Below, one piece after another: positions 1 to 64,000 of a DNA stretch of 64,000 bases. The position numbers were made by a program, and so were the translations under genes. How positions within the stretch are numbered: position 1 is the stretch's first letter; the number at the start of each line of letters is the position of its first letter. The notes beneath the pieces were generated by a model that was given only the letters and a program-made list of their open reading frames with translations, had not been told where the DNA came from and searched no databases. Source of the DNA: Candidatus Calidihabitans tengchongensis (GTDB lineage: Bacteria; Sysuimicrobiota; Sysuimicrobiia; Sysuimicrobiales; Kaftiobacteriaceae); the NCBI GenBank assembly GCA_031459615.1, contig JAVKIE010000001.1, forward strand, positions 66,300 through 130,299. The letters are read 5' to 3'.

Positions 1-11
1 AGGGACGCGGG

Positions 12-770
12 ATGACTGCGACGCAGATGCTGCCGTTTCTCTCGTCGGCCGTGATCGCCGTCTTCGCCCTGCTGGTGTTCCGCCGGTACCGGCAGCGGGG
101 CGGAACCCACCTGCTGCTGTGGGGGGTGGGCCTGGTCATGTTCGGCATCGCCAGCTTCGCCGAGGCGTACTCGGCCCTGGCCTGGCATCCCACGGTCTTC
201 CGCCTGTGGTACCTCAACGGCGCGATCCTCAACGCTGCCTGGCTGGGGCAGGGGACCGTGTTCCTGCTGGCCCGCCGGAAGTCGGTGGCCCGGGCGCTGC
301 TGGGTGTCCTGGCCGCGGGGAGCCTCGCGGCCGCCTCCATGGTCTTCACCACACCGCTGGACGCGTCACGCTTCACGCCCGCCGAGCCCCTCAGCGTGCA
401 GTATCGGGAGGCGACCACGCCCTCGGGGGAGGTCCGTCCCGGCATCCTGCCCCGGGGGGCGCCCGTGCGGCGGATCACGCCCCTGTTCAACATCTACGGC
501 ACCGTGACCCTGGTGGGCGGAGCGCTGTACTCGGCCTGGCTGCTGTACCGCAAGGAGATCGTCCCCCAGAAGGTGGTGGGCAATATCCTCATCGCGGCGG
601 GCGCGCTGTCCCTGGCCGCGGCCAGCACCCTGGTGCGGCTGGGGCTGGCCGACGTGCTGTACCTGGCCGAACTGGCCGCGGCGGTCCTGATGTTCGCGGG
701 GTTCGTGCTGGCCACGGTCCGCGTCCCCTCACCCGCCCCGGCGCCGGCGGCCGGGAGGGCGGCGTCATGA
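12..770 (+). CDS. hypothetical integral membrane protein (about 6 predicted TM helices)
   Basis: The 252-aa ORF is hydrophobic throughout. Its TGA stop overlaps the ATG of the next gene (ATGA), consistent with coupling. No recognisable family motif. Confidence 0.45.
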   Translation: MTATQMLPFLSSAVIAVFALLVFRRYRQRGGTHLLLWGVGLVMFGIASFAEAYSALAWHPTVFRLWYLNGAILNAAWLGQGTVFLLARRKSVARALLGVLAAGSLAAASMVFTTPLDASRFTPAEPLSVQYREATTPSGEVRPGILPRGAPVRRITPLFNIYGTVTLVGGALYSAWLLYRKEIVPQKVVGNILIAAGALSLAAASTLVRLGLADVLYLAELAAAVLMFAGFVLATVRVPSPAPAPAAGRAAS

Positions 771-1390
771 CCGCTGCGGCGGAAGCCGAAGCCGCCCGGT
801 GGCTGACGGTCGGCGAGGCGTGCCGGCTGCTGGGCGTGGATCCGTCCACGCTGCGGGCGTGGACCGACGCCGGCCAGCTGCCGTCCTTCCGCACCCCGGG
901 CGGACACCGGCGATACCGGCGCGAGGATCTGGAGGCATTCCTGGCCCGCCAGCGCCGGCGCCGGTCCCTGCGGGAGGTGGTGGGGACCCAGGCGGCGCGG
1001 CTGCTGCCCGGCTCCTCCCGCCGGCAGATCCGCCGCCAGATGTGGTACGCGCAGGTGGGACCCGAGGGCGCGGAGCGCCTGCGGCAGATCTGCCGCACCC
1101 TGATGGGGGCGCTGGCCGGTTACCTGGCTGGCGGCCGGCGCCAGGGCCGCGCGCTGCGGGAGGGCGAGGCCGCCGGCCGCGCCCTGGGTCTGGAGGTGGC
1201 GGCCCGCGGGCTGTCTCCCCTGGACGCGGCGCAGGCGTTTCTGTTCTTCAAGGAGGCCATCGTCGAGTCGGTGGCGACGCGGGTGCCCGCGGCGGCGGAG
1301 GAGAAGGTGGCGGCGTTGCGCCGCATCGACGCCTTCCTGGACCGGGTGCTGGTGGAGGTGATGGCCGCCTACGGCCGCGCCCCGGCCTGA
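767..1390 (+). CDS. MerR/excisionase-family helix-turn-helix DNA-binding protein
   Basis: The N-terminus WLTVGEACRLLGVDPSTLRAWTDAGQLPSFRTPGGHRRYRREDLEAFL matches the MerR-type/excisionase HTH_17 signature. It lies in-frame inside the larger ORF 119..1390. Start at ATG 767 is chosen because of the ATGA overlap with the upstream gene. Confidence 0.55.
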   Translation: MTAAAEAEAARWLTVGEACRLLGVDPSTLRAWTDAGQLPSFRTPGGHRRYRREDLEAFLARQRRRRSLREVVGTQAARLLPGSSRRQIRRQMWYAQVGPEGAERLRQICRTLMGALAGYLAGGRRQGRALREGEAAGRALGLEVAARGLSPLDAAQAFLFFKEAIVESVATRVPAAAEEKVAALRRIDAFLDRVLVEVMAAYGRAPA

Positions 1391-1437
1391 CGCCCGGCCG
1401 GTTGCGCGCCGCCGGAGGCGGTCCGTATACTGGGTGA

Positions 1438-2193
1438 GTGACTGTCGGGACCGGCCGGATTCGCCGCGCGCTCGTCATCATTCCTGTCTACAACGAAGAG
1501 GCCACCCTGGACCGCGTGCTGGCCGAGGTGCGCCGCCACGCGCCGGACTGCGACGTGGTGGTGGTGGACGACGGGTCCACCGACCGCTCCCCGGACATCC
1601 TGCGGCGCCATCCGGTTGAGGTGATCCGCCACGAGGTCAACCGCGGCTACGGAGCCTCGCTGATCTCGGGATTCCGCCGCGCCGTCGAGGGAGGCTACGA
1701 GGCCGCGGTGACCCTGGACTGCGACGAGCAGCACGAGCCCCGGCAGATCCCCGCATTCCTGGCGGCCCTCGAGCGCGCCGACATCGTCTCGGGCAGCCGG
1801 TACCTGGACCCGACCCTGCCGGGCGACCCTCCGCCCCCCGACCGCTACCGCATCAACCGGGAGTTCGTGGCGCTGCTGCGGGCGATCACCGGCTATCCGC
1901 TGACCGACGCCTGGTGCGGCTTCAAGGCGTACCGGGGGGAGGCCCTGCGGCTGCTGGAGCTGACCGAGCCCAGCTACGGGATGCCCCTGCAGGTGTGGGT
2001 GCAGGCCGCCGCCCGGGGCCTGCGGGTGGTGGAGCTGCCGGTGGCCCGCATCTACAAGAACCCCCGCCGGACGTTCTGGGGCGGGCTGGATGATCCCGAC
2101 ACCCGTCGCGCGTATTACCTGTCGGTGCTGGAGGCGGAGGTGGCCCGCTGGCTGCCCGACCGCCTCCCGCTGGTGCGGGAGAGGACGCCGTGA
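1438..2193 (+). CDS. family 2 glycosyltransferase, polyprenol-phosphate (DPM1-like) sugar transferase
   Basis: The motif LVIIPVYNEE...VVVVDDGSTD...LDCDEQHEP is the GT-A fold DxD signature of dolichol/polyprenol-phosphate mannosyl/glucosyltransferases. GTG start. Confidence 0.75.
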   Translation: MTVGTGRIRRALVIIPVYNEEATLDRVLAEVRRHAPDCDVVVVDDGSTDRSPDILRRHPVEVIRHEVNRGYGASLISGFRRAVEGGYEAAVTLDCDEQHEPRQIPAFLAALERADIVSGSRYLDPTLPGDPPPPDRYRINREFVALLRAITGYPLTDAWCGFKAYRGEALRLLELTEPSYGMPLQVWVQAAARGLRVVELPVARIYKNPRRTFWGGLDDPDTRRAYYLSVLEAEVARWLPDRLPLVRERTP

Positions 2194-2867
2194 GGATCCT
2201 GGCCATCGGGGCGCATCCCGACGACGTGGAGATCGGCATGGGCGGGGCCGTTCTGATCCTGCGGGCGCAGGGCCACGAGGTGACCGTGTGCGACCTCACC
2301 GACGGCGAGCCCACGCCCGTGGGCACCCGCGAACGGCGCCTGGCCGAAGCGGCCGCGGCGGCCGGACTGCTGGGAGTCTCCCGCATCACTCTCGACCTGC
2401 CCAACCGGGAGCTGGTGGACTCGATCCCCCACCGGCGCGCCGTCGCCGAGGTGATCCGCCGGGTGCGGCCCGACATCCTGTTCGTGCCCTACTGGGTCGA
2501 CGCCCACCCCGACCATGTGGCCGCCTGCGCGCTGGCCGAGGCCGCGCGGTTCTATGCCAAGCTCACCCACACCACCATTCCCGGCGACCCGGTCTACCCG
2601 CCGCGGGTCATCCACTTCGTGACCAGCCACTACCGGCTGGCGCTGCAGCCGACGTTCATCCTGGACATCTCCCCGGTCATCGACCGCAAGCTCGCCGCCG
2701 TGCGGGCCTACGCCTCCCAGTTCGGTCCCGAGCGGGGAGCGGAGGATTTTGTGGACCGCCTGCGGGACCTCAACCGTTATTATGGCCACCTGATCGGGTG
2801 CGCATACGGTGAGCCGTTCATCTGCCGGGAACCGCTGGGCCTGCGGGGCCTGGACCAGCTGGCCTGA
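2190..2867 (+). CDS. PIG-L/LmbE-family N-acetylglucosaminyl deacetylase
   Basis: MRILAIGAHPDDVEIGMGGAVL...HPDH is the zinc-binding signature of LmbE/PIG-L (MshB/BshB-type) deacetylases. GTGA overlap with the upstream glycosyltransferase. Confidence 0.8.
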   Translation: MRILAIGAHPDDVEIGMGGAVLILRAQGHEVTVCDLTDGEPTPVGTRERRLAEAAAAAGLLGVSRITLDLPNRELVDSIPHRRAVAEVIRRVRPDILFVPYWVDAHPDHVAACALAEAARFYAKLTHTTIPGDPVYPPRVIHFVTSHYRLALQPTFILDISPVIDRKLAAVRAYASQFGPERGAEDFVDRLRDLNRYYGHLIGCAYGEPFICREPLGLRGLDQLA

Positions 2868-2870
2868 GGG

Positions 2871-4451
2871 ATGGTCCGGGACGGCGCAGGGCCCCTTCCC
2901 GAGCACCCCGCGGAGGTGGACATCCCCCGCCGGTCCGGGGAGGCGGTGTGCGTTCCCCCGGCCGCGCGGCTGGTGGCCCTGGCGCGCGAGGTGGGCGCGG
3001 ATCTGGACCGCGCCGACGTGGTCCTGGGCGGGCTCCCCCTTCGGCGGCTGCGGGCGCAGGCGCGGGAGGAGATCCTGGCGGCGGCCGCCGCCTACACCCG
3101 CGGGCTGGGCCTGGACGCGGACATCCCGCCCGGCCGGGCGCCCCTGGTCGTCACCGGTCACCAGCCCTTCCTGTTCCACCCCGGCGTGTGGGTCAAATAC
3201 CTCCTGGCCGCCCGGCTGCAGGACCGCGGGGCCCTGGCGTTGGGCATCCCGGTGGACAGCGATGAAGCCGGCGAGGTCGGGGCCGACGCGCCGGCGTCCG
3301 GGCCGGCCGGCATGGTCCTGGCGCGGGAGGTGCTGGTGGCCGCGGAGCCGGAGGTGCCCTACGAGGCGCTGCCGGCCCCCTCGCCGGACCAGTGGGCGGC
3401 GTTCCTCGACCGCCTCCAGGCGCACCTGGAGGCGGTGCCCCTGGAGAGGGCGCAGGCCGCCTTGCGCCGATTCCGCGAGCTGACCGTGGATCTGCGCGCG
3501 GGCGACCTGGGCGCGTTCTTCACCGCGGCCCGCCACCGCTACGAAGGCCTGCGCTACCTGGAGGTCCCGGTCTCCATCCTCAGCCGCACCGACGCCTTCC
3601 GGCGGTACGCGCTTCACCTGCTGGGCGACGCGGACCGGTTTGCCGCGGTGTACAACCGCCTGCTGCAGGCCTACCGCGAGCGCCACGGCGTCCGCACGCG
3701 AGCCCAGCCGTTTCCGGACCTGGAGCGCGACGATCGGGGGGTGGAAGCGCCGTTCTGGCTGCTGCGCGCGGGCCGCCGCCTGCGGGTGTTCGTGCGGCGG
3801 CGGCGGGACCGCCTGGTCCTGGCGGCGGACGCGGACGTGGCCGAGCTGTCCCCCGGGGCGGGCCCGCAGGCCCTGGAGGGACTGGAGCTGCGTCCCCGGG
3901 CGCTGACCCTGACCCTGTTCACGCGGCTGGTGGTGGCCGATCTGTTCCTCCACGGGGTGGGCGGAGGGCGGTACGACCGGGTGACGGACGCCGTGATCGC
4001 CGACTACCTGGGCCTGGCACCTCCCGCCTACGCGGTGGCCACCGCCACCCTGCACCTGCCCCTGGCGGCCGACGACCTGCGCGCCCGGCGCCGGGAACTG
4101 CGCCAGCGCCTGATGCGCCTGCAGCACAACCCCGACCGGGTCCTGGACGATCCGACGCCCGAGCAGCGGGCGTTGATCGAGGAGAAGTGGTCGCTGGTGG
4201 CGTCGCTGTCCTCGGCGGCGCTCACCCGGCGTCAGCGACGCCAGATCACCCACCGGATCCGGGAGATCAATGCCGAGCTGTCCCGCGCTTTGGGCGAGCA
4301 GGTGGAGCGCCTGAGCCGCCAGCTGCGGGACCTGGACCGGCCCGCCACCGAGGCCGCGCTGGCGGCGGCGACCCACCGGGGCTATCCGTACTGCTACTTC
4401 CCGGTGGACGACGTCGCCGCCCTGGTGGACGGCCTGCTGTCCCGGCCGTAG
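2871..4451 (+). CDS. BshC-like (DUF2317) putative cysteine-adding ligase with C-terminal coiled coil
   Basis: 526 aa. The N-terminal region PLVVTGHQPFLFHPGVWVKYL resembles the conserved G-Q-Q/H-Q motif region of the BshC family as remembered. The C-terminal 120 aa (LRARRRELRQRLMRL...EQVERLSRQLRDL) is predicted coiled coil, like the BshC dimerisation domain. Assignment is from memory of the family, not a search. Confidence 0.35.
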   Translation: MVRDGAGPLPEHPAEVDIPRRSGEAVCVPPAARLVALAREVGADLDRADVVLGGLPLRRLRAQAREEILAAAAAYTRGLGLDADIPPGRAPLVVTGHQPFLFHPGVWVKYLLAARLQDRGALALGIPVDSDEAGEVGADAPASGPAGMVLAREVLVAAEPEVPYEALPAPSPDQWAAFLDRLQAHLEAVPLERAQAALRRFRELTVDLRAGDLGAFFTAARHRYEGLRYLEVPVSILSRTDAFRRYALHLLGDADRFAAVYNRLLQAYRERHGVRTRAQPFPDLERDDRGVEAPFWLLRAGRRLRVFVRRRRDRLVLAADADVAELSPGAGPQALEGLELRPRALTLTLFTRLVVADLFLHGVGGGRYDRVTDAVIADYLGLAPPAYAVATATLHLPLAADDLRARRRELRQRLMRLQHNPDRVLDDPTPEQRALIEEKWSLVASLSSAALTRRQRRQITHRIREINAELSRALGEQVERLSRQLRDLDRPATEAALAAATHRGYPYCYFPVDDVAALVDGLLSRP

Positions 4452-4518
4452 CGTGGGTCTCCCGGATGCCGCCGACCACGGAACCCACCCCCGATCCGCC
4501 AACAGTGGATCATCAACA

Positions 4519-4640
4519 GGGGTCTGCCCTCCGACAGTGACGGTCACCAGGACGGGAGCCTGACCCCGACAGTCTGACCCGAAAATTTTAGGGGTCTGAC
4601 CCCAAAATTTCGCAGTGTGGCGTCTGACCCCAGAATTGTG
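4519..4640. repeat. cluster of about 5 direct copies of (G)TCTGACCC(C), three followed by AAAATTT
   Basis: Copies: ggggtctgccct (4519), cctgacccc (4559), tctgacccgaaaatttt (4573), ggggtctgaccccaaaattt (4589), tctgaccccagaatt (4622). GGGGTCnGACCCC is itself palindromic. The AT-rich tails are atypical for this genome. Confidence 0.6.
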
Positions 4641-4656
4641 CGCGTGGGGCGACCGG

Positions 4657-5109
4657 TCAGCGTGTGGGCTCCTGCGCGTTCCCGGATCTGCGCCGCATCG
4701 ACCGGCGGACGTACGCCGCTGCCAGCGCCGTCCCCGCCAGCAGGGCCGCTGCAGGCGTCAGCCACACCACCCACAGGAGGCCCCGCCGCGGAGGCTCCAG
4801 CAGGATCCACGGGCCGTAGCGGTCCACGAAGTAGGCCACGATCTGCTCCTCACTCTCTCCCCGGGCCAGCCTGTCCCGGATCAGGGCCCGCATCTGGGCG
4901 GCCAGCTCGGACGGCGAGTCGGCCACGCTCTCGTTCTGGCACACCGGGCACCGCAGCCGCGCCGCGATCGCCTGCGCCCGCGCGTCCAGATCCTGGGCTC
5001 GCGCCATCCCGGAGACGACGCTGCCCAGGAGGGCGGCGATCGCGAGCGTCGTCTTCGCCCGAGCCGCCAGACCCCCGCTCCCGCGGCCTGCGATGGTCAT
5101 GCCTGACAC
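4657..5109 (-). CDS. ccmH: cytochrome c-type biogenesis protein CcmH
   Basis: Signal-peptide-like N-terminus followed by the LRCPVCQNESV (LRCxxC) CcmH motif. Last gene of the ccm cluster. Confidence 0.7.
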   Translation of the reverse strand: MSGMTIAGRGSGGLAARAKTTLAIAALLGSVVSGMARAQDLDARAQAIAARLRCPVCQNESVADSPSELAAQMRALIRDRLARGESEEQIVAYFVDRYGPWILLEPPRRGLLWVVWLTPAAALLAGTALAAAYVRRSMRRRSGNAQEPTR

Positions 5110-5137
5110 CTTCCTCCACCACCCCCCGCCCGCACCA

Positions 5138-5683
5138 TCACCGATCGCCGGGCCGGCCGGTGCCCGGGGGGCGGTGGTCGGAGGCGGGGATCAGCGGCTC
5201 GATGCGCGGGGCCAGCAGGTCCTCGGTCACCGCCCCCGCGTGCTTGAAGACGATCCGTCCCTGCCGGTCGATCACGTAGGTTTCGGGCACGCCGACCACG
5301 CCGAAGTCGATGGCGATGGCCCCCGAGCGGTCCATCCCCACGGGAAACGTCTGCCCGAAGCGGCGCAGGAAGGCCCGGGCTGCGGCCTCGGTGTCCTGGA
5401 TGTTGATGCCCACGACCACCACGCCCCGGTCCCGATAGCGCTCCCACACGCGCTGCAGGTGCGGGGCTTCGTCGTAGCAGGCGGGGTAGCACCAGGATGC
5501 CCAGAAGTTGACCACCACCACCCGCCCGCGCAGGTTCTGGGAGCGCAGCAGGCCTCCGTCGAACAGCGGCAGGGTGAATGCCGGGGCCGGACGCCCGACC
5601 AGGGGGGACGGCAGCCGCCGGGGATCGCGGCGCAGCCCCGCCCCCAGCACCGCCAGCAGGCCCACCACGACGGCCAGCGCCAC
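5138..5683 (-). CDS. ccmG: thiol:disulfide oxidoreductase CcmG/DsbE-like (thioredoxin fold), atypical CxxxC motif
   Basis: The C-terminal 181 aa of the long ORF 5138..7681 have a TM anchor then a thioredoxin fold (VVVVNFWASWCYPACYDEAPHL...GVPETYVIDRQGRI). Start at GTG 5681-5683 is a guess and could be further upstream. The redox motif reads C-Y-P-A-C (CxxxC), not the canonical CxxC. Confidence 0.65.
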   Translation of the reverse strand: MALAVVVGLLAVLGAGLRRDPRRLPSPLVGRPAPAFTLPLFDGGLLRSQNLRGRVVVVNFWASWCYPACYDEAPHLQRVWERYRDRGVVVVGINIQDTEAAARAFLRRFGQTFPVGMDRSGAIAIDFGVVGVPETYVIDRQGRIVFKHAGAVTEDLLAPRIEPLIPASDHRPPGTGRPGDR

Positions 5684-5748
5684 CCACGGCCACCGGATCC
5701 GCCGGGTCGGGGGCGACCCCGCCGGCCGGAGGTGTTCGTCGGGGCGCC

Positions 5749-7698
5749 CTACGGGCGGCGCGGCGGCCACAGGGCCAGTCCTCCCCCGACGATCATGATG
5801 GCCCCGCCGGCCCAGATCCACGACACCAGCGGGCTGATCACCACCCGCAGGACCACCGTCTGCGCGCCCGGGTCGAATCCCAGCAGTACCACGTACAGGT
5901 CCTCCCGCCAGGTGGACCGCACCCCGGGCGTCGGGACGGGGGTCCGGGCGTGGCGGTAGAAGTTCTGGGACGGCCGCAGGACCGCCGCCGGCGCCTGATC
6001 GCGGGAGGCGGCCAGGGCCGTGCCGCCGTCGGCCACCGACACCGGGGCCCACACCACCAGGCGGTCCGGATACGTTCCCGCCCGCAGCTCGTCCACCCGC
6101 AGGGCGTACGGCCCCACGCGGATCACCTCGCCCACCCGCAGCGCGCGGTGCACCTCCAGGCGAGCAGCCTGGGAGCCTACAATGCCCGCCACCACCACCG
6201 CCATCCCCAGATGGACCACGTATCCGGCGTAGCGGTGCCGGTGGCGGAGGACCAGCTCGGCCATCGCCGCCGGAACCGGCCGTCCGCCCCGGTGCAGGGC
6301 CCGCACGCCGCGGGCCAGCTCGTCCAGCTGGGCCAGGGCCACGAACGCCACCGCCCCCACCGCCACGACGGCGACGGGCGCCCGCAACCCGGCGGCCGCC
6401 GCGGCGGAAGCGGCGACGGCGGCGAGGCCGCCGGTTCGCGCCAGGCGGCGCAGGTCTGCGGGGGACGACCGTCCCCAGCGCAGGACGGTGCCGGCGCCCA
6501 TCAGGGCCAGCAGCACCAGCCCCAGGGGGGTGATCGCGCGATTGAAAAACGGCGGCCCCACGGTGACCTTCTGCCCGGTGGCCACGTCCACCGCCAGCGG
6601 GAACACCGTGCCCACAAACACCGTCGCGGCCATCGCCAGCAGGAGCGCGTTGTTGAAGACCATCAGGGCGTCGCGGGATGCCACCGACGCCACGCTCCCG
6701 GCGTCCCGCACGTCCGGCACCCGCCAGGCCAGCGCGGCGAGCGTCCCCACGGTGACGGCCGCCAGGCCGGCGAGCAGCGCGGGCCCGATCGCCGACTGGG
6801 TGAAGGCGTGCACCGAGGCCAGCACGCCGCTGCGGGTGACGAACGTGCCGAACAGCGTCAGCCAGAACGTCGCCGCAGCCAGGACCACCGTCCAGGCCCG
6901 CAGCACTCCCCGCCGGACCTGGGCCATCGCCGAGTGCACCAGCGCGGTGGCCGTGAGCCACGGCAGCAGGGCGGCGTTCTCCACCGGATCCCACGCCCAG
7001 TAGCCTCCCCATCCCAGGACGTCGTAGGACCACCGGGCCCCCAGGACCAGCCCGGCGGTCAGCGCCGTCCACGCGCCCAGCGTCCAGGGCCGGCTGACGA
7101 CCACCCAGTCTTCGGCATCCCGGCCCGCCAGCAGGGAGCCGAGGGCAAACGCATAGGGTACCGCCATCCCCACAAACCCCAGGTAGAGCAGGGGAGGGTG
7201 CAGGATCATCAGCGGGTGGTTCTGCAGCAGGGGGTTCAGTCCGGTGCCGTCGGCCGGTGGCGTCGGCACCCGCGCAAAGGGATCGGCCGGCCCCACCAGC
7301 AGGAGCAGGAAGAACGCGCACAGGCCCAGCAGCACGCCCACCGTCCCGCGCCACAGGCGGGGCGCTGGCGCGCGGGTGCGGACGGCCACTCCTGCGGTGA
7401 GGGCGGCCAGCAGCCAGGTCCACAGCAGCAGGGACCCTTCCAGCGCCCCCCACAGCGCCGCCACCCGGAACGCCAGCGGGGTGGTGCGGTTGGTGGTGGC
7501 GGCCACGTAGCGGATGCTGAAGTCCCCGCCGATCAGGGCCCACTCCAGGAGCGCCACCGCACCGGTGACCGCCACCGCCATGCCCGCCGCCAGCGGGACG
7601 ACCCGCCGCCCGCCCCGCGGCCGGGCGCACGCCGCCAGGCCGGCCACCGCACAGGCCGCCGCGGCCACCAGGCTGATCCATCCTCCCAGCGCGATCAC
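5749..7698 (-). CDS. ccmF: cytochrome c heme lyase subunit CcmF
   Basis: 649-aa polytopic membrane protein with the WGGYWAWDPVEN WWD-domain signature of CcmF/NrfE. Its ATG overlaps the ccmE stop (ATGA). Confidence 0.85.
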   Translation of the reverse strand: MIALGGWISLVAAAACAVAGLAACARPRGGRRVVPLAAGMAVAVTGAVALLEWALIGGDFSIRYVAATTNRTTPLAFRVAALWGALEGSLLLWTWLLAALTAGVAVRTRAPAPRLWRGTVGVLLGLCAFFLLLLVGPADPFARVPTPPADGTGLNPLLQNHPLMILHPPLLYLGFVGMAVPYAFALGSLLAGRDAEDWVVVSRPWTLGAWTALTAGLVLGARWSYDVLGWGGYWAWDPVENAALLPWLTATALVHSAMAQVRRGVLRAWTVVLAAATFWLTLFGTFVTRSGVLASVHAFTQSAIGPALLAGLAAVTVGTLAALAWRVPDVRDAGSVASVASRDALMVFNNALLLAMAATVFVGTVFPLAVDVATGQKVTVGPPFFNRAITPLGLVLLALMGAGTVLRWGRSSPADLRRLARTGGLAAVAASAAAAAGLRAPVAVVAVGAVAFVALAQLDELARGVRALHRGGRPVPAAMAELVLRHRHRYAGYVVHLGMAVVVAGIVGSQAARLEVHRALRVGEVIRVGPYALRVDELRAGTYPDRLVVWAPVSVADGGTALAASRDQAPAAVLRPSQNFYRHARTPVPTPGVRSTWREDLYVVLLGFDPGAQTVVLRVVISPLVSWIWAGGAIMIVGGGLALWPPRRP

Positions 7699-8084
7699 GG
7701 AGACGGGGGAGCGTACTGCTCCGAGTGCTTGACGATCACCGAGCGGGCCACGAAGACGCCGTCGGACCCGTAGATGCCCTCCACGACCGCCCCCTGGCCT
7801 TCGGTGAACAGGTCGGGGGGCACGCCCCGGTACAGGACCGGGACCGCGGCGCGGCCGTCGGTCAGCACGAAGCGCAGCTCCAGGGTTCGGGGATCAAACG
7901 ATCGCGACCCCGGCTGCACCTGGCCGCCCAGCCGCAGGGGCCGGCCCACCGCGTCCGGGCCCCGGTCCAGCAGCTCGCCGGGGGTGATGTAGTAGACCAC
8001 CGCCCCGCGGAGCCCTCCGATGACGAGGTAGACCAGGGCGCCGACCACCACCGCCGCCGCCAGCATCAGGCGCGCGCGCCTCAC
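7695..8084 (-). CDS. ccmE: heme chaperone CcmE
   Basis: TM anchor plus OB-fold region (VVYYITPGEL...RFVLTDG...VPVLYRGVPPDLF...GSDGVFVARSVIVKHSEQY). Chosen start is GTG 8082-8084 with GGAGGAG 5 nt upstream. The ORF track extends to an upstream ATG at 8192. Confidence 0.8.
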   Translation of the reverse strand: MRRARLMLAAAVVVGALVYLVIGGLRGAVVYYITPGELLDRGPDAVGRPLRLGGQVQPGSRSFDPRTLELRFVLTDGRAAVPVLYRGVPPDLFTEGQGAVVEGIYGSDGVFVARSVIVKHSEQYAPPSP

Positions 8085-8206
8085 CGCGTCTCCTCCCCCC
8101 TGCCGGGGCGGGTGCGGCGCAGCCGCCGGCGCAGGTGGACCACGTAGAGCACCACCGCCGCCGCCACCACGCCGTAGGCCAGGGCGATCCACACCGCCGG
8201 CGTCAT
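8081..8206 (-). CDS. ccmD: heme exporter protein CcmD (small membrane protein)
   Basis: 41 aa: MTPAVWIALAYGVVAAAVVLYVVHLRRRLRRTRPG, single TM plus a basic tail typical of CcmD. Its ATG overlaps the ccmC stop (ATGA) and its stop overlaps the ccmE GTG (GTGA). Confidence 0.5.
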   Translation of the reverse strand: MTPAVWIALAYGVVAAAVVLYVVHLRRRLRRTRPGRGEETR

Positions 8207-8856
8207 CCGGCCTCCTCGGACTCTTCCCGGCGCGCCACCCGCACGCGCAGGAGCAGCAGGTAGGCGAACAGGACGGTGAAGGCCAGCAGGCTCAGCAGCA
8301 GCGTCAGGAGCATCGGCGGCGCCAGGGCGACCTCTCCACGGGTGATGGACGGAGGCTGGTGCAGGGTCCGGAACCAGACCACCGAGTAGTGGATGAGGGG
8401 GACGTCTGCCGCCCCGAGGACGCCCACCACCGCGCCCAGCCGGGCTCCCCGCTGCGGATCGTCGGCCAGCGCCCGCACGAGCAGGGCGCTGCAGTAGATC
8501 AGGAACAGGACGGCCGTGGTGACCAGGCGCGCATCCCACGTCCACCACACCCCCCACACGGGGCGCCCCCAGATCGAGCCGGTGGCCAGCGTGAGGCCCG
8601 TGAACAGGACCGCCAGCTCGGTGGCGCTGCGGGTCAGGGCGTCATAGCGCGCCTCACGCCTCCACAGGTACAGGACCCCGCCGACCAGGGTGACGCCCAC
8701 CGCCAGGTACGCCACCCAGGCCGCGGGCACATGGACGTACATGATGCGGACGTAGTCGCCCTGAAAGGCGTCCGGCGGCGACGCCACCAGGCCCGCATAG
8801 GCCGCGGCGCCCAGCAGCAACACGGCCGCACCGCCCAGGACGGCAGACACCGTCAT
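8203..8856 (-). CDS. ccmC: heme exporter protein CcmC
   Basis: 217 aa with the WGRPVWGVWWTWDARL WWD motif and conserved His. ATGA overlap with the ccmB stop. Confidence 0.85.
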   Translation of the reverse strand: MTVSAVLGGAAVLLLGAAAYAGLVASPPDAFQGDYVRIMYVHVPAAWVAYLAVGVTLVGGVLYLWRREARYDALTRSATELAVLFTGLTLATGSIWGRPVWGVWWTWDARLVTTAVLFLIYCSALLVRALADDPQRGARLGAVVGVLGAADVPLIHYSVVWFRTLHQPPSITRGEVALAPPMLLTLLLSLLAFTVLFAYLLLLRVRVARREESEEAG

Positions 8857-9512
8857 ACCTCGTCCATCACCGCCTCAAACAGGATCGGACAGGCCAGCAC
8901 GAACACCGCGACGCTGCCGGCCAGCACCCCCGGCCACACGCCTGCCGGCGCGCCCGCCAGGACGGCCTCGGTGAGCCGGATGCAGGCCAGCACGGGCGGC
9001 AGGGCCAGGGGCAGCATCAGCAGGGGCGCCAGCAGCTCCCGCCCCCGCACGTGCAGCAGCAGTCCGGCCACCAGCGTTCCCAGGGCCGCCAGGGCGGCCA
9101 CGCCGGCCCCGCCCACCGCCGCCAGCTGCGGCAGGCGCGCGGCCACGGGGAGTCCGAACAGGAATGCAGCCAGGATCAGCAGGACGGCCACCACACCCCC
9201 CAGGAGGACCGCGAGCGCGGCGGCTTTGCCCCAGTACAGGTGCTCGCGCCGGCCCGGGTACAGCAGCAGCGCCTCCAGCGCCTGCTGGTCAGCCTCGGCC
9301 TGGGTGATCCGCGGGATGCCCACCGCCGCCGCGCACGCTGCCGACACCCACACCACGGCGGCGGCGCGGGCGGGTTCGGGCCCCAGCGCCACGCCCAGGA
9401 CCAGCACCAGCAGCAGGCCCGCCAGGAGCATGGTGAGGGCGACGGCTCGTCCTCGCCACTCCGCGCGCAGGTCCTTGCGGGCCACCGCCGCCGCCCGCGT
9501 CCACCCGCTCAC
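8853..9512 (-). CDS. ccmB: heme exporter ABC permease CcmB
   Basis: 219-aa six-TM protein (ARKDLRAEWR...). GTG start at 9510-9512 overlaps the ccmA stop (GTGA). The ORF track has a spurious 5' extension to 10004. Confidence 0.8.
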   Translation of the reverse strand: MSGWTRAAAVARKDLRAEWRGRAVALTMLLAGLLLVLVLGVALGPEPARAAAVVWVSAACAAAVGIPRITQAEADQQALEALLLYPGRREHLYWGKAAALAVLLGGVVAVLLILAAFLFGLPVAARLPQLAAVGGAGVAALAALGTLVAGLLLHVRGRELLAPLLMLPLALPPVLACIRLTEAVLAGAPAGVWPGVLAGSVAVFVLACPILFEAVMDEV

Positions 9513-10201
9513 GGGCGGCCTCCCTGCGCGGCGAACGCCGGCGCACCGGGGGCCAGGGATCGGAGCGCGGCGGGCTCCCCGGCCTGCAGCACCAGTTCCG
9601 CATCCGCCAGCGCCCGGGCGCGGTCGCGGTCGTGGGTGGCGATCACGGCACTGCCTCCCCGGGCGACGACCTCCGCCACCATGGCGGCGACCAGCGCGGC
9701 CCCCTCGGGATCCAGCCCGGCGTAGGGCTCGTCCAGCAGCAGCAGCCGCGGCTGGCCCAACCAGACCCGCGCCAGCGCCAGCCGGCGCTTCATGCCCTGG
9801 CTGAAGGTCCGGACGAGCCGGTCGGCGGCGGCACCCAGACCCACCCGGCGCAGCCAGGCGTCCACGTCCGTCTGCGGGCGCCCCCACAGGGCGGCTGCGA
9901 ACTCCAGATTCTCGCGGGCCGTGAGCAGCTCGTAACCGCCGAAGGCGGCGCCCACCAGCCCCACCATCGGGCGCACCCGGTCCGCCTGCCTGACCAGGTC
10001 GCATCCGAAGACGGTGCCCCCGCCCGCCGTGGGTCGCAGGGCGGTGGCCAGCAGGCGCAGCAGCGTCGTCTTGCCCGACCCGTTGGGACCGGAGACCAGC
10101 AGCACCCGGCCGGCAGGCACGGTCAGGGTGATGCGGCGCACGGCCCAGACCGGGCCGAACCGCCGTCCCAGGTTCACCGCGCGCACGGCCGGGACGTCCA
10201 C
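9509..10201 (-). CDS. ccmA: heme exporter ABC ATPase CcmA
   Basis: Walker A GPNGSGKTTLLR, signature FSQGMKRRLALA and Walker B LLLLDEP. Start is GTG 10199-10201. The ORF track extends spuriously to 11008 on the opposite strand of the cyt c gene. Confidence 0.8.
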   Translation of the reverse strand: MDVPAVRAVNLGRRFGPVWAVRRITLTVPAGRVLLVSGPNGSGKTTLLRLLATALRPTAGGGTVFGCDLVRQADRVRPMVGLVGAAFGGYELLTARENLEFAAALWGRPQTDVDAWLRRVGLGAAADRLVRTFSQGMKRRLALARVWLGQPRLLLLDEPYAGLDPEGAALVAAMVAEVVARGGSAVIATHDRDRARALADAELVLQAGEPAALRSLAPGAPAFAAQGGRP

Positions 10202-10366
10202 ACCCCTGCCCCCTCGTCCTCCTGTCTGTGTGCGGGAGGACACTCGCCGTGTCCAGTTCGCGCCCGGCGGCGCCGGCGCCTGCCGCTCCACCGCGCGACG
10301 GCGGAAGGCCACTTCGCCACGCCCCGGCAGGGACAGCGCGCGCGGTCGGAGAATTGTCCCGGGCGT

Positions 10367-11269
10367 ATGGGGGGTCGGATCGTCGCCGTCGCCATCGTCG
10401 TGGCCGGCGCTCTTTTTTTGGCCGGCTGCCAGCCCGCGGTGGACATCTCCCGGGCGGGCGTGGAGGCGGCGCGGGAGCTGCCCCCGGCGCCGCCGGATCG
10501 ACCCCTGCTGCCCGTGGACGCCCGGGGCCAGCCCATCCGTCCCTCGGCCGAGGTGGGCGCCCAGGTGTTCAGCCGGGCGCGGTGCGACGTCTGCCACGGC
10601 CCTCAGGGACGCGGCGACGGGCCCGCGGCGGCGGGTCTGCGGGCGGAGCAGAAGACGCTGCTGCACGACCTGGCCCGCCTGGTGGGGATCCGCCTGCAGC
10701 CCGAGCGGCTGCCCAGCCGCCCGGCCAACTTCCACAACGTGGTGGCGATGCGCCTGAACAGCCCGTTCAGCATGTACGAGACCGTCACCCGGGGGCGCCC
10801 GCACACGGCGATGCCGGCGTTCGGCCCGCGCCCGGCCTACGGCGCCACGTCCTTCGGCGTCCGGCTGACCGACGCGGAGCGCTGGCACGTGATCTTCTTC
10901 GAGTGGGCGTTCGCCACCACGCCCGAGGAGGTGGCGCGGGGACGCGAGCTGTACGAGACGCGGGCCATCGAGGTGGGCGGGCGCGCCCTGACCTGCGCGT
11001 CCTGCCACGGGGTGCGGGGGGACGGCCGGGGGCCGGAGGGCGTGCGGCTGAGCCAGCGGCTGTGGACGTGGGCCCGGGGACAGGGCCCGGGGATCTTCAC
11101 CGACTTCAACCTGATGGCCCAGCGCAAGCCCAGCGACCTGTTCCAGGCGGTCGTGGACGGACGGGGAGAGATGCCCGCCTACCGGGGGAAGCTCACCGAG
11201 GACGAGATCTGGGCCCTCGTGAACTACATCTATACGTTCGTCTACGACTATCCGGGGCTGCGCCGGTAG
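10367..11269 (+). CDS. diheme c-type cytochrome, lipoprotein
   Basis: Lipobox signal MGGRIVAVAIVVAGALFLAGC. Two CxxCH heme-binding sites (CDVCH, CASCH). ATG at 10367 sits in-frame inside the larger ORF 9632..11269. Confidence 0.75.
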   Translation: MGGRIVAVAIVVAGALFLAGCQPAVDISRAGVEAARELPPAPPDRPLLPVDARGQPIRPSAEVGAQVFSRARCDVCHGPQGRGDGPAAAGLRAEQKTLLHDLARLVGIRLQPERLPSRPANFHNVVAMRLNSPFSMYETVTRGRPHTAMPAFGPRPAYGATSFGVRLTDAERWHVIFFEWAFATTPEEVARGRELYETRAIEVGGRALTCASCHGVRGDGRGPEGVRLSQRLWTWARGQGPGIFTDFNLMAQRKPSDLFQAVVDGRGEMPAYRGKLTEDEIWALVNYIYTFVYDYPGLRR

Positions 11270-11368
11270 CGCGCCCTCCCGTCCGTCGGGCCACAGCGTA
11301 TGGTGCCCGGGCGGTGCGCGCGCGGGTGCGTGCTATAGTGATGGGGTCACAACGGGTGGGATGATCGT

Positions 11369-12061
11369 ATGGAGAACCCGCCGACGCGGATGATGGAGCG
11401 GCGCCGGTTCCTGCGCCTGGCGACCACCGTTCCGGCGCTGGCCGCCCTGGCCGGGCTGGTGTCGCCGCTGCTGCGGCTGCTCAAGCCCAACGTGGACAAG
11501 TTCCGCATCTACGCCCCCACGGCGCACGACACCCCCCAGGGCGAGGCCATCGTGGCGGCCACCCTGTCGGAGGTCGCCCGCCCCTGGGACTTCAAGTACT
11601 TCGTGTTCACCCAGAAGTATCCCCAGTACACGCCCCAGGGATTCAAAGCCGCCGTCGTGCCGGGGGTGGTGGTCCGCCTGCCGCGGAAGATCCGTCTGTA
11701 CGATCCGGCCACCGGCCGCGGCCCTCTGGCGTGGGCCCGGGACATCGGCAAGACCCCCCGGGTCACCGACAGCGACCTGGTGGTGTTTTCCCGGATCTGC
11801 CCGCACCTGGGCTGCATCTTCAACTACGTCCCCGACTACCGGGAGATCACCGCCGGCTACGGCGGCTACGTGCCGCCCCCCGAGCGCCGGCACGCCCTGA
11901 TGGGGTGTCCCTGCCACCTGAGCATCTACGACCCGGCCGACCCGCAGGTCCCGGGGAGGGTCCTCTCGGGTCCGGCGCCGCGCCCCCCGCGCACGTTTCT
12001 GTTTGAGGTGCGGGGCGGGGACATCGTCATCACCGACGTGGAGCCGGGGGGAATCGCCTGA
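11369..12061 (+). CDS. Rieske [2Fe-2S] iron-sulfur protein of a cytochrome bc-type complex (Tat signal)
   Basis: Twin-arginine motif ERRRFLRLA. Rieske boxes CPHLGC and CPCHLS, with disulfide cysteines. Confidence 0.85.
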   Translation: MENPPTRMMERRRFLRLATTVPALAALAGLVSPLLRLLKPNVDKFRIYAPTAHDTPQGEAIVAATLSEVARPWDFKYFVFTQKYPQYTPQGFKAAVVPGVVVRLPRKIRLYDPATGRGPLAWARDIGKTPRVTDSDLVVFSRICPHLGCIFNYVPDYREITAGYGGYVPPPERRHALMGCPCHLSIYDPADPQVPGRVLSGPAPRPPRTFLFEVRGGDIVITDVEPGGIA

Positions 12062-12070
12062 GGTCTGACC

Positions 12071-13231
12071 ATGTGGGAGACGGTGCGCGACTGGCTGCGA
12101 GAGCGCCGGGAGAAACTGGACCTGTTCGACGAGACCCTGGTGGCCCGGCAGGGCAATCCCTTCTACCTCCTGGGGCCCATGCTGTACTACTTCTGGCTCA
12201 TCACCGTCGTCACCGGGGTCGTCCTGATGCTGTGGTACGAGCCCACCACCACGGGCGCCTACAGCTCCATCGAGCGCATTCAGAACGAGATCGGCCGCAC
12301 CGGCCTGACCGTGTTCGGGCGCCCGGTGGTCCTGGGCGGGCTGATCCGCGGCCTGCACAAGTACGGCGCCGACGCCCTCATCACCGTCATCTTCCTGCGC
12401 CTGTACCGCATGTACTTCCTGGGAGAGTACAAGAAGCCGGGCGAGCTGTCGTGGATGCTGGCCTTTGCCGGATTGATCCTGGCCATGATCTCCGGGATCA
12501 CCGGCTACCTGCTCATCTGGAACCAGCGGGCCTTCTGGGCCGCCAAGGTAGTCCTGACGGTCCCGGTGTACTTCGACGAGATCCCGGTCCTGGGCCAGTT
12601 GAAGTTCGGCTCGATGATCGCCTACCTGTTCCTGGGCGGGCCGGCCATCGGCCAGGCCACCATCACCCGGTTTTACGCCATCCACTTCGGCATCTCCCTG
12701 GTCCTGCTGGTCCTGGTGGAGGTGCTGTTCTTCCGCACCCGCCGCAAGCGCATCAACATGTCGCTGACGCCCCTGGCGGTGTTCCTGGTCATGCTGGTGG
12801 TCATCTCCCTCCTCCTGCCAGCCGAAAGCGGCCGGCGGGCCGATCCCACGCGGACGCCCCTGCCCATCCTGTCGGACTGGTACTTCCTGGCCCTGTACCA
12901 GTACGTGAAGTATACGCCGCCGTTGTGGGCGGGGCTGGGCCCCGGGCTGCTCATCGGCTTCGGCATGCTGGTGCCCTTTCTGGACCGCAGCCGGGGCCGC
13001 CGGCCCCTGGAGCGGCCGTTCTTCTTCGTGGTGGGCGTGCTGGCGCTCACCTACTTCCTGGTGTTCACGGCGCTGATCCTGTTCAACATCGCGGTGATCG
13101 AGCGGGATCCGTTCATCATCATGCTGGTGACGCTGGCGGTTCTGAGCCTGGGCCTGGCGTGGGAGATCCGGTACCGCCGCCGCCGGGCGGCGGCCCCCGC
13201 TGCGCCAGCCCGGGCGCCCGCCCGCGGGTAG
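12071..13231 (+). CDS. cytochrome b-like membrane subunit (fused b6 + subunit IV length) retaining only the heme bL histidine pair
   Basis: N-terminus and Qo-region align with cytochrome b (GYLLIWNQRAFWAAKVV..., TRFYAIHFG, SDWY in place of PEWY). In the helix B motif LHKYGADALITVIFLR the second His is Arg. In the helix D motif IHFGISLVLLVLVEVL the second His is absent. Only 2 His occur in the first 300 aa. Confidence 0.8.
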   Translation: MWETVRDWLRERREKLDLFDETLVARQGNPFYLLGPMLYYFWLITVVTGVVLMLWYEPTTTGAYSSIERIQNEIGRTGLTVFGRPVVLGGLIRGLHKYGADALITVIFLRLYRMYFLGEYKKPGELSWMLAFAGLILAMISGITGYLLIWNQRAFWAAKVVLTVPVYFDEIPVLGQLKFGSMIAYLFLGGPAIGQATITRFYAIHFGISLVLLVLVEVLFFRTRRKRINMSLTPLAVFLVMLVVISLLLPAESGRRADPTRTPLPILSDWYFLALYQYVKYTPPLWAGLGPGLLIGFGMLVPFLDRSRGRRPLERPFFFVVGVLALTYFLVFTALILFNIAVIERDPFIIMLVTLAVLSLGLAWEIRYRRRRAAAPAAPARAPARG

Positions 13232-13235
13232 GCCG

Positions 13236-13481
13236 ATGCGGCTGCTGTCCATCGCGGTGGCGTTCGTGGCGGCCCTGGCGGCCCTGTCGGCGGGGTGGGC
13301 GGCGGTGCAGGCGGCGTGGGCCGCCCCCACCCCGGGCGCCCTGGCCCGGGTGGCGGGGTACGCGCTGGTCTTCGCGGCGGCGTTTCTGTACCTGGGGTTC
13401 TGGGTGTACGCGGCGGACCGCGCGGCGGGCAGGGTCCGCCGGCGCATCGGCCTGTATGAGCGCTTCCTGGCCGGCCGGTAG
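13236..13481 (+). CDS. small hydrophobic membrane protein (81 aa)
   Basis: ORF starts 5 nt after the cyt b-like stop. Two predicted TM helices. No recognisable motif. Confidence 0.35.
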   Translation: MRLLSIAVAFVAALAALSAGWAAVQAAWAAPTPGALARVAGYALVFAAAFLYLGFWVYAADRAAGRVRRRIGLYERFLAGR

Positions 13482-13540
13482 GACCCCGGTGGGAGCCCCT
13501 GGCGTCGGGGAGGGATGGGCGTGAATGCGGAGGGGACGGG

Positions 13541-13741
13541 ATGCGGAACGCGCATCTGACCGGCATCATCGCCCTCAGCGCCGTGGCCGTGGCGGCCGCG
13601 GCCGGCATCGTCTACGGGGAAGCCACCGACCGGTGGTACCTGGGCGGCGCCCTGGTGGGCGTGCTGCTGATCGCGTACGCGGGCATCGTGCTGCTGCTGC
13701 GTCGGATGGGCCTGATCGGGCCCCGGAGGGCTGAGCGGTGA
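13541..13741 (+). CDS. small membrane protein (66 aa)
   Basis: Two TM helices. Its stop overlaps the GTG of the downstream cyt b-ferredoxin gene (GTGA), suggesting co-translation within the same module. Confidence 0.35.
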   Translation: MRNAHLTGIIALSAVAVAAAAGIVYGEATDRWYLGGALVGVLLIAYAGIVLLLRRMGLIGPRRAER

Positions 13742-14931
13742 GCGTCGCGGACGTGCGGCCCAGCCGCTACGGGCGGGTGATGACCGCGCTGTTGCGGGCC
13801 ACCCTGCGGGTGGACACGTGGATCCACCGGATCGTGCCCACCGACTACAACCCGCTGTACTACACCGGCGGCCTGGCCAACCTCTTCCTGCTGGTCCTGG
13901 TCCTCTCGGGTATCTTCCTGTTCTTCTACTACGAGGCCAGCCTGGAGGGCGCGTTCGCCTCGGTGCGCTACCTGACCCAGGCGGTCCCCTACGGGGGGCT
14001 GCTGCGGGGGGTGCACCGCTACGCCGCCGACGCCTTCGTGGTGGCCATCCTGCTGCACCTGTTCCGCAACTGGTTCACCGACCGCTACCTGTTCTCCCGG
14101 GATAACCCGTGGATCTCGGGGATGATCCTGCTGCTGTTCGGGGGCTTCATCGGGGTCACCGGCTACCAGCTGGTGTGGGATGAGCGGGCCCAGGTCCTGA
14201 CCGCGCTGTTCGCGCGCCTGCTGCGCAGCATCCCCGGGGTGGGCGGCGCGCTGGCCGAGCTGTTCTTGGGGGGGCGCGGGGTCAGCGATGCCACCCTGGT
14301 GCGGATGCTGTTCCTGCACATCGGGCCCGCCTCGGCCCTGTACCTGCTGCTGTGGTGGCACTACCTGCGGCTGCGCCACCCCAAGATCTGGCCGCCGGCG
14401 ATGTGGGTGCTGTTCTGCGTGGGGCTGGTCTTCCTGCTGGCGGGCCTGATTCCCGTGGGCGCCGAGGCCATCCCGCCGGCGGCGCCGGCCGCGCGGCCCA
14501 CCCGGTTCGCCCTGGATGTCTTCTTCCTGTGGCCGTTCTGGCTGCTGAACTGGCTGCCGCCCCGCGGGGTCGTGGCCCTGGGGGTGGTCCTGTTCACCGC
14601 CGGCCTGGCCATCCCGTACCTCAGCCGGCGAGAGCACCCCGCGGCCATGGGGGTGCGCCACGCCGGCGTGGCCCAGGTGATCGACGGCAACTGCACCGGA
14701 TGCGAGCTGTGCTACTACGACTGTCCCTACAACGCCATCGTCATGGTGCCGTCTCCCGCCCCGGGGCTGACCAAGGCGGCGGCGAACCGCACCCTGCTGG
14801 CGGTGGTGGTGGAGTCCCGGTGCGTGGAATGCGGGATCTGCATCGGCGCGTGCCCCTTTGAGGCGCTGGAGCTGCCCCGGCTCCTGGAGCGGGACGTGCT
14901 GGCGCAGGTGGCGGAGGCGGTGTCGGCATGA
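13738..14931 (+). CDS. cytochrome b (both bis-His heme sites intact) fused to a C-terminal 2x[4Fe-4S] ferredoxin domain
   Basis: Helix B motif VHRYAADAFVVAILLH and helix D motif LHIGPASALYLLLWWH both keep the H-x13-H spacing. C-terminal CTGCELCYYDCP and CVECGICIGACP are two classic 4Fe-4S ferredoxin motifs. Confidence 0.75.
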   Translation: MSVADVRPSRYGRVMTALLRATLRVDTWIHRIVPTDYNPLYYTGGLANLFLLVLVLSGIFLFFYYEASLEGAFASVRYLTQAVPYGGLLRGVHRYAADAFVVAILLHLFRNWFTDRYLFSRDNPWISGMILLLFGGFIGVTGYQLVWDERAQVLTALFARLLRSIPGVGGALAELFLGGRGVSDATLVRMLFLHIGPASALYLLLWWHYLRLRHPKIWPPAMWVLFCVGLVFLLAGLIPVGAEAIPPAAPAARPTRFALDVFFLWPFWLLNWLPPRGVVALGVVLFTAGLAIPYLSRREHPAAMGVRHAGVAQVIDGNCTGCELCYYDCPYNAIVMVPSPAPGLTKAAANRTLLAVVVESRCVECGICIGACPFEALELPRLLERDVLAQVAEAVSA

Positions 14932-15377
14932 GCGAGCCCCGGATCGTGGGGTTTGTGTGCGACTGGAGCGTGGACCTCCGGCCCCTGGTGGACGGCGGCC
15001 GGCTGCGGGATCTGCCCGGGGTGCGGATCATCCGCGTCCCCTGCTCGGGTTTCGTGCGCCCCGCGTGGCTGGAGGAGGCCCTCGTCCGGGGCGCCGCCGG
15101 CGCCTTCGTCACCGGGTGTCCGTACGGGGACTGCCTGAACCGCGAGGGCAACTTCCTGATGCGGGATCGGATCGACCAGCTGCAGCGCCGGCTGCAGCGC
15201 CGCAAGATCGACCCCGCCCGGGTGGCCATGCTGGCCCACGGGCTGCACGACGGGCGGGCGTTCCTGGAGGCGGTGCGCGCCTTCGCGGACCGGGTGGCCG
15301 CGCTGCCGGCTCCGGCCCGGCCGGGCCGCCCGGCGGTGGCGCAACCGGCCGGCGCGCCGGAGGGGGAGGGGACGTGA
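14928..15377 (+). CDS. MvhD/FlpD-like protein (methyl-viologen-reducing hydrogenase delta subunit family, [2Fe-2S])
   Basis: IVGFVCDWSVD...RIIRVPCSGFV...GAFVTGCPYGDCLNREGN matches the FlpD/MvhD cysteine pattern (C-x-W-C/S...PCSG...GC..G.C). ATGA overlap with the upstream cyt b-Fd fusion. Confidence 0.6.
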   Translation: MSEPRIVGFVCDWSVDLRPLVDGGRLRDLPGVRIIRVPCSGFVRPAWLEEALVRGAAGAFVTGCPYGDCLNREGNFLMRDRIDQLQRRLQRRKIDPARVAMLAHGLHDGRAFLEAVRAFADRVAALPAPARPGRPAVAQPAGAPEGEGT

Positions 15378-15481
15378 GCCGGGCGCCGCTGCGGGTGCAC
15401 CTGCTGTACCTGTTGTTCTACCTGTTCTGGTTCCTGCTGCTGACGTTCATCGCGTCCTTCGGGCTGGTGGCCGAGGCGTAG
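15374..15481 (+). CDS. 35-aa single-TM peptide, translationally coupled to the MvhD-like gene
   Basis: GTG overlaps the MvhD-like TGA (GTGA). Sequence VSRAPLRVHLLYLLFYLFWFLLLTFIASFGLVAEA is reminiscent of the small PetG/L/N-type subunits of Rieske/cyt b complexes. Confidence 0.3.
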   Translation: MSRAPLRVHLLYLLFYLFWFLLLTFIASFGLVAEA

Positions 15482-15598
15482 GCCGCCCTCGGGTGGCCCG
15501 GGATTCCGGCGGCGCTGCTGGCGGTGGCGGAGTCCCTCTGCTATTCTGGTGACGGTTTTCCGCACGCCAGAGTCCGTGTCCAGACAAGGAGGGAGCGC

Positions 15599-15976
15599 AT
15601 GGGCAGGAGGATGGGGCGGTGGGCGGTGCTGGCCGGCGTGGCGGTGATCGTCGCGGGCTGCGGGGGCGGTGGTCCCCGGGGCGGGCAGCCGGCGGCGCCG
15701 GCGGAGGGAGCCATCACCGTCACCGAGACCGAGTGGGCCATCCGGTTTCCCGGCACCCCCCTCAAGGCCGGGAAGGCCACCCTGGTCATCAGGAACGAGG
15801 GCACCATCGAGCACAACTTCGTCATCCAGGGGCTGGGCGTGGAAGTGGACGCCATCCCCCCCGGCGGGTCCCGGCAGGTGACCGTGGACCTGCGGCCGGG
15901 GACGTATGAGGTGGTCTGCAACCTCCCCGGCCACCTGGAGGCCGGCATGAAGACGACCATCACCGTCGCTCCCTGA
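15599..15976 (+). CDS. type-1 copper (cupredoxin/plastocyanin-like) lipoprotein
   Basis: Lipobox VIVAGCGG. Copper ligand pattern H(NF)...C(NLPG)H...M. AAGGAGGG RBS 5 nt before ATG 15599. The ORF track starts at 15524. Confidence 0.75.
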   Translation: MGRRMGRWAVLAGVAVIVAGCGGGGPRGGQPAAPAEGAITVTETEWAIRFPGTPLKAGKATLVIRNEGTIEHNFVIQGLGVEVDAIPPGGSRQVTVDLRPGTYEVVCNLPGHLEAGMKTTITVAP

Positions 15977-16011
15977 CGAGCCCGTCGCCCCGCCGCGAGA
16001 GGGCGGGCGCC

Positions 16012-16980
16012 ATGGATCTGTCGGCCATCTACGCCCCGGTCCGGGACGACCTGGACAGCCTGCAGCGGTTGCTGGAACAGGAGCTGCAGGCCGACGATCC
16101 CTTCATCGGGGACCTGGTGCGCCACGTGCTGAGCACCCGGGGCAAGATGATCCGCCCCGCCCTGGTCTGTCTGTCCGCCCAGGCCAGCGGCGGAGCCGGA
16201 GAGGCGCGCCTGTGGCTGGCGGCGGCGGTGGAGCTCATCCACATCGCCTCGTTGATCCACGACGATGTCATCGACGACGCCGCCGTGCGCCGGGGGGTGG
16301 CGACCGTCAACGTGCAGTGGGGCAACCAGATCGCCGTGCTGCTGGGGGATTACCTGTTCAGCAAGGCCTTCCACCTGCTCAGCCGCATCCGCCATCCCGA
16401 CGTGGCCCCCACGCTGGCCGTGGCCACGGTGCGCATGAGCCAGGCGGAGATCCTGCAGGTCAAGTACGGCCACGAGCCCCACGACGACGAAGGCGTGTAC
16501 TTCCAGATCATCGCCGGCAAGACGGCACACCTGTTCGCGGCGGCCTGCCGGGCGGGAGGGTTGCTGGCCGGCAACCGTCCCGCCGCGGAGCGGCTGGGCA
16601 TGTTCGGCCTGCACTGGGGCATGGCCTTCCAGATTACCGACGACACCCTGGATCTCACCGGGCGGGAGGCGGCCCTGGGCAAACCGGTCTACAGCGACAT
16701 CCAGACCGGGAAGGTGACCCTCCCCCTCATCCGCACCCTCCGGCAGGCCACCCCCCAGGACCGGGATCACCTGCTGCGCCTGCTGCACGGTCCCCTGGGA
16801 GACGGGGCCCGGGAGGACGTCCGGCGGCTGTTGCAGCGCTACGGCGGCATCGAGTACGCCCTGGACGTGGCCGGCCGGTACTCCCGCCAGGCGGCTCAGG
16901 CCCTGGCCCCGCTGCCTCCCGGTCCGGCCAAAGAGAGCCTGCTGGCCCTCACCGAGTTCGTCGTGGTGAGGTCGCACTGA
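16012..16980 (+). CDS. all-trans polyprenyl diphosphate synthase (hepta/octaprenyl-type, quinone side chain)
   Basis: First and second aspartate-rich motifs LIHDDVIDD and ITDDTLD. Overall IspB/HepT-like. Confidence 0.85.
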   Translation: MDLSAIYAPVRDDLDSLQRLLEQELQADDPFIGDLVRHVLSTRGKMIRPALVCLSAQASGGAGEARLWLAAAVELIHIASLIHDDVIDDAAVRRGVATVNVQWGNQIAVLLGDYLFSKAFHLLSRIRHPDVAPTLAVATVRMSQAEILQVKYGHEPHDDEGVYFQIIAGKTAHLFAAACRAGGLLAGNRPAAERLGMFGLHWGMAFQITDDTLDLTGREAALGKPVYSDIQTGKVTLPLIRTLRQATPQDRDHLLRLLHGPLGDGAREDVRRLLQRYGGIEYALDVAGRYSRQAAQALAPLPPGPAKESLLALTEFVVVRSH

Positions 16981-16986
16981 CCCGCG

Positions 16987-18021
16987 ATGTCCGCTCAGCC
17001 CCACGCCGCGGGTCCGGTGGCGGTCACCGGCGCCACGGGATTCGTGGGCATGCACGTGGTCCGGGGCCTGCATGACGCGGGGGTACCGGTGCGGGCGGTG
17101 GTGCGGCCCGGCACCCGCCGGGTGGAGCGGGTGGCGACCCTGCGCCGGTGGGGATGCGAGGTGGCGGAGGCCGACGTGGGCGACCTGGCGGCGCTGGAGC
17201 GGGCCCTGGCCGGTTGCCGCGCCGTCGTGCACCTGGTGGCCATCATCCGGGAGCGGGTAGGCGCCACCTTCGACCTGATCAACCGGCGCGGCGTGCGGGA
17301 GGTGGCGGCGGCGGCGCGGGCGGGAGGCGTGGGGCGGGTGGTGCACCTGAGCGCGCTGGGCGCCGGCCCCCGGGCCCCGCGCTACCTGCAGTCCAAGTGG
17401 GCGGGGGAGGAGGAGCTGCGCCGCAGCGGCATCCCGTGGGTCATCTTCCGCCCGTCGTTCATCATCGGTCCCGGGGGAGGGGCTGCCCGCCAGTTCGCGG
17501 CGGTCGTCCGCCTGGGCGCCTGGTATCCTTTGTGGCTGCTGGGGGTGCCATTCCGGCCGCTGGCGGCGCTGGCATCGGTCACCCCGGCGGTGCCGGTCCT
17601 GGGATCGGGCCAGTACCGGTCGATGCCCGTGGACGTGCGGGATGTGGTGGACCTGGTGGGGCGGGCGCTGGACCACCCCGCGGCGGTCGGGCAGACCTTC
17701 GACGTGGTGGGGCCGGACACACTGACCTACGATGCGATCCTGGACGAGGTGATGAGCGCGCTGGGGGTGCGGCGGTGGAAGGTCCACATCCCCCTGCGGG
17801 CTGCCCGGGCCCTGGTGCGGGAGATGGCCCGCCTCCCCTCTCCGCCCATCACGCCGGACGAATTCGAGGCGCTGATCCTCGACAACGTCGGCGATCCGGG
17901 TCCGGTGCAGCGCGTGTTCGGCCTCACCCCGCGTCCGTTCCGCGAGGCCATCCAGTTCGCGCTTGCGGGCGATGCGGAACACCCGCCTGACGGCGGGACA
18001 GGAGGCTCCCGTGGACCGTGA
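16987..18021 (+). CDS. NAD(P)-binding SDR-family protein (NAD-dependent epimerase/dehydratase / NmrA-like)
   Basis: GATGFVGMHVV Rossmann motif and YxxxK-type region (YLQSKWAGE). Confidence 0.7.
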   Translation: MSAQPHAAGPVAVTGATGFVGMHVVRGLHDAGVPVRAVVRPGTRRVERVATLRRWGCEVAEADVGDLAALERALAGCRAVVHLVAIIRERVGATFDLINRRGVREVAAAARAGGVGRVVHLSALGAGPRAPRYLQSKWAGEEELRRSGIPWVIFRPSFIIGPGGGAARQFAAVVRLGAWYPLWLLGVPFRPLAALASVTPAVPVLGSGQYRSMPVDVRDVVDLVGRALDHPAAVGQTFDVVGPDTLTYDAILDEVMSALGVRRWKVHIPLRAARALVREMARLPSPPITPDEFEALILDNVGDPGPVQRVFGLTPRPFREAIQFALAGDAEHPPDGGTGGSRGP

Positions 18022-18406
18022 GCCGGAGCGGCCGGAGCCGCTCAGTACCCTGCTGGTCCGCCTGCTGCAGCAGGCCGGAGCCCTGCTGGACGCCCGGCTG
18101 CGGCTGACCCGGGCCGAGGCCCGGGCGTGGCTGCGGGATCTCGCCGCCGCGGCGGTCTTGCTGGCCATCGCCCTGGCCCTGCTGCTGCTGATGGTGCCGG
18201 TGGCCGTCGCCGTCCTCATCCTGGTGCTGGCTGAGGTCCTTCCCCCGTGGCTGGCCACCGCCGTCGTCCTGGCGGCGATGGCGGTGGTGACCGTCGTCCT
18301 GACGGCGGTGGCCCGGGGGCGCCTGCGACGGCGGCGGCCGACGCTGCTGCAGGACCTGCGCGAAGACTGGCGGGCGATCCGTCGGACGCTGGAGCGCCGC
18401 CCATGA
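18011..18406 (+). CDS. putative holin-X-like small membrane protein
   Basis: Charged N-terminus followed by two long TM helices. It overlaps the upstream gene by 11 nt if the GTG at 18011 is used. Start is uncertain. Confidence 0.4.
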   Translation: MDREPERPEPLSTLLVRLLQQAGALLDARLRLTRAEARAWLRDLAAAAVLLAIALALLLLMVPVAVAVLILVLAEVLPPWLATAVVLAAMAVVTVVLTAVARGRLRRRRPTLLQDLREDWRAIRRTLERRP

Positions 18407-18597
18407 CCCGCGCCGGGGAGGAGGCCCGCGTCGCCCGCGCCCGGGAACAGATCGCCGCCGATCTGGCCGCCATCCGGCGCCGGTGGGCGGCGGGGCGCTG
18501 GCTGCCGGTGGGCGCGGCCATCCTGGCCGGCCTGCTGGCCGGGGCGTGGGCGGGGTGGCGGGAGCGATCCGGCCGCGCGCGCACGCGGGGTGTATAA
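18403..18597 (+). CDS. small membrane-anchored protein (64 aa)
   Basis: ATGA overlap with the upstream gene. Amphipathic N-terminus plus one TM. Confidence 0.35.
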   Translation: MTRAGEEARVARAREQIAADLAAIRRRWAAGRWLPVGAAILAGLLAGAWAGWRERSGRARTRGV

Positions 18598-18615
18598 TCG
18601 GGGCGGAGGTGGCCC

Positions 18616-18801
18616 ATGCCCAACATCGGGTGGACGGAGCTGATCGTCATCCTGGTGATCGCGCTGCTCGTGTTCGGTCCCTCCCGGCTGGCCGGCATCG
18701 GCGGCGCGCTGGGGAAGGCGATCCGCGAGTTCCGCAGCGCGGTCCGGGACGCCGAGAACGAGATCGACCGGGCGACGGCATCCGACAAGAAGAACACCTG
18801 A
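18616..18801 (+). CDS. tatA: twin-arginine translocase subunit TatA/E
   Basis: MPNIGWTELIVILVIALLVFGPSRL has the conserved FGP hinge. [11 protein letters not shown]. Confidence 0.85.
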   Translation: MPNIGWTELIVILVIALLVFGPSRLAGIGGALGKAIREFRSAVRDAENEIDRATASDKKNT

Positions 18802-18820
18802 GCGGCGGTGAGGAGTCGGC

Positions 18821-19552
18821 GTGGAAGACCGCCCGATGACCATCGTCGAGCACCTGGAGGAGCTGCGCCTGCGGCTCCTCATTTCCCTGGCCGCGTTTGC
18901 CGCCGCCACGGGACTCAGCCTGTTGTTTGTCGAGCGCATCCTGGCCATTCTGATCCGGCCCGTCGGGCGCGTGGTGTTCCTGGCTCCCACCGAGGCGTTC
19001 TTCGTCCGCCTGAAAGTGGCCGCGCTGTCGGGGGCCTTCCTCAGCCTGCCGGTGGTGCTGTACCAGCTGTGGCGGTTTGTCTCGGTGGGGCTGACGCCCA
19101 CCGAGCGGCGGTACGCCCTGGGGCTGCTGCCGCCGGCCCTGGGACTGTTTGTCGCCGGGGCGGCGTTCGCGTTCTGGGTGATCCTGCCGGTGGGCGTGCG
19201 GTTTCTGCTCAGCTACCAGACCGAGTCCCTGGTGCCGATGATCTCGGTGGGCGCCTACACCTCCTTTGCCACCGCCTTCGTCCTGGCGTTCGGCGTCCTG
19301 TTCGAGCTGCCGGTCGTCATCCTGTTCCTGGCCCGCCTGGGCGTGGTGACCCCCGCGGCGCTGGCGGCCGGCCGCCGCTACGCCCTGCTGGCCATCGTCG
19401 TGGCCTCGGCGGCGCTGACCCCCGGGGGGGATGTGGCCTCCCAGCTGCTGATGGCCCTGCCCACGTACCTGCTCTACGAGGTCAGCATATGGGTGGCCCG
19501 GGTGTTCGCCCCCCGCCCGGCGCCCCGGGAGTCGTTGAGTCCCGGGCGATAG
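18821..19552 (+). CDS. tatC: twin-arginine translocase subunit TatC
   Basis: HLEELRLRL... six-TM TatC signature. Confidence 0.85.
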   Translation: MEDRPMTIVEHLEELRLRLLISLAAFAAATGLSLLFVERILAILIRPVGRVVFLAPTEAFFVRLKVAALSGAFLSLPVVLYQLWRFVSVGLTPTERRYALGLLPPALGLFVAGAAFAFWVILPVGVRFLLSYQTESLVPMISVGAYTSFATAFVLAFGVLFELPVVILFLARLGVVTPAALAAGRRYALLAIVVASAALTPGGDVASQLLMALPTYLLYEVSIWVARVFAPRPAPRESLSPGR

Positions 19553-19573
19553 GCTCCCCCACGGGTATCCGGA

Positions 19574-19837
19574 GTGGCCCGCCGCGCGCGCACCCCCTGG
19601 TGGATGCTGGTGGTTGTGGTGGTGGCCGGCGCGCTGCTGGGCAGCGTCATCGCCGAGGCCACCTCCGCCTATCCCGTCCTGGACCTGCTCAGCCGCGACA
19701 TCCGGGCTGGCCTGGACCCTCCCCTCACCCTGGACCTGCGCATCCTGACCCTCACCGGGGGGTTCACCGTCCGGCTCAATCTGGCCACGGTGGTGGGCAT
19801 CCTGCTGGCCATCTGGATCTTCCGCCTGCTCCAGTAG
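19574..19837 (+). CDS. DUF4321-like small membrane protein
   Basis: 87 aa with two TM segments. This family commonly lies upstream of mreB/radC loci in Firmicutes. Confidence 0.4.
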   Translation: MARRARTPWWMLVVVVVAGALLGSVIAEATSAYPVLDLLSRDIRAGLDPPLTLDLRILTLTGGFTVRLNLATVVGILLAIWIFRLLQ

Positions 19838-19884
19838 CCCGTCCGGTCGGGGGCCGCTGGCCGGACCGGGTCACCCGGCGCGCG

Positions 19885-19913
19885 TTGAATCCCCGCAGGT
19901 CGGTTGCTATACT
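19885..19913 (+). promoter_or_regulatory. sigma-A-type promoter TTGAAT-17-TATACT upstream of radC-mreBCD
   Basis: TTGAAT (19885-19890), a 17-nt spacer, then TATACT (19908-19913). About 150 nt upstream of radC. Confidence 0.5.
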
Positions 19914-20061
19914 TGGGGCGCTGCGCGGGGAGCGCGGACTCAGAACCGGTCCGGCCGCGGGCGGTGCAGCGGGTTCCTCCTCCCCCGCCGCCTTCCCCCG
20001 GCGGCGTGACCGCCCGGCGGCCTGACCCCGGCCGCCCCGCGGGGGCGGCGCGGAGCAGGGG

Positions 20062-20754
20062 ATGCCAGAGGCGGGCCGCCTGACGATCAAAGACCTCCCG
20101 GCAGAACTCAGGCCTCGCGAGCGGCTGCGCGCCAGCGGTGCCGCCGCCCTGTCGACCGCCGAACTGCTGGCCGTGGTGATCGGCACCGGGGTGCGGGGAC
20201 ATACGGCCCTGGATGTGGGCACGGCCCTGCTGCGCCGGTTCGGGTCGGCTGCGGCTCTGGGGAGGGCGTCGGCCGCCGAGCTGGCGCGGGTGCCGGGCGT
20301 GGGCGAACACCAGGCGGCGCGGGTCCTGGCGGCCCTGGAGCTGGGCAGGCGCCTGGTCGAGCCCCCGCCGCTGCGCCGGGCGATCCGGTGCGCGGCCGAC
20401 GCGGCGGCGCTGTGCGCGTCCATGCGCTTACTGGACCGGGAGCACTTCCGGGCCATCCTCCTCAACACGCGCCACGAGGTGCTGGACGTGGTGGATGTCT
20501 CGGTGGGCGGGTTGCAGTCGGCGCCCGTCCACCCGCGGGAGGTATTCAAGGAAGCCATCCGGCGGTCGGCCGCCGCCGTGATCGTCGTGCACAACCATCC
20601 CTCCGGCCACCCGGAGCCCAGTCGGGACGATGTCCTGATCACCGAGCAGCTGCGGGCGGCGGGGCGCCTGGTGGGAATCGAGGTGCTGGACCACATCATC
20701 GTCGGCGAGCGGGACTACTGCAGCCTGCGGGAGCGGCAGCTGGGATTCCCCTAG
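20062..20754 (+). CDS. radC: RadC-family JAB-domain protein
   Basis: N-terminal HhH region and the JAMM motif HNHPSGHPEPSRDD. Confidence 0.85.
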   Translation: MPEAGRLTIKDLPAELRPRERLRASGAAALSTAELLAVVIGTGVRGHTALDVGTALLRRFGSAAALGRASAAELARVPGVGEHQAARVLAALELGRRLVEPPPLRRAIRCAADAAALCASMRLLDREHFRAILLNTRHEVLDVVDVSVGGLQSAPVHPREVFKEAIRRSAAAVIVVHNHPSGHPEPSRDDVLITEQLRAAGRLVGIEVLDHIIVGERDYCSLRERQLGFP

Positions 20755-20832
20755 CATCCCCGCGCGCCGGGGGGACGGGGGTCCGGGGCGCGGCAGGGTT
20801 CCGGACGGGGACGACCACCCGGGAGGGCCTAG

Positions 20833-21918
<1,086 letters not shown>

Positions 21919-21924
21919 GACGCG

Positions 21925-22746
21925 ATGACCGAGCTGATTGCGGCCCGTCGGCGCGTGGCGGTGTTCGTGGTCCTCTTTGTGGGGGTGGTGACGCTGCTGA
22001 CCACCCAGGTGCGGGCGCCCGACCGCCGCCAGGTCGGCGCGCTGGGGGAGCTGGTCCTGCGCGGGCTGCAGCCGGTGCAGGTGGGTCTGGCCCGGGTGGC
22101 CGATGGGGGGGCGCGGCTGTGGGCCCTGTACACGGGAATCGGCCGGGTGCGGGCGGAGAACGCCCGCCTGCGCGAGGAGCTGGACCGGATCACCCGGGAG
22201 GCGGCGGCCCTTCGGGAGCAGGCGGCGGCGGCCCGCCGGCTGGAAGATCTGCTGGGGTTCCGGAACCAGATGGCCCACCGGGCCGTGGCGGCCCGGGTGG
22301 TGGCCCGGGACCCGCTGCGGTGGTACGGGACGGTGGTGGTGGACCGGGGCAGCCGCGACGGCGTGCGCCGCAACGCGCCGGTGGTGACCGCCCGGGGAGT
22401 GGTGGGCCGGGTGATGGAAGTCACCCCGACCGCAGCCCGGGTGCTGCTGGTGGCGGACTCCCGCAGCGCCGTGGGGGCGCTGGTCCAGCGGACCCGCGAC
22501 CTCGGCGTGGTGGAGGGGCGAGGGGAGTGGGTCCTGCACCTGCGCTACCTCTCCCGGGCGTCCCAGGTGCTCCCGGGCGATCTGGTGGTCACCTCCGGGC
22601 TGGGCGGGGTCTTTCCCCGGGGCCTGGTGATCGGCCAGATCCGCCGGGTGGTGCGGCAGGAGGGCGAGCTGCTGCTGGAGGCGGAGGTGGAACCGGCAGC
22701 GGCTTTGGATCGGGTGGAAGAGGTGTTGATTCTGGTGCCGCCCTGA
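21925..22746 (+). CDS. mreC: rod shape-determining protein MreC
   Basis: N-terminal TM, a coiled-coil segment, then a beta-rich domain (VVTSGLGGVFPRGLVIGQI). Confidence 0.85.
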   Translation: MTELIAARRRVAVFVVLFVGVVTLLTTQVRAPDRRQVGALGELVLRGLQPVQVGLARVADGGARLWALYTGIGRVRAENARLREELDRITREAAALREQAAAARRLEDLLGFRNQMAHRAVAARVVARDPLRWYGTVVVDRGSRDGVRRNAPVVTARGVVGRVMEVTPTAARVLLVADSRSAVGALVQRTRDLGVVEGRGEWVLHLRYLSRASQVLPGDLVVTSGLGGVFPRGLVIGQIRRVVRQEGELLLEAEVEPAAALDRVEEVLILVPP

Positions 22747-22811
22747 GACCCGAGGCGGCGCGGAGGGGGAGGAGTGTACGGACGGTTCCGCAGAGGGCGT
22801 GAGCGGCCGCG

Positions 22812-23309
22812 GTGAGGCGGGTCCTGGCCTACGCCGGCGCGCTGGCGCTGGTGGGGGTGGTCCAGGCGGCCTGGCTGGCGCGGGTGCGGGTGGCCGGGGC
22901 GGCCCCGGACCCTCTGCTGGCGCTGGCCGTGGGGGTCGGCGTCCTGCAGGGAGCGGAACGGGGAGCCGTGGTGGGCACGGCGGCCGGCCTGCTCCAGGAC
23001 CTGCTGTCGGGAGGAGGGCCCCTGGGGGTGTACGGGCTCTCCAAGCTGGTGGTGGGGTTCGGGTCGGGGCTGTTTGAACGCAGCATCTACGTGGACAATC
23101 CCCTGCTGCCGGCCGTGGCCACCGCTGCGGGAACCGTCGTCTCCGAGGTGATCCTGCTGGCCGTGGCCGGGGTCGTCGGGTTGGCCCTGGGGCCCTGGCC
23201 GGTCGAGCTGGCCCGCATTGCGGCCCAGGTGATCCTCAACTCCGCGCTGGCCCCGGCGGTCTTCCGCGGCATCCGGGCGCTGGAGGCGTGGGTGGTCCGG
23301 GCCGGCTGA
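22812..23309 (+). CDS. mreD: rod shape-determining protein MreD
   Basis: 165-aa polytopic membrane protein immediately after mreC. Confidence 0.7.
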   Translation: MRRVLAYAGALALVGVVQAAWLARVRVAGAAPDPLLALAVGVGVLQGAERGAVVGTAAGLLQDLLSGGGPLGVYGLSKLVVGFGSGLFERSIYVDNPLLPAVATAAGTVVSEVILLAVAGVVGLALGPWPVELARIAAQVILNSALAPAVFRGIRALEAWVVRAG

Positions 23310-25102
23310 CCCTGCCTTCCCCGTCCGAGATCCGGGGGACAGACGTGGTCGACACTCCGCCGCCGACCCGGCGGCTGCAGGCCTTCTCGGCGGTGGTGGC
23401 CGTTCTGCTGGGCATCCTGCTGGTGCGCCTGTGGCAGGTCCAGGTCCTCCAGGGCGCGGCCTATTTCCGCCAGTCCGAGGACAACCGCATCCGGGAGTAC
23501 ACGCTGGCCGCCCCCCGGGGGATCATCTACGACCGCCGGGGGCGGCCGCTGGTGGCCAACCGGCCGGCGTTCACGGTGGCGGTGCTGCCCCTGGAGCTGC
23601 GGGATCCTCCGACGGTGGTGAGCCGCCTGGCGGCCCTGCTGGGCATGCCCGCCGCGCAGATCGAGGCCCGGTTGCGGGCCGCCCGCGCGCGGCCCTTTGA
23701 GCCGGTGCGGATCGCCCGGGACGTGGATCCCACCGTGGTGGCGCGCATTGAGGAGAACCGCCTGGATCTGCCCGGGGTGATCATCCTCGCCGACCCGGTG
23801 CGCCACTACCTGCACGGGACGCGGGCCGCCCACCTCCTGGGGTACGTGGGAGAGATCGACAGCGACGAGCTGGCTGCGCGCCGCGCCGAGGGCTACCGCC
23901 CCGGAGACCTGATCGGCAAGGCGGGCGTGGAGAAGGCGTACGAGTCGCTGCTGCGGGGGGTGGATGGGCGGCTGCGGATGGAGGTGGACGCCCTGGGCCG
24001 GCCGTTGCGGGTCCTCTCGCGGCAGCCGCCCTCCCCGGGCCGCGCCGTCGTCCTGACCGTCGACCTGGACATCCAGGCCGCCGCCGAGGAGGCCCTGCGG
24101 GCCACCGGGCTGGAGGCGGGAGCGGTGGTGGTCTTAGACCCGGATACGGGCGAGGTCCTGGCGCTGGCCAGCATGCCGACGTTCGATCCCAACCTGTTCG
24201 CCCGGGGGATCAGCCCCGAGCGCTGGCTGGCACTGACGTCCGACAGGCGGCGTCCGCTGCTGAACCGGGCCATCAGCGCCACCTACGAACCGGGATCGGT
24301 CTTCAAGCTGGTGACGGCCACCGCGGCCCTGGAGCGGGGAATCGTCAGCCGCCGCACCGTCTTCGACGCCCCCGGATACTTCCGCCTGGGCCAGTGGACA
24401 TTCGGAGACCTCCGGGCCTGGGGGCGCATCGACTTCATCACCGGGATCGCCCACTCGGTCAACGTGGTCTTCTACACCCTGGGGTATCGCCTGGGCGGCG
24501 AGACGCTGGCCGAGTACGCATTCCGCCTGGGCCTGGGCGAGCCTACCGGCATCGACCTGCCCGGAGAGGTGGCGGGGACCATCCCCAGCCCCGCCACCAA
24601 GCAGGCCCTGGTGGGAGAGCCCTGGTACCCCGGCGACGCCGTCAACATGTCCATCGGCCAGGGCGCGGTGACAGTCACCCCCGTGCAGGTGGCCCGGATG
24701 GTGGCGGGGCTGGCCACCGGAGGGCGCGTGATGCAGCCTCACGTGCTGCTGGCCGTCCACCACGACCGCGGCCTCGAGCGGGTGGCCCCCGTGCTGCAGC
24801 GCCAGGTCTCCCTGCGGCCGGCCACGCTGGCCGTGCTGCGGGAAGGGATGCGCGCGGTGGTGGAGCGGGGCAGCGGGGTGGCCGCCCGCCTGAACCGGGT
24901 GGCGGTGGCCGGCAAGACCGGCAGCGCCGAAAACCCGCGGGGCCGGCCCCACGCCTGGTTCGCCGGCTACGCGCCCGCCGAGGCTCCGCAGGTCGTGGTG
25001 GTGGCCTTTGTGGAGCACGGCTTCCGGGGCGGCATCGCAGCGGCTCCGGTCGCCCGCGCCGTGCTGGAGGCGGCCCTGGCCCGGCCGGAGGCTTCGCCGT
25101 GA
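23288..25102 (+). CDS. mrdA: penicillin-binding protein 2 (elongasome transpeptidase)
   Basis: TM anchor, dimerisation domain, and transpeptidase motifs SVFK, SVN and KTG (AGKTGSAE). The start overlaps mreD by 22 nt and may be further downstream. Confidence 0.85.
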   Translation: MGGPGRLTLPSPSEIRGTDVVDTPPPTRRLQAFSAVVAVLLGILLVRLWQVQVLQGAAYFRQSEDNRIREYTLAAPRGIIYDRRGRPLVANRPAFTVAVLPLELRDPPTVVSRLAALLGMPAAQIEARLRAARARPFEPVRIARDVDPTVVARIEENRLDLPGVIILADPVRHYLHGTRAAHLLGYVGEIDSDELAARRAEGYRPGDLIGKAGVEKAYESLLRGVDGRLRMEVDALGRPLRVLSRQPPSPGRAVVLTVDLDIQAAAEEALRATGLEAGAVVVLDPDTGEVLALASMPTFDPNLFARGISPERWLALTSDRRRPLLNRAISATYEPGSVFKLVTATAALERGIVSRRTVFDAPGYFRLGQWTFGDLRAWGRIDFITGIAHSVNVVFYTLGYRLGGETLAEYAFRLGLGEPTGIDLPGEVAGTIPSPATKQALVGEPWYPGDAVNMSIGQGAVTVTPVQVARMVAGLATGGRVMQPHVLLAVHHDRGLERVAPVLQRQVSLRPATLAVLREGMRAVVERGSGVAARLNRVAVAGKTGSAENPRGRPHAWFAGYAPAEAPQVVVVAFVEHGFRGGIAAAPVARAVLEAALARPEASP

Positions 25103-26193
25103 GCCGGCGGCTGCTGCGCTACGTGGACTGGCCGCTGCTGGCCGTCACGCTGGCCCTGATGGCCGCCGGCACGGTCATCCTGTACAGCGCCGTGCAGAAC
25201 TCCGCCGATCCCGGGTCCGTGGTCCGGATGCGCCTGGCGCACATCGCCGTCAGCCTCGTGGTCCTGGCGGCGGTCCTGGCGGTGGACTACCGCACCCTGG
25301 CGCGCCTGTGGCGCCCCCTGTGGGCGGGCGCGGTCCTGCTGCTGGTCCTGGTCCTGGTGGCCGGCCGCTCCAGCGGCGGCGCCCAGCGCTGGCTGGCGGT
25401 GGGGTCGTGGACGGGATTCCAACCCTCGGAACTGGCCAAGGTGACGCTGGTCATCACCCTTGCCCGCCACATCGACAGCCACCGGGACGTGGGGTCCTGG
25501 CGGGCCGTGGTCTCTGTCCTGCTGCACGCCGCCGTGCCCATGGCCCTCATCGCCCGCCAGCCCGACCTGGGGACCGCCCTCGCCCTCGGCGCCGTCCTGG
25601 CAGCCCTGCTGTTCGTCGCCGGGGCGCCCCTGCGGGTGCTGGTGGGGCTGGGGGCGGGGGCGGCGGCGCTGGCGCCGGTGGCGTGGGGAATGCTGCACGA
25701 CTACCAGCGTCAGCGGCTGCTGGCGTTCCTGGATCCCGCCGCCGATCCGCTGGGCGCCGGCTATGCCCTCATCCAGTCCCGGATCGCCGTGGGATCCGGC
25801 CAGATCTGGGGCAAAGGGTTGCTGCGGGGGACCCAGAACCTCCTGCACTTCATCCCCGAGCAGCACACCGACTTCATCTTCACCGTGGTGGGCGAGGAGC
25901 TGGGCTTTGTGGGCGCGGTGGCCCTGGTGGGGTTGTTCGCCCTCTGGCTGTGGCGCGGGGCGGCCATCGCCGCTGCCGCCAAAGACCGGACCGGGATGCT
26001 GATGGCCGTGGGCGCGGTGGCCCTGACGGCGTTTCACGTGTTCGTCAATGTGGGCATGACGGTGGGCCTGATGCCCATCACCGGGATCCCGCTACCGTTC
26101 ATCAGCCACGGCGGCAGCGCCCTGGTGGCGTTCGGGGCCCTCACGGGGCTGGTCCTGAACGTCGGCATGCGTCGCAAGAAAATCCTCTTCTAG
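25099..26193 (+). CDS. rodA: SEDS-family peptidoglycan polymerase RodA
   Basis: FtsW/RodA/SpoVE signature (PSELAKV..., GSGQIWGKGL...). GTG overlaps the PBP2 stop (GTGA). Confidence 0.85.
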   Translation: MSRRLLRYVDWPLLAVTLALMAAGTVILYSAVQNSADPGSVVRMRLAHIAVSLVVLAAVLAVDYRTLARLWRPLWAGAVLLLVLVLVAGRSSGGAQRWLAVGSWTGFQPSELAKVTLVITLARHIDSHRDVGSWRAVVSVLLHAAVPMALIARQPDLGTALALGAVLAALLFVAGAPLRVLVGLGAGAAALAPVAWGMLHDYQRQRLLAFLDPAADPLGAGYALIQSRIAVGSGQIWGKGLLRGTQNLLHFIPEQHTDFIFTVVGEELGFVGAVALVGLFALWLWRGAAIAAAAKDRTGMLMAVGAVALTAFHVFVNVGMTVGLMPITGIPLPFISHGGSALVAFGALTGLVLNVGMRRKKILF

Positions 26194-26197
26194 TGGG

Positions 26198-27850
26198 ATG
26201 GGAACAGACATGGCCAAGGAGATCATCGCCACCGTCGAACCGCAGGAAACCCGGGTGGCCGTGCTGGACGGCGGGCGGCTGGTGAACCTGTACATCGAGC
26301 GGGGGGAACCTCTGGCCGGCAACATCTACAAGGGCCGGGTCGCCGCCGTCCTGCCGGGCATGGAGGCGGCGTTCGTGGATATCGGGCTGGAGCGCAACGC
26401 CTTCCTGCACGTGGGCGACATCCGGTCCCAGCGCCTGGCGGGGGAGGAGGTCGAGGAGTCCTTCGGGCGGGGAGCCATCGCCGAGCGGCTGCGGGTGGGT
26501 CAGGAGATCCTGGTGCAGGTGACCAAGGAGCCCATGGGGACCAAGGGCGCCCGGGTGACCACCTACCTGGCCCTGCCGGCCTATTACCTGGTCCTGATGC
26601 CGACCGTCAACTACGTGGGGGTGAGCCGGCGCATCGAGAACGAGCAGGAGCGCCGCCGACTGCGCCAGCTGGCGGACCGGCTGCGGCCGCCGGGGATGGG
26701 GGTGATCGTCCGCACGGCCGCCGAGGGCGCCACGGAGAAGGAGCTGGCCGATGACATCCGGTTCCTGCTGCAGCTATGGTCCACGGTGGAGGAGCGCTCC
26801 CGCAGCAGCCGGGCGCCGGCGCTGGTCTATCAGGACCTGCGCCTGATCCGGCGGGTCGTGCGGGACCTGTTCACCGAGGAGGTGAGCCGCTTCCTCATCG
26901 ACTCCCCCGAGGAGTACCAGCGGATTGCCGATCTGGTGCGGTCGTTCGCCCCCAAGCTGGTCTCCCGCCTGCAGCTGTACCAGGGGGAGGAGCCCGTCTT
27001 CGAGGCCCTGGGCGTGGAGCGGGAGGTGGACAAGGCCCTGCGCCGCAAGGTGTGGCTGCGGTCGGGCGGCTACATCGTGGTGGACCGCACCGAGGCCCTC
27101 ACCGTCATCGACGTCAACTCGGGCAAGTACGTGGGCAAGACCGACCTGGCCAGCACCATCTTCCGCACCAACATGGAGGCGGTGGACGAGGTGGTGCGCC
27201 AGATCACCCTCCGGGATATCGGCGGCATCATCCTGGTGGACTTCATCGACATGGAGAACGAGCACCACCGCCGCCAGGTGATGCAGGCGCTGCAGGAGGC
27301 GGTCCGGCGGGACCGCTCCAAGATGCACATCATCGACCTGACGGCCCTGGGGCTGGTGGAGATCACCCGCAAGCGGGTCTACCAGGACCTGGAGGAGGTG
27401 ATGCGGATGCCGTGCCCCTACTGCGAGGGGCGCGGCCGCGTCCTGTCGGTGGAGACCATGGCGCTGAAGGTGCGGCGCGAGGCGCGCCGGGTGCTGGCGG
27501 CCGGGCGGGCGCCGGCGGTGCTGATGGAAGTGCATCCGGACGTGGAAGCGCTGCTGTTCCGGGACGGCGACGCCTGGCTGCGGGCGCTGGAGCAGCGGTT
27601 CGGCCGGACGCTGCGGGTGCGGGGTCGCCCGGGGATGCACGTGGAGCGGGTCCGGGTTCTGGAGGGAGCGTCGGTGGACGAGCTGGAGCTCCGGGCCCGG
27701 GAGGACCGCCGCGAGGCCGTGTGGCTGGACTTCGGCCCGGCGGAGGTGGTCGCCGTCGGCGAGGCTGACGACGAGCAGGATCTGGCGACCGCCGCCGCCT
27801 CGACGCGGGAGGGGTGGCTGGGACGCCTGCGCCGGATGCTGGCGCGCTGA
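26198..27850 (+). CDS. rng: ribonuclease G/E family endoribonuclease
   Basis: N-terminal S1 domain, then DNase-I-like catalytic region (VVDRTEALTVIDVNSG) and a Zn-link CPxCxGxG. An alternative start lies at ATG 26210. Confidence 0.85.
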   Translation: MGTDMAKEIIATVEPQETRVAVLDGGRLVNLYIERGEPLAGNIYKGRVAAVLPGMEAAFVDIGLERNAFLHVGDIRSQRLAGEEVEESFGRGAIAERLRVGQEILVQVTKEPMGTKGARVTTYLALPAYYLVLMPTVNYVGVSRRIENEQERRRLRQLADRLRPPGMGVIVRTAAEGATEKELADDIRFLLQLWSTVEERSRSSRAPALVYQDLRLIRRVVRDLFTEEVSRFLIDSPEEYQRIADLVRSFAPKLVSRLQLYQGEEPVFEALGVEREVDKALRRKVWLRSGGYIVVDRTEALTVIDVNSGKYVGKTDLASTIFRTNMEAVDEVVRQITLRDIGGIILVDFIDMENEHHRRQVMQALQEAVRRDRSKMHIIDLTALGLVEITRKRVYQDLEEVMRMPCPYCEGRGRVLSVETMALKVRREARRVLAAGRAPAVLMEVHPDVEALLFRDGDAWLRALEQRFGRTLRVRGRPGMHVERVRVLEGASVDELELRAREDRREAVWLDFGPAEVVAVGEADDEQDLATAAASTREGWLGRLRRMLAR

Positions 27851-27994
27851 AAGAGGGAAAAGGGAAGAGGGAAGAAGGAAGAGGGAAAGGATTGGATCGG
27901 CAGAGTCCGTAGACCGCGCAGGTCGCGGGGATTGCGCAGATGGCGCAGATCGCGCCGATCGGGGAGATCGAGTAGAGCGGGCAGATCGAGTAGA

Positions 27995-28020
27995 TTGACC
28001 TCAGGACGCTGTGGTACAAT
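27995..28020 (+). promoter_or_regulatory. extended -10 promoter (TGgTACAAT) for rplU-rpmA-obg
   Basis: TTGACC, a 14-nt spacer, then TGGTACAAT ending 25 nt before the rplU start. The short spacer means the TG-extended -10 probably dominates. Confidence 0.5.
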
Positions 28021-28045
28021 ACGCCGGGTTCGGAGGAGGATGCCG

Positions 28046-28375
28046 GTGGCCGGCGTGTACGCCATCATCGAAACGGGAGGCAAGCAGTATCGGGTCGCCG
28101 AGGGGGCCATGGTCCAGGTCGAGCGCCTCGACCTCACCCCGGGCGCCACGGTGACCTTTGACCGGGTCCTGCTGGTCGGCGGTGAGGGTGGCACGCGGGT
28201 GGGCACTCCGGTGGTCCCCGGCGCCACCGTCACCGCCACGGTGATGGCGCACGGCCGGAGCCGGAAGATCCTGGTCCTCAAGTACAAACCCAAGTCCCAC
28301 TACCGGCGACGGCTGGGGCACCGGCAGGCCTACACGCTGCTGCGCATCGATCGGATCGAGGCGGGCGGCCGGTAG
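28046..28375 (+). CDS. rplU: 50S ribosomal protein L21
   Basis: VYAIIETGGKQYRV...KYKPKSHYRRRLGHRQ. GTG start 6 nt after GGAGGAGG. Confidence 0.85.
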   Translation: MAGVYAIIETGGKQYRVAEGAMVQVERLDLTPGATVTFDRVLLVGGEGGTRVGTPVVPGATVTATVMAHGRSRKILVLKYKPKSHYRRRLGHRQAYTLLRIDRIEAGGR

Positions 28376-28390
28376 GGGGGAGGTGTTCCG

Positions 28391-29747
<1,357 letters not shown>

Positions 29748-29762
29748 CGGCGGAGGACACCG

Positions 29763-30389
29763 GTGGCGGCCGTCGGCGTGATGGGGGGGACGTTCGACCC
29801 GATTCACTACGGACACCTGGTGACCGCAGAGGAGGCCCGGGTCCAGTTTCGCCTGGACCGGGTCCTGTTCGTGCCCAACCGCTATCCGCCCCACAAACGC
29901 CTGGATGGCGTGAGCGACCCGGAGCACCGCTATCGGATGACCCTGCTGGCCACGGCCACGAACCCGCACTTTGCCGTCTCCCGCATCGAGATCGACCGCC
30001 CGGGGCCGTCGTACACCATCGACACCATCCGGCAGTTGCGCGAGACCTACGCGGCCGCCGACCTGTTCTACATCACCGGGGCCGACGCCATCCTGCAGAT
30101 CGTGCGCGGCGCCTGGGAGAGGGCCGCCGAACTGCTGACCCTGTGCCAGTTCATCGCCGCCAGCCGTCCCGGCTTTCCCATCGACGCCCATGACCTCCGC
30201 CGGTTCAACGTCACCGGCACCCAGCTGGCCAACATCCACGTCATGGAGATTCCCGCCCTGGCCATCTCCAGCACCGACATCCGCCAGCGGGTGGCCCGGG
30301 GGCGCCCCATCCGCTACCTGGTCCCGGAGCCGGTGGAGGTGTACATCCACAAGCACGGGCTGTACCGCCGGGGGGGCGCATCCCCGTGA
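29763..30389 (+). CDS. nadD: nicotinate-nucleotide adenylyltransferase
   Basis: GGTFDPIHYGH (HxGH) and ISSTDIR motifs. Confidence 0.85.
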   Translation: MAAVGVMGGTFDPIHYGHLVTAEEARVQFRLDRVLFVPNRYPPHKRLDGVSDPEHRYRMTLLATATNPHFAVSRIEIDRPGPSYTIDTIRQLRETYAAADLFYITGADAILQIVRGAWERAAELLTLCQFIAASRPGFPIDAHDLRRFNVTGTQLANIHVMEIPALAISSTDIRQRVARGRPIRYLVPEPVEVYIHKHGLYRRGGASP

Positions 30390-30730
30390 CCGCGCCGCGG
30401 GCGCTGGCGGTGCGCGCCGCCAGCGCCATGGAGGCCAAGAAGGCCGCGGACGTGGTCATCCTGGAGATCGGCGCCTTCACCCCGGTGGCCGATTACTTCG
30501 TGATCGGATCTGCCGACACGGCGGTGCAGATCCGGGCCATCACGGAAGCCGTGGAGGAGGCCATGGCCGAGGCCGGCGTCCCCCTCCTCGGACGCGAGGG
30601 GCATGCCCGGGCCCGGTGGATCCTGCTCGACTTCGGAGCGGTGGTGGTGCACGTCTTCGGGCCGGAGGCACGGGCGCTGTACGACCTGGAACGGCTGTGG
30701 GCCGATGCGCCCATCGTGGTGGAGCGGTAG
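30386..30730 (+). CDS. rsfS: ribosomal silencing factor RsfS (Iojap)
   Basis: DYFVIGSADTAVQIRAI...WILLDFGAVVVHVF. GTGA overlap with nadD. No yqeK lies between them. Confidence 0.85.
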   Translation: MTAPRALAVRAASAMEAKKAADVVILEIGAFTPVADYFVIGSADTAVQIRAITEAVEEAMAEAGVPLLGREGHARARWILLDFGAVVVHVFGPEARALYDLERLWADAPIVVER

Positions 30731-30742
30731 GGGAGGCGCGCC

Positions 30743-31597
30743 GTGCGCGTGGCGATCCGTCCGGCTGCCCCCGACGACGTCCCGGTCCTGGTGGAGCTGT
30801 ATGACCACGCCTACCGCGGCGGGTACTCGGCCTGCCTGGACCGCTACGGCCCCGCGCGCCCGCAGGACTTCTGGTGGCTGCAGGCCGAAAAGTCGGTGCA
30901 CCTGATCGACATCGACCGCCGGCCCGCCGGCGTGATCGTCGTCGGGCAGGTCGCCCGCCAGGCGCTGGCCGAGGAGGTGCTGGTCCGTCCCCCCCACGAC
31001 CTGGGCGGCGGCGAGGCCCGGACGCTGCTGCAGTCCATCTTCGACTTCCTGGTGGAGATGTTCCAGCGGGCGCGCCAGGACCGGCTGACGGTGCGGTGCG
31101 CGGAGGCCAACGCGTGGGCTCTGGCGCTGGTTCACCGGTTCGGGTTCACCCTGAGCAGCGCGCTGGTGGTGGCCCGCGGGATGGATCGGGGGCCGGCGGA
31201 TCCCCCTCCCGGGTACACCGTGCGCCGGGCGGCGGCCGACGATGCCCGCGCCATCGCGCGGCTGCGCGACGACGTCTTTCCGGCGCTGACGCTGCCCGCA
31301 GATCCGGGGCGCGGCGAGGTGTGGGCGGTGCTGGCGGAACGGCAGTCGGTGCCGGTGGGGATGGGTCTGCTGCGCGCCGACGGCCCGGTGGGTCGCTGGA
31401 CGGTGGGCGTGCGCGAGGCCCACCGGCGGCGGGGGGTGGGCACCGCGCTGGCCCGCGAGGTGGCCGTCGTGGCCAGGGACCGCCGGCTGGTTCCCCTGAC
31501 CACCTACTGGGCGCTGGACGCGGCCGCCTCCGGTTTCGTCCGCCATCTGGGAGCCTGCACCGAGCGCGTCTACCTGTACTTCGAGAGGCCCCTCTGA
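30743..31597 (+). CDS. tandem-GNAT N-acetyltransferase (MshD-like architecture)
   Basis: Two consecutive GNAT acetyl-CoA sites, one about residues 60-140 and one about 150-280 (RRRGVGTAL). 284 aa. Confidence 0.65.
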   Translation: MRVAIRPAAPDDVPVLVELYDHAYRGGYSACLDRYGPARPQDFWWLQAEKSVHLIDIDRRPAGVIVVGQVARQALAEEVLVRPPHDLGGGEARTLLQSIFDFLVEMFQRARQDRLTVRCAEANAWALALVHRFGFTLSSALVVARGMDRGPADPPPGYTVRRAAADDARAIARLRDDVFPALTLPADPGRGEVWAVLAERQSVPVGMGLLRADGPVGRWTVGVREAHRRRGVGTALAREVAVVARDRRLVPLTTYWALDAAASGFVRHLGACTERVYLYFERPL

Positions 31598-31710
31598 GTC
31601 CGTGGCATCGCGCCCCTCCGGCGGCCGGCCGTCCTCGTCCGGCGGCGTGGGCGGCGTATCGTCAGGTCCTGTCCATCCGCACCTATCCCGTCCTGGTCGT
31701 CGGGAGACTG

Positions 31711-32889
31711 GTGGACTGGCTGAGCGTGGAGGTCACCGCCCTGGCCGGGGTGTGGCTGGTCCTCCAGAGGGGTCGCTCGGCCGAAGCCGTGGGCGTCCTG
31801 CTTCTCGTCCGCGGCCTCGTGCGGGCGGCCGGGGCCCTGGTCGCCGGCCCCATCCTCGACCGGGTGGACCGCCGGACGGTCCTGGTGGGCACCTGCGCCC
31901 TGCGGGCCGGGATCCTGGCGCTGCTCGGCACCCTGGCCTCCGGCGATGCCGTGAGCCTGCCGGGCATCTATGCCCTGCTGGGCGCCGACGCCCTGCTGGC
32001 GGCGTTCACCCTTCTCGGCCCGGAGATGCTGGCCGCGGCCTATGTGGGGCCCGAGCGCCTGACCACCGCCAACGCGCTGCTGGACCTGGCCAGCCAGATG
32101 GCCACGCTGACCGGGCCGGCCGCGGGAGGGCTGCTGGCGTCGGGGCTGGGAGCTCCCCGGACCCTGGAGGTGGCGGGGGCCCTGCTGATGGCCGGCGCGA
32201 TCATCTTCCTCCGGCTGCCTCCCTCGCCAGCCCATGCCCGGGCAGCCGACTCCGGCGGCGGGCGCCACCTGATCGCCGGCATCGCCTACCTGGCCGGGCA
32301 CCGGGGCCTGCGGTCGCTGACGGCGCTCACGTTTGCGTACAATTTTGCCTACGGGCCTCTGGAGGTCGCCCTGCCCGTGCTGGTCCGGGACGTGCTGGGC
32401 TCCGGACCGCGGGCGCTGGGCGCCCTGTGGTCGGCGTTCGCGGCGGGCTGGATGGCCGGCGGCCTGCTGTGCGGTGCCATCCGCTGGGAGGGACGATCGT
32501 GGGCCGGGCTGGCCGCCAGCCCGCTCCTGTGGGGCATCCTGACCGTGGCCCTCCCGTGGGCCGGGGGCATATCCCCGGCGGCAGCGATGATGGCCTCTGG
32601 CGGCGTGGTCTTTGCTCCCTATCCCATCCTGGCGCTGACCGCCCGCCAGAGGGCGACACCCGACCACCTGCGCGGTCGGGTGTTCTCCGCGTACGCCGCG
32701 GTGGTGGCTCTGGGCGTTCCCCTGGGCGCCGCGCTGGGCGGGTGGATGGTGTCGCGGGCCGGCGTGGCCGGCGGGGTGGTGGGGGCTAGCGCCCTCTCCG
32801 TCCTGCTGGGGGTGGCCGCCTGGAGGTGGCCGGCTCTGCGGGACCTGGACGCCGCCGACGGGAAGTCTAAACCTCCGCCCGGCGGGTAA
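31711..32889 (+). CDS. MFS transporter (N-terminus unresolved)
   Basis: 12-TM MFS with conserved GPILDRVDRR loop 2-3. The family normally begins about 25 aa upstream (AWAAYRQVLSIRTYPVLVVGRL is in frame and clearly part of the protein). The only in-frame ATG/GTG/TTG after the upstream stop is GTG 31711. Confidence 0.65.
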   Translation: MDWLSVEVTALAGVWLVLQRGRSAEAVGVLLLVRGLVRAAGALVAGPILDRVDRRTVLVGTCALRAGILALLGTLASGDAVSLPGIYALLGADALLAAFTLLGPEMLAAAYVGPERLTTANALLDLASQMATLTGPAAGGLLASGLGAPRTLEVAGALLMAGAIIFLRLPPSPAHARAADSGGGRHLIAGIAYLAGHRGLRSLTALTFAYNFAYGPLEVALPVLVRDVLGSGPRALGALWSAFAAGWMAGGLLCGAIRWEGRSWAGLAASPLLWGILTVALPWAGGISPAAAMMASGGVVFAPYPILALTARQRATPDHLRGRVFSAYAAVVALGVPLGAALGGWMVSRAGVAGGVVGASALSVLLGVAAWRWPALRDLDAADGKSKPPPGG

Positions 32890-32942
32890 GACCGTCGTGC
32901 GGGAGGTTTGATGGCAGTTTCAGCGAATTCCGGGAGGGCACC

Positions 32943-33605
32943 GTGGCCGAGCGCGGGAAGGCGGGATCGGGGCGCAAGTTCAGCATCACCATCCAGGTGC
33001 CCGAGGAAGTGGGCGCCGGCTGGCCGGACCGCGCCACCGCCGAGCGCCTGATCCACGAGGTCTACCAGGCCATGGGCGGTCAGGTCCCCGCCGCCCGGCC
33101 CGGACCCCGGTCGCGCGCGGCGGCGCTCCTCCTGGCGTTCGCCCTGGGCGCAGCCAGTGGCTACCTGGGCGCGGCAGGCCTTCCGCTTCTGCGGCCCCGC
33201 AGCGCGGGCCCACCCGCCGTCCAGCCGGCTCCGGCGCCTGCCGCCTCCGCACCGGAATCTCCCGCCCCCGCGGAGGCGTCGCCTCCCGCTGCGTCGGCGG
33301 AGGCGGAACCGACGACCCCGCAGCCGTCCCCGCAGGCGCCGCCGGCGGAGCCGTCCGCCGCATCTCCGGCACCCGTCGCGCCCGCCGCCGAGTACCGGGT
33401 GCAGGCGGGGGCGTTCCGCCAGCGCGCGAACGCCGTGGCCCAGGTGGGACGCCTGGCGCGGGACGGTTTCCAGGCGGAGATCCGCCGCTCGGGGATCCTG
33501 TACGTGGTGGTGGTCGGGCCGCCGCACTCCCGCGAGGACGCCGACCTGCTGGCGGCGCGGCTGCGGGAGCGCGGCTACGACGCCCTGGTCGTCCGCGCGC
33601 CTTAG
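32943..33605 (+). CDS. SPOR-domain protein with Pro/Ala-rich linker
   Basis: C-terminal YRVQAGAFRQRANAVAQV...ILYVVVVGPPHSREDADLLAARL matches the SPOR (sporulation-related repeat) domain. GTG start with GGGAGGG RBS. Confidence 0.7.
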   Translation: MAERGKAGSGRKFSITIQVPEEVGAGWPDRATAERLIHEVYQAMGGQVPAARPGPRSRAAALLLAFALGAASGYLGAAGLPLLRPRSAGPPAVQPAPAPAASAPESPAPAEASPPAASAEAEPTTPQPSPQAPPAEPSAASPAPVAPAAEYRVQAGAFRQRANAVAQVGRLARDGFQAEIRRSGILYVVVVGPPHSREDADLLAARLRERGYDALVVRAP

Positions 33606-33951
33606 GACAGCAGGCCGGCGCGCGCCCCACGGCCGCCTCGACCCCGGCCGATGGATCTCCCCACGGATCACCGCGCTCCCGTGGCGTCGTTGACGGTGCG
33701 CGCCGGCTGCGGCTATAATGGCGCTTAGCCTGCCGCCCCGCTGTGCGGGGCGGCCGCATAGACAGGCGACGACCGGAAGTAGTAGGCCGGCCTGCGGCCC
33801 AGCGAGCCGGCAGCCGATGAGACGCCGGCGCCGGACAGCCGGCCGAACTCGTCCGGGAGCCGCCCGCCGAACCCGAGACCGGCGTGTGTCGGTTGTCGGC
33901 GTAGGTCGGGCCGGGAGGCCGCACGAGACGCGGCAGGGAGAGGACAGCCGG

Positions 33952-34026
33952 GGGCCTGTAGCTCAGCGGGAGAGCGCCCGCTTGGCGTGCGGGAGGTCGC
34001 GGGTTCAATTCCCGCCAGGTCCACCA
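33952..34026 (+). tRNA. tRNA-Ala (anticodon GGC), CCA-encoded
   Basis: Hand-folded cloverleaf. Acceptor stem GGGCCTG/CAGGTCC with the G3:U70 alanine identity pair. Anticodon loop TTGGCGT. T-loop GGGTTCAATTCCC. 3' ACCA. Confidence 0.85.
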
Positions 34027-34054
34027 TCGGGGCTGTCAACCGGGGTGGTACCAC

Positions 34055-34095
34055 GGAGGCCGCCTTCGTCCCCGAGACGGAGGCGGGTTTTTTGT
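34055..34095 (+). terminator. rho-independent terminator after tRNA-Ala
   Basis: GC-rich hairpin (ggaggccgcc...ggaggcgg) followed by GGGTTTTTTGTT. Confidence 0.6.
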
Positions 34096-34138
34096 TGCGG
34101 CCGCCGGAGGCGAGCCGGCGGGCCGGGGGAGGCGGGAA

Positions 34139-35080
34139 ATGACGCCCGGCAGGATGGTGTGGTGTGACGGACGCCTGGTGCCCACCGAGCAGGCGACGGT
34201 GTCGGTCCTGGCCCACGCGCTGCACTACGGCAGCAGCGTCTTTGAGGGCATCCGGGCCTACCGCACCCCGCGGGGTCCGGCGGTCTTCTGCCTGGGGCCG
34301 CACCTGGCGCGGCTGCGGGACAGCTGCCGCATCTTCCGCATGGAGCTGCCGTACACCGCCGAGCAGCTGGAGGACGCCGTGGTCCAGACGGTGCGGGCCA
34401 GCGGGTTCGACTCCTGTTACATCCGGCCCATCGTCTTCCGGGGGGCGGGCTCGTTCAGCCTGGACCCGCGCCGGTCGCCCCTGCACGTGGCCGTCATCGT
34501 GGTGGAGTGGGGCCGGTACCTGGGCGCCGACGCCATCGAGCAGGGCGTGGACGTGATGGTCAGCTCCTGGAGGCGCCTCGCGCCCGGCACGGGGACGCCC
34601 ATGGGGAAGATCGGCGGCCAGTACGTCACCTCCCAGTTCATCACCATGGAGGCGGCCGACCTGGGGTATGCCGAGGGGATCGCCCTGGACAGCGCCGGAT
34701 TCGTCAGCGAGGGCAGCGGGGAGAACATCTTCGTGGTGAAGGACGGGGTGGTGTACACGCCGCCGCTGACCAGCGCGATCCTGCCCGGGGTCACCCGGGG
34801 AGTGGTGATGACCTTGTGCGCCGACCTGGGCATTCCGGTGCGGGAGGCGCCCCTGCTGCGGGACTTCCTGTACGTGGCCGATGAGATCTTCTTCACCGGC
34901 ACCGCGGCGGAAATCACCCCCGTCCGCTCGGTGGACCGCATTCCCGTCGGCGCCGGGCGCGGGCCCGTGACCCGGCGGTTGCAGGAGGAGTTTTTCGGCA
35001 TCACCGACGGCCGCGTGCCCGACCGGCACGGCTGGCTGACATACGTCCAGGCCGCCCGCCCGGCGGCGGAGGCGCGGTGA
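34139..35080 (+). CDS. ilvE: branched-chain amino acid aminotransferase (class IV)
   Basis: Fold-type IV PLP enzyme with characteristic EGIRAY...GT(A/G)AE motifs. Confidence 0.85.
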   Translation: MTPGRMVWCDGRLVPTEQATVSVLAHALHYGSSVFEGIRAYRTPRGPAVFCLGPHLARLRDSCRIFRMELPYTAEQLEDAVVQTVRASGFDSCYIRPIVFRGAGSFSLDPRRSPLHVAVIVVEWGRYLGADAIEQGVDVMVSSWRRLAPGTGTPMGKIGGQYVTSQFITMEAADLGYAEGIALDSAGFVSEGSGENIFVVKDGVVYTPPLTSAILPGVTRGVVMTLCADLGIPVREAPLLRDFLYVADEIFFTGTAAEITPVRSVDRIPVGAGRGPVTRRLQEEFFGITDGRVPDRHGWLTYVQAARPAAEAR

Positions 35081-35084
35081 TCCC

Positions 35085-37565
35085 ATGGACCGCTACGACC
35101 CGACCCGCATTGAAGCCAAGTGGCAGGCCCGCTGGGAGGCCGATCGCCTGTACGAGGCGAAGGACTTCGACCCCCGCCCCAAGTTCTACTTCCTGACCAT
35201 GTTCCCGTACCCGTCGGGGGACCTGCACATCGGACACTGGTACGCCATGGCGCCCAGCGACGCGGGAGCGCGCTTCCGGCGCATGCAGGGGTACAATGTG
35301 ATGTTCCCCATCGGCTTCGACGCCTTCGGCCTGCCCGCCGAGAACGCCGCCATCCAGCACGGGATCCACCCCTACCGCTGGACGATGGACAACATCGCCC
35401 GCATGCGCGTCCAGCTGCGATCCATGGGCGCCATGTGGGACTGGTCCCGGGAGATCATCACCTGCGATCCGGAGTACTACCGGTGGAACCAGTGGTTCTT
35501 CCTGAAGATGTACGAGCGCGGGCTGGCCTACCGGGCCCTGGCGCCGGTGGACTGGTGTCCCCAGGACAACACCACCCTGGCCCGGGAGCAGGTGGTGGGC
35601 GAGGAGCGCGTGTGCGAGCGGTGCGGGACGCCGGTGGTCAAGAAGACCCTGGAGCAGTGGTTCCTGCGGATCACCGCCTACGCCGAAGAGCTGCTGGACT
35701 TTTCGGAGATCGACTGGCCCGAGCGGGTGCGGGTCCTGCAGGAGAACTGGATCGGCCGCAGCCGGGGCGTGGAGTTCGACCTGCCGGTACAGGGACACCC
35801 GGGAGTGTCGTTCCGGGTGTTCACCACGCGGCCCGACACGGTGTACGGCATGACCTTCGCGGTCCTGGCGCCCGAACACCCGCTGGTGGACGTGCTGACG
35901 ACCCCCGATCGCCGGGCGGAGGTGGAGGCGTACAAGTACAAGGCGGCCCGGGAGTCGGACATCGAGCGGCTGTCCACCGAGCGGGAGAGGGACGGCGTCT
36001 TCATCGGGGCGTACGCCATCAACCCGATGAACGGGGAGCCGGTCCCCATCTTCATCGCCGACTACGTGCTGCTGACCTACGGCACCGGCGCCATCCAGGG
36101 GGTGCCCGCCCACGACCAGCGGGACTTCGAATTCGCCCGGCGCTACGGTCTGCCCATCCGGGTCGTGGTGGCTCCTCCCGGGTGGACCGGCGCGCCCCTG
36201 CCGGAGGCCTACCTGGACGAGGGGACGATGGTGAACTCGGGGCCGTTTGACGGCCTGCCCTCCCGGGAGGGGTGGGAGCGGATCGCCGAGTACATGGAGC
36301 AGCGGGGCATCGGCCGCCGGGCCGTGCACTACCGCCTGCACGACTGGCTGATCAGCCGGCAGCGGTACTGGGGCACGCCCATTCCCATCATCTACTGCGG
36401 TCACTGCGGGACCGTGCCGGTCCCCGAACGCGACCTGCCGGTGCTGCTGCCCATGGATGCCCAGTTCCTGCCCACGGGCGAGTCCCCCCTGAAGTACCAT
36501 GAGGGGTTCCGGCGGACCCGCTGCCCCCGGTGCGGGCGGGAGGCCGAGCGGGAGACGGACACCATGGACACCTTCGTGGACTCCTCGTGGTACCAGTACC
36601 GCTACGTGAGCCCCCACTACCGGGAGGGCCCGTTCGACCCGCGGGCGGGGGCCTACTGGCTGCCCGTGGACCAGTACACCGGCGGCGTGGAGCACGCCGT
36701 CATGCACCTGCTGTACACGCGCTTTTGGACCAAGGTCATGCGTGACCTGGGGCTGGTCGCCTTCGGCGAGCCGATGCTGCGCCTGTTCAACCAGGGCGTG
36801 ATCCTGGGCGAAGACGGGGAGAAGATGAGCAAGTCCCGGGGCAACGTGGTGAACCCCGACGACTTCGTGCGCGCCGTGGGCGCCGACACGGTGCGGGCGT
36901 ACCTGATGTTCATCGGTCCCTGGGAGGGCGGCGGTCCCTGGAACAGCCGCGGCATCGACGGCGTGCACCGGTTCCTGCACCGGGTGTGGAACCTGGTGGT
37001 CGGCACCGAGGGGAACGCGGGGACGCGCGAACCGGGGAAGGGGGACGCGGAGCCCGGATCCCGGACTGCGGACTCGGACCTGGCGCAGCTGCGCCACTGG
37101 ACCCACCGGACCATCAAGAAGGTGACCGAGGACCTGGAGGGCTTCCACTTCAACACGGCCCTGGCCGCCCTCATGGAGTTTACCAACTACCTGTACCGGG
37201 TCCGGTCCCGCCACGCGGGAACGCCCGCCTGGCGGGAGGCGATCCGCGCCCTGGTCCTGATGCTGGCCCCCATGACGCCCCACATCGCCGAAGAACTGTG
37301 GGAGCGGTTGGGCGAGCCCTACAGCGTCCACACCCAGTCCTGGCCGGCCTACGATCCCGAGCTGGCGCGGGCCGCAACCATCACCCTGGTCCTGCAGGTG
37401 GACGGGAAGGTCCGGGACCGGGTGGAGGTGCCCGCCGACCTCACCGAGGCCCAGGCCCGGGAGCTGGCCCTGAGCAACGAGAAGGTCCGCCGCTTCCTGG
37501 ACGGGCGGGAAGTGGCCGACGTCATCGTCGTTCCCGGCCGGCTGGTGAACGTCGTGACCCGCTGA
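35085..37565 (+). CDS. leuS: leucyl-tRNA synthetase
   Basis: HIGH (HIGHWY), editing CP1 domain, KMSKS (KMSKSRGN) and zinc-knuckle cysteines. Confidence 0.95.
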   Translation: MDRYDPTRIEAKWQARWEADRLYEAKDFDPRPKFYFLTMFPYPSGDLHIGHWYAMAPSDAGARFRRMQGYNVMFPIGFDAFGLPAENAAIQHGIHPYRWTMDNIARMRVQLRSMGAMWDWSREIITCDPEYYRWNQWFFLKMYERGLAYRALAPVDWCPQDNTTLAREQVVGEERVCERCGTPVVKKTLEQWFLRITAYAEELLDFSEIDWPERVRVLQENWIGRSRGVEFDLPVQGHPGVSFRVFTTRPDTVYGMTFAVLAPEHPLVDVLTTPDRRAEVEAYKYKAARESDIERLSTERERDGVFIGAYAINPMNGEPVPIFIADYVLLTYGTGAIQGVPAHDQRDFEFARRYGLPIRVVVAPPGWTGAPLPEAYLDEGTMVNSGPFDGLPSREGWERIAEYMEQRGIGRRAVHYRLHDWLISRQRYWGTPIPIIYCGHCGTVPVPERDLPVLLPMDAQFLPTGESPLKYHEGFRRTRCPRCGREAERETDTMDTFVDSSWYQYRYVSPHYREGPFDPRAGAYWLPVDQYTGGVEHAVMHLLYTRFWTKVMRDLGLVAFGEPMLRLFNQGVILGEDGEKMSKSRGNVVNPDDFVRAVGADTVRAYLMFIGPWEGGGPWNSRGIDGVHRFLHRVWNLVVGTEGNAGTREPGKGDAEPGSRTADSDLAQLRHWTHRTIKKVTEDLEGFHFNTALAALMEFTNYLYRVRSRHAGTPAWREAIRALVLMLAPMTPHIAEELWERLGEPYSVHTQSWPAYDPELARAATITLVLQVDGKVRDRVEVPADLTEAQARELALSNEKVRRFLDGREVADVIVVPGRLVNVVTR

Positions 37566-37570
37566 GGACC

Positions 37571-38584
37571 TCAGGGCGCCAGCGCTTCCGCCACCACCGC
37601 GAGGGCGTCTGCGGGCAGGCTGCCTGCCACGGCCGCGGTGGTGGCGCCGGCCTGCCACAGGAGGACCCGGAAGTACCCCACGTCCACGATCCGCCCCATC
37701 CGGCCGGCGACCGGGTGTGGGGCGCCCACCTGCGGCACCGGCCACCGCGCCGCGGGCGCCAGGAACACGGTCAGCGCCCGCGCGCCGTCCGAATAGACGG
37801 CGGAGGCGAGGGTCAGAGCCCCCCGCCGCGCCACCGACCCGGCCCGGAACCGGTAGCCCCACGGCAACGCGGCCGGGACGGCGCGGGAGAGTCCCGCCTG
37901 GCGCGCCAGGGCGTCCGGACTGGCGACCGGGTCCCCGGACACGTACAGGGGGAGGATCCGCGCTCCGGCCGGCGGCGTGAACCGGAACAGCGCCGTGGGG
38001 ACGTTCAGGCCGAAGCCGATGCGGGTGAAGAAGCTGGTGAAGACCACCTGGCCGGCAACATCGCGCTCCTCGGTGCGCAGGACGACCCCGGTGGCCTCGT
38101 CCACCCAGTACCGTCGGCTGGCTCCCCCCTCCCGGGGCTCCAGGGCCACCACGATCGCGGGCCGGCCGATGACCTCCTCCCGACCCAAGACCGCCACCAG
38201 GGACGCCCGCCGGATGTCCGCCACGGACGGCGAGAAGGCCGGGCGCGCGAAGGACGGGTTCTGGATGACCAGGTGGTGGGCGGGTTCATACTGCCAGGCC
38301 ACGGCGCCGTCGTCGACCACCAGGCGTCCCGCCAGCCCGTCGGGGGAAAGGAACTCCAGCCGCAGCCGGCCCAGCCGCTTGTACGCCTCCAGCACGGTCA
38401 CCGTCTCGGCCCGCGGCCCGCGCACGGCGGTCATCACCTTGGTGCCCTCGTAGTCGATCACGCCGGGGGCGGCCAGCATGGCCTCCAGTACCCGGTCCGC
38501 CGACGGGAGCGGGGAGGCCGCGGATGCGGCAGCGAGGACCGCCCCCGCCAGCGTCGCAGCCATTGCCCCGGCGATCTTCCTCAT
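37571..38584 (-). CDS. secreted MucB/RseB-like (LolA-fold) protein, third gene of an ECF sigma operon
   Basis: Signal peptide MRKIAGAMAATLAGAVLAAASA. About 337 aa. Position after the sigma/anti-sigma pair with an ATGA overlap. The family call rests on context and size only. Confidence 0.45.
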   Translation of the reverse strand: MRKIAGAMAATLAGAVLAAASAASPLPSADRVLEAMLAAPGVIDYEGTKVMTAVRGPRAETVTVLEAYKRLGRLRLEFLSPDGLAGRLVVDDGAVAWQYEPAHHLVIQNPSFARPAFSPSVADIRRASLVAVLGREEVIGRPAIVVALEPREGGASRRYWVDEATGVVLRTEERDVAGQVVFTSFFTRIGFGLNVPTALFRFTPPAGARILPLYVSGDPVASPDALARQAGLSRAVPAALPWGYRFRAGSVARRGALTLASAVYSDGARALTVFLAPAARWPVPQVGAPHPVAGRMGRIVDVGYFRVLLWQAGATTAAVAGSLPADALAVVAEALAP

Positions 38585-39057
38585 CGGCGCTCGTCCTCCC
38601 CGCGCCCCGCGCCCGCCAGAGCCGCGCTCGCATCGCTGATCAGCAGCCCCAGGTACGCCCGGTCGGCAAACGGGTCGGAGGCCGCCGCCAGCGCGTGCTC
38701 CCGCACCACCACGTCCACGCCGGCCCCGGCGGCGCGCAGGCGGTCGAGCCGACCGCGCACCGCGGGCAGGGCCAGCAGCACGATCACCGCCGCCGCGACC
38801 GCCGCCAGCGCGATGCGCGCCGTGGCGGGCCACCGGCGTCCGGCGCGGCCGCGCCGGCCCCACACCGCCGCCAGGTCCGCGGGTGCCCGGGGTTCGGGCA
38901 ACCGGCGGAGGATCGCCCGCACGGCCTGCAGGCGTCGGAGCTCCTCCTGGCAGGCATCGCACCCGGCGAGGTGCTCCCGGACCTCCTGCTCGTCGTCCGG
39001 AGGAAGCTCGCGGTCCAGGTAGGCCGACAGCTGGCGGACCAGCCGGGAGTGGGTCAC
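38581..39057 (-). CDS. zinc-finger anti-sigma factor (ZAS/RsrA-ChrR-like), membrane anchored
   Basis: HLAGCDACQEE (HxxxCxxC) zinc motif followed by a TM helix. ATGA overlaps on both sides. Confidence 0.7.
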   Translation of the reverse strand: MTHSRLVRQLSAYLDRELPPDDEQEVREHLAGCDACQEELRRLQAVRAILRRLPEPRAPADLAAVWGRRGRAGRRWPATARIALAAVAAAVIVLLALPAVRGRLDRLRAAGAGVDVVVREHALAAASDPFADRAYLGLLISDASAALAGAGRGEDERR

Positions 39058-39641
39058 GGCGACGCCTCCAGGCGGTGGCGCAGGCGGTCGGCCAGGGTCC
39101 GGCGGGCGCGGTGCAGCCTGGACTTCACCGTCCCCACGGGAACCTGCAGCATTCCCGCAATCTCCTCGTACGAGTACCCTTCCACATCACAGAGCACCAC
39201 CACCGCCCGCAGCTCCGGGGACAGGGCCATCAGGGCCGCCTGCACGTCGGCGTCCAGCCCGCGGTCCAGCACGGCGGCCTCCGGATTGGCCCGCGGATCG
39301 GCCACCTCCCGCACCACATCCCCTCCCCCGCGGGTGGTCACGGGCGCGTCCAGGGAGTCCATCCGCACCGGCGGGCGTCGCCGCAGCATGTCGATGAAGA
39401 GGTTGGCGACGATCCGGTACAGCCACCCCTCCAGGGCGGCGGCGGGATCCACCGACCCCAGGTGCCGCCACACCCGGATCAGCGCCTCCTGGGCGAGGTC
39501 GCGGGCGTCCGCCTCGTTGCCCGCCATGCGGTAGGCCAGCGCGTAGATCTTCTGGCCGTAGCGGGCCACCAGGGCCTCGAAGGCAGCGACGTCGTCCGGG
39601 GTGGTGCCGGGCGCAGGCGGCGTCGGTCGGCGCACCCTCAC
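39054..39641 (-). CDS. ECF (group 4) RNA polymerase sigma factor
   Basis: Region 2 (LAQEALIRVWRHL...) and region 4 (YEEIAGMLQVPVGTVKSRLHRAR). Confidence 0.85.
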   Translation of the reverse strand: MRVRRPTPPAPGTTPDDVAAFEALVARYGQKIYALAYRMAGNEADARDLAQEALIRVWRHLGSVDPAAALEGWLYRIVANLFIDMLRRRPPVRMDSLDAPVTTRGGGDVVREVADPRANPEAAVLDRGLDADVQAALMALSPELRAVVVLCDVEGYSYEEIAGMLQVPVGTVKSRLHRARRTLADRLRHRLEASP

Positions 39642-39694
39642 CTCTCCCTGCCCGCCTCTCTGTGCTTACGGGGCCGGCCGGCCCTGGGGTTCCC

Positions 39695-40228
39695 TCACGG
39701 GACGGTCACCAGCGGCCGCAGGCGCTCCAGCAGCCGGGGGCCGATGCCCTGTACCTGGAGCAGGTCCTCCAGGCGCTGGAACGGTCCGTGGCGGTTGCGG
39801 TACTCCACGATCCGGCGGGCCAGGATCGGGCCGATGCCCGGGAGGGTCTCCAGGCGGGCGGCGTCGGCGGTGTTGATGTTGACCGGGGCCCCCGGGCCGG
39901 TCGGGTCCAGCGACGCGCGGGGGGGAACCGTCACGCGGTCGCCGTCCCGCAGCAGCCGCGCCAGGTTGAGAGCCTGGGTGTCGGCGCCCGGCAGCATTCC
40001 CCCGGCGGCCTGGACGGCATCCGCCACCCGCGAGCCCGCGGCCAGGCGGTACAGGCCCGGCCGGACGACCTCCCCGTCCACCTGCACAACCACCGCGTCC
40101 GCCGGCGCCGGCTCGATCAGGCGGACGGGCGGGGCCGGGCGGCGCACCGCCGCCAGCGCCCCGGCGGCCACCAGGGCGGCCGCCAGCGCCCCCAGCGTCA
40201 CCAGCTGTTCCGGGCGGCTCCACCTCAC
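39695..40228 (-). CDS. comEA: competence protein ComEA (SLBB + helix-hairpin-helix DNA-binding)
   Basis: TM anchor, an SLBB-like region, and the C-terminal INTADAARLETLPGIGPILARRIVEYR HhH motif. Confidence 0.8.
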   Translation of the reverse strand: MRWSRPEQLVTLGALAAALVAAGALAAVRRPAPPVRLIEPAPADAVVVQVDGEVVRPGLYRLAAGSRVADAVQAAGGMLPGADTQALNLARLLRDGDRVTVPPRASLDPTGPGAPVNINTADAARLETLPGIGPILARRIVEYRNRHGPFQRLEDLLQVQGIGPRLLERLRPLVTVP

Positions 40229-40371
40229 CCGCGCGCCCCGCCCTCGCGACCGCAGCCACTATAGCACGAATCCCCGGCAGGCGGCACGCACGTCCGGGCA
40301 CCGCGCGCACAGGGCCGGGGTCGCGCCGCCGCGAAATTCTGGACCGCACCCGGCAGGACGGGAGGTGAGGC

Positions 40372-40668
40372 GTGCAGCTGCGGGAGTTTCAACGGCGGAT
40401 TGCCCTCATCTACGGCGAGCGGGACCGCCGCCGCGGTGCGGACGGGACCTTCCGCTGGCTGGTGGAGGAGGTGGGCGAACTGGCCCGCGCCCTGCGCGAC
40501 GGCTCCCCCGCCTCGCTGCGGGAGGAGATCGCCGACGTGCTGGCCTGGACCACCAGCCTGGCGACGCTGTGCGGGGTGGACATCGAGCAGGCTGCCTCGC
40601 GGTACGCGGACGCCTGCCCGAAGTGCGGCCAGACGCCGTGCGCGTGCCCCGCCGAGGCGTCCCCGTAG
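40372..40668 (+). CDS. MazG-family nucleotide pyrophosphohydrolase domain protein with C-terminal Cys4 ribbon
   Basis: EEVGELARAL...EEIADVLAW is the MazG EExxE/D motif. C-terminal CPKCGQTPCAC. Confidence 0.7.
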   Translation: MQLREFQRRIALIYGERDRRRGADGTFRWLVEEVGELARALRDGSPASLREEIADVLAWTTSLATLCGVDIEQAASRYADACPKCGQTPCACPAEASP

Positions 40669-40685
40669 GGGCCGCGCGGCCCGCC

Positions 40686-41663
40686 ATGGGCGTCCGGCCT
40701 GCGCCTGATCCCCGGGTCCTCCACCGCGAGGCCGTCGTGGTGGACCTGCACAACGACTTCCTGCTGGATGCCCACAGCGGTCGGCGGGACGTCACCCGCA
40801 GGACGACGGCCGGCCATTCGGACTTTCCGCGGCTGCGGGAGGGAGGCGTGGACGTGCAGGTCTGCGCCCTGTTCGTGCATCCCCGCGACGCCGACCGCGG
40901 CTACCAGATCGTCACGGCGCTTCTGGACACCGCCCGGAGGCTGGTGGCCGCCCGGCCGGACCTGGTCGGCGTGGCCACCTCGGTCGAGCAGATCGAAGCG
41001 CTGGTCGCCGCCGGTCGGCTGGCGCTGGTCCTGGCGGTGGAGAACGCCTCCGCGCTGGGGGGAGACCCCGACCGGGTGGACGCCCTCTTCAGCCGGGGGG
41101 TGCGGATGATGAGCCTGACCTGGAACGCCAGCAACGGGCTGGCCGACGGCGCTCTGGAGTCGCGGCACGGCGGCCTGACGCCCCTGGGCCGCCGGGTCCT
41201 GGAGCGCATGCAGGCGGTGGGGATGGTGGTGGACGTCTCCCACCTCTCCGAGCGCAGCTTCTGGGACGTCCTGGAGGCGACCCGGGGGCCGGTGGTGGCG
41301 ACCCACTCCAACGCCGCGGGGCTGGTTCCCCACCCGCGCAACCTCACCGACGCGCAGCTGCGGGCCATCGCGGGGCGCGGAGGCGTGATCGGCGTGAACT
41401 TCTACCCGGCCTTCACCGGCGGGGCGTCCATGGACCGCGTGCTCGACCATCTGGAGTACCTGATCCACGTGGCGGGCCCTGACCACGTGGCCCTGGGGTC
41501 GGATTTCGACGGCTTCAGCGACGCCGTGGCCGGTCTGGAGGACGTCACCTGCCTGCCCCGGCTGACCGCCGCCCTGCTCGAGCGCGGCCACGCTCCGGAG
41601 GTGGTCCGCAACGTCCTCGGCCAGAACGCCCTGCGGGTGTTCCGCCAGGTGTGGGGACGGTAG
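40686..41663 (+). CDS. membrane dipeptidase (peptidase family M19)
   Basis: VVDLHND...HSNA...GSDFDG matches the renal-dipeptidase metal-binding motifs. ATG sits in-frame within the long ORF 38883..41663. Confidence 0.8.
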   Translation: MGVRPAPDPRVLHREAVVVDLHNDFLLDAHSGRRDVTRRTTAGHSDFPRLREGGVDVQVCALFVHPRDADRGYQIVTALLDTARRLVAARPDLVGVATSVEQIEALVAAGRLALVLAVENASALGGDPDRVDALFSRGVRMMSLTWNASNGLADGALESRHGGLTPLGRRVLERMQAVGMVVDVSHLSERSFWDVLEATRGPVVATHSNAAGLVPHPRNLTDAQLRAIAGRGGVIGVNFYPAFTGGASMDRVLDHLEYLIHVAGPDHVALGSDFDGFSDAVAGLEDVTCLPRLTAALLERGHAPEVVRNVLGQNALRVFRQVWGR

Positions 41664-41766
41664 GGAAATGGTCGAACACACCGGCTCGCCTCTCCCTGCG
41701 GGAGAGGGCTGGGGCGAGGGGGGCCTGCCAGATCTGATCCCGGATCCCCGATCCCGGATCCCGCAG

Positions 41767-42678
41767 TCATCGGACCTGCAACCCTGCAGGACCCCGCAGG
41801 GCCAGGATCGCCTCCCGGAGGACGGTCGCGGCCAGGACCGCCGTGCGGCCGGACGGGTCGTAGGCCGGCGAGACCTCCACCAGGTCCAGCCCCACCACCG
41901 CCAGCCCGCCCAGCCGGCGGACAAAGCGCAGCAGGTCCCGGGCCGGAATCCCCTCGGGCTCCGGATTGCCCGTGCCGGGAGCGTCGGCGGGATCGACGGC
42001 GTCGATGTCCACCGAGACATACACGGGGCGGCGAGAGAGGTCTGCCCACACCCGCGGGGGCACGTCCAGCGTCGGCCCGCTGTGGGCCAGCGCGCGCGCC
42101 AGCTCCCACTCGTCCCGCGTCCCCGCCCGCACCCCCAGCTGGACCACCGAGCCGGCGCCGACGATCTCCACGACCCGGCGCATCACCGTGGCGTGGCCCA
42201 CCCGCTGTCCCTCGTAGGTGTCCCGCAGGTCGGTGTGGGCGTCCACCTGCACCACCGCCAGGTCCGGGTGGCGGCGGACCAGGGCCGAGACCACCCCCAG
42301 GGTGATCGTGTGCTCCCCTCCCAGGATGACCGGGAGGACGGCGGGGTCCAGCGATCTGATGTGCCCGGCCACCACCTCCACCATCCGCGGCGGCTCCAGC
42401 CCGTCCACCTCCACGTCTCCCGCGTCGGCGACGGCCACCTGCTCCAGGTCGGCATCCAGGATGGGGCTGTACGTCTCGATGCTCTGGGATGCCCATCGGA
42501 TGGCCGCCGGGCCGGCCCGGGCGCCGGCGCGGAATGAGGCGGTGGCGTCGTAGGGCACGCCCACGATGACGGCGGCGGGCGCGGGGTGGGGGCGGGAGGC
42601 CAGGAAGGTCACGGCCCGGACGCCTTGACCCGGCGGAGATCGCGCCGCGCGCACATCCCGGCGGCGGGGCGCAGGCAC
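41767..42678 (-). CDS. speB: agmatinase (ureohydrolase/arginase family)
   Basis: GGEHTIT, DAHTD and SVDIDAVDP are the Mn-binding motifs. The start may be an internal GTG about 20 codons in. Confidence 0.8.
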   Translation of the reverse strand: MPAPRRRDVRAARSPPGQGVRAVTFLASRPHPAPAAVIVGVPYDATASFRAGARAGPAAIRWASQSIETYSPILDADLEQVAVADAGDVEVDGLEPPRMVEVVAGHIRSLDPAVLPVILGGEHTITLGVVSALVRRHPDLAVVQVDAHTDLRDTYEGQRVGHATVMRRVVEIVGAGSVVQLGVRAGTRDEWELARALAHSGPTLDVPPRVWADLSRRPVYVSVDIDAVDPADAPGTGNPEPEGIPARDLLRFVRRLGGLAVVGLDLVEVSPAYDPSGRTAVLAATVLREAILALRGPAGLQVR

Positions 42679-42688
42679 TCGGCGACCA

Positions 42689-43513
42689 TCAGTCGGTCAG
42701 GGCCGGCAGGGACAGCGCGGCGGCGTGGACGGCGGGAGAGTACAGGCGCGTGGACACCCCTGCCAGACGGCCGGCGATCACATCGGGCGGGACGGCGCGG
42801 GGGTCGGGCCGCCGGCTGCCATAGGTGAACGTCCACAGCACCCCGGGATAGGACGGGACCGGGACCCAGTAGGTGCCCACCACCGGGAACACCTCCCGCA
42901 GGTGCCGGCGGACCATGTCGGTGACAGGCCGCTGGTACAGCAGCGACCCGCTCTGGGCCACCAGGATTCCCTGGGGGGTCAGCAGGCGGGCGCAGCCGGC
43001 GTAGAACTGGGGGGAAAACAGGGCCAGCCCAGGCCCCTTGGGGTCGGGAGCGTCCACCAGAATGACGTCAAACGACCCGCCGGCCCGGGCGACGTAGTTC
43101 ACCCCGTCGTCGATGACCACCTCCGCCCGCGGATCGCTGAACGCCTCCCCGCCGATGGACGGCAGGTGGCGCCGGCACATCTCGACCACCACGGCGTCGA
43201 TCTCCACCAGGGTGACGTGCTCCACCGGGTGCTTGAGGACCTCTTTTAGGGTGCCCCCGTCGCCGCCCCCGATGATGAGGACCCGGCGGGGAGACGGGTG
43301 GGTGACCAGCGGGAGGTGGGCCAGCATCTCGTGGTAGGTGTGCTCGTCCCGCTCGGTGGTCTGCACGGCGTCATCCAGGATCAGCATGCGGCCGAACAGA
43401 GGGCTGGACGCGATCAGGATCCTCTGGTAGGGGGAACGCACCGCGCACAGGACGTCGGTGATCTGTACGGCTTGAGCCACGCCGGGCCCGACCAGGTCCA
43501 CCAGCCACTCCAT
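42689..43513 (-). CDS. speE: spermidine synthase
   Basis: VLIIGGGDGGTLKEV and VDAPDP motifs. Chosen start is MEWLVD, and the ORF track extends 23 codons upstream. Confidence 0.85.
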   Translation of the reverse strand: MEWLVDLVGPGVAQAVQITDVLCAVRSPYQRILIASSPLFGRMLILDDAVQTTERDEHTYHEMLAHLPLVTHPSPRRVLIIGGGDGGTLKEVLKHPVEHVTLVEIDAVVVEMCRRHLPSIGGEAFSDPRAEVVIDDGVNYVARAGGSFDVILVDAPDPKGPGLALFSPQFYAGCARLLTPQGILVAQSGSLLYQRPVTDMVRRHLREVFPVVGTYWVPVPSYPGVLWTFTYGSRRPDPRAVPPDVIAGRLAGVSTRLYSPAVHAAALSLPALTD

Positions 43514-43529
43514 GGCGACGATCTCCGGA

Positions 43530-44009
43530 TCACGGGGTGAGGCCGTTCGCCGACGGCCAGAACACCACCGCGGCCACGACACACCCGATGCGCTGCACCA
43601 CGTGCTCGGCGGAGGCCACCCGGATGTCGTCCACCGGCAGGTCCCGGACGGCCATGGCTTCTTCCACCATGCGCCGCACCACGGCCTCGGCGTTTTCGGC
43701 GGTCCCGCTGTGCTGGAACTCCATGATGACCCCGTAGCTGTCCCGGGAAAACCCCAGTCCGACGGCGGCGGCGATGCGCTCCCCGGGCGTGTGGCTGGTG
43801 CGCCGGGCGTACACCGCCGGGGCGAGGATGCCCGGAGGAAACCGGGGGACCGGGATCACCGTCACCCCCGCCGGCAGGATGCTGGAGACCCGCAGGAAGT
43901 TCATGTTGGCGATGCCGGCGTCCATCAGCGCCCGGTCAAACGCGGTCAGCTCCGTCAGCCCTTCGCCCCGTCCGGCGACGACCGAGACGGCCTGGGGCCG
44001 GACCCACAT
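43530..44009 (-). CDS. pdaD: pyruvoyl-dependent arginine decarboxylase (PdaD family)
   Basis: 159 aa. NFLRVSSILP contains the Ser that self-cleaves to form pyruvoyl in PdaD. GAGGAGG RBS. It is the C-terminal part of the long ORF 43530..45314. Confidence 0.65.
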   Translation of the reverse strand: MWVRPQAVSVVAGRGEGLTELTAFDRALMDAGIANMNFLRVSSILPAGVTVIPVPRFPPGILAPAVYARRTSHTPGERIAAAVGLGFSRDSYGVIMEFQHSGTAENAEAVVRRMVEEAMAVRDLPVDDIRVASAEHVVQRIGCVVAAVVFWPSANGLTP

Positions 44010-44140
44010 GCAGGAGTCACCTCCTCTCGCGGCCAAGTGGGGCACAACGTTGCGGAGTATTCCATCTGCGGGCGGGCGGTCCTCCCGCGCCGGCGGGGCG
44101 CGTGCGGTGGGGCGCCGACCCGGCGTGAACGGAGCGGACG

Positions 44141-45821
44141 CGTGATCACCCTGCCGGTGACCCCCCGGATGCTGGTGCGCGCGTGGGCCGCCATGGCGGC
44201 GGTGGTGGTGGGTGCCGCCGCCGGGCCCGCCCGGCCCGCCGTGCCGCCGGTGCTGCCGGTCCGGATCGGCTTTGTGGCGGCCGAGGGAGCGGACTTCGCC
44301 GCCCTGCGCCGCGCCGGGGCCGGATCGGTCAAGCTGCTGGCCGACTGGTCGCAGATCGAGCCGCTGCCCGGGGCGGCCCTGTGGGACCTGCTGGACCGCG
44401 CGGTCGGCGCGGCCCGCGCCGCCGGGCTGCGGGTGGTCCTGGTCCTGACCTACACCCCGGGATGGGCGGCGCCGGCCGGCGAGCGGGCGGATCCGGCCGT
44501 CAGCAGCCGCCAGCCCCCCGGGCGGCTGGATGCGTGGGAGCGGTTCGTGACCACCGCCGCCGCCCGCTACCGCGGCCGGGTGCGCGACTGGCAGATCTGG
44601 ACCGCCCGGAGCCTGCCGGTGTTCCGGGGCACGACGCGCGAGTATTTGCAGGTGCTCCGGACGGCCCGGATCGCGCTCCGGGCCGCCGACCCCTCCAACC
44701 GCGTCGTCCTGGCCACGCCCTACGGCCTGGACCTGCCGGATCTGCGGGGAATGATGCGGGAGGCCGCCGGTGAGTTCGACGTCGTCTCCCTCCAGCCGCG
44801 CGGTATTCCCCCGGACGGCCTGCTGCGCCCTCTGGCGACGATCCGGGAGAGGATCGCGCCGGCCGGCCGCCCGTCCCTGTGGCTGGAGTGGGATCCCCTG
44901 ACCGCGGGCCCGCGGTCGTCCTGGCCCGGCCAGCTGGTGATGGCGACGGCGGTGGCCGCCGCCGCGGGGGTGGACGAGGTGTTCTGGGCGGCGGAGCCGA
45001 CGGCGGTGACCGGGCTCGTCCTGCAGACCCTCGCCCGCCATCTGGGAGGGCGTCCCTATGAAGGGTTCCTGGTCCGCGGTCCGGCGCTGCTGATGGTGTT
45101 CGGCGGAGACCCCCCGGTGGCGGTGGCCTGGAGCAGGGTGCCGGCGGCGGTGGCGGTCCGGGGCACATCGGTGCGGGCGCTGGGACCGACCGGCGACGAA
45201 CGCCCGGCGCGACCCGCCGACGGAGGCGTGGAGGCGGACGTGGGCCCTGATCCGGTCCTGCTGGTGGGGCTGGATCCGGACGAGGTGGCCGCCGCCCGGC
45301 GCATGCGGGCTCACGGCCTGCCCCTGCCGCCGGGAGGCGAGGACTTCGGCAGCGCATCGGAGGTCAGCGCCCTGCTGGGTCGGACCAACCGGGAGCGGGG
45401 CCTGTACAACATGCCCTACCGGGGCTGGCGGGGCGAGGCCCAGCGGGTCGTCACCGTCGACGGCGTGGAGGCCCTGGCCACCGAGGCGGCGGCGGACAGG
45501 GTGTACGTGCGCTTCGACGTGGACGACTCGTTCCTGTACTTCGTGGACGGCCGCGCGGCGGTCGACATCGCGGTGGAGGTGCGCGGCGCGTCGGCCGCCC
45601 GGGCCGTGGGGTTCAACGTCTGGTACGATTCCATGAGCGGCTACCGGTTCACCCCCTGGCAGTGGGTGGACGCCTCACCCGGATGGGTGACCCACACGGT
45701 CCGCCTGCTGGACGCCGCGTTCGCCAACACCTGGGGGTTTGACTTCGCCCTCAACGCCGCCGGCAACCGCCGCGAGGACCTGGTGGTGCGGTCGGTGACG
45801 GTCCGCGCGGTGGTCCGCTAG
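44141..45821 (+). CDS. secreted hypothetical protein, possible TIM-barrel glycoside hydrolase-like
   Basis: Signal peptide MLVRAWAAMAAVVVGAAAG. The following 250 aa have alternating beta/alpha character. No catalytic motif was identified. Confidence 0.35.
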
Positions 45822-45987
45822 GCCGCGCCGCATCCGCGCCCCGCGAGTCCCTCACGTATCCGCGGGCCGGTCCTCGCGCACGATGCGGGCCCCCGTGAGG
45901 GTCAGACCCCTGTCGTCGGCGGGAGGAGGGATCACCCCGCCGCCCCGAACTCCCCCATGACGTCGACGGCGCAGGCCGAGGGAGGGG

Positions 45988-47268
45988 ATGCGCATGCAGG
46001 CGCCCGTTCGGGCGGTCGTCAGGCTGGTGGGAGCCGGGCTGACGGTGCTGGTGGTCGGAGCGTGGGCGGCCGTCGCCCAGCCCGCCGTGCCGGGCTCCAT
46101 CAAGGTCGGCGCGCTTTTTGACACCACCGGACCCACCTCCGACGTGGGCGTGGACTACTCCAGGGGCGCGCTGGACCACGTCCGATACATCAACGAAGTC
46201 GAGGGCGGGATCCGGGGGAAGGTGAAGATCGACCTGGTGTGGTCGGACTACGGGTACCGCATCCCGGACGCCCTGGCCCTGTACCGGAAATACCGGGATG
46301 TGGACCGGGTCAACGCCATCGTGGGGTGGGGGACGGGCGACACCGAGGCCCTGAAGGACCAGGTGGCCGCCGATCAGATCCCGTTCATCTCCGCCAGCTA
46401 CTCCTCGCACCTCAACGACCCGTCCAAGACGCCCTACAACTTCTACCCGGTGAGCAGCTACTCGGACCAGCTGCGGGCGGTCCTCAAATACGCCCGGGGG
46501 GTGGCCGACCAGGAACGCATCGCGCGGCCGCGCATCGTCTTCCTGTATCCGGACCACCCGTACGGCCGGGCGCCCATTCCCGCGGGCAAGGCCTACGCCC
46601 AGGAACTGGGGTTTGAGGTCGGCCCGGACCAGATCGTGGCCCTCACGGCCCTGGAGGCCCGCTCCCAGGTGGCGGCGGTGAAGGCGTTCGGGGCGCACTT
46701 CGCCTGGATCGGGGGGACCACCAACTCGGCCTCGGTGATCGTGCGGGACGCCCGGGCGGCCGGCCTGACCACGCGCTTTTTCGTCAACGTGTGGGGCTTT
46801 GACGAGAACATGATCAAGCTCATCGGCCGGGACGCCGAGGGGGTCCTGGCCAGCACGCCCCACGTGTACTACGGCGAACCCGCGCCGGGGATGGCCAGGA
46901 TGTTCGACGTCCTGCGGAGGTTCCACAACCGCCAGCCGACCTTCACCTGGGGGACGACGCAGACGCCGTTCATCGCCTCCTACGTCCGCGGGTGGCTCAA
47001 CGTCTTTCTGCTGAAGAAGGGGCTGGAGATCATCGTGGACAACTGGAACACCTACTCGCGCCTGGGCGGGTTCAGCGGGCCCTCGGTGCGGTCGGCGCTG
47101 GAAACCCTGAAGAACTGGGATCCCGAGGGTCTGGCTCCGCCCATCACCCTGGCGCGGGACGACCACCGCCCGTCCACCACCACCCGCATCGTCACCGTCC
47201 GCAACGGACGGATCACCGTGGTGCAGTCGGTGACGGTGGACCGGCGCAAGGACTGGCTGGGATTCTAG
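45988..47268 (+). CDS. ABC transporter substrate-binding protein (Leu/Ile/Val-binding LivJ/K family, type I PBP)
   Basis: Signal peptide, then a periplasmic binding protein type I fold (IKVGALFDTTGP...). Confidence 0.8.
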   Translation: MRMQAPVRAVVRLVGAGLTVLVVGAWAAVAQPAVPGSIKVGALFDTTGPTSDVGVDYSRGALDHVRYINEVEGGIRGKVKIDLVWSDYGYRIPDALALYRKYRDVDRVNAIVGWGTGDTEALKDQVAADQIPFISASYSSHLNDPSKTPYNFYPVSSYSDQLRAVLKYARGVADQERIARPRIVFLYPDHPYGRAPIPAGKAYAQELGFEVGPDQIVALTALEARSQVAAVKAFGAHFAWIGGTTNSASVIVRDARAAGLTTRFFVNVWGFDENMIKLIGRDAEGVLASTPHVYYGEPAPGMARMFDVLRRFHNRQPTFTWGTTQTPFIASYVRGWLNVFLLKKGLEIIVDNWNTYSRLGGFSGPSVRSALETLKNWDPEGLAPPITLARDDHRPSTTTRIVTVRNGRITVVQSVTVDRRKDWLGF

Positions 47269-47304
47269 AGGATCCGGAAGCGCGGGAACGCGGGAGGCGG
47301 GTGG

Positions 47305-48126
47305 ATGCCCTCCCGCGTTCCCGCCACCTGTATGCTCACCCTGACCAACGTCGAGGTGGTCTACTGGGGCACCATCCTGGTGCTCAAGGGGGTGTCGTTG
47401 ACCGTCCCCGCCGGCCAGATCACGGCGCTGATCGGCGCCAACGGAGCCGGCAAGACCACCACCTTGAAGGCCGTCACCGGGCTCATCCGGCTGGAGCGCG
47501 GGGAGGTGACCCGGGGCAGCATCGAGTTTCTGGGCCGGCGCATCGACAACTGGCTGCCCGAGGACACGGCCCGCGAGGGGATCGTGATGGTGCGCGAGGG
47601 GCGGCGGCTGTTCGAGGAGCTGACGGCGGAGGAGAACCTGCTGGTGGGCGCCGCCCTGCGCGGGGGCGGCCTCCGCGCCGCCCGGGACCGGCTGGACCTG
47701 GTGTACGCCTACTTTCCGCGCCTGGCGGAGCGGCGCCGCGCGCGGGCCGGCTACCTGTCGGGTGGGGAGCAGCAGATGCTGGCCATCGGCTGCGCCCTGA
47801 TGTCCCGTCCCCGGCTCCTGCTGCTGGACGAGCCCAGCCTGGGGCTGGCCCCGCGCGTGGCCCGGGAGATCTTCGACCTCATCCGCCGGCTCAACGCCGA
47901 CGAGGGCGTGACCATCTTCCTGGTGGAGCAGAACGCCCGGATGGCCCTGGAGCTGGCGTCCTATGGCTACGTGATGGAGAACGGCCGGATCGTCCTGGAC
48001 GGCCCCACGCACAAACTGCGGGAGGACGCCGACGTCGAGGAGTTCTACCTGGGCGTCCGGGGCGACCAGCGGCGGCTGTTCAGCGAGGTCAAGAGCTACA
48101 AGCGCGCCCGCCGCTGGCTGGCCTGA
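47305..48126 (+). CDS. livF: branched-chain amino acid ABC transporter ATPase LivF-type
   Basis: GANGAGKTT, LSGGEQQMLAIG and LLLLDEPSLGL motifs. Confidence 0.85.
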   Translation: MPSRVPATCMLTLTNVEVVYWGTILVLKGVSLTVPAGQITALIGANGAGKTTTLKAVTGLIRLERGEVTRGSIEFLGRRIDNWLPEDTAREGIVMVREGRRLFEELTAEENLLVGAALRGGGLRAARDRLDLVYAYFPRLAERRRARAGYLSGGEQQMLAIGCALMSRPRLLLLDEPSLGLAPRVAREIFDLIRRLNADEGVTIFLVEQNARMALELASYGYVMENGRIVLDGPTHKLREDADVEEFYLGVRGDQRRLFSEVKSYKRARRWLA

Positions 48127-48180
48127 TGCGGGATCCGGGATCCGAGATCGGTTCCTGATCCCGGATCTCAGATCACGCCC

Positions 48181-49221
48181 CTAGTAGGCGAAGGGCCACA
48201 GGTCCACCTTGCGCTTGAGCTTGCGCAGCAGCATCGCCAGGCCTCCGGGCTCCCAGATCAGCAGGGCGATCAGGACCGTCCCGAACAGCACCTCCCGCAG
48301 CGGGATGACCACCTTCGCAAACGCGGGCACCACCGCCGTCAGGGCGGGGGTGGCGATCTTCAGCCCCTGGGACAGGGCCACCACGAACGCGGCCCCCAGG
48401 TGGGCGCCCCAGATGCTGGTCAGGCCTCCGATGACCACCATGGCCACGTAGTCGATGGACGCGCCGACGGTGAACTGCTCGGTGGTGATCAGCCGCTGGT
48501 AGTGGGCCCACAGGCTGCCGGCCAGCCCGGCGTAGGCGGCGGCCAGACCGAAGGCCAGGGCCTTGTAATGCAGCAGGGGGATCCCCAGGACCTGGGCCGC
48601 GTAGTCCCGGTCCCGGATCGCCATCCACACCAGCCCGACGCGGCTGCGGGCCAGGTTGGCCAGCGCCGCCCCGGCCAGCAGCCACACGCAAAGCAGCAGG
48701 TAGTAGAACTGGACCTCGGTGCGCACCACCCACCGCCCCACGCCCAGGGGCGGGACCGACAGCGCGCCCACCCCTCCGGTGGCGTGGATGAGGGCGTACT
48801 CGGTCAGGAACTGGAACGCCAGGGTGGCAATGGCCAGGTACAGGCCCTTGATGCGCAGCGACGGCAGGCCGACCACCATGCCGCCGGCGCAGGTCAGGGC
48901 CGTCGCCCCCACCATCGCCAGGGGCACGGGCAGTCCGGCGCGGGCCAGCGCCGCGGACCCGTAGGCGCCCAGCGCCATGAACGCCGCGTGGCCCAGGGAA
49001 ATCTGGCCGGTGAGTCCGGTCAGCAGCGTGAGCCCGCAGGCCCCGATGGCGAAGATGCCGATGGTGTTCAGCAGGAAGATGAACCGCCCCAGCCACACGG
49101 GCGCCAGGACCAGGGCGGCCACCAGCAGGACCATGCCCGCCCGGTAGCCAGGGCGATCCAGGATCGCCATGTCCTGGGCGTAGGTGGTGACAAAGGTGCC
49201 CGAGGGCCGGATGCTCATCAC
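48181..49221 (-). CDS. livM: branched-chain amino acid ABC permease LivM-type
   Basis: Polytopic permease, LivM family. Confidence 0.85.
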   Translation of the reverse strand: MMSIRPSGTFVTTYAQDMAILDRPGYRAGMVLLVAALVLAPVWLGRFIFLLNTIGIFAIGACGLTLLTGLTGQISLGHAAFMALGAYGSAALARAGLPVPLAMVGATALTCAGGMVVGLPSLRIKGLYLAIATLAFQFLTEYALIHATGGVGALSVPPLGVGRWVVRTEVQFYYLLLCVWLLAGAALANLARSRVGLVWMAIRDRDYAAQVLGIPLLHYKALAFGLAAAYAGLAGSLWAHYQRLITTEQFTVGASIDYVAMVVIGGLTSIWGAHLGAAFVVALSQGLKIATPALTAVVPAFAKVVIPLREVLFGTVLIALLIWEPGGLAMLLRKLKRKVDLWPFAY

Positions 49222-49257
49222 CCCCTCGTCGGGATGGTCCGGCCCCGCGGATCCACC

Positions 49258-50139
49258 CTACAGGCGCTCGATGTGCTCCGTTCCGAACAACCCGTAGGGC
49301 CGGACCAGCAGGACCAGCAGGATGACCACAAAGGGCGTGATGTCCTTGAACCCGTAGATCACGTGGGCGTCGATGTAGCCGCCCACCACCGTTTCCACCA
49401 CCCCGATGGCCAGCCCCCCCACGATCGCCCCGGGAATGCTGTCCAGCCCGCCCAGGATGACCGCGGCCAGGGCCTTGAGCCCCACGTGGGCCAGGGCGAA
49501 GTTCACCCCCAGCCACAGGCCCAGCAGGATCCCGCCCACCGCCCCGGCGGTGGCCGCAAACGCCCAGGCGTAGGCAAAGACCCGCCGCAGGCTCACCCCC
49601 AGGGTGCTGGCGGTCAGCTGCTCGTTGGCGGCGGCGCGCATGGAGATCCCCACCAGGGTGTACCGGAAGAACAGCCAGAACGCTCCCAGCAGGACGGCGG
49701 CCGTGGCGGCGCTGTAGACCCCCACGGCCTGCAGGGGGATCCCCGCCACCCGCACCACCCCCGCCGGCAGGACCGGGGGAAAGTTGCGCGTGCTGCCGCC
49801 CCAGATCCCCACCATCGCTCCCCGCACGATGTAGCCCAGGGCCAGGGTCACGATCACCACCGACAGCAGCGGCTGGCCGAACAGCGGCCGCATGATGGCC
49901 CGCTCCACGGCGAACCCCAGCGCCGCCGCGGCCAGCAGCGTGACCGTCACGGCCAGGGGGAAGGGGAGGACCTGGGCCAGGGCGATGGCCAGATAGCCCC
50001 CGAACAGGACCAGCTCCCCGTGGGCCAGGTTGAGGATCCTGGTGGATTTGTACAGGAGCGCGAAGCCCAGGGCGATCAGCGCGTAGATGCTGCCCACCGC
50101 CACCCCGTTGAGCAGGCCGCTCGCCGCAAACTCGATCAC
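49258..50139 (-). CDS. livH: branched-chain amino acid ABC permease LivH-type
   Basis: LNGVAVGSIYALIALGFALLY LivH signature. GTG start overlaps the upstream acyl-CoA ligase stop (GTGA). Confidence 0.85.
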   Translation of the reverse strand: MIEFAASGLLNGVAVGSIYALIALGFALLYKSTRILNLAHGELVLFGGYLAIALAQVLPFPLAVTVTLLAAAALGFAVERAIMRPLFGQPLLSVVIVTLALGYIVRGAMVGIWGGSTRNFPPVLPAGVVRVAGIPLQAVGVYSAATAAVLLGAFWLFFRYTLVGISMRAAANEQLTASTLGVSLRRVFAYAWAFAATAGAVGGILLGLWLGVNFALAHVGLKALAAVILGGLDSIPGAIVGGLAIGVVETVVGGYIDAHVIYGFKDITPFVVILLVLLVRPYGLFGTEHIERL

Positions 50140-52100
50140 GGCGCGTCCGGGACCTCCCGGATCTGGAGGGTGGTCGATACCTGGCGGGTGGTGCCGTCCT
50201 CGTAGCGCACCAGGAAGGTGGCGTCGAAAGCGGGCCGGCCCTCGCCCAGGGCGGCGATCAGGTCGCGGTAGCGCTCGGCGATGAACCGGCGTCGCAGCTT
50301 GCGGGTGCGGGTCAGCTCGTCGTCGTCGGGGTGGAACTCCTTGTACAGCGAGACGAACCGCCGCACCCGCCAGGCGGGCTGCAGGCGGCTGTTGACGTCC
50401 CGCACGATGCCCTCCAGCAGGTCCAGGACCTGGGGCTTCTGGGAGAGGTCCGCGTAGGACGTGTAGGCGATCCCCCGGTCCTCGGCCCACTTGCCCACGC
50501 TGCGCATCTCGATGGTCACGATGGCCGACAGGGTGGACCCGTCGGGGCCGCAGACCACCATCGCCTCCTGGATGTAGGGCGTGAACTTCAGCATGGCCTC
50601 GATGACCCACGGGCTCACCCGGGAGCCGTCGGCCAGCGTGATCACGTCCGACATCCGGTCGAACATGATCACGTCCCCGCTGGGGTCCAGGGTGCCGTAG
50701 TCGCCCGAATGCAGCCACCCGTCCCGCAGGGCCCGGGCGGTGGCCTCGGGGTTCTTGTAGTATCCCGCGAAGACGCTGGGGCTGCGGCTGATGATCTCCC
50801 CCTCCGGCGTCAGCCGCACCTCGGTGTGGGCGATGGGATAGCCCATGGTCCAGAAGCGCACCTGCCCGTCCCGGTGGACGCAGGAGATGCCGGCGATCTC
50901 GGTCTGCCCGTAGATCTGCTTGAGGTTGACCCCCAGGGCGTGGAAGAAGGCGAAGTAGTCCGGCCCCAGGGGCGACCCGCCGTTCCACGCCACCCGGATC
51001 CGGGCAAACCCGATCTTGTCGAGCAGGGGGCGGTACACCAGCCAGCGGGCCGGGACCCGCAGCGTCCGTACCCACCAGGGGACCGGCTGTCCCCGGGACC
51101 GCAGGTGCACCACCCGCAGGCCGAGGTCCAGGGCCCAGTCGTAGACCCGCCGCCGCAGCCAGCCGGCGTCCAGGATCCGCACCGTCACGGCGGTGTGGAG
51201 GCCCTCGTAGATCCGCGCCGGGGCGAAGGTGAAATGCGGCGCGATCTCCCGGAAGTCCCGCTGGGCGGTGTCGGGCTCTTCGGGGAAGTTGACGGTGAAC
51301 CCCACCAGCAGGTGCAGGGTGGTGGACAGCATCTGCTCCCCGATCCAGGCGAAGGGCAGGTAGGAGACGAACTCGTCCCCCGCGCCGATGTGGGGCTCCA
51401 CCGCGTGGAAGTTCATCCCCTGGGCGATGAGGTTGCGGTAGGTGAGCATGGCCAGCTTGGGCAGGGCAGTGGTCCCCGACGTCTGGCAGAAGATGGCCAC
51501 GTCGTCGGCCCGCCCCGCGTCCACCAGCCGGTCGAACAGCTCCGGCTCGCGGGCGTCCAGCTCCCGGCCCAGGCGCTCCACGTCGGCGACGCCGATCAAC
51601 CGGGGGTGGCGGTAGCGCCACATCCCCCGCCAGTCCTCCACGATGATCCGCTCGATCCCGGGCAGCTGGGCCTCCGCGGCCAGGATCTTGTCCACCTGCT
51701 CCTGGTCTTCGCAGAAGACGAATCGGGCGTCGGCGAACGCCAGCAGCTGGGCCAGCTGGTCCGCCAGGCTGTCCTGGTACATGCCGTAGGTGATAGCCCC
51801 CGCGCTCTGGGCGCCCAGGGCGGCGAAGAACAGCTCCGGCCGGTTGTCCCCGATCAGCGCGAGGACCTCGCCCCGCCGGAGCCCGAGCGCCACCAGCCCC
51901 AGGCCGACGGCCCGGGCGCGGTCGTAGTACTCCCGCCAGGAGATGGGCCGCCAGATACCCCGGTCCTTCTCCCGGAAGGCCGCCCGGTCGCCGAACCGGC
52001 GGGCGTTGCGGCGCAGCAATTTGGGGAAGGTGTCGGCGGCGGGGTCCAGGGGGAACTCCACCGCCGGCTGCGGGCGCTCGGCCACCCGGGCCGCGCTCAC
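50136..52100 (-). CDS. long-chain acyl-CoA synthetase (AMP-forming) embedded in the Liv-type ABC operon
   Basis: AMP-binding motif I TSGTTALPKLAM, motif II YGQTE, and a C-terminal domain. GTG start overlaps the livG stop (GTGA). Confidence 0.8.
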   Translation of the reverse strand: MSAARVAERPQPAVEFPLDPAADTFPKLLRRNARRFGDRAAFREKDRGIWRPISWREYYDRARAVGLGLVALGLRRGEVLALIGDNRPELFFAALGAQSAGAITYGMYQDSLADQLAQLLAFADARFVFCEDQEQVDKILAAEAQLPGIERIIVEDWRGMWRYRHPRLIGVADVERLGRELDAREPELFDRLVDAGRADDVAIFCQTSGTTALPKLAMLTYRNLIAQGMNFHAVEPHIGAGDEFVSYLPFAWIGEQMLSTTLHLLVGFTVNFPEEPDTAQRDFREIAPHFTFAPARIYEGLHTAVTVRILDAGWLRRRVYDWALDLGLRVVHLRSRGQPVPWWVRTLRVPARWLVYRPLLDKIGFARIRVAWNGGSPLGPDYFAFFHALGVNLKQIYGQTEIAGISCVHRDGQVRFWTMGYPIAHTEVRLTPEGEIISRSPSVFAGYYKNPEATARALRDGWLHSGDYGTLDPSGDVIMFDRMSDVITLADGSRVSPWVIEAMLKFTPYIQEAMVVCGPDGSTLSAIVTIEMRSVGKWAEDRGIAYTSYADLSQKPQVLDLLEGIVRDVNSRLQPAWRVRRFVSLYKEFHPDDDELTRTRKLRRRFIAERYRDLIAALGEGRPAFDATFLVRYEDGTTRQVSTTLQIREVPDAP

Positions 52101-52876
52101 GACGCCCCCTCCCCCAGGTACGCGCGGATCACGTCCGGGTGCCGCTGCACGTCGGCGGGCCGGCCCGAGGCGATGACCCGCCCGTAATCCATCGCCACGA
52201 CCCGGTCGCACAGGTCCATCACCACGCCCATGTCGTGCTCGATGAGGACGATGGGCAGTCCCCGGACCTCCTTCAGCTCCAGCAGGTAGCGGGCCATGTC
52301 CACCTTCTCGTCCAGGCTCATCCCCGCCATGGGTTCGTCCAGGACCAGGACCTGCGGGTCCAGGGCCAGGGCCCGCCCCAGTTCCACCTTCTTCTGGATT
52401 CCGTAGGGGAGGTCGGCCACCGGATGGTGGCGCACCGCCTCGATCTCCAGGAAGTCGATGATCTCCTCCACCACCGCCCGGTGGGCCACGTGCTCCCGCC
52501 GCGCGGGCCCCACGTACACCGCGCAGGCCAGGACGCCGGCGGTCATGCGGATGGCCCGCCCGGTCATGATGTTGTCCAGGACCGTCATCCCCGGATACAG
52601 GGCGATGTTCTGAAACGTCCGCCCGATGCCCAGCGCGGCCCGGGCGTGCGGGGGCAGGTCGGTGATGTCGCGGCCGCAGAAGGTGATCCGTCCGCGCTGG
52701 GGGCGATAGAAGCCGTTGATGCAGTTGAGAACGCTGGTCTTGCCGGCGCCGTTGGGACCGATGATACCCAGGATCTCCCCCGGGCCCAGGCCGAACGTCA
52801 CCCCGTCCACCGCCTGGACCCCCCGGAAGCTCAGGTGCAGGTCTGTGACCTGGAGGATGGGCTCCCCGCCGCCCAT
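52097..52876 (-). CDS. livG: branched-chain amino acid ABC transporter ATPase LivG-type
   Basis: GPNGAGKTS, Q-loop and LVLDEPMAGM motifs. Confidence 0.85.
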   Translation of the reverse strand: MGGGEPILQVTDLHLSFRGVQAVDGVTFGLGPGEILGIIGPNGAGKTSVLNCINGFYRPQRGRITFCGRDITDLPPHARAALGIGRTFQNIALYPGMTVLDNIMTGRAIRMTAGVLACAVYVGPARREHVAHRAVVEEIIDFLEIEAVRHHPVADLPYGIQKKVELGRALALDPQVLVLDEPMAGMSLDEKVDMARYLLELKEVRGLPIVLIEHDMGVVMDLCDRVVAMDYGRVIASGRPADVQRHPDVIRAYLGEGAS

Positions 52877-52955
52877 TGCCGTCTATTTACGGGCTTCCGG
52901 GACGGCCCTCCTCCACCAGGAAGCCGCCGGGCGGAGAGAAAAGAGGAACGTCCAG

Positions 52956-54206
52956 ATGAGACCGATCCAGCCCGACGTCTACGACCCCGCCGAGACCCAG
53001 CCGCCCGAGCAGCGCCGGGCGGCCCAGGAACAGGCCCTGCGCCGGATCCTCCGGCAGGCCGCCGCCCACGCCCCGGCGGTGCGCGCGGCGCTGCAGGCGG
53101 CCGGGTGCGACCCCGACACCATCACCCTCGAGGACCTGGGCCGGCTGCCGGTCCTGCCCAAGGAGGGTCTGCCCGCCCGGCAGGCAACCAGCCCGCCGTT
53201 CGGCGGATGGCTGGGGGCGCCTCCCGAGCAGGTCCGCCGGATCTTCGCCTCCCCGGGGCCCATCTACGAGCCCGAAGGACACCGCCCCGACTACTGGGGG
53301 TTCGCGCCGGCGCTGTACGCCGCGGGGTTCCGCCGCGGGGACGTGGTGGTGAACACCTTCTCGTATCACCTCACGCCGGCGGGGGCGATGTTCGACGGGG
53401 CGCTCCTGAGCCTGGGCTGCATCGTCGTTCCCACCGGCGTCGGACACCTGGACATCCAGGTCCGCACCCTCCAGGACCTGCGGGCGGCGGGATTCATCGG
53501 CACCCCCAGCTTCCTGGCGGCCGTCCTGGAGCACCTGGAGCAGTCCGGAGGACGGTCGCCGCTGCGGCGGGCATTTGTCTCCGGCGAGCCGCTGCCCGAG
53601 TCGCTGCGCGCCACCCTCGAGTCCCGCCACGGCCTGCGGATCAGCCAGGGCTATGCCATCGCCGACCTGGGGCTGGTGGCCTACGAATGCGACCGGCGCG
53701 CCGGGCTGCACCTGGCGGACCGGGTGGTGGTGGAACTCGTCGACCCGTCCACCGGCACCGCCGTGGCGGACGGGGAGGCGGGGGAGGTGGTGGTGACCTT
53801 TCTGGAGCCCCTGTACCCGCTGCTGCGGCTGGGCACGGGAGACCTGGCGCGCCTGGCGCCGGGGGGCTGTCCCTGCGGGCGCACCGCCGCGCGGCTGGAG
53901 CGCATCCTGGGCCGGGTGGGCGAGGCGGTGAAGGTGCGCGGGATCTTCCTGCACCCCCGCGAGCTGGAGGCGGCGGTGCGCCGCCATCCCCAGATCGGCC
54001 GCTACCAGGCGGTGGTCTCCCGCCGCGACCACCAGGATGAGCTGACGGTGCGGGTGGAGGCCGAAGGCGCGGCGGCCGATCTGGCCGCGGCCGTGGCCCG
54101 CAGCATCTACGAGGTCACGCGGCTGCGGGCGGCGGTGGAGGTGGTCTCCCCGGGCACCCTGGGACCGGACGACGCGCGGATCCTGGACCGTCGCCGGTGG
54201 GACTGA
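52956..54206 (+). CDS. phenylacetate-CoA ligase-like (PaaK / coenzyme F390 synthetase family) adenylating enzyme
   Basis: PaaK-family architecture. It lacks the long insert of the acyl-CoA ligase family (VVNTFSYHLTPAGAMF ... GYAIADLGLVAYEC). Confidence 0.75.
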   Translation: MRPIQPDVYDPAETQPPEQRRAAQEQALRRILRQAAAHAPAVRAALQAAGCDPDTITLEDLGRLPVLPKEGLPARQATSPPFGGWLGAPPEQVRRIFASPGPIYEPEGHRPDYWGFAPALYAAGFRRGDVVVNTFSYHLTPAGAMFDGALLSLGCIVVPTGVGHLDIQVRTLQDLRAAGFIGTPSFLAAVLEHLEQSGGRSPLRRAFVSGEPLPESLRATLESRHGLRISQGYAIADLGLVAYECDRRAGLHLADRVVVELVDPSTGTAVADGEAGEVVVTFLEPLYPLLRLGTGDLARLAPGGCPCGRTAARLERILGRVGEAVKVRGIFLHPRELEAAVRRHPQIGRYQAVVSRRDHQDELTVRVEAEGAAADLAAAVARSIYEVTRLRAAVEVVSPGTLGPDDARILDRRRWD

Positions 54207-54237
54207 GAGGGCGGCCTTTGAAGCCGCGCGTGCGTCC

Positions 54238-54249
54238 GTAGTATAATGG
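54238..54249 (+). promoter_or_regulatory. -10 element TAGTATAATGG upstream of rpsU
   Basis: TATAAT at 54244-54249. It resembles the TATAATGG box upstream of tRNA-Ala (33713). Confidence 0.4.
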
Positions 54250-54355
54250 CCCAGTGTCTAGCATCGTGCCGTACGGCCGGCGGTGGGCCGGGGCGCCGCC
54301 AGGCCGACGCCACCCGGGAGGAACCGCGGCGGGCGGCGCGGAGGAGGTGGGGGAG

Positions 54356-54526
54356 ATGACCGAGGTTCGCGTCGGCAAGGACGAGACTCTGGACAGCGCC
54401 CTGCGCAGGTTCAAGCGGCAGGTGAAGCGCTCGGGCATCCTCACCGACGCCCGCCGGCACGAGCACTACGAGTCGCCCAGCGCCAAGCGGCGGCGCAAGA
54501 TGGCACGCCGGCGCCGGAGGGGGTAG
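54356..54526 (+). CDS. rpsU: 30S ribosomal protein S21
   Basis: [29 protein letters not shown]...[32 protein letters not shown]. The ORF track starts upstream at 54254. Confidence 0.85.
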
Positions 54527-54645
54527 GCCGTCCCGGCGGCCGGGCAGGGGAGGAAGATCTCTCGGCCGGTGTCGGGCCCGGGGCGGGATGAGGGTGCGGA
54601 GGGGGACGCGGTCCCCCTCCGCGCGTACGCGCGGGCAGAATCGCG

Positions 54646-55098
54646 ATGAGCCTCGCCGAGCGGCTGACGGCCGACCTCCATCAGGCCATGCGGGCCGGAG
54701 ACACCCTGCGGGTGTCCACCATCCGGCTGGCCCGGGCGGCGGTCCGCAACGCGGAGATCGAACGGGGTCACACCCTGTCCGACGACGAGGTGATCGAGGT
54801 CCTGACCCGGGAGATGAAGCGGCGGCGGGAGGCCATCGAGGCCTACACCCGCGCCGGCCGGGATGACCTCGCCCGCAAGGAGTCTCTGGAGCTGGCCATC
54901 CTGGCCGAGTACGTGCCCCCGCCTCTGTCTGCGGAGGAGTTGCAGCGCATCGTGGCCGAGGCCATCGAGCGCGTCGGCGCCCGCGACGCGCGGGACGTGG
55001 GCCGCGTGATGGCCGCGGTGATGCCCCAGGTGCGGGGGCGCGCCGACGGCGCCGCCGTGGCCGAGCTGGTGCGCCAGGCCCTCGGCCAGCCGCGGTGA
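54646..55098 (+). CDS. GatB/YqeY domain protein
   Basis: Classic partner gene downstream of rpsU. YqeY-like helical domain. Confidence 0.8.
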   Translation: MSLAERLTADLHQAMRAGDTLRVSTIRLARAAVRNAEIERGHTLSDDEVIEVLTREMKRRREAIEAYTRAGRDDLARKESLELAILAEYVPPPLSAEELQRIVAEAIERVGARDARDVGRVMAAVMPQVRGRADGAAVAELVRQALGQPR

Positions 55099-55122
55099 CT
55101 GCCGCCGCCGATCCGGACGCCG

Positions 55123-55599
55123 ATGCCGCCATCGCGGGGTCGCGTGCGTAAGCCCGTCCGACAGGCCCGCAGCGCCGGCGGGGTGGTTTTCCGCCGGCGG
55201 GACGGCCGGCACGAGATCCTCCTGCTGCGCCACACCAGCGGCCGGTGGATGCTGCCCAAAGGAACCATCGAAGAGGGGGAAACGCCCGAAGAGGTGGCCC
55301 TGCGGGAGGTGCGGGAGGAGGCCGGCCTGTCGCGGCTGCGGGTGGTGGCGGACCTGGGCGAGGAGCGCTACTCGTTCTACTGGCGGGCGGACCGCACGTA
55401 CTACGACAAGACCGTCCGGTACTTCCTGCTGGAGTTTCTGGGGGGCGAGGAGCCCCGCCCGCAGGCCGAGGAAGGGTTCGTGGCCTGCGAGTGGGTCTCC
55501 CCCGACGAGGCCCTGACCCGCATCGCGTACAAGGAGACCCGGGAGGTGGTGCGCCGCGCGCGGGACTACCTGGAGGGAGGATCCGATGCGCCCCGATGA
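55123..55599 (+). CDS. NUDIX hydrolase
   Basis: Nudix box GTIEEGETPEEVALREVREEAGL. Confidence 0.75.
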   Translation: MPPSRGRVRKPVRQARSAGGVVFRRRDGRHEILLLRHTSGRWMLPKGTIEEGETPEEVALREVREEAGLSRLRVVADLGEERYSFYWRADRTYYDKTVRYFLLEFLGGEEPRPQAEEGFVACEWVSPDEALTRIAYKETREVVRRARDYLEGGSDAPR

Positions 55600-56896
55600 G
55601 GCCGACCGCCTGGTCCAGCAGACTCTGGACAAGTACGCCCGCTACGTGAATCCCGGCCTGGCCCGCCTGTACCGGTTTGCCAACGTCCTGACCCTGGAGT
55701 GGGAGGCCAGCGGCGCCGTGATCCGGGACGTCTACGGGCGGGAGTACATCGACTGCTCGGGCGGCCCGGCGGTGTTCGCCGTGGGCCATCGGCATCCGGC
55801 GGTGGTGGCGGCCGTGCGGGAGCAGCTGGACCGGATGCCCATGTCCGTGCGGGCCATGCCCCGCCGGCTGGAGGCCGACCTGGCCGAGGCACTGGCCGAG
55901 ATCACCCCCGGCGACCTGCAGTACACCTTCTTCGTGAACAGCGGGGCCGAAGCGGTGGAGGGTGCCCTGAAGCTGGCGCGGCTGGCCACCGGGCGGACGG
56001 AGTTCGTCGCCGCCGAGGGGGCCTTCCACGGCAAGACCCTGGGCGCGCTGTCGGTGTCCGGGCGGGACGTCTACCGGGCGCCGTTCCAGCCGCTGCTGCC
56101 CGGGGTCACCCACGTGCCCTTCGGCGACCTGGACGCCCTGGCCCGCGCGGTGACCGAGCGGACCGCTGCCGTCATCCTCGAACCCATCCAGGGCGAGAAC
56201 GGGGTGATCGTCCCTCCCGACGACTACCTGCGGGGGGCCCGGCAGATCTGCGACCGCGCCGGGGCGCTGCTGATCCTCGACGAGGTCCAGACCGGCCTGG
56301 GGCGCACGGGGGCGATGTTCGCCTGCCAGCACTGGGGTGTGGTCCCCGACATTCTCACCCTGGCCAAAGCCCTGGGCGGCGGCGTGATGCCCATCGGCGC
56401 GTTCACCGCCCGCCCCCACCTGTGGGCCGCCCTGGAACGCAACCCCTACCTGCACTCCTCGACCTTCGGGGGCAACCCCCTGGCGTGCGCCGCGGCCCTG
56501 GCCACGCTGCGCGTCCTGCGGGAGGAGAACCTGCCCGCGCGCGCGGCCGCCCTGGGGGAGCACCTGATGGCGCGTCTGCGGGACCTGGCCGCCCGCCACC
56601 CGGGCATGGTCCGCCAGGTCCGCGGCAAGGGGCTGCTGGTGGGGGTGGAGTTCACCGATCCCGACCTGGTCCTGCTGGTGACCGCCGAGGCGCTGCAGCG
56701 CGGGGTGATCGTGTTCTACAGCCTCAACAACCCTTCCACCTTCCGCATCGCTCCGCCGCTGGTGATCGCGCCCGAGCAGCTGGACCGCGCGGTGGGGGCG
56801 CTGGAGGACGCCGTGGCGGCGGTGGAAGCCCTGCTGGCCGACGCGGTCGGGGAGCTGCGGGAACGCGGAAGCGCCGGGGCGCACACAGGCGGCTGA
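55586..56896 (+). CDS. class III (omega) aminotransferase, acetylornithine/putrescine aminotransferase-like
   Basis: PLP-fold I enzyme with the conserved lysine region ([11 protein letters not shown]). Confidence 0.85.
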
Positions 56897-56952
56897 ACCG
56901 CAGGCGCGGCCGGCCGCGGGCCCGGGAGCGGCCCCGGCGTCCGGCGTGGACC

Positions 56953-56983
56953 TGGACAGGAGCGCCCCGCGTCCTGGTACACT
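56953..56983 (+). promoter_or_regulatory. candidate promoter for the alaS T-box leader (TGGACA ... TGgTACACT)
   Basis: -35-like TGGACA and extended -10 TGGTACACT. Confidence 0.35.
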
Positions 56984-56989
56984 AGGTGT

Positions 56990-57141
56990 GCAGACATCTG
57001 CACCCGCGAGGACGGGACTCGCCACCCCTGAGCGGGACGGCGCCGCCGTTACCGGCATCCGAGCGCCCCGGCCCCCGGGCCGGGGAAGAAGGGTGGTACC
57101 GCGGGAGCGCGCCTCCCGTCCCTTGCGGACGGGAGGCGTTG
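56990..57141 (+). promoter_or_regulatory. T-box riboswitch leader (Ala-specific expected) with terminator
   Basis: Canonical T-box sequence AAGGGTGGTACCGCGGGA at 57087-57104. A 12-bp terminator hairpin CGCCTCCCGTCC-cttgc-GGACGGGAGGCG follows, then TTGTGATT. A candidate GCC specifier lies in CTCGCCACC. It sits directly upstream of alaS. Confidence 0.75.
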
Positions 57142-57162
57142 TGATTGGGGGAGGGCCTGGGC

Positions 57163-59856
57163 ATGGCGCGGGAAGAACGGTGGCCGTGGCAGGTTGTCGC
57201 CGACACGTTCCTGGAGTACTTCCGGGAGCGGGGGCACACCATTGTGCCCAGTTCCTCGCTGGTGCCTGCCGGCGATCCCACGCTGCTGTTCACCAACGCC
57301 GGCATGGTGCAGTTCAAGGATGTCTTTTTGGGGCGGGAGCAGCGCTCCTACCGCCGCGCGGCATCCCTGCAGAAATGCATGCGGGTGCAGGGCAAGCACA
57401 ACGACCTGGACAACGTGGGCCCCAGCCCCCGCCATCACACGTTCTTCTTCATGCTGGGCAACTTCAGCTTCGGGGACTACTTCAAGCGCGAGGCGGTGGC
57501 CTACGCCTGGGACCTGCTGACCGGGCGCTACGGCCTGGACCCCGACCGCCTGGTGGTCACCGTCCACCACGCCGATCGGGAGGCCGCCGAGGCCTGGCGG
57601 GAGGTGGGCGTGCCGTCGGAGCGGGTGGTGGCCATGGGCGACGCCACCAACTTCTGGATGATGGCCGAGACCGGCCCCTGCGGGCCCACCTCGGAACTGC
57701 ATTACGACTGGGGGCCGGAGCACTGCACCTGCGGCCGCGCCGACTGCAGCGTGGCGCTGGACAACGGGTGCCTGCGGTGGCTGGAGGTGTGGAACCTGGT
57801 GTTCATGCAGTACGAGCAGCGGCCTGACGGGACCCGCGTTCCCCTGCCGCGCCCCGGGGTGGACACCGGGATGGGGCTGGAGCGGATCACGTCGGTCCTG
57901 CAGGGGGTGAACGACGATTACGCCACCGACCTGTTCACCCCTCTCCTGGACCGCCTGCAGGTTCTGCTGGGGCACGATGCCGCCGGCCGCCACGCCCATC
58001 GGGTGGCGTACCGGGTGCTGGCAGACCACGGGCGGGCCATGGCGTTCCTGATGGCCGACGGGGTTGTGCCGGGCAACGAGGGGCGCGGCTATGTGCTGCG
58101 GATGATCATGCGGCGGGCGATGCGCTTTGCCCGCGCCGCGGGCGTCAGCCACCCCCTGCTGGCGGACCTGGCCGATGCGGTGGTGGACCTGATGGGAGAG
58201 CGCTATCCGGAACTGGCCTCCCAGCGGGAGTTCATCCGGACCGTCGCCCGCCAGGAGGAGGAACGCTTCGCCCAGACCCTGGCGGCGGGCCTGCAGAAGC
58301 TGGACGAGCTGGTGGCGGCCACCCTGGCCCGGGGGCATCGGGTCCTGGCCGGCGAGGACGTCTTCCGGCTGTACGACACCTACGGCTTCCCCCTGGAGAT
58401 GACCCGGGACGTGGCCCGCGAGCGCGGGCTGACCGTGGACGAGTCCGGATTCGCCCGGGCCCTGGAGGCCCAGCGGGAGCGCGCCCGGGCCGCCCAGGCG
58501 TTCGGGCTGCGGCCCGACGAGCGCCGGTACGCGGCCCTGGCGGAGGCGGGAGTGACCAGCGAGTTCATCGGCTACCGGCGCCTGCGGGCGCGCGCCCGGG
58601 TCCTGGCCGTGCTGGTGCCGGACGGGCAGGTGCAGGAGGCGCGCGAAGGCGCCGAGGTGGAGGTGGTGCTGGACCGCACGCCGTTCTATCCCGAAGGCGG
58701 CGGTCAGGTGGGCGATACGGGCGTCCTGGCGGGCCGCGACGGCGAGGTGGAGGTGACGGACACCCAGCGGCCGCTGCCCGGGCTGATCGTCCACCGCGGC
58801 CGCGTGGTGCGCGGGCGGATCCGGGCCGGGCAGAGCGTGCGGGCGGCCGTGGACCAGGCACGGCGATGGGACATCATGCGCAACCACACGGCGACCCACC
58901 TGCTCCACCGGGCCCTGCGGGAGGTCCTGGGCGAGCACGCCCGCCAGGCCGGGTCCCTGGTGGCCCCCGACCGGCTGCGGTTCGACTTCGTGCACACCGC
59001 CCCGCTGACCGCGGCCCAGCGGGCGGCGGTCGAAGAGCGGGTCAACGAGCAGATCCTGGCCGACCTGCCGGTGCGCGCCCGCTGGATGTCTCTGGAGGAC
59101 GCCCTGCGCCTGGGCGCCGTGGCCCTGTTCGGCGAGAAGTACGGCGACCGGGTGCGGGTGGTCAGCATCGCCGACTACAGCCGCGAACTGTGCGGCGGCA
59201 CCCACCTGTCGCGCACCTCCCAGGCGGGGCTGTTCAAGGTCACGGCCGAGAGCGGGGTCGCCGCCGGCATCCGGCGGGTGGAGGCCGTGACCGGGCGCGG
59301 AGTGCTGGCGCTCCTGCGCCAGCAGGAGGCCACCCTGCGGGCGCTGTCCGAACGCCTGCGGGCGGGCCCCGAGGAGCTGGTGGAGCGGGTCGCACGGCTG
59401 CTGGAGAGGGAGCGGGATCTGGAGCGGGAGCTGCGCACGGCCCGCGCCCGCGCCTCTGCCGTGGAGGCCGTGCCGGCGGTGGTCCTGGACGGCACCACCG
59501 TCGTCGTGGCCGACACCGATCTGGAGGAGCCGGCGGACCTGCGCGCGGAAGCCGACCGGTTGCGGGCGCGGCTGGACCAGCAGCGCGTGGCGGGCGTCGT
59601 GGTGGTCGCCTCCTCCCGCAGCGGGGCCGTGGTGGCGACCCGCACCACCGCGGTGACGCCGCCCGTGGACGCCGGCCGTCTGGTCCGGCTGCTGGTGGAG
59701 CGGTTCGGCGGGCGCGGGGGCGGCCGACCGACCCTGGGCCAGGGGGGCCTGCGGGACCGGGCCCTGGTCGGCGAGATGGTCCGGGCCAGCCGCGATCCCG
59801 CGTTTCTGCGGACTCTGCTGGAGCAGGCGCGGGAGGAGGCGGCGGGGTCGGGATGA
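57163..59856 (+). CDS. alaS: alanyl-tRNA synthetase
   Basis: Class II motifs, editing domain HxxxH/CxxxH (HTATHLLH) and a C-terminal DHHA1 domain. GGGGGAGGG RBS. Confidence 0.95.
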   Translation: MAREERWPWQVVADTFLEYFRERGHTIVPSSSLVPAGDPTLLFTNAGMVQFKDVFLGREQRSYRRAASLQKCMRVQGKHNDLDNVGPSPRHHTFFFMLGNFSFGDYFKREAVAYAWDLLTGRYGLDPDRLVVTVHHADREAAEAWREVGVPSERVVAMGDATNFWMMAETGPCGPTSELHYDWGPEHCTCGRADCSVALDNGCLRWLEVWNLVFMQYEQRPDGTRVPLPRPGVDTGMGLERITSVLQGVNDDYATDLFTPLLDRLQVLLGHDAAGRHAHRVAYRVLADHGRAMAFLMADGVVPGNEGRGYVLRMIMRRAMRFARAAGVSHPLLADLADAVVDLMGERYPELASQREFIRTVARQEEERFAQTLAAGLQKLDELVAATLARGHRVLAGEDVFRLYDTYGFPLEMTRDVARERGLTVDESGFARALEAQRERARAAQAFGLRPDERRYAALAEAGVTSEFIGYRRLRARARVLAVLVPDGQVQEAREGAEVEVVLDRTPFYPEGGGQVGDTGVLAGRDGEVEVTDTQRPLPGLIVHRGRVVRGRIRAGQSVRAAVDQARRWDIMRNHTATHLLHRALREVLGEHARQAGSLVAPDRLRFDFVHTAPLTAAQRAAVEERVNEQILADLPVRARWMSLEDALRLGAVALFGEKYGDRVRVVSIADYSRELCGGTHLSRTSQAGLFKVTAESGVAAGIRRVEAVTGRGVLALLRQQEATLRALSERLRAGPEELVERVARLLERERDLERELRTARARASAVEAVPAVVLDGTTVVVADTDLEEPADLRAEADRLRARLDQQRVAGVVVVASSRSGAVVATRTTAVTPPVDAGRLVRLLVERFGGRGGGRPTLGQGGLRDRALVGEMVRASRDPAFLRTLLEQAREEAAGSG

Positions 59857-60263
59857 GGGTTCTGGCGCTGGATGTGGGCGCGCGGCGCATCGGGCTGGCG
59901 ATCTCGTCGCCCGACGGGACCCTGGCCCAGCCCGCAGGCGTGGTCGAGCGCCGCTCCTGGCCCCAGGTGGTGGAGGCGCTGCGCGAGCGGATCCGACGCT
60001 ACGGGGTGGAGCGGGTGGTGGTGGGCCTGCCTCGCCGCCTGGACGGGACCGAGGCCACCGCGGCGGAGGTGGCCCGGCGGTTTGCCCGCCGGCTGCAGGA
60101 GGCCCTGGGGGTGCCGGTGGACCTGGCCGACGAGTGGCTGACGACGGTGGAGGCCGAGCGACTGCTGGTGGCCGCCGACCTCAGCCGCCGCCGGCGGCGC
60201 CAGACGCGCGATGCGGTGGCGGCGGCGCTGATCCTGCAGACCTACCTCGACCGGCGGCGTTGA
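59853..60263 (+). CDS. ruvX: Holliday junction resolvase-like YqgF/RuvX
   Basis: MRVLALDVGARRIGLAIS... RNase H-like fold. ATGA overlap with alaS. Confidence 0.85.
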   Translation: MRVLALDVGARRIGLAISSPDGTLAQPAGVVERRSWPQVVEALRERIRRYGVERVVVGLPRRLDGTEATAAEVARRFARRLQEALGVPVDLADEWLTTVEAERLLVAADLSRRRRRQTRDAVAAALILQTYLDRRR

Positions 60264-60358
60264 CACCCCCCCGGCGCGGTGTTACGCTCTCACCGTCGTG
60301 GCGGGAATTCTCCGGATGGGCCGGCCGGCGGGCCGGCCCTCCGGCGCGAGGTGCGGTC

Positions 60359-60661
60359 GTGGCCGACCGGGGAGAAGTCATCACGTTGCTGGACGAGCAG
60401 GGCCAGGCTCACGACTTCAGCCTGGTGGACGTGATCGAGGTGGACCGGCACCGCTACGCCATCCTCCAGCCGCTGTCGGGCGAAGGCGTCTCCGAGGACG
60501 ACCCTGCGGTGGTGTTCCGGGTGGAGGGGGAGACGCTGGTGGCGGTGGAGGACGAGGAAGAGTTCCGCAAGGTCGCCGACGCCATCGAGGCCGAGGCGGG
60601 CTACGACGATGTGGAGGTCGTGGGCGAGGACTCCTCCTCCGACGACGACGCCGTCAACTGA
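60359..60661 (+). CDS. DUF1292 (YrzB-like) acidic small protein
   Basis: ITLLDEQGQAHDFSLVDVIEVDRHRYAILQP followed by an acidic tail. Conserved position between ruvX and mltG. Confidence 0.55.
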   Translation: MADRGEVITLLDEQGQAHDFSLVDVIEVDRHRYAILQPLSGEGVSEDDPAVVFRVEGETLVAVEDEEEFRKVADAIEAEAGYDDVEVVGEDSSSDDDAVN

Positions 60662-60685
60662 CCTCCGCGCGGTGCCGGCTGGCCG

Positions 60686-61690
60686 ATGACGTCAGCGCGG
60701 CGCACTGCGGTGCTGGCAGGAGCCGTTCTCGCGGCGGGAGCGGCGGCGGTGGCATCCGCCGCCACCGCGGTGCGTCCCGCCAACCCCTCCGGATCCCCCC
60801 AGGTGGTGCTGGTGCCCCCGGGCGCGCCGGCCGCGGAGATCGGAAGGCGGCTGGAATCCGAGGGCATCATCCGCCGCGCGTCCGACTTCGTGTGGGTGGT
60901 GCGCCTGCGCCGGCTGGAGGGGCGGCTGCAGGGCGGGGAGTACCGGCTGTCTCCGGCCATGGGTCTGCTGGAGGTGGTGGATGTCCTGGCCCGGGGCCAG
61001 GTCCTCCTCCACGAGGTCACGGTGCCCGAGGGCTACACGGCACTGGATGTCGCCCGGCTCCTGGCCGACGCCGGCCTGGGCGACCGCCGGCGGCTGGAGG
61101 CGCTGGTCCGGGGTGGCGCGGCGCGCCTGCCCCACGCCTTTCTCCGCGGCGTGCCCACCGGCTCTCTGGAAGGGTACCTGTTTCCCGACACCTACCGCCT
61201 GCCCCGGGGCTGGCCCGAGGAGCGGGTGGTGGGCGTCCTGCTGGACCGGTTTGCCGACGTGGTCCTTCCCCTGTGGCGGCAGGAGGGAGGAGGCCGGTCC
61301 CTGCATGAGATCGTCACGATGGCGTCCCTGGTGGAACGGGAGGCCCGGCGGGACGACGAGCGGGCGCTGATCGCGGGCGTCCTGTACAACCGCCTGCGCC
61401 GCGGCATGCGCCTGGAGGTGGACGCGACGGTCCTGTATGCGTTGGGCCGGCACAAGGCGGTGGTGACCTACCGCGACCTGGACGTGGACTCCCCGTACAA
61501 CACCTACCGCCGGGCGGGCCTGCCTCCCGGCCCCATCGCCAACCCGGGTCTGGCGTCCATCCGGGCGGCCCTGCGGCCGGCGGCCACCGACTACCTGTAC
61601 TACGTGGCCCGGCCCGACGGCTCCCACGTCTTCAGCCGCACCTACCGCGAGCACCTGGCCGCCATCCGGAGGCACCGGTCGGGCCAGTGA
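60686..61690 (+). CDS. mltG: endolytic murein transglycosylase MltG (YceG-like)
   Basis: N-terminal TM, then the YceG domain with conserved EGYLFPDTY and catalytic Glu. Confidence 0.85.
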   Translation: MTSARRTAVLAGAVLAAGAAAVASAATAVRPANPSGSPQVVLVPPGAPAAEIGRRLESEGIIRRASDFVWVVRLRRLEGRLQGGEYRLSPAMGLLEVVDVLARGQVLLHEVTVPEGYTALDVARLLADAGLGDRRRLEALVRGGAARLPHAFLRGVPTGSLEGYLFPDTYRLPRGWPEERVVGVLLDRFADVVLPLWRQEGGGRSLHEIVTMASLVEREARRDDERALIAGVLYNRLRRGMRLEVDATVLYALGRHKAVVTYRDLDVDSPYNTYRRAGLPPGPIANPGLASIRAALRPAATDYLYYVARPDGSHVFSRTYREHLAAIRRHRSGQ

Positions 61691-62274
61691 TCACGGCGTG
61701 GTTGCGGGCGGCGCGCGGCCGCATGTTGCCCCTGACCCGGTGGGTCACCCCGAGCCGGACCGCGGCGTCGGTCCTCGACCTGTCCCCCCAGGACCTGCGC
61801 GCGGGCGGGGTGCGGGGGCTGATCCTGGACCTGGACAACACCGTGGTGCCCTGGGGGTCGGCCGCTCCCTCTGCCGACGTGGTGCGGTGGGTGTCGGCGG
61901 TGCGGGCGGCGGGCCTGGCGGTGTGCATCGTCTCCAACAGCTTCACCTCCCGCGCCCGGCGGGTGGGGGAGATCCTGGGCGTTCCGGTGGTGTCCTGGGC
62001 CGCCAAACCGGCGCCGTGGGCCTTCCGGCGCGCCCTGCGGGTCCTGGGGACCGCCCCCGCCCAGACGGCGCTGGTGGGCGATCAGCTGTTCACCGACATC
62101 CTGGGCGGCAACCTGCTGGGCCTGCGCACGATCCTGGTGGAGCCGCTGTCGCCCCGGGAGTTTGTCACCACCCGGTGGGTCCGCCGCCTGGAGGCCGCGG
62201 TGCGCCGGATGGTGGGCGGCGGGCCGGGCGGTGGCACGGCAGGGGACTCTCACCAGCAGCCCGGGGATGACTAA
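61687..62274 (+). CDS. HAD-superfamily subfamily IIIA phosphatase (YqeG-like)
   Basis: LILDLDNTVV (DxDxT) and a GDQLFTDILGG second motif. GTGA overlap with mltG. Confidence 0.7.
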   Translation: MITAWLRAARGRMLPLTRWVTPSRTAASVLDLSPQDLRAGGVRGLILDLDNTVVPWGSAAPSADVVRWVSAVRAAGLAVCIVSNSFTSRARRVGEILGVPVVSWAAKPAPWAFRRALRVLGTAPAQTALVGDQLFTDILGGNLLGLRTILVEPLSPREFVTTRWVRRLEAAVRRMVGGGPGGGTAGDSHQQPGDD

Positions 62275-62304
62275 CGCCGAGCAGCCCACGGGCATAGCGA
62301 ACGT

Positions 62305-63228
62305 GTGAGCGCCCAACAGAAGCGGTATGCGGCGGTCATCGTGGCCACCGTGGGGGTGCTGGTGGCGGCGGCCGCCGCCGCGGTGGCAGGCGACGCGCTG
62401 ACAGCTGCCAGACAGGCGCACCTGGCCGGCCGCCACGCCCAGGCGGTGGCCCTTCTGCGGGCGTATCTGCAGGCCCACCCCGCCGACGCGTCCGCCTGGG
62501 TGTGGCTGGGCGCGTCCTACTACCAGCTGGGGGCCGCCCCCCAGGCCGTGGCATCCTTCCGGCAGGCCCTGGCCCTGCGTCCCTCCCCCGAGGTCGCCCT
62601 GTGGCTGGGAGCCGCCTTGGTGAAGGCGGGCCGGGATGACGAGGCGCGCGCCGCCTTCCGGAGGGCCGCCCGCAGCCCCCACCCGCAGACCTCCACCCTG
62701 GCCTGGCAGTGGCTGCGGGCCCAGGAGGCCGACCACATGGCCGTGCTGGCCCACCCGCCGTCTGTGGACGCCTACGCCCGCGTGGTGCGCTGGTACAACC
62801 CCGTCCTGTCCGCATCCCAGGTGGATGCCATCGTCCGCAGCGTCCTGTACTACAGTGACCGCTATGCCGTCGACCCCCGCCTGGTGGTGGCCCTGATCGC
62901 CGTGGAGTCCGGGTTCCACATCGGCGCCCGCTCGCCGGCCGGAGCGGTCGGTCTGGGACAGCTGATGCCCCAGACCTGGCAGAGCCTGGGGGTGAACCCC
63001 CTGGACCCGGTGGGCAACATCTACGGGACGGTGCGGTGGCTGCGGGCCCAGCTGGACCGCTTCGGGGGCAACGTCTCCCTGGCCCTGGCGGCCTACAACG
63101 CCGGCCACGGCGCCGTGACCCGGTACAACGGGATCCCGCCCTACCGGGAAACCCAGTGGTACGTGCTCAACGTCCTGCGCCTGTACACCCACCTGGCCGG
63201 AGGCGTCCGGCAGGCCTCCTCCCGCTGA
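62305..63228 (+). CDS. lytic transglycosylase (SLT domain) with N-terminal TPR-like repeats and signal anchor
   Basis: The SLT catalytic motif has three parts: AVESGF (the E-S motif), GLGQLMP and AYNAG. Confidence 0.8.
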   Translation: MSAQQKRYAAVIVATVGVLVAAAAAAVAGDALTAARQAHLAGRHAQAVALLRAYLQAHPADASAWVWLGASYYQLGAAPQAVASFRQALALRPSPEVALWLGAALVKAGRDDEARAAFRRAARSPHPQTSTLAWQWLRAQEADHMAVLAHPPSVDAYARVVRWYNPVLSASQVDAIVRSVLYYSDRYAVDPRLVVALIAVESGFHIGARSPAGAVGLGQLMPQTWQSLGVNPLDPVGNIYGTVRWLRAQLDRFGGNVSLALAAYNAGHGAVTRYNGIPPYRETQWYVLNVLRLYTHLAGGVRQASSR

Positions 63229-63364
63229 GCGGCTTCCGGACGGCGTGCGCGGCCCGGCCGCGCTTCTCTGGGACTGGCACCAAACTTGCTCACATCTTCT
63301 CCGGAGGCATCCGGCGCCTGCCCTGCGCGGCGGCGACGGCGGGACCGGCGGGACGGTAGCCCCT

Positions 63365-63392
63365 TGCAATTTGGGGGTGAGTTTGTTAGAAT
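63365..63392 (+). promoter_or_regulatory. sigma-A-type promoter TTGCAA-16-TAGAAT (TG-extended)
   Basis: TTGCAA at 63365-63370 and TGTTAGAAT at 63384-63392. It drives a leader of about 210 nt before the sigma factor gene. Confidence 0.55.
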
Positions 63393-63401
63393 CCGGCCAG
63401 T

Positions 63402-63500
63402 CCTCGCGATAAAGGCAAACCCAGGGTGACCTGGGGGCGCAAAGCTACGGGACCTGCCGGTGGCGATGGCCGGAAGGTCAGCCGGGCTGCCGAACGAGGC
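63402..63500 (+). promoter_or_regulatory. candidate c-di-GMP-I (GEMM) riboswitch aptamer
   Basis: AAAGGCAAACC, then the CCCAGG-GTGA-CCTGGG hairpin (GNRA tetraloop), then GGCGCAAAGCTACGGG. These reproduce the two hallmark GEMM blocks (GGCAAACC ... GACGCAAAGCYACGGG) with a P2 GNRA hairpin between them. A P1-like pairing CCTCG/CGAGG closes the element. Downstream CCCTCCT could sequester the GGAGGAGG RBS. Confidence 0.5.
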
Positions 63501-63602
63501 GATTGTTTTTCCCTCCTGCGGCAGTCCTCCGGTCCCGTCTCAGCGCTGCGCCTCCGATTCCGCGGGCATCGGCGATGTCCGGCGGGTGACAGGAGGAGGC
63601 TG

Positions 63603-64000
63603 CTATGGGACGCAGGGGCACGCTGCATGCGGCGCGGGAGACCCCGCCCGACGACTTCCTGGCCTGGTTCCGCGCGTATCGTTCGTCACGATCCCCCGAC
63701 CTGCACGAGAAACTGACCACCCACTTCATGCCGCTGGTCCACCAGGTGGCCCGCCGGTACGCCCGCTCGGGCATCCCCCTGGACGACCTGCATCAGATCG
63801 GGTACATCGGCCTGATGAACGCGGTCACCAACTTCGACCCCGACCGGCGGGTCAAGTTCGAGACCTACGCCCGCCACCTGATCGCCGGCGAGATCCGCCA
63901 CTACCTGCGCGACCAGGGGACGACGGTCCGCCGGCCGCGCTGGCTGTACGAGATGGACCACCGGGTCAACCGGGCGGTGACCAGCCTCACCCAGCGCATC
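63603..64000 (+). CDS. group-3 sigma-70 family sigma factor (SigB/F/G/FliA-like), 5' partial in window
   Basis: Region 2.1-2.4: DDLHQIGYIGLMNAVTNFDPDRRVKFETYARHLIAGEIRHYLRD. ATG 63603 after GGAGGAGG. The gene continues past the window end. Confidence 0.8.

Follow-up and report, generated by a model that had tools for sequence, protein, structure and literature searches.

A predicted c-di-GMP class I riboswitch in the leader of an alternative sigma-factor gene from an uncultivated lineage related to Ca. Sysuimicrobiota

Analysis of a 64,000-nucleotide stretch of Candidatus Calidihabitans tengchongensis DNA (hereafter the window) revealed that the leader of an alternative sigma-factor gene, itself cut by the window's end, is almost certainly a c-di-GMP class I riboswitch (GEMM-I). 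The best overall explanation is probably a canonical class I riboswitch that has its own sigma-A-type promoter, occupies the leader of a SigB/F/G-like sigma gene and follows OFF logic. The elements of this predicted switch are given below by position and strand (L numbers denote loci of relatives, and 21/21 refers to the window plus 20 orthologues).

63364..63369, + strand: -35-like hexamer TTGCAA, from the promoter scan; cTTGCAA is kept in L001-L008
63384..63392, + strand: extended -10 element, TGTTAGAAT (TGtTAGAAT), from the scan; presumed transcription start near 63399
63402..63408, + strand: 5' strand of P1, CCUCGCG; partner 63491-63499
63405..63495, + strand: c-di-GMP-I aptamer, Rfam extent; RF03167, 64.0 bits, clan CL00126
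63414..63414, + strand: G20 equivalent, predicted contact to one guanine of c-di-GMP; invariant in 21/21
63415..63440, + strand: first hairpin (helices 2 and 3), with stems of 2 bp and 6 bp, an AAA internal loop, a GUGA tetraloop at 63426-63429 and the C44 equivalent at 63438
63441..63441, + strand: A47 equivalent, predicted to intercalate between the ligand bases; A in 21/21, G in the GGC-variant consensus
63443..63488, + strand: second hairpin (helix 5), with an AG bulge; its G63481, equivalent to G83, pairs with C63438
63490..63490, + strand: C92 equivalent, predicted Watson-Crick pair with the second guanine of c-di-GMP; invariant in 21/21
63491..63499, + strand: 3' strand of P1, CGaaCGAGG, the putative switching strand, also part of the alternative hairpin (fold and alternative-pairing tests)
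63502..63510, + strand: U-rich tract AUUGUUUUU directly 3' of P1, also the loop of the alternative hairpin
63512..63525, + strand: element C, CCUCCUGCGGCAGU, complement of 63486-63499, forming the predicted anti-aptamer / anti-sequestor hairpin 63484-63527 (folding and orthologue pairing)
63522..63530, + strand: anti-Shine-Dalgarno segment, C...UCCUCC, sharing bases with the 3' end of element C (aptamer-enforced minimum-energy fold)
63591..63599, + strand: Shine-Dalgarno sequence AGGAGGAGG, 5 nt before the ATG
63605..64000, + strand: 5' part of the sigma-factor gene, an ORF of 132 codons with sigma-70 region 2, cut by the window end

We scanned the whole 64-kb window with cmscan at gathering thresholds and recovered two matches, one tRNA and the c-di-GMP-I aptamer. 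The aptamer was matched by RF03167 (c-di-GMP-I-GGC) at 63405-63495 on the forward strand with 64.0 bits (E 8e-13, GA 59) over the full length of the model (positions 1-80 of 80), and a second, overlapping family of clan CL00126 also scored above its own gathering threshold. The initial annotation had proposed a GEMM aptamer and had tied this proposal to the Rfam gathering threshold, which the match exceeds (64.0 against 59). The GEMM motifs that it had read in the first 100 nt of the leader are present as GGCAAACC at 63414-63421 and GGCGCAAAGCUACGGG at 63436-63451, and the GNRA-capped hairpin that it had described is seen at 63420-63435, with its GUGA loop at 63426-63429.

A locus search with the sigma-factor fragment, based on a trimmed protein alignment, gathered 80 loci totalling 795 kb. 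All loci with a sigma-protein identity of about 60% or more (L001-L019 and L041; n=20) have an aptamer immediately upstream of the gene (20/20). These aptamer-bearing loci come mostly from genomes with NCBI labels such as Armatimonadota, 'Bacillati bacterium ANGP1' or simply 'bacterium', and one belongs to Ca. Thermofontivivens primus, a member of Ca. Sysuimicrobiota, the phylum once called CSP1-3. Neither Rfam nor a custom, clade-specific covariance model detected the aptamer at the distant sigma homologues of Tepidifontimicrobium, Abditibacterium, Atribacterota and Actinomycetota, and this custom model confined it to the window's clade among the 795 kb of sigma-homologue loci.

The protein encoded downstream was characterized through its full-length orthologue at L001, which has 261 aa, is 93% identical over the fragment and contains sigma-70 regions 2, 3 and 4, bearing out the earlier view of a group-3 sigma factor. 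SigB/SigF/SigG (TIGR02980) is the family that it matches best, with 217.6 bits, a little short of the cut-off of 234.35, and FliA/WhiG (TIGR02479) reaches a much lower 123.5 bits, also under its cut-off (189.6). Of the two names in the description 'FliA/SigF-like' in the initial annotation, SigF belongs to the nearest family, with a score slightly below cut-off, and FliA is by far the weaker match. We therefore describe the protein, from its predicted sequence, as a group-3 type that is closest to SigB/F/G and is not FliA. No adjoining anti-sigma or STAS gene was seen at the orthologous loci.

Upstream of the leader, the window carries alaS, ruvX, mltG, yqeG and a TPR-SLT lytic transglycosylase gene. 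Relatives share a conserved order that runs from the sigma gene through a small MerR-type protein, a conserved 125-aa protein without a Pfam match and a Roadblock/MglB-like protein to two PilB-like ATPases with MshEN domains. Elsewhere in bacteria, MshEN domains serve to activate pili in response to c-di-GMP. In the PilB-like proteins found here the strict MshEN c-di-GMP motif (RLGxx...) is unmatched, H, S or F replacing the first R. At L018, pilC follows as well, and two pilT-like genes have a further class I aptamer upstream. Bona fide Armatimonadota encode a 44-46% identical sigma factor directly after pilB-pilT-pilC, and there it has no riboswitch. The sigma family thus appears, from gene order, to travel with type IV pilus genes and may control them; that its regulon is the pilus is a tentative reading, to which we give somewhat less than even credence. 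A motif scan of the window's ORFs for GGDEF, EAL and HD-GYP gave no convincing match in these 64 kb, a span that is uninformative on the genome.

The binding pocket of the class, as known from the roles of G20, A47 and C92 and the universal inter-helix pair C44:G83 in Vc2 (PMC4744006, PMC5888326), is preserved throughout our alignment of the window with its 20 orthologues. G20, A47 and C92 are identical in all 21 sequences; the inter-helical Watson-Crick pair C44:G83, here C63438:G63481 (helix 4), is C:G in every one of them, and the AAA linker between the hairpins is invariant. The first-hairpin loop is GUGA, GCGA, GCAA or GUAA across all orthologues, and this GYRA loop, together with the AAA linker, agrees with the original GEMM description. 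RNAalifold drew P1 wrongly; the fold statistics refer to an explicitly named Rfam-type fold. Over the 21 sequences, 96.3% of the cells of this fold are paired and 11 pairs show compensatory change, values matched by none of 500 shuffled alignments, and pairing falls to 26-49% when partners are slid by 1-3 columns. Helix by helix, P1 (helix 1) is 92.5% paired with compensatory change in three of its seven pairs, helices 2 and 3 are 100% paired with three such pairs, and helix 5 is 95.9% paired with five. P1 extends beyond the Rfam model, CCUCGCG at 63402-63408 pairing with CGaaCGAGG at 63491-63499. Because the aptamer is both conserved and covarying, a chance match or a relic is ruled out.

Assignment within the clan had to be settled on individual positions. 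Orthologue aptamers are matched by RF01051 at 56-63 bits (56.6-63.4; GA 35) or by RF03167 at 59-67 bits (59.1-67.5; GA 59), that is, 21-28 bits over threshold for the former and merely 0-8 bits for the latter. Since the top model alternates between the two among near-identical orthologues, we read the top RF03167 score as a cross-match of a canonical sequence. Membership in the GGC variant class, which possibly senses a ligand other than c-di-GMP, is accordingly favoured by the ranking of RF03167 as top Rfam model for the window and several orthologues, and opposed by those slim margins, by the switching of models and above all by the base at the discriminating position. RF03167 has ACGCGAAgC as its consensus, whereas the window and 20/20 orthologues read GCGCAAAGC, and the G that replaces A47 in the variant is an A in the window and all orthologues (CGCAAAGC); the name 'GGC' presumably stands for positions 20, 47 and 92. 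We consider this assignment highly improbable. Much the same balance applies to 3',3'-cGAMP, the ligand of the GEMM-Ib subclass, in place of c-di-GMP. The scaffold is identical and some G20 aptamers are reported to be promiscuous, yet position 20, at which GEMM-Ib (c-AMP-GMP) is understood to have A, is G in 21/21 sequences, the cGAMP-selective members described by Kellenberger and by Nelson in 2015 are said to carry A20, and the adjoining genes are of c-di-GMP type (MshEN), so that we regard cGAMP as a very remote candidate. With the pocket positions and C44:G83 canonical, we therefore file the aptamer as canonical c-di-GMP-I and as neither GGC nor cGAMP (A20) variant. Judged by its sequence, the riboswitch is of the GEMM-I type with a GYRA tetraloop, canonical class I, and its predicted ligand is very probably c-di-GMP.

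A promoter scan over 1 kb returned a single site, against 0.1 expected in shuffles. The initial annotation had described a sigma-A-type promoter here; its TTGCAA and TGTTAGAAT are both present, and the spacer between the hexamers is 17 nt, not the 16 nt that it gave (TTGCAA to TGTTAGAAT is 14 nt). Because most orthologues have a TAGAAT-like hexamer at a comparable, short interval upstream of P1, the transcript probably starts just before the aptamer, near 63399. From this presumed start to the ATG at 63605 the leader measures about 205 nt, close to the approximately 210 nt first estimated.

The platform has four elements that are found in every orthologue: element A is the 5' P1 strand; B comprises the aptamer 3' end together with the 3' P1 strand (GCUGCCGAAcGAGG, 63486-63499); C has the consensus CCCUCCUxCGGCRGC and lies in the window at 63512-63525, with a second UCCUCC at 63525-63530; and D is the Shine-Dalgarno sequence. 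The pyrimidine stretch CCCUCCU at 63511-63517, which had been suggested to pair with the ribosome-binding site, proves on orthologue comparison to be part of a conserved scheme of predicted alternative pairings. In the window, the alternative B:C hairpin has a folding energy of -24.3 kcal/mol (z -4.5), and none of 200 shuffles is as stable. Over 20 orthologues its pairing reaches 90% and drops to 29-55% when registers are slid; three pairs are compensatory, a modest covariation that we ascribe to one strand being fixed by the aptamer. As the B:C hairpin takes up the base of the second aptamer hairpin, C92 and P1, it excludes the aptamer. The B:C and C:D pairings, in turn, share overlapping element C nucleotides in 20 of the 21 orthologues.

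Folding with the aptamer enforced buried the Shine-Dalgarno sequence in 21/21 orthologues, its partner being the CCUCC element in most and a second, further-downstream pyrimidine run in the rest. Across the 21 leaders its mean unpaired probability is 0.079 when the aptamer is enforced, 0.207 with shuffled platforms and 0.262 without constraint (paired Wilcoxon, p ~1e-6 against shuffled platforms and ~1e-5 against unconstrained folds). The direction of switching rests on this comparative set, whereas the energy test on the window by itself gives no signal: Shine-Dalgarno accessibility there is equal between states (0.23 vs 0.22) and does not differ from that of shuffled platforms (0.27), and the duplex z-scores against shuffled C regions are weak (-1.2 and -1.6). 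The window's 73% GC, pyrimidine-rich leader buries the ribosome-binding site in almost any arrangement, and folding predicts nearly every leader of a genome with 73% GC to be completely paired. In the unconstrained minimum-energy fold, the freed 5' P1 strand (63395-63407, which also contains CCUC) pairs with the Shine-Dalgarno region; such a pairing, if real, would blunt an OFF switch.

On balance we lean towards c-di-GMP turning the sigma factor OFF, a direction drawn from the orthologue comparison because the window's energies are equal and its unconstrained fold pairs element A with the Shine-Dalgarno sequence. Bound c-di-GMP would lock P1 (63402-63408 with 63491-63499) and so free the pyrimidine element at 63512-63530, which could then pair with the Shine-Dalgarno sequence at 63591-63599 and block sigma translation. 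When the ligand is absent, the P1 3' strand would instead pair with the pyrimidine element in the hairpin 63484-63527, breaking the aptamer and leaving the ribosome-binding site free. The U-rich tract after P1 may add ligand-dependent termination in the same OFF direction. In orthologues with a short platform, a U run comes straight after the C:D hairpin and at the same time provides the spacing to the ATG (L013, GGGAGGAUG-UUUGUUAUG; L015, GGAGGGGGC-UUUUCUUUAUG), and there the hairpin also looks like a terminator. The window and L001 carry an insert of about 65 nt and no U run before the ATG, so mainly translational control is the likelier predicted output in the window. The pilT leader of L018 has a clear hairpin followed by AUUUUCUUUUU, the 5' arm of which can pair with the aptamer 3' strand, and the predicted folds suggest an OFF layout there again.

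Two other outputs of the same aptamer were weighed against this reading. An ON switch, in which the ligand would expose a ribosome-binding site that the ligand-free RNA hides through its freed 5' P1 strand GUCCUC, could draw on the pairing of 63395-63407 with the Shine-Dalgarno region in the unconstrained fold. It would also fit the activation of type IV pili by c-di-GMP, through MshEN ATPases and, in C. difficile, through the pilA1 class II riboswitch, and with MshEN-type PilB genes downstream ON wiring is the more obviously coherent. Yet that 5' strand pairing spans about 190 nt in a register that is not conserved, and with P1 locked the only conserved partner of CCUCC is the Shine-Dalgarno sequence, which every one of the aptamer-enforced folds buries; moreover, the short-platform sequestor hairpin with its U run could form only when the aptamer strand is unavailable. 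We judge an ON switch improbable. Somewhat more credible, and still unlikely, is an OFF riboswitch whose main output is transcription termination by the locked P1 followed by AUUGUUUUU, with sequestration as back-up, a reading that does not exclude the translational one. In the 21 leaders, U makes up 53% of the 12 nt after P1, compared with 18% of the leaders overall; tracts in which 7 or more of 9 nt are T are very rare, the 64-kb window having just five with the post-P1 tract included, and a classical terminator hairpin lies before at least two of the other four, e.g., after tRNA-Ala at 34087. In L004, L005 and L008, furthermore, the P1 extension CGAGGAG runs directly into UUUUGUUU. Such a stem, however, would enclose a multi-helix 'loop' of about 90 nt, atypical of intrinsic terminators; the window has 2-3 unpaired nt between P1 and the U run; and the tract, which is absent from L041, L015 and L017, may simply be the loop of the alternative hairpin. 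A terminator scan also made no call, neither in the leader of the window nor in that of pilT at L018; its loop limit of 3-8 nt excludes the hairpins seen by folding. Under the favoured OFF switch acting mainly on translation, the likely physiological output would be a pilus or motility-linked regulon that is repressed at high c-di-GMP, because in relatives the sigma gene stands at the head of a group of type IV pilus genes.

Comparison with known systems places the aptamer on familiar ground and its target on less familiar ground. Vc2 of Vibrio cholerae (RF01051) has the same two-hairpin aptamer closed by P1 in a 5'-UTR, with the same G20/A47/C92 pocket, C44:G83 pair, AAA linker and GNRA loop. 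The present riboswitch differs in its downstream gene, which encodes a sigma factor, and in its host, whose uncultivated, high-GC lineage is a relative of Ca. Sysuimicrobiota / CSP1-3. Its platform also differs, being a predicted three-element switch (P1 strand, CCUCC element and Shine-Dalgarno sequence) with a U-rich linker. The nearest precedent for the wiring is Cd1 (Cdi-1-3) of C. difficile, a class I OFF switch upstream of the flgB operon, which contains sigD (PMC6366702). There, as predicted here, a class I OFF aptamer reduces both an alternative sigma factor and a motility regulon (PMC6366702). In Cd1, however, sigD lies deep in a 23-kb flagellar operon controlled by a classical terminator, whereas here the sigma gene is the first after the aptamer, control is predicted to be mainly translational, and the neighbourhood is of type IV pilus rather than flagellar genes; only here is the sigma gene the immediate target. 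Cdi-2-4, upstream of pilA1 in the same species, likewise places type IV pilus genes under c-di-GMP control by a leader RNA, but it has a class II fold and ON logic and acts directly on the pilin gene, whereas the target here is a sigma factor. A protein-based counterpart is known from Streptomyces, where c-di-GMP glues the anti-sigma factor RsiG to the group-3 sigma factor WhiG. That system governs sigma activity, whereas the control predicted here is RNA-based and governs sigma synthesis.

This well-known RNA family typically targets pilus and flagellar genes; the original list of GEMM-associated gene families includes pilus genes and no sigma factor, and a sigma target is fairly unusual. Two genomic surveys of CSP1-3 make no mention of c-di-GMP, riboswitches, pili or sigma factors. 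The riboswitch described here would place c-di-GMP signalling, together with a specific regulatory target, in a widespread, uncultivated lineage of soils and hot springs. A more speculative view, which we consider unlikely in this complete form, is that c-di-GMP is read wholly at the RNA level and gates a pilus-cluster sigma factor, that riboswitches on the sigma gene and, in Ca. Thermofontivivens, on pilT form a surface-motility cascade, and that P1 with the U tract acts as a ligand-locked terminator which, combined with sequestration, makes a 'double lock'. The 21 natural variants of one platform, with spacers from 25 nt to 170 nt, offer a ready comparative series that may be used to learn how one switch alternates between a terminator and Shine-Dalgarno sequestration. 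A riboswitch set directly before a sigma gene would be a compact means of converting a small-molecule signal into the response of a whole regulon.

Two of the relatives that share the aptamer-led sigma locus carry c-di-GMP-I aptamers elsewhere as well, and in one of them, Ca. Thermofontivivens primus (locus L018), a second aptamer lies upstream of pilT-like genes:

L018:2247-2362, + strand, second c-di-GMP-I aptamer (RF03167, 64 bits)
L018:2492-3550 and 3551-4636, two pilT-like ATPase genes downstream of it
L019:79-179 and 219-314, minus strand, tandem c-di-GMP-I aptamers

The pilT-side aptamer is followed by a hairpin and AUUUUCUUUUU. At two other orthologous loci, L002 and L016, pilT occupies the same position, yet no aptamer there reaches the Rfam gathering score. 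The paired aptamers of L019, separated by about 40 nt, sit at the contig edge, and their target gene would lie past the contig end.

Two kinds of protein encoded in the neighbourhood of the sigma gene also stand out:

L001:8105-10606; L018:7390-9132 and 9160-10908, PilB-like ATPases with MshEN domains
L001:7136-7513 and orthologues, 125-aa protein, between the MerR-like and Roadblock/MglB-like genes in most of these loci

The c-di-GMP-binding motif of these MshEN domains (xLGxxLLxxGxxTxxQLxxALxxQ) is nearly intact, with H, S or F in the place of its expected first Arg, and the L001 ATPase combines two copies of the motif with an N-terminal TPR region. The 125-aa protein, 70-86% identical among orthologues, has no match in Pfam or NCBIfam, and neither an MglA-like GTPase nor an anti-sigma gene was seen adjoining its gene.

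The long leader in the window contains three CCUCC copies (63512-16, 63526-30 and 63551-55), all within an insert of roughly 65 nt that is shared only with L001; in L003, L006 and L007 another insert occupies the same site. For termination, the window offers a textbook example:

33952-34026, tRNA-Ala (GGC)
34040-34098, terminator, GCCGCCUUCGUC...GACGGAGGCGG, then GUUUUUUGUUG

Its U-rich tract is one of only five in this 64-kb, 73% GC window, all five on the + strand.

More distant sigma homologue loci supplied two further kinds of feature:

L026:11244-11367 (labelled Abditibacterium); L027:10903-11026 (labelled Armatimonadota), cobalamin riboswitch matches, 38-41 bits
L023, L025 and L029 (Armatimonadota), about 1700-6720, sigma homologue directly 3' of pilB-pilT-pilC

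In each of these two MAGs the sigma homologue comes first and the cobalamin riboswitch match follows some 5 kb further downstream; these matches are unrelated to the c-di-GMP-I riboswitch finding. The sigma factors of L023, L025 and L029 are 44-46% identical to that of the window, and the riboswitch is absent at their loci; the tie of this sigma family to pilus genes appears to predate the riboswitch.
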